DNA of 39,956 bases from an uncultured delta proteobacterium (GTDB taxonomy: Bacteria; Desulfobacterota; Syntrophia; Syntrophales; UBA2185). Location of the stretch: positions 1 to 39,956 of the forward strand of contig CAVOID010000006.1 in NCBI GenBank assembly GCA_963695875.1, given 5' to 3'. Of this stretch, positions 1-39,956 are shown piece by piece. Every line of letters begins with the position of its first letter. The first letter of the stretch is position 1. Position numbers and translations under genes: made by a program. Under the pieces are notes generated by a model. That model was not told where the DNA came from and made no database searches. It saw only the letters and a list, made by a program, of their open reading frames with translations.

Positions 1-149
1 TGTATTTTAGTGCTCTGTCCCGAACGGCTTCTCTATATTGTAGCTCCTCTATCATTACCCCGCATATGGAAATCCAGAGAGAAGAAATGGGTTCCTGCTT
101 CCGTAATATTTATAAGATATTAGCGGGACAGGACGCTATATTGCCCCAC

Positions 150-602
150 TTATCGTAACACCGGGATCGTAAGTACTGGACACTTTGCGTGTCGTACAAC
201 TTTTTCTGCGACACAGCCAAAAATATAATGGCGCCCTCCAGTCTCACCGTGTGATGCTATTACGATAAGGTCTACCTTTTCCTCATTAGCGAATCGTACG
301 ATTTCATCTCCAGCGTTTCCGGATGCAACAATTACCCGCGTTTGTATTTCCTTTGGCACATTTTCCTCGACTACTTTGAGAAGTTTATCTTTGATACTTG
401 ACTCGAGATTTTCTTGATACAGCGGAACATTAAACGATCTGGATGACGGTGTAAATGCCGTTATTGCGGGAACTACTGGTACAACATTAATTATATATAG
501 CTTAGCGGAAAACTGTTTGGCATACTCATATGCTACTTTGAGTGCATCGTACGATGGCTTACTAAAGTCGGTGGGGTAAAGAATTTTCTTTAAAGGTAAC
601 AT
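150..602 (-). CDS. Universal stress protein (UspA family)
   Basis: KILYPTDFS N-terminus; IVIASHG...FGCVAEKVVRHAKCPVLT C-terminal USP motif; AGGAGG RBS upstream. Confidence 0.93.
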   Translation of the reverse strand: MLPLKKILYPTDFSKPSYDALKVAYEYAKQFSAKLYIINVVPVVPAITAFTPSSRSFNVPLYQENLESSIKDKLLKVVEENVPKEIQTRVIVASGNAGDEIVRFANEEKVDLIVIASHGETGGRHYIFGCVAEKVVRHAKCPVLTIPVLR

Positions 603-677
603 ATTTCTCCTCCTTTCTTGGTTGTAATTATCCTGGCTGTTTAAAACTCTTCCAGGATTTCCTGTTTTACCAGTTTG

Positions 678-1022
678 TCATTCTTTCTCAACTCTCCAGA
701 TCCTTTTTATCCTGTCAAAATCTTCTTTGGTAATTTCTCCTCTGGTATAACGCTTCTTTAAGATATCCAAAGGACTTTCACTCTGTTTCGGCATCTGTAC
801 TTTCATTTTCACGGCATGAATTATGAAATAGATCAACAGTCCAATAACAATTAAGAATAATATCCACATAAACATCCCTCGTATCCATAGCACATCTGCA
901 TCCTTGTTCTCCATCCCAAGGACCTTGCCGCCATAGTAACCATATCTTCCACAGGTTATTAACAAACTAATTATCACCGAGAAAAATATTGCACGCCGTT
1001 TTTTTACCTGTCCCACGTCCAC
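678..1022 (-). CDS. SHOCT-domain small membrane protein, paralogue of 5647-5971 (probably carries small indels)
   Basis: GMFMWILFLIVIGLLIYFII TM helix and ESPLDILKKRYTRGEITKEDF SHOCT motif; one extra A in the ATAAAAAGG run would restore a KKDLES* end like the paralogue. Confidence 0.8.
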   Translation of the reverse strand: MDVGQVKKRRAIFFSVIISLLITCGRYGYYGGKVLGMENKDADVLWIRGMFMWILFLIVIGLLIYFIIHAVKMKVQMPKQSESPLDILKKRYTRGEITKEDFDRIKRIWRVEKE

Positions 1023-1028
1023 AATTAT

Positions 1029-1595
1029 TCAGAGTTTCGCACTATCAACATGGCATTTATGTAAGACTACAATAGCAACGAATGAATCTCCTACTAAAAG
1101 AACGGCTCTTAAAGATGCAAAAAAAAGTGTATAAGTAAGGGCCGTGTACATGGCCAATTCAAGAGATGAAGCTGAAGACTGTGCTAAAGCCCTCCAGATC
1201 ATGACCTCAAAGAAAGTGAAAATAACAAAGCAAGATGTTATTTGTGTACGTTTTACTCTTCTGAAGTTTTCATGATCCTCCTCTATCATGGTACGTAGCC
1301 ATTTCAACTCTCTGCAGTGAGAAAAGATCAGCACAATTGTTATGGCTCCGGCGATTCCGATAAGGGCAGGACGCCAAGTTTCGTCTTCCATCAAACGGAA
1401 GGCAATAAGAAAACAGCAGGAAAAGTAGAGAAAACAGGAAAAGCCTGCTGACCAGACCCATGAGGCAAAATGTGTAAAGTCACTGATGCTGTCTATTCTT
1501 GTGATCGCCATGTTATAAGCGAAAACGAGTGATATGAGGACAAGCCCAAATAACGTGCCGGCAACTTGTGCCAGTGCTGAAAACCCGGATTCCAT
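1029..1595 (-). CDS. Hypothetical multi-pass membrane protein
   Basis: 188-aa ORF with about 5 hydrophobic segments; start overlaps the upstream stop (TGATG). Confidence 0.6.
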   Translation of the reverse strand: MESGFSALAQVAGTLFGLVLISLVFAYNMAITRIDSISDFTHFASWVWSAGFSCFLYFSCCFLIAFRLMEDETWRPALIGIAGAITIVLIFSHCRELKWLRTMIEEDHENFRRVKRTQITSCFVIFTFFEVMIWRALAQSSASSLELAMYTALTYTLFFASLRAVLLVGDSFVAIVVLHKCHVDSAKL

Positions 1596-2185
1596 CAGTC
1601 AATTGTTTCCTTTGTGTGATAAACGTAGCTGTCTTGGACGACGAGATAATGCAGACTGTCAGGTGCGTCTATAATTAAGCTTCCATTTACTATAAAAGCA
1701 TCACTGTCGTATTTGACTCCCTCCTTCCCATCAAGAACCACAAACCAACTATTGCCCGACTTAGCTGCATAGGCCACATGTTGGCTGTCCGGGCTGAAGG
1801 TTAGAATGCCCTTAATGATCCCATCATACCGCTTCCCTTCTCTACCATCCGTTACAACAAACGACTGATTTCCATCTTTGGCTGCATAAGCTACAAAGCG
1901 GCTGTCCGGGCTGAAGATGGGTGTGCCCGATAATATTTCATCATAAGATTTTCCCTCTTTACCATCTACAACAACCACCATCTTGTCGCCTGCTTTTGCC
2001 ACGTATGCCGTATGCCTGCTATCAGGACTTATCCTGAAAGATCTCTTGATCCAGAAAGAAAATTTCACTTGATCAATAAGCGTCGTAGTCGCAATGTGAT
2101 TAGGCGTTCTTTCCTGCGCCCCAACGATCACGCCCAGAAAAACGAGAAAAAAAGAAAAAGATATAATGACGCATTTCTTAAACAT
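1595..2185 (-). CDS. Exported PD40/TolB-like beta-propeller repeat protein
   Basis: Signal peptide; three ~39-aa repeats (F/I)SPDS(R/Q)xxAYxAKxGxxxxVVxDG(K/R)EGxxYD. Confidence 0.75.
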   Translation of the reverse strand: MFKKCVIISFSFFLVFLGVIVGAQERTPNHIATTTLIDQVKFSFWIKRSFRISPDSRHTAYVAKAGDKMVVVVDGKEGKSYDEILSGTPIFSPDSRFVAYAAKDGNQSFVVTDGREGKRYDGIIKGILTFSPDSQHVAYAAKSGNSWFVVLDGKEGVKYDSDAFIVNGSLIIDAPDSLHYLVVQDSYVYHTKETID

Positions 2186-2352
2186 CCTGGAACTCCTTTT
2201 TCTTTAGCAGGATAATGAATGGGCCATATTCTTAGCAAGAGAAGCAAAACAATCTATGCATATCGAAATATACTTCCAAAGAAACCATGACAACGCTGAT
2301 ATATATGAATAACCAGAAAATAACTTTATTCACGTTCACCTCTGCCCCTTTT

Positions 2353-2853
2353 TTAATTAGCTTTTTTCCGCCTGGGCAGGTTCACCTCGGGTGAGAGGAT
2401 TAATTGAGGTGGTAATTCCTGTGCACCCAGGATGTGCACAAGTTCTTCCAGGGCGGAATCCATCTCCTGAAGTCTTTTAGCGGGTAACACTTCGAGGCCG
2501 GCAACCAGCAGACCCTGAGCGACTTGTGGCGATTTTTCGACAAGTTTCTTGCCGTCAGTTGTTAGTGTTACTTTTACAACCCGTCTGTCGTCTTTTGAGC
2601 GCACCCTTTTTACAAGTTTTCGCGATTCGAGGCGGTCGAGTATCCCAACTACAGAAGCAGGATGAAGGTACATACGTCGGGCAAGGTCCGACACCCTTAC
2701 GGGGGATACATCCCCAATAATCTTGATCGCCCACAGTTGAGGTCCTGTGATTCCGGTTTGATGCTCCGCCCTCTTCGAATAATCATTAACTGCCTTGAAA
2801 ACTCTACGAATGTTATCAATGATTCCTGAGACTATTGTAGATTTCTTGGTCAT
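2353..2853 (-). CDS. MarR family transcriptional regulator
   Basis: ITGPQLWAI...VSDLARRMYLHPASVVGILDRLESRKLVKRVRSKDDRRVVKVTLT winged-helix signature. Confidence 0.93.
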   Translation of the reverse strand: MTKKSTIVSGIIDNIRRVFKAVNDYSKRAEHQTGITGPQLWAIKIIGDVSPVRVSDLARRMYLHPASVVGILDRLESRKLVKRVRSKDDRRVVKVTLTTDGKKLVEKSPQVAQGLLVAGLEVLPAKRLQEMDSALEELVHILGAQELPPQLILSPEVNLPRRKKAN

Positions 2854-2903
2854 TCTTCACTCCTTAATTATAAGCCTATGGCATCTTATCTAACATATTT
2901 ATT

Positions 2904-2932
2904 ATTTATATACAAATTATTTATGTATAAAT
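2904..2932. promoter_or_regulatory. Tandem 14-bp imperfect palindromes, candidate MarR operator
   Basis: ATTTATATACAAAT (2904-2917) and ATTTATGTATAAAT (2919-2932), each one mismatch from a perfect palindrome, between divergent marR and pal. Confidence 0.55.
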
Positions 2933-2935
2933 TAA

Positions 2936-2964
2936 TTGACATGTGTAGCTTAAAGTAGTATAAA
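2936..2964 (+). promoter_or_regulatory. Sigma70-type promoter of pal
   Basis: TTGACA (2936-2941), 17-nt spacer, TATAAA (2959-2964). Confidence 0.7.
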
Positions 2965-2995
2965 GAATGATAAAAATAAACAAGGAGTGATACAT

Positions 2996-3559
2996 ATGAA
3001 GAAAAAAGCGTTGGCTATTATGGTTGTAATTGTATTTGGTTTAGCGTTTTCATTAATCTTTTTTAGTGGATGTGCGAAAAAGGAGGTAGTAAAAGAAGAA
3101 TCCGCGACGAAGGAACAAGCAGTGGCAGCTAAACAGCCTGGTATGCAAGAAAAGGTAACAACAAAAGAAGGACCAGCCATGGCAACATCTGAAGAAGAAA
3201 CAGCTATGGCAAAACGAGAACAAATATTTGTAGATATTCATTTCGATTTTGACAAATTCAATCTAAAGTCGGAAGCTAGGGAAATACTAAAAAAGCAGGC
3301 TGGTTGGCTTGCCAATCATGCGACCGCCAGTGTCCTCATCGAAGGGAACTGTGACGAAAGAGGAACAGAAGAATACAACCTCGCCTTAGGGCAGAGACGA
3401 GCCAATGAGGCTATGAAATATTTTGTCGGATTTGGCATTGATAAGAAAAGAATAAAAACGATCAGCTACGGCAAGGATAGACCCCTAGACCCTGGAAATA
3501 ATGAAGCAGCCTGGGCAAAGAACAGGAGAGATCATTTCGTCTTATCGTTTAAGAAATAG
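2996..3559 (+). CDS. pal: Peptidoglycan-associated lipoprotein (OmpA C-terminal domain)
   Basis: Lipobox FSGC; IHFDFDK, IEGNCDERGTEEYNLALGQRRA, SYGKDRP, AWAKNRR motifs; AAGGAG RBS. Confidence 0.92.
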   Translation: MKKKALAIMVVIVFGLAFSLIFFSGCAKKEVVKEESATKEQAVAAKQPGMQEKVTTKEGPAMATSEEETAMAKREQIFVDIHFDFDKFNLKSEAREILKKQAGWLANHATASVLIEGNCDERGTEEYNLALGQRRANEAMKYFVGFGIDKKRIKTISYGKDRPLDPGNNEAAWAKNRRDHFVLSFKK

Positions 3560-3639
3560 AAGTACACCGCATGACATCCATAATAATACCCCTCCGCCTC
3601 CAAGTGGTGACGTCCGGGAAGTGGGGTTAAAATATATAG

Positions 3640-4020
3640 ACATAGGCCGGCAGAAATGTTGCCAAACAGCACGGCCGAAAGTGGCATATAAACAACTGGC
3701 CATGTGTATCGCGCAAGGGATCATCAGCGTTTAACTTACCTCCTTTTTTCCAGATGATCCCTTGCAAAAATCCACGAGTAATCGCGGCCCTAGCGATTGC
3801 AAGAGCCTATGACCCACAATATTGGGCGAGCCAATGCTATATGTCTTTGTTACACGCTCGGGGTGGACGCATAGGAGGTAGGTTTCTTTTTACATGGAAC
3901 GCTCTATAGTTTCCATGGTGGTCCTCAACAAAATGCTCGTAGAGTTCGCATGTTCTTCACCAATAGCTGCTGCCAAACGAGACTTTACCTTGCCCCTTTC
4001 CTGCGTTTAAAAAAGAAAGG
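3640..4020 (-). pseudogene. Degraded DUF2064/TIGR04282-type nucleotidyl/glycosyltransferase-like gene
   Basis: Minus strand reads GKVKSRLAAAIGEEHA / ELYEHFVED / TMETIERS across frameshifts, later a QG-DHLEKR-like segment; resembles the family's GxVKTRL and QGxDLGERM motifs; multiple stops. Confidence 0.5.
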
Positions 4021-4104
4021 AGGCACGTCCAACCGACAAGTGAAGAAGTGACTCTAATAAGATAGGGTTCATTTTACAGTGATTGTGCCTCGTATTTGCC
4101 TTTT

Positions 4105-5458
4105 ATGAAAAAACATCTTATCGAAGAATCTGTTCTGTTTATCAGCATTCTCAAATGGGTGGTAATCGCCACAGGCATCGGGATCATTGTAGGATTATCG
4201 ACAACCCTGTTCTTGAAGCTGCTGGACTGGAGTTTAGCTCAGAGCACGCACTATCCCTATTATTTCCTCTTACTCCCCATCGGATTGTTAATCAGTGCTC
4301 TGGCAATTCACTATTTAGAACCTGACGCAAAGGGATATGGAATAGAAAAGGTTGTCGAGGCTGTTCACAAGCGCGGGGGTAAAATATACGCAGCCATTGT
4401 CCCGGTGAAGCTTGTGACAACCATCATCACAATTGCCACGGGGGGGTCAGCGGGACAGGTCGGCCCTTGCGGGCAGATAGGGGCATCACTCTCATCCGTT
4501 GTTGCCGATCTGTTTAAGCTCGATGATAATGACAGGAAAAAGCTCGTCATATGCGGGCTCAGCGCGGGATTCGCATCCGTCCTCGGTGCGCCGTTCGCCG
4601 GAGCCATTTTTGGCGTTGAGGTTCTCTACGTGGGAAGCATTGTATATGAAGTTCTTCTTCCATCCATCATTGCAGGGATTACAAGTTATCATATTTCGTC
4701 GCTGTTCGGCATCCATTACCAGTATTATCCCGTCAATTTTGTTCCGGCTATTACAGAAGCTTTTATTTTTAAGATTGTGCTTGCCGGAATTTTTTTCGGA
4801 ATTTGTTCGATTATTCTAATTGAGGTATTAAGATACGGCGAAAAGGTTGCGGAAAGAGTGAGCAAATCATTGCCCGCTAAGAGCTCTAATCGGTGGAGTG
4901 ATTCTCATAGGCCTAACCTTCATATTTTCGAAACAATTTCTCGGCACTGGCCTTGAAACTATTCAGGCTTCCCTGAAAGGAGAAAGGATTGTCCTGTACG
5001 CCTTTCTTTTAAAAGCTATCTTTACCAGCATTACCATGAACTTCGGAGGAAGCGGCGGTATCATAATGCCCATATTATTTGTCGGTGCAACATCGGGAAG
5101 CCTGTTCGGGGAAATATTCGGATTGGATAGAGCAACCTTCTCTGCGGTCGGCTTTGTGAGCCTTTTAGCAGGAGCGGCAAATACCCCGATTGCGGCAAGT
5201 ATCTTAGCGATAGAATTTTTTGGAAGTGCCATCGCTCCCTATGCCGCAATCGCCTGTGTTGTCAGTTTTCTCATGACGGGCCACAGGAGCGTTTTCCCCA
5301 CACAGATACTGGCGTTGAAGAAATCCTCTTCCGTTGAGGTTGAAATAGGGAAGGAGTTGAATAATATGAACACAACGTTTAAAATTCGCGATAAAAGTCT
5401 AATAGGATTAGGTTTAAAGATTTCAGAAAAGATAAAAAGTCTGCTGAGAAAAAGATAA
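4105..5458 (+). CDS. ClC-family chloride channel/transporter (one frameshift near 4873)
   Basis: GYGIE, KLVTTIITIATGGSAGQVGP, APFAGAIFGVE, GSGGIIMP and GAANTPIAA motifs; the two ORFs join by removing one C at 4873-4875. Confidence 0.9.
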
Positions 5459-5646
5459 CATGCTGTTTTATTCGTGAATAAGATACTTTCGAAAATCTCT
5501 TTCATAAACGGTTTTTAAAATGGATTCAATAATTTTTTCGGCGAAATTTTTTTTGCATTTGATTTATATACCAAACAATTCGAAATGAAAAAGTAGGGAG
5601 GACAGTTGAAGAAGATTCGATGCCATACAATGAGGAGATCCCGAAG

Positions 5647-5971
5647 ATGAAAAAATATCTTGAATTATCTCTTATGATGATGACCGGTTTGCTTGCGTCC
5701 TGCAGCCGGTGAAGGTTACCTTTGCCCGCAAGGTCCCGGTGGATGGGGACCCATGATGCATTACGGATTTGGATATGGAGGGATGTTCATGTGGATAATA
5801 TTCCTGATCGTCATTGGATTGCTGATCTATTTCATTGTTCAGACCCAGAAAACGAAGGGCCAGACGCCGACACAGAATGAAAGTCCCCTGGACATCCTGA
5901 AGAGGCGTTACGCAAAGGGAGAAATCGCAAGGGACGAATATGAGAGAATGAAAAAAGACCTTGAAGGATAG
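5647..5971 (+). CDS. SHOCT-domain membrane lipoprotein (frameshift near 5706)
   Basis: GAGGAG RBS, MKKYLELSLMMMTGLLASC lipobox, then +1 frame GPMMHYGFGYGGMFMW, a TM helix and ESPLDILKRRYAKGEI SHOCT. Confidence 0.82.
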
Positions 5972-6163
5972 ACGCTGATGACTTTTCAAGGCTATCCATG
6001 TAGGTAGAACCATGGAATCTGGACGGAACGAATGTCTGTCATTATAAACAAATGGTACTAAGTATTGAATGAGTGAATTTAAATAATTAGGATAAATTTG
6101 GATTAATGCGGCCGAACCCGACCGTACTATCTTTCGATCCGCAAAGAGAGTAATCAAGGGAAG

Positions 6164-6478
6164 GTGATAACTATGAATTATATGAAGAACCGAATCACTC
6201 AGTCTTTGACTCTTTTTGTTTTGATGCTGTTTCTCTTTTCAGGGTATGCAGTTTCTCTCGCACAAGATACTGGAACATCCAAGGTGATCTTTTATGTTAA
6301 ACGATTTGGCGTTGGCAAGGAGGTCCTGGAAGGGCTGAAGGGAGTGAAGAGAGTTGAAAAAGGTTTTCACTACTTTAAAGAGATAAACACTGTTTATTAT
6401 GATCCGGCAATAATTACAATTGAAGAAATGGAAATGGCCCTAAAAAAGGCCGATACTTACATAGGAACAGTTCAATAG
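6164..6478 (+). CDS. Exported HMA/MerP-like ferredoxin-fold protein lacking the CxxC motif
   Basis: Signal peptide; LEGLKGVKRV...TVYYDPAIITIEEMEMALKKA typical of the HMA domain C-terminal half; no Cys. Confidence 0.65.
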   Translation: MITMNYMKNRITQSLTLFVLMLFLFSGYAVSLAQDTGTSKVIFYVKRFGVGKEVLEGLKGVKRVEKGFHYFKEINTVYYDPAIITIEEMEMALKKADTYIGTVQ

Positions 6479-6625
6479 TTAAAAACGTCCATGTTTTCAA
6501 TACAGGGGCAAATTTTCACAATATTATCCTTTTTATCTCGTTCTTTGTGTAACGTAGCCTTTTTAATTCGCACCATTTGATATTACATTTCAATTGGCAA
6601 TAATCAAGAAATCGCATAATTCTAA

Positions 6626-6784
6626 CTTAGAAGTGGTATATGTTCTGGGGGCAGGTCAGTAAGGGGAACCGGACTGGATCGTGCGATCATCAGACATATT
6701 ATAAACGCACACGGAGGGCGTATATGGGTAAAAAGCAAAATAGGCGAGGTGAGCATCTTTACTTTTTCTTTGCCTGCATCATAA
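6626..6784 (+). pseudogene. C-terminal fragment of a sensor histidine kinase (HATPase G2 box)
   Basis: Frame reads RGTGLDRAIIRHIINAHGGRIWVKSKIGEVSIFTFSLPAS*; in-frame stop just upstream; overlaps the next gene start. Confidence 0.8.
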
Positions 6785-7311
6785 TAGCACCAATTCTAAT
6801 GTGTGGGTGCAGTCACCTTTACGAGGGATTTTTGGCCAGGCCGGAATTCAAAGAGGCGAATGATTTTTCGAGCCAGGGCAACTACAAGGCCTCCCTGAGC
6901 AAATATGAGCAGATTATTGCACGATACCCCACGGAAGGCGACAGGGTCCTTTTCGAGATGGGTTTTATTTATGCATTTCCCAGGAATCAGCAAAAAGATT
7001 ATCAGAAATCTCTGGAATGTTTTCAGAAACTCATAAAGGATTACCCGGGGAGTGGGTACAGGCATGACAGTGAAGTGATGATATCTCTTATCAATGATGT
7101 CACTCGCAAGGATAAGAGGATTATTACACAGCAAAAACAGATTGAGACGCTCGAACGGCAGGTTAAAAGCAAGGATAATAAGATTATTACACAGCGAAAA
7201 CAGATTGAGACGCTCGAACAGCAGGTGAAGGAGCTCGAAAAGAAAATAGAACAGATGAAAGAAGTCGATATGAATTTAAAAGAAAAGAAAAAATCATTTC
7301 CTGAGCAGTAA
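6724..7311 (+). CDS. TPR/coiled-coil lipoprotein (QseG/YfhG-like accessory protein of a two-component system)
   Basis: Lipobox MCGC, TPR-like helices (YKASLSKYEQII, YQKSLECFQKLIKDYP), C-terminal coiled coil ending KIEQMKEVD; lies between kinase and regulator remnants. Confidence 0.75.
   Translation: MGKKQNRRGEHLYFFFACIIIAPILMCGCSHLYEGFLARPEFKEANDFSSQGNYKASLSKYEQIIARYPTEGDRVLFEMGFIYAFPRNQQKDYQKSLECFQKLIKDYPGSGYRHDSEVMISLINDVTRKDKRIITQQKQIETLERQVKSKDNKIITQRKQIETLEQQVKELEKKIEQMKEVDMNLKEKKKSFPEQ
7106..7231 (+). repeat. 63-bp in-frame tandem duplication (21 aa = 3 heptads)
   Basis: KDKRIITQQKQIETLERQVKS / KDNKIITQRKQIETLEQQVKE, DNA copies nearly identical. Confidence 0.9.
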
Positions 7312-7322
7312 TGAGGTCAGTG

Positions 7323-7542
7323 ATGGAAAAGCTTTTAATCGTCGATGACGATTTGAGTATTTTAAGAGTGCTTAAGATGAGATTAGAATCCGAGGGCTAT
7401 CAAGGTTGAATCTGCTTCGGTGTCTTGGGGTCTTTATGCGTTGATCCTTCTATGTCCTTTATTGCATTTCATTTTAATGAGGGCCATGGCCTACAAGGAT
7501 ATGCAGGAGGGGCGTTCAAAAAATTGGGTGACAGGGGAATAG
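7323..7542 (+). pseudogene. Receiver-domain N-terminus joined to a DUF2933-like C-terminus
   Basis: MEKLLIVDDDLSILRVLKMRLESEGYQ, then after a 1-nt shift VESASVSWGLYALILLCPLLHFILMR...*. Confidence 0.65.
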
Positions 7543-7587
7543 GAACGAATGAATTTGATAAATTGTATCCCGAAGGGGGGTAATGTT

Positions 7588-7890
7588 ATGAAGATGGTCA
7601 TCGGTATCATTAGAGAAAGATGTCTTGAAAAGATTGTGAAAGAATTAGAAAAGATTAATGTCCGCAGTATGACAATCTCCGAGGTCAAAGGGATTGGGGA
7701 ACAGGTAACCTTATATAAGCCGTATGCTATTCACAATATGATACAAATTATCGTACCTGATGAAAAAGTTGATGAAGTTAAGGATGTGATCCTGAATTTT
7801 ACCCACTCCGGTACGGCAGGCGATGGTATTGTTGCCGTGAGCCCGATAGATTACATGATAAAAATAAGGTCTAAGGAAAGGTTGGGGTAA
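7588..7890 (+). CDS. PII-family signalling protein with shortened T-loop
   Basis: MKMVIGIIR...MTISEVKGIG...HSGTAGDGIVAVSP...IKIRS; lacks YRGAEY. Confidence 0.88.
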   Translation: MKMVIGIIRERCLEKIVKELEKINVRSMTISEVKGIGEQVTLYKPYAIHNMIQIIVPDEKVDEVKDVILNFTHSGTAGDGIVAVSPIDYMIKIRSKERLG

Positions 7891-8023
7891 TAGCAGGTAT
7901 CTTATGCTTACCATTATTCACTCATTAAATACTGTCTTTTGTTTAAATATGTAAAGGATGTCCCTATTCCTGACCAGTTGATGATACTCTTGAAACTGTC
8001 CTCTCTGTTATTGTCAGGACTTC

Positions 8024-8800
8024 TTAAATCCCGGCATACCACTCGTATCCATGGTCTTCCCAGTATCCTCCTTTCCCCCCGGCTATCCTGGAAAAGTCTT
8101 CGACGATTTCAAGGCGCATGACATACTTCGCCATTTTGTAGCCAAGCTGCCGCTCCAATCGCAAGCGCAACGGTGCACCGTTCTTAATTGGCAATGGTTT
8201 GCCATTCAGTTCGTAAGCGAGTATCGTCTGCGGGTGAAAAGCGTCTTCCAGGTCGATGCTCTCGTAATAGGGGGAGCTGCCGTCTTCTTCCATCGGGTCT
8301 GCACAGTAGAAAACGACATAACGAGCATTGGGTTTCAGATGTACCGCTTCGAGTAGCGCACTGAGGCGCGCCCCTTTCCACATGCCTATGGCGCTCCACC
8401 CCTCAACGCAATCATGGCGCGTTATCTGGGTACGACTGGGAAACTTTCGAATGTCCGATAGCGTAAAGGTGATGGGCCGTTCAACCAGACCGCCGACCGC
8501 GAGGCGATAGTCCGTAAATCCTTTGTCCGCCATTGCCATGTATGTTGGATTATTTGGCATTGACGTCCCGTTGCTGCGGAATTGCGGTGATAGATCGGTT
8601 TCTGTGAATTCCTGCGCCATCGCTTTGCGCGACAGGACCAGCCTTTGAATTTTATACGTAGCCTTTTCGCCTAAACCCAGCACCTTGGGAAACCAGGTGG
8701 TTTCAGAAAGTTTTTCACAGCCGCTAAGCACCACGACACTTGCGCCTGCAAGAAGGCGCGTCATGAGACTACGCCGGGTAAGCTTGTTGTCATCACTCAT
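8024..8800 (-). CDS. Periplasmic sulfite-oxidase-family molybdoenzyme (MsrP/YedY-like)
   Basis: Tat signal TRRSLM plus lipobox LSGC; HDCVEGWS Mo-ligand Cys; NGAPLRL...GYKMAKY; GGYWEDHGY. Confidence 0.9.
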   Translation of the reverse strand: MSDDNKLTRRSLMTRLLAGASVVVLSGCEKLSETTWFPKVLGLGEKATYKIQRLVLSRKAMAQEFTETDLSPQFRSNGTSMPNNPTYMAMADKGFTDYRLAVGGLVERPITFTLSDIRKFPSRTQITRHDCVEGWSAIGMWKGARLSALLEAVHLKPNARYVVFYCADPMEEDGSSPYYESIDLEDAFHPQTILAYELNGKPLPIKNGAPLRLRLERQLGYKMAKYVMRLEIVEDFSRIAGGKGGYWEDHGYEWYAGI

Positions 8801-9680
8801 GATCCACCTCCGATTCGACCCTGTAGTATCCTGTAAGCATCGAGCGAAGATTGTTCCAGAAGCCGGTGATGATTACCTCAAACACGTGAATGATCACGAA
8901 CAGCACCAGCGCACAGGCGACAACGAAATGGATCGTCCTAATGGATTGTCTGCCGAAAAAGATATCCACCCAGCCGAGGAATAATGCGTCCAGCGCTGGC
9001 GACATACCGAGTCCCATCAGGATCATCAGGGGGAGAAGGAAAAAGATCACGACCAAATAGGCGCATTTCTGCAGTATGTTATAGTGCTTGGCCGCTTCGC
9101 CTGCGGGATGTCGAAAGCGCAGATGATCGACAATCGTTCTGCCTATCGAACGCCAATCCTGCATCGTGGGAATAAGATCACGGTGCAAATGCCTGCTTAC
9201 AATGGAGTAGGTTATAAAGGCGATGCCGTTTACCACGAGCAGCCAGGCGATAAAGAAGTGCCAGCGCCGCGCCATGGAAAGCCATTGCTAGTCGGGTATG
9301 GTGAGCCAGGAAGGGAAGCCACGTTCGGTTAATTCTCCCGCCGAGTCCCTGGAGGCGCCGAGGAATCCGGTTGTATTGAATTCGTGGCCGAAGATGCGGG
9401 TGACGCCGGAGATTTCCCCTTCATCGTCTTCTTCGCCCCGCAGCTCCAATACGGGAGAAGCGCCGCTGTAAGACTGCTTGCCCCAGTAAAGCGCAGGATG
9501 GGCATTGAAAATATTGAGACCGCTCATCAGGAGCGTAGCAAGAAAAACGACATTGCCCCAGTGCATAATGCGGACAGGCAACGAATGCCTGTAATACGGA
9601 TATCCACTCGAAACGGCGCGGATCAAGTTTTTCCATAATTTTCTTAGCCAATCGCGTAGTGTTCCGTTTATTCGTCTCAT
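8793..9680 (-). CDS. Membrane cytochrome b partner of the molybdoenzyme, interrupted by an in-frame TAG at 9288-9290
   Basis: RIMHWGN, RRWHFFIAW, YNILQK, RTIHF...IIHV heme-His motifs; the two ORFs are in the same frame (IPD*QWLSMARRW). Confidence 0.85.
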
Positions 9681-9831
9681 CAGGAGTGTGGCAAGCAAAA
9701 CGGCATTGCGCCAGTGCATAGTGAGCACAAACAACGAATGCCTGCAATACGAATATCCACTTGAAATGGCGCGGCTTAAGGTTTTCCATAATTTTCTCAG
9801 CTACCGTATATTGTTTTGTTTATTCGTCTCA
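9523..9831. repeat. ~153-bp tandem duplication of the cytochrome b 5' end
   Basis: 9523-9648 aligns with 9676-9801; GTTTATTCGTCTCA recurs at 9666 and 9818. Confidence 0.9.
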
Positions 9832-10375
9832 CCATTGTTTGTCACTTTTAGGATTTCTGTAGGAGATTCCTTGAAAAGGCCAAGACCTCATCATCCAAGT
9901 TAACTGCTTATATCAGCGTCTGATAAGTATCTATCGGGTATTACCTGAATCATGTGTTCCAAATTCCTTACTTACCTTCGGCCAGCTTTTCGGATCATCA
10001 CAGGAATTGTTTTGATGCTTATCCATGCTGATAAGAAAAGTTGAAGAAAAAACAAAAAAGTAGCATTAGGTTCTGCTTTTTCATCATGTCCTTGATGGAA
10101 ATATTGTATGACGGACAAAATTGGAAATGCAACATGTCAGGAAGTATTTATTTTTGTCGTAAGTAAAGAAATGGAAATTTTATATCTGTCTGTTTCAACT
10201 CGCATTCAATAATATCCTGATCGGGGGAAGGACGACAGGTCTGAAACATGAAAATCTAACACATATACATGCAGAAACCGAACAGCAGTACCCACTAGAT
10301 TTTATTGTCAAATAATATTTCTATAAAAGAAATACCTTCCCCTATACTTCTAATCCTTCGCACAATTGGTTCTCT

Positions 10376-10458
10376 GTCATTGCGAGCGCAGCGAAGCAAT
10401 CTCATAAGCCTTTGATAATTCGTTAGATTGCCACGTCGCTTACGCTCCTCGCAATGAC
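10376..10458. repeat. Palindromic REP/MITE-like element (GTCATTGCGAG...CTCGCAATGAC)
   Basis: Perfect 11-bp terminal inverted repeat with inner GCAATCT/AGATTGC arms. Confidence 0.8.
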
Positions 10459-10547
10459 TGAATGAGAGTTGTGCAAACGTTTCAACTTCATAAGGGAAGG
10501 TATGGAATCCGCATGGATGAAATGTTCAATAATGATAATTTACTTTA

Positions 10548-10988
10548 TTACTTAACCAACAGAACGGGGCATTTGGCTCCCCTCATAACCTTATCGGCGA
10601 TACTGCCGAGATGATGAATCACCCCTTTTTTCCCGTGCGATGCGATAACAATAAGATCGATACGTTTGTCCCTTTGCTCTTTCAGGATCGTTTCATAGGT
10701 ATCTCCCATTTTTACATCAGCGATAATCTGGATGTCCTTAGACGGAACGAGTTCTTCCACTTCCTTTTGCAGTTTTTCCTTGGCAAACTTCAGGCTTTGC
10801 TTTTCAATCTGTTTTACGAGAGAGACGTCGAGGCAATAATCCACGGCACATTGCATCACTTCGTCCACGACGTGCAGAAGATAAATCTTGGACTTATGCT
10901 GTGATGCAATCTCCACAGCCTTCTTTAAAGCCTTGTCGGAATACGCGGAAAAATCGGTCGGAACTAGAATATTTTTTGGTGCAAACAT
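10548..10988 (-). CDS. Universal stress protein (UspA family)
   Basis: NILVPTDFS...IVIASHGKKG...LGSIADKVMRGAKCPVLLV. Confidence 0.93.
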   Translation of the reverse strand: MFAPKNILVPTDFSAYSDKALKKAVEIASQHKSKIYLLHVVDEVMQCAVDYCLDVSLVKQIEKQSLKFAKEKLQKEVEELVPSKDIQIIADVKMGDTYETILKEQRDKRIDLIVIASHGKKGVIHHLGSIADKVMRGAKCPVLLVK

Positions 10989-11162
10989 TTTTTAACCCTC
11001 CATTCATTCATATTAAAATGTAAAACATTAAAAAAAACTTTGTCAATGCATCTTCTGCAAAATAATCATATTTTCTTGAAAACATGTTGACGGGTAATCT
11101 CTCCCCAGCCTGCACTTTATAATGGCGGACAGGGGTTCTTTTCAAATCACAAGTCCTGTTAA

Positions 11163-11777
11163 TTATTTATTTGCAGATAAATATCCTTTGGCTAAGGATG
11201 TGTTGACATGAACAACCCCTTTATTCAGGTTTTTCAGCGGGTAATCATCCATAATCACTGGAAGTTTATCGGCCTGTTCCTGATCCCTGATAACTGAACC
11301 AGCAGGAACGTAACGGCGATCTGGAACTGACACCCCCATCAGGATTACACCTGGCTCCAGAACACACCCTTTTCCGACATGGGATCTAAAAACCAGAACC
11401 TTCATGCCGACAAAGGTATCGTCCATGACCACGGCCGGTCCGTGAATCTGTGCCTGATGGGCCAGGGAGACACGGCTCCCAACATAAACGGCGTACTTCC
11501 TGCCGTTGACTTCATAAAGGTTTTTCTCAACAGGTTTCCCATCAAGTTCTGTCTCAAGTGCGTGGATTACAACCCCATCCTGAACATTCGAATTATCGCC
11601 GACAAACAGCGGCTGCCCTTCGTCGCCACGGATGGAAGCCATCGGAGAAACCATAATATTTTTACCCAGTGTGACATTTCCGATAACCGCTGCCAAAGGG
11701 TGAACATAGGTGGAAGGATCGATTGCCGGCTCCGATACCTTTGTACTAAAATCAGCCGGAACATTCTTTTCTATCAC
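11163..11777 (-). CDS. Gamma-class carbonic anhydrase (Cam-type)
   Basis: Hexapeptide repeats; IRGDEG, NVQDGVVIHALE and SLAHQAQIHGP (three metal-ligand His); AAGGAG RBS. Confidence 0.9.
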   Translation of the reverse strand: MIEKNVPADFSTKVSEPAIDPSTYVHPLAAVIGNVTLGKNIMVSPMASIRGDEGQPLFVGDNSNVQDGVVIHALETELDGKPVEKNLYEVNGRKYAVYVGSRVSLAHQAQIHGPAVVMDDTFVGMKVLVFRSHVGKGCVLEPGVILMGVSVPDRRYVPAGSVIRDQEQADKLPVIMDDYPLKNLNKGVVHVNTSLAKGYLSANK

Positions 11778-11855
11778 GCCGTTAATCTCCTTTTGAAAGA
11801 ATTGAGCAAACAGTAAAGTGCAGTCTTTGCTCTCATTAATGCCTCAAAAAAATGC

Positions 11856-12329
11856 TCAACCGCCTGCGGTTTGCGGAAACGCCGTATTGGCGTAAAGATA
11901 TTCCATCTTTTCCTTGTGCTTTAATTCTTCGCTTGCCATTTTGGTCAATAGCTCTTTTACATCGCCCGCCGGATAGCTTTTTGCCAGGCTATTGTAAAAA
12001 TTGTATGAGTTAATTTCCCTGTTGGCGGCAATCAGATAGACCTCGGCGCTTTTTATGTCCTTTTTAACATCGGGCTTTTTCATGTGTTCTATGATTTTAT
12101 AATCAATGGGTGTCTCCAGCTTCAGGACTTCCGAACAGAAGCGGCCTTCCTGGCAGGTTGTAAGAAATTCTTTATGTTTGGCTTCTTCCTGGGCGATATA
12201 CTTCAGGGTGCTCTTCGCCTCCTTATCTTCTACCAGGTTGTAGAGGTCCATATAAAAATCATACGCCTCTTGTTCCTTGTCTATGGCCATGCTGATCACT
12301 GAGTTAAGCGTATTTTGCATTTTCTCCAT
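11856..12329 (-). CDS. Ferritin-like/rubrerythrin family protein
   Basis: AIDKEQEAYDFY...EEAKHK...ANREINSYNFY...EELKHK di-iron motifs. Confidence 0.88.
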   Translation of the reverse strand: MEKMQNTLNSVISMAIDKEQEAYDFYMDLYNLVEDKEAKSTLKYIAQEEAKHKEFLTTCQEGRFCSEVLKLETPIDYKIIEHMKKPDVKKDIKSAEVYLIAANREINSYNFYNSLAKSYPAGDVKELLTKMASEELKHKEKMEYLYANTAFPQTAGG

Positions 12330-12540
12330 ACCTCCCTTACAAATCTGATTTTATAAAACAGTTACAATGTCCGATCCTCAATCAAAACTATTATACTCTA
12401 CAGTGACCCTGTAGCCAATTCCTAATTCATCACCCTCCGCAATCGCATGAACCGGCCGAACATTATAGGAGTTAGGGCGAATTTCCCATCACCATGGTGG
12501 GGCGAGAAAAAATCCGCCCTACGGTTATTAAAGATAATCT

Positions 12541-13781
12541 TTATGCCTTTGCCGCTTTCGGCGCCGGTCTCTTGTAGCTCAATGCGAGAAGAAAACCGAC
12601 TGCGAGAAGTCCTGCGGCAACATACACAGCAATTCCCTTAATCTGTGCGAATACCAGCGGCCCGACAATGCCCGCAGCACCCCACGCCGTCAGCATGATC
12701 CCATAGACTTTGCCGATGTAGCCGGGTCCGAAGGAGTCTGCGGCAAATGCCGGCATGGTAGCAAAGCCGCCGCCGTAACAGGCAAGAAGATAGCACGCGA
12801 CGACGGTGAAGATCAACTTATCGTCTATCTGAGGCAGCAGGACATAAAGAACGGCCTGGGTGATAAACATGATGATAAACACGTTCTTTCTACCAATAGC
12901 ATCGGATGTCCATGCCCATAAGAGACGTCCCAGACCATTAAAGATGGACGCGTAGGCAAGGATCGATCCTCCTGCCAGGGCGAGCGCCGCTGCCTGCGAT
13001 CAAAGGATCGGTTTTCTTGATGACATCCTGGGCCATGGGGGAGAGCTGTGAGATCAGTCCGAGTCCTGCGGAAACGTTCAGGAAGAGCATTGTCCAGAGC
13101 ATCCACCACTGAGGAGTCTTCACGGCTTCATCGAAGGTAAACGATTGCGCTGCCGAGACGCCTGTCGCTTTAGGGGTAAAGCCTGCTGGGCAGCCAGCCT
13201 TTGGGTGGATTCTTGAACAACTGAGCAGATGCGGTGACTAAAACCAGAAATATCACGCCCCAGATGTAAAAGGTGTTTGCCACACCCATGGAAATGACCA
13301 TAGGAGGAGCAATCTTGCCCATGAAAAAGGCGCCGCCGCCGAAACCCATGACGGCGAGACCCGTTACCAAGCCCCTCTTGTCGGGGAACCACCGGATCAG
13401 GGTGGCAATGGGGGTAATATAGCCGAAACCGTTGCCAAGACCGGCGATGAAACCGAAACCAAGATACAGAAGCCAGATGCTTCCGATCTGATCGGCCAAG
13501 CCGGCAAGAAGCGTCCCGATACCGAAAAGAATACCACCGATGGTGGCCACAAACTTGGGACCTTTTTTGTCCACCAGGGTTCCGCCGAAGGCGGCGGCGA
13601 TACCGATCATGCCGATACAGATCATGAACGTCACCTGCGTCTCCGTCTCACCCCAGCCGTGGGCGGTCATGAAGGGTTTCTTGAAAACAGACCAGGCATA
13701 GACCGTCCCCAAACACAATTGCATGACGATTGCCGCAATGGCAATCAACCATCTCTTACCTTCTAAATTTTCATTACTCAT
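12541..13781 (-). CDS. OFA-family MFS transporter (oxalate/formate antiporter-like), two frameshifts
   Basis: QLCLGTVYAWSVF, RWFPDKRGLVTGLAVMGFG, FNGLGRLLWAWTSDAIGRK, YGGGFATMPA; three ORFs join by removing single bases near 13189 and 12995. Confidence 0.88.
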
Positions 13782-13829
13782 AATACATTACTCCTTCATT
13801 ATAAAATATTTTACGTTCCTATAATTTAA

Positions 13830-13857
13830 AGTTACCCCACCGTCGGGTGGGGCAACT
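13830..13857 (-). terminator. Strong hairpin between fdh and the OFA transporter
   Basis: AGTTACCCCACC-GTCG-GGTGGGGCAACT, short U-rich tail on the minus strand. Confidence 0.55.
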
Positions 13858-13875
13858 GTGAATCATGTTTTCTTT

Positions 13876-16572
13876 TTATGCCGCTTCCACTTTAACGGCA
13901 CATACCTTATATTCCGGAATTTTGCAAACCGGATCGAGGGCAGGGTTCGTGAGTAGATTAACGGCTGCTTCCTTGAAATGGAAATTCATGAAAATCGTTC
14001 CTTTGGGCACACGCTCTGTTACCTGAGCTTTAGCCTGGACAACGCCGCGCCGTGACGAGACTTTAGTCAACTGGCCTTCCTTAATCCCGAGTTTCTTCGC
14101 ATCACCCGGATTAATTTCTACGAGGGATTCCGGGCATCTCTGCGTTATTCCCTTGGAGAGGCGTGACATGGTCCCGGTGTGATACTGATACAGGACGCGA
14201 CCCGTGGTCATTACAAACGGGTACTTAGCATCGGGAACTTCCGCAGGTGGGATGTAATCGATCGCATGGAATAATCCCAGACCCCTGGTGAACCTGTCTT
14301 TATGAAGGTATTTGGTTCCCAGATGATCCGTATTTGGACATGGCCATTGGATGCCCCCTTGTTCAAGCCTGTCATAGGTGATGCCTGCATAACTTGGAGT
14401 CAATTGGTTGACTTCCTTCATAATATCTTCAGGATCGGCATATTTCATAGGATAACCCATTTGGGTGGAAAGCTCGGAAATGATTTCCCAGTCCGGCTTT
14501 GCCTGGCCGGGAGCATTAACAGCCTTTCTGACACGCTGCACCCTTCTTTCTGTGTTGGAGAAGGTTCCCTCCTTTTCTGCAAAACAAGCTGCCGGCAATA
14601 CAACGTGAGCAAGTTCTGCCGTCTCAGAGAGGAGAATATCCTGCACAACAAGGAGCTCAAGATGGTTTAACGCCTCTTTTACATGAGATAAATCAGGATC
14701 GGAGAGCATTGGGTTTTCACCGACGACAAAGAGAGCCTTGATCTTTCCCTCATGGGCGGCATTCAGTGTTTCCACAATGGTAAGTCCCGGTTTAGGAGGT
14801 AATGTGACACCCCAGGCCTTTTCGAATTTTGCCCTTGTTTCATCGTTCGCTACCGGCTGATAGCCGGTGAAAACAACCGGAAGCGCTCCCATGTCGCAGG
14901 CGCCCTGAACATTATTCTGCCCCCTCAGGGGGTCGACGCCCCCTCCCTCAATGCCCACATAGCCGCAGAGCATGGCAAGATTCGCACAGGATTTTACATT
15001 ATCCGTACCGGTAATATGCTGCGTGATACCCATGGTGTAGAGAATCGCAGCCTTTCCTGCCCCCGCATACATACGGGCGGCTGCTTTAATGTCTTCCGCC
15101 GGAACGCCAGTAATCTTTTCGGAATACTTCGGAGTATATTTCTCTACAACCTTCTTCAGGGCTTCAAAGCCCTCGGTTCGCGTTTCTACATATTCTTTGG
15201 CGTAGAGGCCTTCAGAGATAATGACGTTCATCATGCCGTTTAAAAGGGCAACATCGGTGCCTGGCTTCTGGCGCAGCCAGATGGCGGCATATTTCACCAG
15301 GTCGATTTTCCTCGGATCAGCGACGATCAATTTTGCACCGTGCAGGCGGACGGCCCTCTTTACTTTCGAACTGATAACAGGGTGGTTTTCTGTCGTGTTG
15401 GTTCCTATGGCAAGCATGGCATTGGTATATTCAAGCTCATCAATGGAATTAGTCATTGCACCACTTCCGAAGGCAGCGGCCAGACCGGCCACTGTGGAAG
15501 AGTGTCAAAGACGGGCACAGTGATCGACATTGTTGGTGCCGATCACCGCTCTCATGAATTTCTGGAAGAGATAATTTTCCTCGTTGGTAACCCTCGCAGA
15601 GGAGAATCCTGCGATACTGTCAGGACCGTCTTTCTTCTTGATTGAAGCCAGTTTCTCGGCAATGTATTTATATGCCTCATCCCAGCTTGCCTCTTTCAGC
15701 TCTCCGTTTTTCCGGATCAGGGGGGTTTTCAGACGGTCGGGATGCTGGACGAAATCCAGTCCGAAACGACCTTTTACGCAGAGTCTGCCTTCATTGGGTT
15801 GGCCGTATTCACGATTGCCTGTGACTTTGACAATCTTTCCGCTATGGATGTTCAGATCCATCTGGCAGCCGACACCACAGTATGTACACGTTGTTTTTAC
15901 CTTTTTCATTTCCCATGGACGGCCCTGAAATTTTGCCTGTTTAAACGTAATTGCGCCTACCGGGCAGGAATCTACACACTCGCCGCAGAAGACGCATATC
16001 GAGTCGATATAATCCGCGTCAAAGGCCGGGCCGACCTTGGTGCGGAACCCCCGCAAAGAAAAATCAAGAACCTCATTGACCTGAATCTCATTGCAGGCCC
16101 TGATACACCTGCCGCAGAGGATGCATTTGTTGAGGTCTCTCTGGATCATAACGTTGGTTTTTTCGATTTCATAACCGGGGGATTCTATTTGGAATCGCGG
16201 TTTCTCTATCTGTAACCAGTAAATTAGATTTTGCAGTTCACATGCCCCATTCGATTCACAGGTGAGGCAGTTGTGATCGCCTGAAGACCAGAGAAGCTCG
16301 ACAACGAGCCTTTGAGCTGCTCTTACAGCCGGTGTATCGGTTTTGACAACCATACCGGTGTTTATCGGCATGCAGCAGGAGGCCACAAGGGTTCTTGCAC
16401 CCGCAACCTCGACCACGCACACCCGGCACGCACCGACATTTGTGGTATTCGCATACTGGCAGAGTGTCGGTATATAAATACCGTTATCCCGGGCAACCTC
16501 CAGAATTGTCTGTCCGGCGGTGGCTTGAACCTCCTTTCCGTCAATAGTTAGTGAAATCTTGTTCGTTTCCAT
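13876..16572 (-). CDS. fdhF: Selenocysteine-containing formate dehydrogenase alpha subunit with N-terminal NuoG-like Fe-S domain (898 aa, Sec356)
   Basis: In-frame TGA at 15505-15507 in [23 protein letters not shown]...C cluster; [19 protein letters not shown] end; N-terminal 2Fe-2S, HNCLTC and two 4Fe-4S motifs; selC in window. Confidence 0.95.
15474..15494 (-). promoter_or_regulatory. Bacterial SECIS element of fdh
   Basis: CAGUGGCC-GGUCU-GGCCGCUG 8-bp stem with G-led apical loop starting 18 nt after the UGA. Confidence 0.85.
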
Positions 16573-17207
16573 TACGTACTCCTTTCATGCAGCCTGAAAA
16601 TTGATTATATAAGTTAAACACCCAGTCTTTCTATTAAAACTGCGGAAAATAAGACAATAAAAAATTGTAATAATCTGGTGAAATGTCCAATGTCAGAACT
16701 ACTGTGCTAAGAATAATGGTGACGAGTGAATGTGGATGCATCCTGATTAACATCTTCTAGAACTGTCTGGCTGTTCATTATCAAAGAATTTCGACATATT
16801 TTTTGTGGGTGTAAGATATCAAATACGTATTTTTCATCATTATTCTTACTCTTCCTGTGGGTAGTAAAAAAGGATCACAAGTATTTGCCGAGAAATGAAC
16901 AAAGCGCCTCCCTTTACACTAATTATCTGTCGGTGTCAAGCATTATTGGTAAGAAATCTAATTATTTCAATAGAATATGTCATATATGATATATGTATAA
17001 TTTTACATAAAATATGTTCCTGGTAATCACGTTTTTCCTTGTCGAGTCTTAGGCATGGCAAGATTTCAAAATTCGCTTTTCACTTTATTACTTGTTTCAT
17101 GTCTCCTGTGGAAACCGAGCATGACCAAAGAAAGAAGCGGTGATGAAAAACCTGGCAGTTAGATCGTCAGAGCGCCCTTATTCCATCCTTTACATCTCCA
17201 GATAAAA

Positions 17208-18199
17208 ATGGTTAATAGAAATGATAAATCAAATTATAATATGGCATTGAGAATGGAAAACGACAGTGAAAACAGCAGTTTTTTTGGGAAACTAAGGGCC
17301 GGTCTTGCCAGGACAAGAAAAAGCCTTGTCAGAAATATTGATGACATCCTCCTTGGGGAAAGGGTCATTGATCAGAAACTCTTTGAAGAACTGGAGGAAA
17401 CTCTGATAATGGCTGATGTCGGCCCTGCTTTTACCTATGAGCTGATTGAGAAAATGAAAGAGCAGGTCCAGAGAAAAGAGCTCGGTAATCCGGAACTGCT
17501 CAAAAAAGTCCTGAAGGATGCCATCACGGACACCCTGAGGAAAAATGAGATGCCCTTTCAGATCCCTCAGAATGGACTCTTTACCATAATGGTCGTGGGC
17601 GTTAACGGGACAGGGAAGACGACAACAATAGGAAAACTGGCATTGAGTCTGAAAAAAAGGGGTATGTCCGTCATGCTCGTTGCGGCCGACACTTTCAGAG
17701 CGGCAGCAATCGAACAGCTTGAAATCTGGAGCCAGCGGGTGGACGTGCCTCTGATCAAACAGACAATCGGCGCAGACCCCTCCGCTGTTGTCTTTGATGC
17801 CATTGATGCGGCAAAGGCCAGAAAGGCTGATGTCTTAATCATCGATACGGCAGGCAGGCTTCACACCAAGGTGAATCTGATGGAGGAGCTGAAGAAGATG
17901 AAGCGCATCATAGGAAGGGAACTCCCCGGATGTCCTCATGAGATCCTCCTTGTTCTCGATGCCACAACTGGTCAGAATGCCGTTGTCCAGGCGAAGATGT
18001 TTTATGACGAAATCGGTGTGTCTGGAATTATATTAACCAAACTTGGACGGAACGGCAAAAGGCGGAGTCATTATAGGAATCGCCAGGGAACTCAGCATTC
18101 CCGATCCGGTATATCGGTATCGGTGAGGGACTGGATGATTTGAAAAGTTTCAAAAGTGAAGAATTTGTGGGAGCCCTCTTTGAACAGGACACCAGGTAG
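17208..18199 (+). CDS. ftsY: SRP receptor GTPase FtsY (two apparent frameshifts; start uncertain)
   Basis: GVNGTGKTTT, DTFRAAA, DTAGR, DATTGQN; TKLDGTAKGG and IGIGEGLDDL restored by removing bases near 18045 and 18101. Confidence 0.93.
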
Positions 18200-18223
18200 A
18201 GGGTCGGATAAGGAAGTTTCTGC

Positions 18224-18868
18224 ATGGGAAAGATATTTGCCATAGGAGATATACACGGATATATCTTAAAGCTCGATAGATTAATGGCAAGGCTTCATAT
18301 TGATGCCGAAAAGGACACGCTCGTTTTTATCGGAGACTATATAGACAGAGGCCCTGATTCCAGAGGGGTCATCGATAAAATCCTAGATATCAGAAAAAGA
18401 ATCAAAAATGTTGTCTGTCTGCTGGGAAATCATGAGCAGATGTTTCTCAACTACTACCTTGAACAAAGGGATGAAGAGCTTTTCATGCATAATGGAGGAA
18501 TAAGCACATTAATATCTTATGGCTTTACACGAGAAGGCAGGAAAGACTTAAAGGTACCGGATATGCACATGGATTTCTTCACCACCCTCCGGCCATATTA
18601 TGAGACAGATGATTATATATTCGTACATGCCGGTTTAAGACCAGGCATTCCCATTAATCGACAGAACATCGAAGACCTCATCTGGATACGATACGAGTTT
18701 ATCAATTCTCCCTACGATTTTGGTAAGGTCGTTATTTTCGGCCACACACCCCTCTCTCTTACTGAACCCCTGACTGATAAAAACAAGATCGGCCTTGATA
18801 CGGGTGCCGTCTATGGCGGAAAATTGACATGCATTGAACTGACGGAAATGAAAATATATCAGGTCTGA
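18224..18868 (+). CDS. Calcineurin-like metallophosphoesterase (PPP-family Ser/Thr phosphatase)
   Basis: GDIHG, GDYIDRG, GNHE, VHAG, FGHTP, DTGA motifs. Confidence 0.92.
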   Translation: MGKIFAIGDIHGYILKLDRLMARLHIDAEKDTLVFIGDYIDRGPDSRGVIDKILDIRKRIKNVVCLLGNHEQMFLNYYLEQRDEELFMHNGGISTLISYGFTREGRKDLKVPDMHMDFFTTLRPYYETDDYIFVHAGLRPGIPINRQNIEDLIWIRYEFINSPYDFGKVVIFGHTPLSLTEPLTDKNKIGLDTGAVYGGKLTCIELTEMKIYQV

Positions 18869-18874
18869 GGGTCT

Positions 18875-19762
18875 ATGAAGATCATTGAATGCGTCCCCAA
18901 TTTCAGTGAAGGCAGGAGCAGGAAAAAGATAAACAGTATCGTGTCGGCCCTTTCCTCGGTTGAGAATGTGAGGCTCCTTGATACATGTGTCGATGCAGAC
19001 CACAACCGGACGGTTCTGACCTTCGTCGGGACGCCGGAATCTGTAACAAAAGGAGCAATGGCCGCGTGTGAAAGGGCCATCGATCTGATTGATATGCGTG
19101 AACACAGGGGCGTCCATCCCCGCATCGGTGCGGTTGATGTAGTACCCTTTGTACCCCTGAAAGGTGCAACGATGAAAAACGCGGTGGACGCGGCACACCG
19201 GTTTGGCCGTGCCTTCGGAAAAACAAAGAAAATCCCAGTTTATTTTTATGGTGAGGCAGCACTCGATCCCGCAAGAAGGGAACTGCCCGATGTCCGTAAA
19301 GGGGAATACGAAGCCTTAAAAACGCGGTTTGATAATCCTTTGTGGCTGCCGGATGCAGGACCGGCCCGCTTTAATCCGCGAAGTGGCGCCGTAGCAGTCG
19401 GGGCACGCGAGCCTCTTATTGCCTTCAATATCAACCTTGCAACGGACAATCTTCAAGCAGCAAAAGAAATCGCCTGTTCCATAAGGCAGTCAAGCGGCGG
19501 GCTGCAACATGTAAAGGCCATCGGTGTTCCTCTGAAGAGCAGGAATATAGCCCAGGTATCGATGAACCTTACCAATTACAAGGTGACACCACTCCGGACA
19601 GTTTTTGATGCGGTAAAGGAAGAGGCCTCCCGCCGCGGTGTCGCAATCCTGGAATCTGAACTGGTGGGCCTCATCCCGGAAGATGCGTTAGAAGGTGTAA
19701 CCGCCGAATATCTCCAATTAGAGAAGTTCTGCGCCGAATGCATCATAGAAACACATTTGTAG
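18875..19762 (+). CDS. ftcD: Glutamate formiminotransferase
   Basis: IECVPNFSEGR, DADHNR, HPRIGAVDVVPFVP, RKGEYE, QVSMNL, SELVGL. Confidence 0.93.
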   Translation: MKIIECVPNFSEGRSRKKINSIVSALSSVENVRLLDTCVDADHNRTVLTFVGTPESVTKGAMAACERAIDLIDMREHRGVHPRIGAVDVVPFVPLKGATMKNAVDAAHRFGRAFGKTKKIPVYFYGEAALDPARRELPDVRKGEYEALKTRFDNPLWLPDAGPARFNPRSGAVAVGAREPLIAFNINLATDNLQAAKEIACSIRQSSGGLQHVKAIGVPLKSRNIAQVSMNLTNYKVTPLRTVFDAVKEEASRRGVAILESELVGLIPEDALEGVTAEYLQLEKFCAECIIETHL

Positions 19763-19819
19763 TCATTGCGAGGAACCCTTCGCTTCGCTAAAGGGTAAAC
19801 TCCGTGACGTGGCAATCTC
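19762..19819 (+). repeat. Half copy of the GTCATTGCGAG palindromic element with an inserted hairpin
   Basis: GTCATTGCGAG...GCAATCTC left arm as at 10376; inner ACCCTT...AAGGGT stem. Confidence 0.6.
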
Positions 19820-19899
19820 TTTTGATTCCGGAAACAATACAGACATTGACACCTTAAGCAAAACCATGTTAAAGCCCTCCATCCCACAGAAAAACCAGT

Positions 19900-19976
19900 G
19901 CCCCCGTAGCTCAGGCGGATAGAGCAACGGATTCCTAATCCGTGTGCCGCGTGTTCGAGTCACGCCGGGGGCACCA
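19900..19976 (+). tRNA. tRNA-Arg(CCT)
   Basis: GCCCCCG/CGGGGGC acceptor stem, ACGGA-TTCCTAA-TCCGT anticodon arm, GTTCGAG T-loop, encoded CCA. Confidence 0.95.
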
Positions 19977-19980
19977 ATAA

Positions 19981-20045
19981 AATCAACAAGTTAGTTACTA
20001 TCATCAAATCCCTCCATATCCCAGTTTGCTAACCTATTGCTACCC
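19981..20045 (+). other. att-like region: IHF consensus site plus short direct repeats 3' of tRNA-Arg
   Basis: AATCAACAAGTTA matches WATCAANNNNTTR; TTGCTAACC (20026) and TTGCTACCC (20037). Confidence 0.55.
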
Positions 20046-20215
20046 CTTGTTTATAATCTTAGTTATCTCTGATTGTGAATTCAAGTTTGCTGGGAGGCGT
20101 TTATCTAGCAGGAGGATTTACGTTACAAGGTCGATCTGGTCGGTGCTGGGATCTTGTGTGTTTAGAAAATCTGTTTCACCTTGTGTTCTTATTGCTTAAT
20201 GAATGTTATAAACTA

Positions 20216-20391
20216 CCGGCTGAGAAGCCAGGGTAAAATGGGAGGAGAGAATCTGTGTTTCACCTGATGCGTCAGAGCATGATAAGTAGATTAGATCCTT
20301 TTCCCACTGCTTTGTTCAGTAACTCGTACGGTATCATAAACCTTCCCAAATGGGAATGAGTTTGCACTTGCAAGGTTGATTCGAACGAAGC
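20216..20391 (+). ncRNA. IS110 bridge RNA (5' hairpin, target-binding loop, donor-binding loop)
   Basis: GGCT-GAGA-AGCC hairpin; stem 20239-54/20293-306 enclosing TGTTTCACCT and TAAGTAG; stem 20309-17/20383-91 enclosing ACGGTATCA and TGCAAG; the guides match the element junctions. Confidence 0.85.
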
Positions 20392-20437
20392 TATTTTACT
20401 GGAGGCTAGATTAATAAGTTAAGAGAGGTGTTTTATT

Positions 20438-21406
20438 ATGTCAGTATCGATTCTTGGGATAGATATCGCGAAACAGAAATTTGATGTCGCACTTCTTGTA
20501 GATGAGAAGACAAAACATAAGACCTGCAAGAATTCGGCGGAAGGCTTTGAGACGTTGATGCTCTGGCTTGAGAAACAGGGAATTCAGAAGGTCCATGCCT
20601 GTCTGGAAGCAACGGGCAGCTATGGAGAGGACTTGGCGATCTATCTTTATGAAGCCGGCCACATTGTCAGCATTGTCAATCCCGCCCGTATCAAGGGGTT
20701 TGCCCAGAGTGAACTGATTCGCACCAAGACGGATAAGATTGATGCCGCCTTGATTGCCCGGTTCTGTCTGGCCATGAAACCAGGTGCATGGATTCCGCCT
20801 CCACCGGAGATCAGATCCTTGAGAGCTTTGGTCAGAAGGGTTGACAGCTTGGTCGACATGCGAAGCCAGGAGAAGAATCGGCTCAGCACGGCACGTGAAT
20901 CTGTCATTTCTTTGATCAAAGAACATATAGCTTATTTGGATCAGGAAATTGAAAAGATCAGGCGACAAATTACCGATCTCATAGGACAAAATCCACATCT
21001 TAAACGGAGGAAGGAATTGCTGGAGTCTATTCCCGGTATTGGTAAGGTAACTATTCCTCACATCCTGGCAGAATTAGATGACCTGGAAAAATTCAACCAC
21101 GTTCGTCAAATGGTGGCATTCATCGGCCTCGCGCCAAGGGAAACGCTCTCAGGATCATCTATTAAAGGGAAACCCAGATTATGTAAGATGGGACATACAA
21201 GGCTCAGAAAGACCCTATATATGCCTGCATTGGTGTCAATCCAATGCAATCCTGTTATGATCGATTTTTATAACCGTCTAAAAGATAAAGGCAAGAATGG
21301 CAAAATTATCGTCTGTGCGATTATGAGAAAACTGGTTCACGTTATCTTTGGAGTCTTGAAATCCGGGAAAAAGTATGATCCGAATTATAAACCAGCTTCC
21401 GCTTGA
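20438..21406 (+). CDS. IS110 DEDD recombinase (bridge recombinase), intact
   Basis: LGIDIAK, CLEATG, KTDKIDA RuvC-like DEDD residues; SIPGIG; GLAP...SGSS catalytic Ser; AIMRKL. Confidence 0.95.
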   Translation: MSVSILGIDIAKQKFDVALLVDEKTKHKTCKNSAEGFETLMLWLEKQGIQKVHACLEATGSYGEDLAIYLYEAGHIVSIVNPARIKGFAQSELIRTKTDKIDAALIARFCLAMKPGAWIPPPPEIRSLRALVRRVDSLVDMRSQEKNRLSTARESVISLIKEHIAYLDQEIEKIRRQITDLIGQNPHLKRRKELLESIPGIGKVTIPHILAELDDLEKFNHVRQMVAFIGLAPRETLSGSSIKGKPRLCKMGHTRLRKTLYMPALVSIQCNPVMIDFYNRLKDKGKNGKIIVCAIMRKLVHVIFGVLKSGKKYDPNYKPASA

Positions 21407-21487
21407 CAAGAACGGTATCTACTTACCAATAATTTTCTGTTTGGACTTGATGTGAAGATTACCATTTGAACTGTGGGCTCTGATAGT

Positions 21488-21670
21488 GTTGCAAAATCCA
21501 TAGTACCGCACCATCTGCTCGCTACTGTTGGGAATGTGGGAGCACAGGCTGACCCGTCATTCCAGGGCAGGGAAGACCTTGATGGACTTCCCGTCATTAG
21601 ACGCATAGACGACCTTTACCTCCTGATCTAGATACTGCATCTATTCCTGGGAGAACGACGCTCGGATGAT
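21488..21670 (-). pseudogene. IS91-family (rolling-circle) transposase fragment
   Basis: One frame reads IIRASFSQE*MQYLDQEVKVVYASNDGKSIKVFPALE*RVSLCSHIPNSSEQMVRYYGFCN, matching the IS91-type C-terminal region, with two stops. Confidence 0.75.
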
Positions 21671-21705
21671 ATCTACCCTGGCTATTTCCAACTCCTTTAA
21701 GGAGG

Positions 21706-22155
21706 TCAGTAGTTTAACAAAAACCCCCACTGAGCTTCCGGATCTTTCTCAAATCGCTTGGTCATTAGCATTTCAAGCATCATATGGTGTTTTTTTTCAT
21801 CTCCCCATATCTGCTCGAAAATATATTGAAGTGCGGGTGTCTTGGTTAGGGATCTAATTTCAGCAACAAATTCTCTGTGTTCTTTTTCCATATCGCTATG
21901 TTTCTTTATTAAATCCCATACTTCTTTTCTCTCCTTAGCCCCCACAATGGCCTTGAAATCCAGGATTTCTATCGCTGCCCGACCGAAATCAGCATGCTTG
22001 CGTGAATCATGCTGAATCGCCCGCAGCAGAAATTTTACGGTTGTATTTTCTGCCTCGTTAATTGCCTTCTCTGTCAGATCGACTACTTCCTCCTCAGTTT
22101 TAATAAGTTGCTGTACTGTTGATTTTAATTTATCAATACTCTCTTCAGTGGCCAT
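21706..22155 (-). CDS. Ferritin-like four-helix-bundle protein
   Basis: EEEV...HDSRKH...EKEH...DEKKHH repeated acidic/His pattern; AGGAGG RBS. Confidence 0.7.
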   Translation of the reverse strand: MATEESIDKLKSTVQQLIKTEEEVVDLTEKAINEAENTTVKFLLRAIQHDSRKHADFGRAAIEILDFKAIVGAKERKEVWDLIKKHSDMEKEHREFVAEIRSLTKTPALQYIFEQIWGDEKKHHMMLEMLMTKRFEKDPEAQWGFLLNY

Positions 22156-22349
22156 ATGAATTACCTCCTTTGTTTTTTACCCCTCCCTTTAGGAGTTACC
22201 AGGAAGACCGTTAAATTCAACCTATGCACCAAAAGAACTGATAAGAACTTGCTTTTGCATGAACTGAGGGTAAGGAAAACCGACAAGGGTCTCCGTCAGC
22301 TTTCCTTTCGGGACGAATCGGATGCGACGCCCTGGCCGATCTCCAGGGG

Positions 22350-22832
22350 CTACTCGGGATAGAAGCCCGAAGCGACTAAGCTCGGAACTCCATCCACCTT
22401 AACCGCCTTCACGTAGGCCCATTTCTGCGATGGTTGGGTCTGCCCTGGTTTCGGGAACATGTAGTCGACCCATCCCGATCCCTTGGTTTCAGCTACCTGA
22501 ATAAATTCGTGATGAAATAACTTGCCATTGGCATCTTTCTGACCAGTGGTGTTGGTCCCTTCGCGCGCTGGAAAAGCGGCATTGAACAATACATTCGACT
22601 TCAAATCGTAGACGAACAAGTATGTGTCGCCGCTGAACCATTCGGTGCCCTTCTTTCTGAACTCGGGAAAGATTGCCTTGCCCTTACTTTCGATCAGTGC
22701 CGCCGCCTTGTTGACCAGCGCTTCGATCCGTTTTGCTTTCTCGGACGTTGGCGCAGATTGCTGCGCAGTCACAGGATTGACCATCAGCATCATGACAAGC
22801 GCGGCGCCAACTACTAAAAGTTGCTTGGACAT
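22350..22832 (-). CDS. Stand-alone periplasmic single Cache (sCache_2) domain protein
   Basis: Signal peptide; YLFVYD...KDANGK...GSGWVDYMFPKPG...KWAYV...SGFY. Confidence 0.85.
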   Translation of the reverse strand: MSKQLLVVGAALVMMLMVNPVTAQQSAPTSEKAKRIEALVNKAAALIESKGKAIFPEFRKKGTEWFSGDTYLFVYDLKSNVLFNAAFPAREGTNTTGQKDANGKLFHHEFIQVAETKGSGWVDYMFPKPGQTQPSQKWAYVKAVKVDGVPSLVASGFYPE

Positions 22833-23716
22833 AGTTTCCTCCTTCGTCAGTGAATGTTACCGGTCTTCCAGACCGCCCCTTGACGCTGATTACAACCGGC
22901 ACGTCAACAAACTCCACGACTAATTATATTGTTTACAGAATTGTGGAGCAAATTGCAATCAGGCGGTCCCCGATTTTGGGCTCCGAAATTTCTGATAATT
23001 GGCTTCAAAAAAGCTGATCTTCAGCTAATTTTTGAATAGAATTTCCTTTTAAAGGTTCGGAACAGATGAATTTGACCTGAGAATGTGGGGTGTAGCGCTG
23101 ACGATCACAGAAGCGACGTGTAACGGTGCCTGGCTGCAGAAGAATCGGTGCAACTTAAGGCCATTCTATCCGACAGGGAGGTATTTGCACCTGTATTCCA
23201 GACTAACCTCTAGTCTGCACCCCCACTTCTCAAATAGTTATGACTGGATGTATTCATCCCGAGAATATTCAGTGTCCAGATAGAGAAGTGAACATAACGT
23301 ATTGAAGTCTTGCATCTTCGCGATTAAATCTAATCTGATACTTTCTGCGATTGTAAGGGATGACAGTGAATATTCAGTCAACTTCGAATCTATGAAAAGG
23401 CAGGTGATAAAAAAGGCTGCATACGGTATTATTACGTAGGCGGGGAGATTATCGTTTTCTTCCATTGAGGCGCTTATGCGACCTCCTACTTCAGAATACA
23501 TAACTCCCCGTCAACATCTTAACCCCAATTGAGCAAGGTAAAAGCGTTTTATACGACTTTCTAATTACAAGGGTTGGGTAGGATGTCACACAAAAGATGG
23601 GGATAACCGCCTATAAGAAATACCTTCAAACCCAAATACACTTATGAAAATATCTTTACTGGAATAAACAAGGAAGACAGTAATTTGTACACTCACATAA
23701 GAGGCAGGGTTTGTAT

Positions 23717-25552
23717 TCAAATCAGCATACCCAATATTTCTTTCATTTTTTCCAGATCGTACGGAACGGCAACAGCCGCGCAGAAGCCATACTTGCTGAT
23801 TTCGGAAACTACAGGGTCGTCGGTATATCCGGTTGTCAAAACAGCCTTTATCTGCTGATCTATCTGTAGCAACTCTTTTATAGTTTCTTTCGCTCCCTTG
23901 CCGTCCGTTACGTTCAGATCAAGAACGACTACTGAAAATGGCTGGCCCTTTTCTTTTGCTGCTTTGTAAAGATCGATGGCTTCACTGCCATCCCTTGCGA
24001 ACTCAGCCTCATACCCAAGATAATGGAGGACTATGCCGGTTGAATTTCGCACGGCTTCTTCATCGTCCATGACAAGAATTTTCCCTTTTCTTGTAAAAAC
24101 TTGCTCCATTTCTGTTTTTATGACCTGACCTTCAAGAGACAACGCAGGCAGATAGACAAAAAAGGTAGACCCGACACCCGCTTCAGATTCAACGGTGATA
24201 AATCCATCGTGTTTCTTAATAATGGAATAACAGATTGCTAGTCCTAACCCCATCCCCCTCGCGGTACCCGCCGGCTTGGTCGTAAAATAGGGATCGAATA
24301 TTTTCGACAAATCCTCTTGAGGAATGCCTATGCCGTGATCTTTTACGGACCATTTTACATACTTCCCTTCTTTGAGAGGCAGGCCGTTCCCCGCTGCTAC
24401 ATTCACGTTTTCAGCGTGGATGGTTATGGTACCCCCTTCGAGCATGGCCTCCATGGCATTGACAACCAGGTTATGAATTACCTGCCGGATCTGTATATCA
24501 TCTATCTCAACGGGCCAGAGATCATCGGGCAGTAAAAACTCACAGTTGACATTGAATCCGGAAAGAGACAGCTCAGCGCAATCTCTTAGCAATTGCGAAA
24601 TAAAGACAACTTTTCTTATGGGTTCCTCTCCTTTGGCAAAGTTAATCAGGCGATGGGCCAATTCTTTTGCCTGGAGTCCAATCTTCTCAGCTTTCTCAAG
24701 CCCTTCTGCAAGATCGTTCTTTTCATCTGGAAAAGACAATTTGGCAGCAAATATATTTAGCAACATGGCAGACAGTAGCTTATTGAAATCATGGGCAATT
24801 CCATCAGCAAATATCCCCAAAGACTCAAGTTTCTTAATCCTGATTAACTCTTCTTCTGCCCGTTTGCGCTCTGTAAGGTCTTCATAGATGGTAACAATCT
24901 CGCCTGACGGCAGCTTATAAACGTTAGTTTCTATCCACTGGGAGATACGCTTGTCTGCGTAAAGTGTAACAGGATGATGTTCCTCCACCCCAGATTTCCA
25001 GACACGTTGAAAAACATCAAAGAGACCAATATCCTTGATGCCTGGAAATATTTCCTGAACACTCTGTTCGACAATCTCTTCTTGCTTCAGTTTACTGATA
25101 CGTTCTCCCGCAGGATTTATGTCCTTGAAGACGAAATCATCTCCATTGTCCCTTGCCTCGTATACTGCTACACCGTTACCCATCTTATTGAATAATTCGC
25201 GGAATCGGACCTCGCTTTTCATCAGAGCCCCTTTAAGGTTAACCAAAACTACAGAGATCAAAAGAAAAAAAGAGCATCGAACGAGATCATTAATAATAGG
25301 TTCCGCGGGTATAAAAATCAAATGACTCAAGATCAAGGTAACAGATAATAGTAAGGCAACAAAAACCCCCTTTCTCATCCACCAGACTGAAGCAATAACA
25401 ATAGGTATATAAAAGAAATGGCTGAATATCACGCTTGTCTTAAGAACAGCGTGGTAGTATAAAGTGGCGCCCACCGCGCTAGCTGTAAGGGTGATTACAA
25501 TGACTAACTTCCATGAAGCTCGAATGTCTTTAGTTAATTCCATGGGGGCCAT
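23717..25552 (-). CDS. Membrane hybrid sensor kinase (TM-PAS-HisKA-HATPase-REC)
   Basis: N-terminal TM helices; PAS; GIAHDFN H-box; NAMEAM, DHGIGI, FDPYFTTK, GMGLGL; REC VMDDE...LDL. Confidence 0.9.
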   Translation of the reverse strand: MAPMELTKDIRASWKLVIVITLTASAVGATLYYHAVLKTSVIFSHFFYIPIVIASVWWMRKGVFVALLLSVTLILSHLIFIPAEPIINDLVRCSFFLLISVVLVNLKGALMKSEVRFRELFNKMGNGVAVYEARDNGDDFVFKDINPAGERISKLKQEEIVEQSVQEIFPGIKDIGLFDVFQRVWKSGVEEHHPVTLYADKRISQWIETNVYKLPSGEIVTIYEDLTERKRAEEELIRIKKLESLGIFADGIAHDFNKLLSAMLLNIFAAKLSFPDEKNDLAEGLEKAEKIGLQAKELAHRLINFAKGEEPIRKVVFISQLLRDCAELSLSGFNVNCEFLLPDDLWPVEIDDIQIRQVIHNLVVNAMEAMLEGGTITIHAENVNVAAGNGLPLKEGKYVKWSVKDHGIGIPQEDLSKIFDPYFTTKPAGTARGMGLGLAICYSIIKKHDGFITVESEAGVGSTFFVYLPALSLEGQVIKTEMEQVFTRKGKILVMDDEEAVRNSTGIVLHYLGYEAEFARDGSEAIDLYKAAKEKGQPFSVVVLDLNVTDGKGAKETIKELLQIDQQIKAVLTTGYTDDPVVSEISKYGFCAAVAVPYDLEKMKEILGMLI

Positions 25553-25648
25553 AAATTATACTCCAAAAAGTAAATGAAAGAAGTACTCTATCACGGAACC
25601 TGATGGAAGTTGTCTTATTATGATTGTGGAGTTGCATCTATTTAATTG

Positions 25649-26227
25649 CGATTGTAATGTAGCATAGTATGGCTAAAATTTGAATTGCAAGGTTATAGGA
25701 AGTACGAGATAAAAAGGATAGTATTTGTTATACCTACAAATAAACGGGATTAGATTAGTAATGAGACTGAAGAGAAATGCTAAACATGGTTCAGGTCACG
25801 GCGTTCCGTCTTAGGCAAATTGTCAGACCTCCGTTCCCCACATTTTTTTCTTTTTCGTCGTTCCACCTTTTTTCCTGGACGGAACCAACTTCTTGGCTGC
25901 TTTAGAAGGTTCCCGGACTGATAGTCTTTCCAGAACAATTCTTTCGGCTTTAAGCCAATCTTCCACTTCCTGGTCGGAGATTCTCTGTTTGTAGATTTCG
26001 TAAGCAACCCTGGCAATTTCTTCCTTGAGATCCTGTTTGCTGTCCATGATGGGCTCCTTTTATTGCGTTGCGTAGACCGGTTTTTTTCGATACTACAAGT
26101 TGAGGTTTGTTTTCTCTGTTTGTCGCTTGGTTTCCCGGCGGCGCGACATTGTTTCAACTATTACCGATTGTAATGTAGCATAAAACGACAAAATAGAGAA
26201 ATAAGACTTGCAGGAAGCACGAGATAA
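25649..26227 (-). repeat. Duplicated promoter-like module upstream of the kinase and of the DUF2934 gene
   Basis: CGATTGTAATGTAGCATA at 25649 and 26165; AGGAAG(T/C)ACGAGATAA at 25697 and 26212 with 48/47-nt offsets. Confidence 0.7.
25823..26047 (-). CDS. DUF2934-family small protein with basic tail
   Basis: EEIARVAYEIY...EDWLKAER signature; AAGGAG RBS. Confidence 0.8.
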   Translation of the reverse strand: MDSKQDLKEEIARVAYEIYKQRISDQEVEDWLKAERIVLERLSVREPSKAAKKLVPSRKKGGTTKKKKMWGTEV

Positions 26228-26448
26228 TACGTCTCTTGCACAATGGCTTATCTATAGCTGACAATTAGGCCTGATCACCGCTAACGAATCTTCACCATCC
26301 AATTTCTCATTTCATTAGATGTCATTGAACGCTTCTTTAAATACCCCCCACCTTTCAGGGCTCTGAAGCGCTGTCCCGAAATCATTTTAATTCATAATAG
26401 CTCGTATAATCAGTACGTTATAAATTTTATCCCCGAAGCTCACAAAGT

Positions 26449-26463
26449 TGGCATGGATAATGC
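26449..26463 (+). promoter_or_regulatory. Sigma54 (-24/-12) promoter
   Basis: TGGCATGGATAATGC (GG-N10-GC); IHF-like AATCAGTACGTTA at 26408-26420. Confidence 0.7.
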
Positions 26464-26509
26464 GTTAATATAAGTCAAAACAAATTAAGTACAAAGGAGG
26501 AAACAGATC

Positions 26510-26786
26510 ATGAAAAAGACACTTAAAAACATTAGTCCTGGCGATATTTGTAGTGCTGGTGACGGCTACTTTCGGCTTCGCTGAGTATACGGCAACAGGT
26601 GTGAGCGAATTCCCGTATTTTCAACTCGGATGTCTGATTGTCGGCGGGATGACGATTATCTCTCTGAAGCAAAAGTATCCGAAGATGTATACCGGAGAGC
26701 TGATGGGTGTATTCACGATGTACACGATTCTGATCGCCCTGTTCACGGCCCCGGTTTTCAATGCCATTAAGACCTTGGTAAGCTAA
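26510..26786 (+). CDS. Small membrane protein (frameshift in A-run near 26528)
   Basis: AGGAGG RBS, ATG at 26510; removing one A joins MKKTLKTLVLAIFV to the 26553 ORF; hydrophobic helices. Confidence 0.65.
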
Positions 26787-26853
26787 GAATACCATCATAC
26801 CGGTTTTCATGACAGTATGGTGATCGACCCTGAAGGGAAAGGAGGTTAAGGAA

Positions 26854-27090
26854 ATGTTAACGACACACAAGACACACGAAGACCGCAGAATGTACAGCTC
26901 GATCCTGATGCTGAGTTCCTGGGGCTTTGTAATCGTGATTGCCTCATTCCTTTTCCTCTATCTGGGACACCTGCTGGATGAGCTTCTGGGTACGGCTCCC
27001 AACTTTATGCTCGGGTTGTTCTTTCTGGCCTTGTTTACCAGTATCGGCAGGCTTTATCAGGAAGCCTGGCGGAAGCGAAAGGATTTTTGA
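26854..27090 (+). CDS. AtpZ/AtpI-like small membrane protein
   Basis: WGFVIVIASFLFLYLGHLLDELLGTAPNFMLGLFFL fits the GxxxDxxxGTxP two-helix pattern. Confidence 0.75.
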   Translation: MLTTHKTHEDRRMYSSILMLSSWGFVIVIASFLFLYLGHLLDELLGTAPNFMLGLFFLALFTSIGRLYQEAWRKRKDF

Positions 27091-27141
27091 AATCATCCTT
27101 CTCATGTAAAACATAAGAGATCTTTTCATGATCCGTTGTCC

Positions 27142-27187
27142 TCTTAAGCCCCTTCATGCAGCTATGCAAAGGGGCTTAAGATTTTTT
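27142..27187 (+). terminator. Intrinsic terminator
   Basis: TCTTAAGCCCCTT...AAGGGGCTTAAGA followed by TTTTTT. Confidence 0.85.
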
Positions 27188-27423
27188 GAACCTTTTCAGC
27201 ATCCATCCCTCTATCAGACAAATTAAGTCCTGGCTGGATTTTCAGCTTTCACCTGCCTGCTAAACAACTTTGTTTTAACCAGATAATTGAGGATAAAGGA
27301 ATTTTTATACCGCACAAGACCGAGCCCCCTGGGGGGAAGCCTGACGAAGATTTCTTAGGTTAAAGAAAGTTAAAGACAGGTTAAAGAATTTTTATAGCAA
27401 AATAGCGAAATTTGCGAATAAAA

Positions 27424-27521
27424 TGGCGGAAGTGCATGGGAATCGAACCCACCTGGGACGGTTCTAGCGCCCCACACTGGATTTGAAGTCCAGGAGGCCC
27501 ACCAGTGACCTTGGCACTTCC
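27424..27521 (-). tRNA. selC: tRNA-Sec(TCA)
   Basis: 8-bp acceptor GGAAGUGC/GCACUUCC, CUGGA-CUUCAAA-UCCAG anticodon arm, long variable arm, GCCA end. Confidence 0.95.
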
Positions 27522-27527
27522 GCGAAT

Positions 27528-28769
27528 TTACGGATACTCGGTTTTCGATGTCTGTTCGCACGATCTGTCGATCAGCTGAATCGATACTTCTTCCCCTTTT
27601 TTAACGGATGTAGCATATTCCGGCAGAATAATCAGCCCGTTTGCCATTACCATAGACTTTAGTATACCTGATCCCTGCTCACCTGTAGTGCTGGCGAAGT
27701 ATCTGCCATTTTCATAGTTGACACGAGCCCTGATAAAATGCCTCGCCCCCTTCTTTTTCGTGATGTCATCTTTGAGAGTCGCCTTCACAATTCTCCGTAT
27801 AAGATTTTTGTGGCCCATCATCTTAAGTATGGATGGTCTGACGAACTGCTCAAAAGAGACCATCGATGATACGGGATTGCCGGGAAGCCCAAATACAGGA
27901 ATGCCACCCATAGAGCCAAATGCAAGGGGCTTCCCCGGTCTCATCGCAACCTGCCAGAATTTCATCTCATTTCCCACTTCGTTCATGACATCCTTGACGA
28001 GATCATAATCTCCTACTGACACGCCACCTGATGAGACAATAATATCAGCACGCAGGGCTGCTGTGAATTTTGAAACAAGATCGTCCCTATTGTCTTTCGC
28101 TATACCGATCTGAAGAGAAATAGCTCCGCAGTCAATGATCTGTGCGGCAATGGAATAACTGTTACTACTGATGATCTGCCACGAGGTTGGATTTTCATCA
28201 ATGTCAACCAGTTCATCACCAGTCGCCACTACAGCGATTAAAGGTCTCTGGTATACACTGACAAAGGAACGTCCGAGTGCAGCCAGCATACCGATTTCCG
28301 CAGGCCTGATAACATCTCCCTGAGATATTACAAGTTCTCCCTCTGTGACATCTTCTCCTGCATGCCTGATATCCTGCCCTTCTTTAGCCTTAACAAATAC
28401 CTTAACTCTCTGCCCGTCCTTCTCTGTGTCTTCCACCCTCACAATTGCGTTGGCTCCATCCGGTATAGGAGCGCCGGTCATTATTCTGGATGATTCGCCA
28501 GAGGCGATATTCTTTCGGGGAATTGTTCCAGCAGGTATATCTTCTATAACTTTGAGAATAACAGGCCTACTTATTGAAGCGCCACGTGTGTCCTCCCAAC
28601 GTACCGCATACCCATCCATCGCTGAGTTATCCTTGGGCGGGATATTTCGATTTGCATATATATCTTCACCGATAACTCTTCCAATGGAATCCAGAATGCT
28701 GACCTTTTCCCGACCCAAGGGAACAATTACTTCAAGAATCTGGTTCAAAGCATCTTCAACACTGATCAT
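27528..28769 (-). CDS. moeA: Molybdopterin molybdenumtransferase
   Basis: SAMDGYAV, IMTGAPIP, TGDEL, SGGVSVGDYD, RPGKP, LPGNPVS. Confidence 0.95.
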   Translation of the reverse strand: MISVEDALNQILEVIVPLGREKVSILDSIGRVIGEDIYANRNIPPKDNSAMDGYAVRWEDTRGASISRPVILKVIEDIPAGTIPRKNIASGESSRIMTGAPIPDGANAIVRVEDTEKDGQRVKVFVKAKEGQDIRHAGEDVTEGELVISQGDVIRPAEIGMLAALGRSFVSVYQRPLIAVVATGDELVDIDENPTSWQIISSNSYSIAAQIIDCGAISLQIGIAKDNRDDLVSKFTAALRADIIVSSGGVSVGDYDLVKDVMNEVGNEMKFWQVAMRPGKPLAFGSMGGIPVFGLPGNPVSSMVSFEQFVRPSILKMMGHKNLIRRIVKATLKDDITKKKGARHFIRARVNYENGRYFASTTGEQGSGILKSMVMANGLIILPEYATSVKKGEEVSIQLIDRSCEQTSKTEYP

Positions 28770-29023
28770 GGTCTGACATTTCGGTGCACTTTTTTAAAAT
28801 AGCTATCCCAAATGTCTTCCCTTGTCAATAAATAAGGTAAGCATCTTTCTCCTTGAATAAAAGTTGCGTATAATATAGGTGAAATTTTTTAAACCACTGA
28901 GAACTTCAATACCAGCCAGAAAGCTCCCGAGAGGGTGCTTGCTATTTTGTGAATGGATGCATATTATTATAAAGTTTTGATCCCACAGTTTCTCCCATTA
29001 GGAAAAGAGAAATATAGAGCTTT

Positions 29024-32000
29024 GTGTACGTGAGAAAAATTATTAATAAAGGAAAAAATCAGGATAGTCACCCCTTTATAGCCTTGTTTGATGGGATAAT
29101 GCGGGGAGAGAAAAAAGTAACTGTCAGCGGTCTTCAAGGTTCAGCAAAGTCATTTCTCCTTTCATTAATCTCCAGGCGCATAAACAAGACATTGATCATA
29201 CTCACTCCAACAGAGAAGGAAGCTAAGGATATCCAACAAGATATTACTTTTTTCCTTGATGGTGAAAATAAGGCCCTCATCTACCCGCCCTGGGATTTCT
29301 TTTCAACAGATATGTTTACTTTCCAGCAGGATGTGGAATTGTCACGAATGGAGGTCCTCAGCCGCATGCTTATCGGAAAACCTCCTGTTGTGGTTGTTCC
29401 CCTGAAGGCCATGATGCAAAAGGTAATACCGAGAAAGGTCCTTGATGCTTATATCGAAACCATCTCCATCGGGGATGTCATAGACAGGGATGATCTGGTT
29501 CAAAAATTATCCGCAGGGGGTTACCGCAGGGTCACACTCGTAGATGAAAAGGGCCAATTCAGTTTAAGGGGACATGTGATAGACGTTTTCCCCCCCATCT
29601 CCACAAAACCTGTCCGGATGGAGTTCGTCGGGGACGAACTGGAGTCAATCCGGGAGTTCGATCCCGCATCCCAGAGATCCACAGGTGAATTGATTGATTT
29701 TACACTGACCCCTACCAGGGATGTGATCCTTTCTGAAGACAGAAGACACCAAGCCATAGAGAACATAAAGTATAGGGCCCTCGAACAGGACCTCCCCCGG
29801 ATGACCAGAACGCGCCTTACAGAGATGATAGAAAATGATCTTATCTCATCGATAAATCCCATGTTCCTGTCTCTGTTTTACGAATCGTTTAATAGGTTGT
29901 CCTCCGAACATCCTTCAAAAGCAGAGAAAAATGATTTACAGCATGCCTTGGGAACGATTATTTGATTATATGCCTGAGAACTGCATACTCATTTTGGACG
30001 ATTTTCCAGCTATTGAGAAGGCTGAAGAGGATGCTGAAAACGACATCGATCGCTTTTTACTGAAAGCCCGTAATGAGGAAAAATTCTATTTAGAAAAGGA
30101 TTCCTATTATTTATCAAAGGAAACCTTTCTTAAGCAATGCAATTATTTCCCGAAAGTATTTTTGGAAGGTCTACATATCGATAGGGAGACTCCCGATGAA
30201 GATAATTCTTTCGTTATACACATAAACATTCAAACGGATTCAAATGTGATCCCGAATCCGACATTGCAGAAATTGGGAGATGGTGACGGATTGCTTAAAC
30301 CTGTAGCTGAGAAAATCAAGGAGTGGCTTCAGGAAGGGAATCTGGTGACTTTTTTAGGGACAGGACAGGAAGAGGTGGAGCGCTTAAGCCACCTCCTGGA
30401 ACAATATAGCCTTCCTGTAAGCAGGGCGAATAGCCTTTTTTCCGCCGATGTTGAACAACATGGCGGCAAAGGGCGACTGGTGGTAAGAGAAGGTAAAATA
30501 ACAGGAGGATTCCATCTGCCCGATTTGAAACTGGTTGTGATCACCGAGGAGGAAATCTTCGGCAGGAAGGTAACCAGAAGGCGAACGAGACATATCAGGG
30601 AGGGGTTCTTTCTGAAATCGTTCGGTGATTTGAAGGAAGGAGATTATGCAGTCCATACTGACCACGGTATCGGGGTGTATCGAGGGCTTAAGAAACTCAC
30701 CATCGGCGGAAGTGAGAACGATTTTCTCCTTCTTGAATATCTGGATGGCGATAAACTTTACATACCGATAGATCGTCTTGATCAGATCCAGAGATATATC
30801 GGCCCGGAAGGCTTCGCACCTAGAATTGACAAGCTGGGTGGCTCTTCATGGGAGGCGGTAAAGGAGAAGGTCAAAAAGTCCGTCCGTGAAGTCGCCGAGG
30901 AGCTGGTTTCCATTTACGCAGCCAGGGAGGTGATGGATGGATATTCATTTTCCCCGCCTGACATTGCTTATGATGAATTTTGCTCCACCTTCGAATATGA
31001 GGAAACGCCTGATCAATCCAGGTCCATCGAGGATGTCCTTCTTGATATGGGCAATGACAAGCCCATGGATAGGCTGGTCTGTGGCGATGCGGGATTCGGT
31101 AAAACAGAAGTTGCCCTGAGGGCATCTTTCAGAGCGGCAATGGATGGGAAGCAGGTCGCCATCCTTGTCCCCACAACAATTTTGGCTGAACAGCACTTTC
31201 AAACATTTTCGCGGGAGATTGAATGACTATCCTGTCCGCGTGGAAGTTTTGAATCGATTAAAGACAAAGGCGGAACAGAAAAAAATTGTAGAGGAAGTAA
31301 ATAAAGGGATTGTTGACATCGTGATCGGGACCCATCGGCTATTGCAGACTGATATCAAGTTCAAGGATTTGGGACTTGTGATCATAGATGAGGAACAGCG
31401 TTTCGGAGTCACCCACAAGGAAAAACTCAAGAAGATAAGAACCCTCGTTGATGTTCTTACCCTGACGGCAACACCCATACCGAGGACTTTGCACCTGTCG
31501 CTTGTCGGCATCCGCGACTTATCCATCATTAATACCCCCCCTGAGGACAGACTTCCTATCAAAACATACGTGTTTGAATTTAATGAAGACATAATACGAG
31601 ATGCGATTCGGCAGGAACTAGGCAGAGGCGGTCAGGTTTTTTTTCTTCATGACCGCGTGCATTCCATATACACCGTGGCGCGGTTCGTCGAAAAACTCGT
31701 TCCGGAAGCGAGTGTCGGAATTGTTCATGGCCGCATGAAGGGCAAAGATATTGAGGATGCCATGGCAAAATTTATCCGGGGAGATTATAATGTTTTAGTT
31801 TGCACATCAATAATAGCATCCGGCTTGGACATTCCTGCAGCCAACACCATAATTATCAACCGGGCAGATCGTTTCGGACTTGCTCAATTGTACCAGATCA
31901 GAGGGAGAGTCGGAAGATCTAAAGAGGAGGCTAATGCCTACCTTCTGGTACCCAAAGGGTCAATGTTATCGCAGGATACCCAGAGGCGACTGCGTGTCAT

Positions 32001-32625
32001 AATGGATTTTTCTGAACCCGGTTCGGGGTTCAGAATAGCATCCAATGATCTGGAAATAAGAGGAGCAGGCAATATTCTTGGAACATCACAATCCGGACAG
32101 ATTGCGGCCGTGGGGTACGAATTGTATACTGAATTGATGGAAAGAACGATCAGAGAAATCAAAGGAGAAAAAGTGCCCGAAGATGAGGCAAAACCAGAAA
32201 TCCATTTAGGCTTACCGGCGTTCATCCCTGAGGACTACATGCCTGATGTACACCGCAGGCTGGTAACATACAAAAGATTATCCATAGCTTCTACAGATGA
32301 AGATCTGTCTCAGATAAGAGAAGAAATTATGGATTGTTATGGATTCATCCCCTCCGAGGTTGAGAACCTCTTTGAGGTCATAAGCGTAAGGAATATGCTT
32401 AAGGTTATCAGAGGAAAAAAGATGGGATACGATGGGCAATACTTGTTTATCGACTTTCACAGGGACAGCCCTGTGAATCCGTCAAAAATCGTCGAACTAT
32501 CTCGAAAAAAAGTCAAGGGAGTGAAGCTTACACCTGATTTCAAGCTTTCTTGCTTCATGCCCGATCTCAGGACAAATGAGATCACCAGACAGTCGAAGGA
32601 GCTGATCCAGAAGCTAATTAATTGA
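29024..32625 (+). CDS. mfd: Transcription-repair coupling factor (two apparent frameshifts)
   Basis: UvrB-like N-terminus; VHTDHGIGVY RID; GDAGFGKTE, DEEQRFG, TATPIPRT, QIRGRVGR; joined near 29951 and 31214. Confidence 0.95.
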
Positions 32626-32659
32626 TGAAATATTTATTGAGAAGTGCCTGTGCCAGGAC

Positions 32660-32879
32660 ATGATCTTGAATAGGTTGAAGATAGGAGAGGATTTTGGTAA
32701 GGTTGCACGGGAGGAGTCTATCGGCCCCGAGGGGGTTAGATGAAATGACTGATTTGAGAAAGCAAAAAGAAGAGCAGGCATATGTACTATGGCTTGAGAC
32801 ATTAAGGTCAAGAGCAATCATAAAGATTGACCGGAATCTTCTGAAAAAAGGAGTGATTCCGCTAGATCATGAAAACTGA
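32660..32879 (+). pseudogene. Internally deleted parvulin-type PPIase remnant
   Basis: ILNRLKIGEDFGKVAREESIGPEG abutting DLRKQKEEQAYVLWLETLRSRAIIKID in another frame. Confidence 0.65.
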
Positions 32880-32894
32880 TAATGAGGTATAACA

Positions 32895-33866
32895 TTGAGA
32901 ATATTAAGATTATGTATATGCGTTATTGCAGGAGGGATATTCTTGTCCGTTTCGGCGTATGCCGAAATAATGGAAAGAATTGTTGCTGTTGTAAATGGTG
33001 ATATAATAACTCTGTCAGAATTGAGTGGTGCCTTCGAACCCTACAAAAAAAATATTGAGGAATCATACAAAGCCGCGGACAAGGAGAAGGTCATAGCGGA
33101 AGCCAGGCTGTCCATGTTGAACAAATTGATCGACAACGTCATAATTGATCAGGAAACGAAAAAATCAGGAATAGTAATCAATGACGATGAAGTGACGACA
33201 ACAATCAATGATGCTCTATCCAAACGAAAAATGAAAATGGACGACCTGATTAATGAACTTGCCAAAGAGAACTCCTCTATCGAAGCATACAAGAAAGAAT
33301 TAAAGGATCACCTTCTGAGGATGAAATTCCTCAGACGCGAAATAAAGTCCAGGCTTGCAGTGAGTGAAGAAGAAATAGGTGATTATTACACCAAACACCG
33401 GGAAGCCTATGAAGGCAAGGAAGCCGTCAGGATCAGGCAGATACTCATCCTGTTTCCCAAGAATTCCAATCAGAATATCAAAGCAAAGCTCAGGGAAGAA
33501 ATGAATGCGATCCATAAGCGTCTGCAAAATGGAGAACCATTTGATGCACTTGCCGCACAGTATTCCCAGGAACCTGCCGCTGCAGCCGGTGGTGACATTG
33601 GTTATATTGAAAAAGGATCTATGCTTCCTGTTGTAGATAGTGTGGCCTTTAGCTTAAAAAAAGATGAGATTAGCGAGGTAATCGAATCCCCTTTAGGTTT
33701 CCATATAATCAAAGTTGTCGATAAAAGAGGGGCTGGTATAAAACCTATCGCATCCGTTCGCGAAGAAATCAAAACTAAAATCGAGCAAGAAAAGATGGAC
33801 AAGAAGTACGAAGAGTGGATTAAAGATTTGAGAAGTAAAGCCATCATTGAAATTAGACTTCAATAA
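32895..33866 (+). CDS. surA: SurA-like periplasmic peptidyl-prolyl isomerase/chaperone
   Basis: Signal peptide; [25 protein letters not shown]...GGDIG...GFHIIKV. Confidence 0.85.
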
Positions 33867-33927
33867 AAAATTCGTCACTTTATTGAGTCACCTCTTGCAA
33901 GATTTTTCCAAAGGACTCTATCAGATA

Positions 33928-36738
33928 ATGAACTTCATAAGGATCAAGGGAGCATCACAGCACAATCTAAAAAATATCAGTATCGATATCCCTCGGGATA
34001 AGCTGGTTATTATAACCGGGGTCAGCGGATCAGGTAAGTCTTCCCTCGCATTTGATACCATTTATGCAGAAGGACAGAGGCGCTATGTGGAATCCCTTTC
34101 CACCTATGCCAGGCAATTTATCGGTCAGATGGACAAGCCGGACGTTGAATTCATTGAAGGTCTGTCCCCGGCAATTGCCATTGAACAGCGGACGGCGAGC
34201 CAGAATCCCCGTTCAACAGTAGGAACAGTCACTGAGATCTATGACTACCTCCGACTCCTTTTTGCCAGAATTGGTGTTCCTCACTGCTATCAATGCGGAA
34301 GAGAGATTAAATCTCAGACTATCGATATGATGGTTGATAGTATCCTTGCCCTTCCCGAAAAGAACAAAATCAGCATCCTCTCCCCTATCGCCAGAGGCAA
34401 AAAAGGGGAATTCCAAAAAGAGTTGAAGAAATTACAAAGGGAAGGCTTCGTCCGGGTCCGTATTGATGGAGAGCTGCGTGAACTCGGCGATGATATAGAT
34501 TTAGATAAAAATAAACGCCACAACATCGATGTCGTGGTTGACCGGCTGTTTATAAAAGAAGGTATTAGAAGGCGCCTCAGGGATTCACTGGAAATTGCCG
34601 CACACCTTTCCGATGGACTCGTTCGCGTCGATATCACGGGGGGTGAAGAAGTTCTTTTCAGTGAGAAGTACGCCTGTCCTGAATGCGGCGTCAGCATGTC
34701 GGAACTGGCTCCCCGAAATTTTTCCTTTAACAGCCCCTATGGCGCCTGCCCTGACTGTGGCGGTCTTGGAACCAGAATGTTCTTCGATGAAAATCTGGTT
34801 GTTCCTGATAGGGAACTTTCAATTCGTGAAGGGGCCATTGCCCCCTGGGCAGGTCGGAGTTCCACTTATCATTTCCAGATGCTCGATGCCCTGTCACAGC
34901 ATTATCATTTTGATGTCAATTGCCCCTTCAACAAATTGCCGAGGGAGATCCAGAAAGTTCTCCTGTACGGATCGGGAGACGAGATGATCAGATTCTATCT
35001 TGACAGGGGCGGCAGGCGTTTTTTCTACAGCAGGCCCTTTGAGGGTCTTCTTAACCAGCTTGACCGGCGTTACAAAGAAACCAACTCGAATGCCGTGAGA
35101 ATGGACCTGGCACAGTATATTAACCTGCAGGAGTGCCCGACCTGCCACGGATCGCGGTTAAAGAAAGAAAGCCTGTCCGTTACTGTGGGTGATAAGAATA
35201 TCTATGATATGTGCAGGCTCTCAATCAAAGAGTGTCTGCAGTTTTTTGAACTATTACCGTTGTCACGTCAGGAAGCCCTTGTGTCCGAAAGAATTCTCAA
35301 AGAAATCAAAGAGAGGCTAAAATTCCTCATGGATGTAGGAATGGATTACCTCAGCATGGACCGTTCATCTGGCAGCCTTTCGGGCGGCGAGGGTCAGCGC
35401 ATCAGACTGGCAACCCAGATAGGATCGGGACTTGTCGGTGTTCTTTATGTTCTGGATGAACCGACAATCGGACTCCATCAGAGGGATAACGTGAGACTCA
35501 TTTCCACGCTCAAGCGCCTGCGGGATATGGGAAACACGGTCCTGGTTGTGGAACATGATGCAGCTATGATGATGTCTTCCGATTATATCATCGACATGGG
35601 GCCTGGTGCAGGATTTGATGGCGGTGAAGTCGTTTTCCAGGGAACTCCGGAAGAGATCTGTAGAAACGATAAATCACTAACCGGGATGTATCTTTCAGGA
35701 AAACTGTCCATACCCGTTCCTGAAAAACGTAGATCATCAACTAACGGGTTTATCATACTGCAGGGCGCCTCCGAACACAATCTTCAGAACATAGACATCG
35801 AGATTCCTGTGGGCCTCCTTACAGCTGTAACGGGCGTTTCCGGTTCCGGGAAAAGCACCATGGTCATTGAAACCCTGTACAAAGCCCTTGCCCGGAGACT
35901 TAACCACTATAAGGGCGGCATGGGCAAGGTTAAGCGGATTGCAGACCTGGGAGGCATCGAAAGGGTCATTATGATGAACCAGCAGCCCATAGGACGCACT
36001 CCCCGTTCAAATCCGGTAACGTATACAGGTGTCTTTTCCCATATCCGAGATCTTTTCACCGGCCTTCCTGAATCGAGGATTAGAGGCTATAAACCGGGCC
36101 GTTTCAGTTTTAACGTCAAGGGAGGCCGGTGTGAGGCCTGTGAGGGAAATGGCTTAATTAAAATCGAGATGCATTTTCTCCCCGACGTTTACGTGACGTG
36201 TGATGTGTGTCGCGGGAAGAGATTTAATATAGATACGCTTGAAATCAAATACAAAGACAAGAACATTGCGGATGTACTCGATATGTCAGTTAACCAGGCC
36301 CTGTCTTTCTTCGATAATATTCCGGCTATAAGACACAAACTTCAACTCTTGTTCGATGTCGGGTTGGGTTACATCAGGCTGGGTCAATCGGCAACAACAC
36401 TATCAGGAGGAGAAGCTCAGCGCATCAAATTATCAAGAGAACTGGGAAAACGGATGAACAGAAACACTCTCTATATCCTTGATGAGCCAACCATAGGTCT
36501 CCACTCAGCTGATATTCAGAAATTGCTGGATGTTCTCCTGAGGCTGGTTGATATGGGCAACACCGTAGTAGTTATAGAACACAACCTGGATGTCATTAAA
36601 TGTGCCGACTATATCATTGACCTCGGCCCTGAAGGAGGTCCCGGCGGAGGTCGAATAGTCGCATCAGGCACCCCTGAAAAGGTTGCTCACGCAGACGGGT
36701 CTTTTACGGGTCAATTCCTGAGAAAAGTATTGCATTAA
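33928..36738 (+). CDS. uvrA: Excinuclease ABC subunit A
   Basis: [20 protein letters not shown], two LSGGE signatures, Zn fingers. Confidence 0.97.
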
Positions 36739-37018
36739 TATTCTCGTCAAGACTCTTGAGTGTCTCACAGACACACTGTGCATGAGTGAGAAAAAAATTA
36801 TCGGACCTGCTTTAACAAAACATAAAATTAAAACTTGGCCTGACCAGTCCATATCAAGCGCGTCATTAACTCTTCCCTGAATGCAATAGTCAATGCCAAA
36901 GACAGGATATCCAAACCTCAAATATAAATCTTCGATACCTGTCGCCGGATCAATCCATTGGTTACGAATAGAAATGCAACTGCCAGGAAGCCCGCCTGAA
37001 ATGCATGATACAGAGGAA

Positions 37019-37384
37019 TCAAGAGTCGGGCAGGGACGAACGAAATTGCTTTTTTATGGCTCTCTTAATTTGGCCAATATTGAAGGGTTTGGTGAAGCAG
37101 ATATCGGCGCCTTCATTCTTAAGCTTTTTCAGAGAGTCAGGGTAGCCGCTTATACCGATAATATACATATTAGGAAAATGCGACTTTATGAATTTGCATA
37201 CTTCTGGGCCGTTCATTCTAGGCATTATGGCATCTATGATAGCAACGTCGTATGAATTGCTCTGAAGCCGCTCAACAGCCTCGATCCCGTCACGCGCCTC
37301 ATCCACTTCATGGCCGGATTGCTTCAGCTCGAAAGATAGAGTATTCACAACAGTCGGGTCGTCATCCACGACCAGCAGTCTCAT
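37019..37384 (-). CDS. Single-domain response regulator
   Basis: VVDDD, IDAIMPRMNG, ISG, TKPF. Confidence 0.9.
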   Translation of the reverse strand: MRLLVVDDDPTVVNTLSFELKQSGHEVDEARDGIEAVERLQSNSYDVAIIDAIMPRMNGPEVCKFIKSHFPNMYIIGISGYPDSLKKLKNEGADICFTKPFNIGQIKRAIKKQFRSSLPDS

Positions 37385-37657
37385 TTCAGGTCTCCTCAGC
37401 TTATTAATATGATATATATCATATATAACGCCAAAAAAAAAGAGGGTCTTATTAAATTTGCTAACATTTTAGTTTAAAGATTGGGAGGAAGTCTATATGT
37501 CCCGATCCTTTATCGTCTTTATGATTTTTGTAATACCAGAATCGGGAACTCAGGTATACCTATCCTTGCTAAACCTTAATGGTAAGATGATGCAAGGATC
37601 AATTCGACTATGTCCCTTTTCTATGGATTTGCTTGGAAAAGGCCAAACCTCCTTGAA

Positions 37658-38428
37658 TTAGACATTAACAACCATAAGATCGCTGGCAAGGAGGAGGGGG
37701 CCATCATAAGTCTTCCGGCATTCGGCCTCAACATCAACGGTGTCGCATTCCGGATAAAAATGTGTCAGCATCAGTCTTTTTACCTTTGCTTCTGTTGCAA
37801 TTCTTCCGGCCAGTGATGGCGTAAGATGCCCCTCCACTCTCATTGCATCCGGAAGAGCCGATTCACAGATGAAGAGGTCTGCATACCTGGCAAGAGCAAT
37901 TGCGTTTTCACAAAAGTCCGTATCACCGGTATATGTGACGGAAGTCCCATCCGTCGCTGTGACCCGGTAGCCTATACTGCTTTCGATATGCGCCATAGGC
38001 AATGTATCCACCGAAAATATGTCATCCACGAACTGATCCTGCTCGCAGTTGTTGAGATCGAGGATGTTCATAAGACCCGGTTCCAACTCTATCCAGTTCC
38101 CGTAAACCTTACGAAGCCCATTGTAAAAACCCTGAAGCCCTTTTGCCCCGATCACACTAAAGGAACTGCGGCGGCGGTATGACTGGGGATATTTGCTAGC
38201 AAAGAGAAAGGAGACGAATTCCCCGGTATGGTCGGGGTGAAAGTGGGAGAAAAAGAGGTGAGTAACCTGTGAGATTGTAATCCCTGCTTCCAACAATCTC
38301 CTGATTGTGCCGACACCCAGATCAAACAAGAGCGACCTGTCGCTTATCTGAAGGATAAAGGAACAAGAACTTCGCTTCAGGGAGGGAACACAGGTTCCCG
38401 ATCCTAAGATAGTCACTTTTATGCTCAT
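37658..38428 (-). CDS. MBL-fold hydrolase, RNase Z-like
   Basis: ILGSGT, SHFHPDH, TGDT, GHLT, LTHFYP. Confidence 0.88.
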   Translation of the reverse strand: MSIKVTILGSGTCVPSLKRSSCSFILQISDRSLLFDLGVGTIRRLLEAGITISQVTHLFFSHFHPDHTGEFVSFLFASKYPQSYRRRSSFSVIGAKGLQGFYNGLRKVYGNWIELEPGLMNILDLNNCEQDQFVDDIFSVDTLPMAHIESSIGYRVTATDGTSVTYTGDTDFCENAIALARYADLFICESALPDAMRVEGHLTPSLAGRIATEAKVKRLMLTHFYPECDTVDVEAECRKTYDGPLLLASDLMVVNV

Positions 38429-38448
38429 GATTCCATCACATAAAAAAT

Positions 38449-38856
38449 CTATTTCACCGATTCAAGCGGTGTCAGCCTTACAATGACTTGTCTTGTCCGT
38501 GGGCCGTCAAATTCGCAGAAAAAAACAGATTGCCATGTACCTAAAACCAGATCTCCATCTTCTATAAACACCGTTTCCGATGCACCAATAATGGAAGCTT
38601 TGATGTGGGCCGCTGAATTCCCCTCCGTGTGCCGGTAGTGATCATTGAGCGGAACAATTTTATCCAGTTCCATCAGGATATCCCGCGGCACATCCGGATC
38701 GGCGTTCTCATTGATGGTAATAGCTGCAGTGGTGTGGGGAACAAATACATGGCAAATGCCGCTTTTGATCCTGCTTTCCTTCAGCAGGGCTCTTATACGG
38801 CCAGTGATGTCGATCATCTCGGCCCTGGCATTGGTTCGAACTGTAAACTTTTTCAT
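38449..38856 (-). CDS. yjbQ: YjbQ/UPF0047 family protein
   Basis: PHTTAAITINENADPDV, HTEGNSAAHIK, LGTWQ...EFDGPR. Confidence 0.92.
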   Translation of the reverse strand: MKKFTVRTNARAEMIDITGRIRALLKESRIKSGICHVFVPHTTAAITINENADPDVPRDILMELDKIVPLNDHYRHTEGNSAAHIKASIIGASETVFIEDGDLVLGTWQSVFFCEFDGPRTRQVIVRLTPLESVK

Positions 38857-38896
38857 GGTTTCACTCTCCCTAAGCTCCAAGTGACAGGCAATTCAC

Positions 38897-38982
38897 GTCA
38901 TTCCCACTCTGAGCCAAATCCCTGCATTGCACAAAGGGAAGCAATAACAAATCCTAAGGGTTCTCCCTCCATTCGAAATGAC
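38897..38982. repeat. Degenerate GTCATT...AATGAC palindromic element
   Basis: GTCATTCC ... GAAATGAC termini, length similar to the 10376 element. Confidence 0.4.
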
Positions 38983-39011
38983 AAGGATGGTATCATCTTG
39001 GAGTTCTTATG

Positions 39012-39683
39012 TCACAGATTGGCAAAGGCCTTTTTAGCTTCCACGACAAATGCCCTGACAAGACTGGCATCTTTCCTGCCATCAGTCCCCTCTACACCTG
39101 TATGGGCATCTACACCGGCTGGACGAACACGGGCGATGGCTCTTCGGACATTTTCCGCTTTAAGACCTCCAGCCAGCATAACCGGTCTGGGCGATATGTC
39201 GACAAGCCTGCGGCTCATATCCCAATCATGGGTCTTGCCGGTCGCCCCGCATGCACCCGTCACTGGATCGTATGTATCTGTTATGAATGCATCAACGTAA
39301 GGACTAGATGCGGAAACGGATAATTCGAGCTCTGCCAGGTTATGATCTCTCACGATGAGACTCTTAATAACGATGATATCGGGGGCAAGCGACTTCAGTC
39401 TGATAAGTTCTGTAACAGATATATCGCCATGCAACTGTACCTTGCCAGTTCCAATGCGCTTGCAGATATCCAGAATCTTTGCCGCCTCATTTAAATAAGT
39501 AATCAATACGGCGGAAGCAGATTGCTTTAGCGATCGTATAATCTTTACGGCATCTTCTTCCGTGATGTCTTCTTTATGAAAGCAAAGCCCAAAAGGAAAC
39601 CCGAGTTGATGAACACCCGCATTGATTAGCATATCAGCTTCTTCCTGATCAATGATACCGGCTATCTGAATAATTCCAGGCAT
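39012..39683 (-). CDS. trpF: Phosphoribosylanthranilate isomerase-family protein (outside the trp operon)
   Basis: QIAGI, VQLHG, GATGKTHDW, LAGGL, GVDAHTGVE...KD. Confidence 0.8.
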   Translation of the reverse strand: MPGIIQIAGIIDQEEADMLINAGVHQLGFPFGLCFHKEDITEEDAVKIIRSLKQSASAVLITYLNEAAKILDICKRIGTGKVQLHGDISVTELIRLKSLAPDIIVIKSLIVRDHNLAELELSVSASSPYVDAFITDTYDPVTGACGATGKTHDWDMSRRLVDISPRPVMLAGGLKAENVRRAIARVRPAGVDAHTGVEGTDGRKDASLVRAFVVEAKKAFANL

Positions 39684-39720
39684 GAGTAGTTTTTGGAGCG
39701 TGACGCTGAAGCTAACGCAC

Positions 39721-39956
39721 TTACAAAGCCGCAATGCTGATTTTGGAGGCGCCTTTAGCCTTCTTGAGAAGGTTCGCATCATCGATTATTTTACCAACAA
39801 GATTAACTGCACTTGCAGGAACGGGGTCAGGACCAGTGCTCATCGGTGTTGGTCCAAAGAATATAGCCATTGCCCTACCCGGCGGCCAGTAGCCAATGTC
39901 ACCACTTTTTACCTTTGCCGTTGCCGTTTCATCGAGAGACATAGCCACAGGTACTT
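39721..39956 (-). CDS. Cyclophilin-like fold protein (5' end outside window)
   Basis: GDIGYWPPGRAMAIFFGPTP...PASAVNLVG. Confidence 0.8.
   Translation of the reverse strand, partial: VPVAMSLDETATAKVKSGDIGYWPPGRAMAIFFGPTPMSTGPDPVPASAVNLVGKIIDDANLLKKAKGASKISIAAL

Follow-up and report, generated by a model that had tools for sequence, protein, structure and literature searches.

Positions 20182-21420 of the 39,956-base stretch of DNA analysed here (the window) are very probably an intact IS110-group (IS621-type) insertion sequence whose left end encodes a bridge RNA. It is a further well-documented natural bridge-RNA system, this one from an uncultured anaerobe lineage, and its target, donor, handshake positions and an empty site are readable from genomes alone. 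Its family is represented by thousands of metagenomic relatives, with two or more diverged copies in each of several genomes, and it offers natural evidence for guide-target covariation and insertion into guide-coding DNA and possible evidence for handshake pairing.

Boundaries and architecture of the element

The element reads as 1,239 bp, made up of a 256-nt left end (LE), a gene for a 322-aa recombinase and a 14-nt right end (RE), with a CT core at both junctions (20180-81 and 21419-20). A long non-coding LE 5' of the gene (256 nt) together with a short RE (14 nt) is the arrangement of the IS110 group. We set the boundaries at 20182 and 21420 because a second full copy in the same genome (contig C11, 91% identical) is homologous to the window only between 20177 and 21422, with CT at each side; the few flank bases that the two copies have in common are there because their targets are similar. 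The unoccupied site in a relative's genome (locus L099) holds a single CT, with no target duplication beyond the core. The preliminary description had called this an IS110 (IS621-type) element with a CT core and these boundaries, and had proposed looking for other copies or empty sites; both exist (copy 2 on C11, 40 further related copies and the L099 site) and, with the catalytic residues described below, they uphold the assignment. The genome assembly is of the metagenome type, with 16 contigs and 82.6% completeness, and an 82-nt left-end fragment (a truncated LE) lies on its contig C7. The parts of the element and its flanks are as follows.

20172-20181, + strand: left target half TGTTTCAC with the CT core (20180-81); identical to loop-1 positions 20256-65; homology to copy 2 begins at 20177
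20182-20437, + strand: LE, 256 nt, non-coding, predicted to encode the bridge RNA; its start TGTGTTCT is kept in 46 parsed copies
20185-20190, + strand: LE arm GTTCTT of a sub-terminal inverted repeat, partner AAGAAC at 21409-14 (reverse-complement check)
20438-21406, + strand: recombinase gene, 322 aa, with D9, E57, D99, D102 and S238-G239 (Pfam and alignment to IS621 8wt6)
21407-21420, + strand: RE, 14 nt, terminating in ACGGTAT-CT; GACAAGAACGGTATCT is kept in relatives, and homology to copy 2 stops at 21422
21421-21427, + strand: right target half ACTTA(CC); complements the RTG of the RNA (8/9 including the core) and is joined to the left half in the L099 empty site

Spelled out from its flanks, the target of the window copy would read GTTTCACCTACTTA.

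The recombinase

The recombinase matched both Pfam domains of the family, PF01548 (DEDD_Tnp_IS110, E 8.6e-28) and PF02371 (Transposase_20, E 4.5e-25). Its closest solved relative was IS621 (PDB 8wt6; E 1.4e-84, residues 5-316), followed by ISCro4 (PDB 9t56; E 5.7e-84). All four acidic residues of the DEDD domain are present, D9, E57, D99 and D102 aligning with D11, E60, D102 and D105 of IS621, and S238-G239 aligns with S241-G242, the catalytic serine followed by glycine of the second domain. Mutation of D11, E60, D102, D105 or S241 is described as abolishing recombination by IS621 in the structural report, as far as its available text goes (Hiraizumi et al., 2024; PMC11208158). The open 322-aa reading frame, both domains and these residues confirm the earlier view that the DEDD+Ser recombinase is intact, and 322 aa is also the length of most close relatives. 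Among 8,000 scored metagenomic candidates, 6,821 matched at E <=1e-40, the best with 94% identity; where they carried names, these were only 'transposase' or 'IS110 family transposase'.

The predicted bridge RNA and its guides

Folded on its own, the segment 20216-20393 (178 nt) gives a 5' hairpin followed by two long stem-loops, at -53.9 kcal/mol (z -2.64; 3/200 shuffles as good). This agrees with the GAGA hairpin (20216-32) and two large internal loops of the preliminary description, as does the RNAalifold consensus of 32 relatives, which gives the same outer stems and hairpins. The fold of the whole 256-nt LE was no better than those of its shuffles (z -0.67). The first long stem opens into a large internal loop and is capped by a small hairpin, and the second has a large internal region and a hairpin; a U-rich run lies 3' of the last stem. 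The modules and guides read as follows.

20216-20232, + strand: 5' stem-loop with a GAGA loop (fold); a hairpin of different sequence stands at the same place in 32/40 relatives
20240-20305, + strand: target-binding loop (TBL, loop 1) module; outer stem 20240-55/20292-305, apical hairpin 20267-80 (RNAalifold); helices 1 and 2 are 98.9-100% paired
20257-20265, + strand: putative LTG GTTTCACCT, 9 nt including the core; 9/9 identical to the left flank, the flank match extending to T20256
20283-20291, + strand: putative RTG TAAGTAG (20283-89; core 4 nt GTAG, 20286-89), then TBL handshake AT (20290-91); reverse complement of CTACTTA at 21419-25
20309-20391, + strand: donor-binding loop (DBL, loop 2) module; outer stem 20309-17/20383-91, stem-loop 20343-56 (RNAalifold and pair counts)
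20328-20335, + strand: putative LDG ACGGTATC; 8/8 identical to the right end at 21412-19
20366-20376, + strand: putative split RDG, AC (20366-67), bulge UUG and CAAG (20371-74), then DBL handshake GU (20375-76)

The RNA alignment covered 32 of the 42 parsed relatives, with L024, L026, L034, L039, L045, L047, L050, L051, L052 and L055 omitted as near-duplicates or for indels or truncation. The 32 pairs of its four helices were paired in 99.1% of 1,024 cells, against 45.6-52.0% with slid partners. Two-sided changes occurred at four pairs (13 cells), which 0/500 shuffles reached, and pair counts among the relatives gave eight compensatory C-G to U-A changes in the DBL stem-loop. At Rfam gathering scores no bridge-RNA family was matched and only two tRNAs were found; at E values up to 10, a search of 20150-20460 returned three chance-level matches, none to a bridge-RNA family.

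Loop 1 matches both flanks of the element, with 10/10 positions identical to the left flank on its 5' side and 7/7 complementary to the right flank on its 3' side (8/9 for the RTG when nine nucleotides including the core are compared). The 10-mer TGTTTCACCT occurs in the window only at 20172-81 and 20256-65 (expected 0.11; 1/100 shuffles gave at least two), and the 8-mer ACGGTATC occurs three times (expected 0.65; 1/100 shuffles gave at least three). The 7-mer TAAGTAG is not rare by itself, with three matches in the window (expected 2.73; 55/100 shuffles), and it gains weight only from its position in loop 1, on the 3' side, and from covariation in relatives. The strings reported earlier were exact in sequence and position, namely the 10-mer at both of its places, TAAGTAG at 20283-89, the 8-mer at 20328-35 and 21412-19, and TGCAAG at 20369-74. 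The proposed target-loop/donor-loop layout likewise agrees with the guide/flank and guide/end matches and with the consensus structure of the 32 relatives. The predicted target GTTTCAC-CT-ACTTA has flanks that match the guides and a counterpart in the unoccupied L099 site, and the predicted donor ACGGTAT-CT-TGTGT has a right-end half that matches the LDG (8/8). The RTG and its TBL handshake are laid out as G77-G80 and A81/U82 are in IS621.

The guide for the left end was the one element of this layout to be redrawn. The preliminary description had assigned it to the contiguous TGCAAG, which gives four pairs and two wobbles with the left end. Pairing in loop 2 stands; a split guide of the IS621 type, AC and CAAG, would form six Watson-Crick pairs (6/6) with donor T14 and G13 and with G11-C8, where the LE begins TGTGT after the CT, and its AC is invariant in 32/32 aligned relatives. 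The split form fits better and we prefer it, in a choice that sequence alone cannot decide.

Covariation of guides with targets

We collected 76 related loci, mostly from Syntrophales, Syntrophaceae and Smithella MAGs, and parsed both ends in 46 copies, including the two of this genome. Three copies with flanks too short (L016, L019, L022) and one duplicate (L035, of L034) were dropped, and 42 were compared. At the seven non-core LT positions the LTG agreed with its own flank in 215/294 cells, against a permuted mean of 195.0 that 0/20,000 permutations raised to the observed value, a count that overstates the support because the copies are related and not independent. At the five RT positions the RTG agreed in 168/210 cells, against a permuted mean of 154.1 (1/20,000 permutations reached it), with the same overstatement. 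The covariation of guides with targets is modest. The preliminary description had made the flanks of other copies a check on its reading of loop 1. Guides do covary with targets: own-flank matches stand above permuted ones across the 42 copies, but most copies mismatch their own flank at 1-4 of the 7 LT positions. Where a guide carries a minority base, the flank follows in only 18/45 (LT) and 10/16 (RT) positions, and the family targets are all alike, coming from the same repeat family.

The window copy has the best guide/flank match among the parsed copies. Copy 2 has the RTG TTTGTAG beside the flank CTACAAG and matches at only 5/7 positions on each half (LT and RT). In L020 both halves depart from the family, with guides ..TCAACCT and CTTTCAA and flanks ..ACAACCT and CTTTCAA. 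L013 has AGTTCACCT in guide and flank alike (9/9 on one half), and the RT match of L037 is also 9/9.

A further coupled change concerns the handshake. In IS621, DBL position 166 is described as pairing with target position 7 (Hiraizumi et al., 2024; PMC11208158). In three relatives (L021, L031, L032) target position 7 is T, in the LTG as well as in the flank, and they are the only three of 32 with A and not G at the DBL handshake (CAAGA versus CAAGG). The change is thus coupled in 3/3 variant copies, which may stem from one evolutionary event. The handshake letters of the window copy agree with this pairing, A standing with donor T7 and G with target C7.

The donor barely varies within the close family, where three donor/LDG mismatches are uncompensated (the right ends of L028 and L032 and the LDG of L039). 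Of 14 distant homologues examined, five have the 8-mer that directly follows the ORF a second time, some 90-110 nt 5' of the gene, and nine had no shared 8-mer at the expected places. One of the five, L079, has a different donor (ACAGTTGC), and donor/LDG covariation rests on this one distant case.

The insertion site and its genomic context

In the L099 genome the site is uninterrupted and reads ...cttgCACCT/ACTTATCaatgattttc... (slash behind the core; in a longer reading ...cttgCACCT/ACTTATCaatgattttcggtttggaaTTGAAGTGAGGATT...), with CACCT/ACTTATC at the junction. It is colinear with the right flank of the window copy from the first base, at 77% over 250 nt. Other unoccupied members of the repeat read TACACCT/ACAAAGC (own genome, L085), TTCACCT/ACCGAAG (L104) and TCCACCT/ACAAGTT (L107), and nearly all family targets read ..CACCT/AC.. 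within this one repeat family. The right flank (about 250 nt) is itself a repeat with many copies in relatives, and in its L099 member part of a Y2 (IS91-like) transposase is recognisable (PF04986, 25.8 bits; cut-off 20.9). The window's own copy of this remnant had no Pfam match, a search of its genome for Y2_Tnp found none, and the motif of the repeat was not found near intact Y2_Tnp genes of relatives. As read from these genomes, the natural target lies in a multi-copy repeat bearing an IS91-like transposase remnant.

On its other side the element stands 205 nt downstream of tRNA-Arg(CCT). The 160 nt preceding it (20025-20184) recur 3' of another tRNA on contig C5 (94%), where an unoccupied site reads TGTTTCACCT/TGTCGTC and the guide fits the left half only. 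Free targets were sought in the window's own assembly (82.6% complete), which held no perfect 14-mer and 18 sites with at most two mismatches, compared with 32 for a reversed control pattern. We also tried to read the left flank as an old LE stub and regard this as no more than speculative: an alignment as good was reached by 18/2,000 shuffles with the 10-nt guide match and by 1,682/2,000 without those 10 nt.

In two relatives (L026 and L034/L035), one copy appears to sit precisely within the guide-coding DNA of another: an LE stub of 82-83 nt ends exactly at the ...CCT of the LTG and is followed by a complete LE. The DNA that codes for the LTG is a copy of the left target and core, and insertion there is expected if the LTG defines the cut site. 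The present arrangement could have arisen by insertion at the LTG DNA and, as a putative further step, later collapse by recombination between both copies.

A bolder idea, which we hold to be doubtful, is that this Syntrophales bridge-recombinase lineage may be a natural specialist. It would combine an unusually long target match (10-nt LTG plus 7-nt RTG) and one fixed site of an IS91-like element with insertion into resident guide-coding DNA by matches to the left half only; the left flank of the window copy, likened to the LE beyond the guide, would be the decayed stub of an older copy. If so, the guide gene itself would seed new insertion sites, and the lineage would give natural half-site recombination and a high-specificity orthologue with an IS621-like loop layout.

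Proposed mechanism and expression signals

By homology with IS621, the element would be excised as a circle joining ...ACGGTAT-CT-TGTGT.... The two DNAs would be brought together by a bridge RNA about 178 nt long (roughly 20216-20393), in which a target-binding and a donor-binding loop follow a 5' hairpin. The donor loop would read the circle junction, its LDG ACGGTATC pairing with the bottom strand and the split RDG (AC/CAAG) with the top strand, and the target loop would read the genomic site GTTTCAC-CT-ACTTA, the LTG with the bottom strand and the RTG with the top strand. Strand exchange beside the CT core would then fall to a tetramer of the DEDD+Ser recombinase. The earlier phrase 'complete natural RNA-guided recombinase with its own specificity' thus stands for the component anatomy, its RNA-guided activity being our reading of the sequence. 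For the window copy we infer transcription and its promoter, the circle and the dependence on RNA, and the copy may still be active.

Two sites could serve expression of the RNA.

21403-21408, + strand: TTGACA, a perfect -35 hexamer that shares bases with the stop codon and stands 12 nt from the element end; presumed role by likeness to IS621
20204-20212, + strand: candidate extended -10 TGTTATAAA, TGnTATAA(A), just 5' of the hairpin; TATAA is kept in most relatives while its surroundings vary

In the predicted circle, TTGACA would stand 17 nt from TCTTAT (20187-92), a pair that recalls the junction promoter of IS621. The TGnTATAA(A) at 20204-12 may be an alternative to such a junction promoter. 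A simple two-hexamer sigma-70 scan called no promoter upstream of the RNA in the integrated form, and neither a circle junction nor a precise-excision joint was seen in the assembled contigs of four public runs at 90% likeness. Contigs from RNA libraries, 90-99% alike, align to the ORF and to 20369-20481 and may stem from relatives or from DNA, RNA ends and strand not being readable from contigs. Contigs that break off at 20174 and 21422 continue into other flanks, which other copies would be expected to have. These contig results weigh on neither side.

Alternative explanations

The insertion site could be set mainly by the protein, or by the DNA structure or sequence of the host repeat, with the RNA loops of an IS110 member only mirroring a fixed family target. 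Nearly all targets do read ..CACCT/AC.. inside one repeat family, guides follow minority changes at only 18/45 LT positions, and recognition of a target by structure plus sequence is described for another IS110 element in the available part of a preprint (10.64898/2026.03.19.712850). We nevertheless consider this very unlikely. Own-flank matches exceed permuted ones, changes are coupled on both halves in L020 and, at position 7, with the handshake base, and the self-insertions at LTG-coding DNA took place outside the repeat. The homologue IS621 is, moreover, reported to be RNA-dependent (Durrant et al., 2024; PMC11208160). Still less credible is that the matches arose by chance or that the contig is chimeric, misjoined during assembly at a repeated IS. 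The metagenome-type assembly of 16 contigs (82.6% complete), flanks that are both themselves repeats and a 7-mer that is not rare alone would allow it; yet a single RNA loop holds guides that match both junctions, the 10-mer would be expected 0.11 times across the window, and the joined flanks form the site that is uninterrupted in L099 and, in diverged form, on contig C5.

RNA-guided insertion of an intact element remains our preferred reading, and the reservation with more substance concerns the present. The element may be structurally intact and silent, its matches recording one past insertion of a copy that no longer moves in this organism. The two genomic copies are 9% apart, recent activity is not evident here, a truncated LE fragment also lies in the genome, and the assembly holds no perfect free 14-mer and fewer near-matches (18 sites with at most two mismatches) than the reversed control (32). 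This is possible but, we think, unlikely. Its ORF, catalytic residues, guides and ends show no damage, and the fit between guides and flanks is still perfect, which means little drift since insertion; the count of free sites comes, furthermore, from an assembly that is only 82.6% complete.

Comparison with known systems

Durrant et al. (2024; PMC11208160) described the IS110 bridge-RNA class and reported covariation for 5,511 target and 2,201 donor pairs. Since the mechanism class is established and thousands of orthologues are predicted, the gain here is a new orthologue and its natural history and not a new principle; the element is useful as an orthologue and not surprising. A literature search aimed at the IS110/bridge-RNA class did not turn up a paper that names it. 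Two supplementary files of Durrant et al. contain the donor 13-mer 43 and 59 times, in other sequence contexts, and a 22-nt donor-loop stretch had no match in the searchable parts of six of their supplementary files, which hold alignments with gaps.

Four known systems offer comparisons. At the level of sequence this element shows the IS110-group features of protein, ends, core, RNA fold and guides, and it lacks those that set the IS1111 group apart. IS1111 elements (seekRNA-type, a name taken from the available text of PMC13604230) share the DEDD recombinase and an RNA-guided choice of target and donor. They are described as having a long RE that carries the RNA, a short LE and sub-terminal repeats of 7-17 bp (PMC11208160). 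We tried this assignment and discarded it on the 14-nt RE, the 256-nt LE, the 6-bp inverted repeat and the place of the RNA in the LE. ISCro4/IS622 (PDB 9t56; preprint 10.1101/2025.05.14.653916, as far as available) has the same two-component layout and is a different orthologue, compared here by protein alignment.

IS4321 and IS5075 reportedly target terminal repeats of Tn21-family transposons (Partridge and Hall, 2003). The likeness lies in an IS110-family element landing in a fixed site of another mobile element; the host repeat here differs in carrying a Y2-transposase (IS91-like) remnant.

The closest parallel is IS621 of E. coli, which we compared by way of the protein alignment and the nucleotide numbering given in the structure paper. 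According to the available text of the two reports (PMC11208160, PMC11208158), IS621 shares with this element a recombinase homologous from end to end with the DEDD and Ser-Gly residues, a long LE, a short RE, the CT core, a -35 hexamer in the RE, an RNA of about 177-178 nt with a 5' hairpin, TBL and DBL, and guides of 9 nt (LTG), 4-7 nt (RTG) and 8 nt (LDG). A DNA search of E. coli genomes gave no match to the element itself. The wild-type target of IS621 is ATCAGGC-CT-AC, compared with GTTTCAC-CT-ACTTA here (PMC11208160), and the RTG of this element naturally matches over 7 nt, unlike that of IS621. Its sub-terminal inverted repeat (AAGAAC/GTTCTT) measures 6 bp, longer than the 2-3 bp given for the IS110 group (PMC11208160). 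IS621 targets a REP element in E. coli, whereas the host here is a Syntrophales-type anaerobe and the target a repeat with an IS91-like remnant. The two elements agree down to the RDG, in which A157-U158, C162-G165 and G166-U167 of IS621 have the same 2+3+4+2 spacing as the split guide and handshake of the window copy, and the handshake letters of the two loops are also the same (A,U and G,U).

Repeats flanking the element

The left flank of the element belongs to a 160-nt repeat (window 20025-20184) that is found 3' of two different tRNA genes, the tRNA-Arg gene listed below and a second one on contig C5 of the same genome (loci L004/L006). On C5 the repeat runs on into an unoccupied site, the left half of which fits the guide at 10 of 10 positions while the right half does not. 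Sequence common to the window and C5 repeats extends 3 nt (TGT) beyond the CT core. Elsewhere in the window, a tRNA-Sec gene was also noted.

19900-19976, + strand: tRNA-Arg(CCT), just 5' of the element
27424-27521, - strand: tRNA-Sec, 76.2 bits

The right flank (window 21421-21670) is likewise a repeat, with many copies across related genomes. Its unoccupied members read ..CACCT/AC.. (slash, insertion point), about 28 nt ahead of TTGAAGTGAGGATT, and at the related locus L099 the repeat (L099:1500-1910) contains a Y2_Tnp (IS91-like) fragment. The site may be the terminus of that IS91-like element. Adjoining this repeat is a 149-aa ORF (window 21706-22155, - strand).

Partial copies and insertions into guide-coding DNA

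A left-end fragment on contig C7 of the same genome (L003:1495-1590) starts at an ordinary junction, TTCACCT/TGTGTTC, breaks off after GAGAATCTGT and is fused directly to the right part of the repeat (ACGAGTCG...); the end points of this deletion do not lie at CT cores. In the window itself, the left flank at 20148-20181 resembles the element beyond the guide match (AGAAAATC--TGTTTCACCT versus AGAGAATCTGTGTTTCACCT), and its ATCTTGTGT is similar to the element's end-to-end junction. The resemblance is statistically weak, and the segment may be a decayed stub of an older copy.

At three related loci, a left-end stub of 82-83 nt stops exactly at the ..CCT of the left target guide (LTG), and a complete left end comes directly after it:

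L026:780-1060, stub and full left end
L034:670-950, stub and full left end
L035:775-1055, stub and full left end

In this arrangement one copy has inserted within the DNA that encodes the guide of a copy already in place, and it occurs with two different LTG sequences.

Taxonomic labels of related copies

Bins carrying the labels Bacteroidia, Bacteroidales and Cloacimonas contain copies whose protein is 80-87% identical (L013, L020, L034). L034, from the Cloacimonas bin, and L035, from a Smithella bin, share one element together with its flanks. These findings point to either binning errors or recent transfer.
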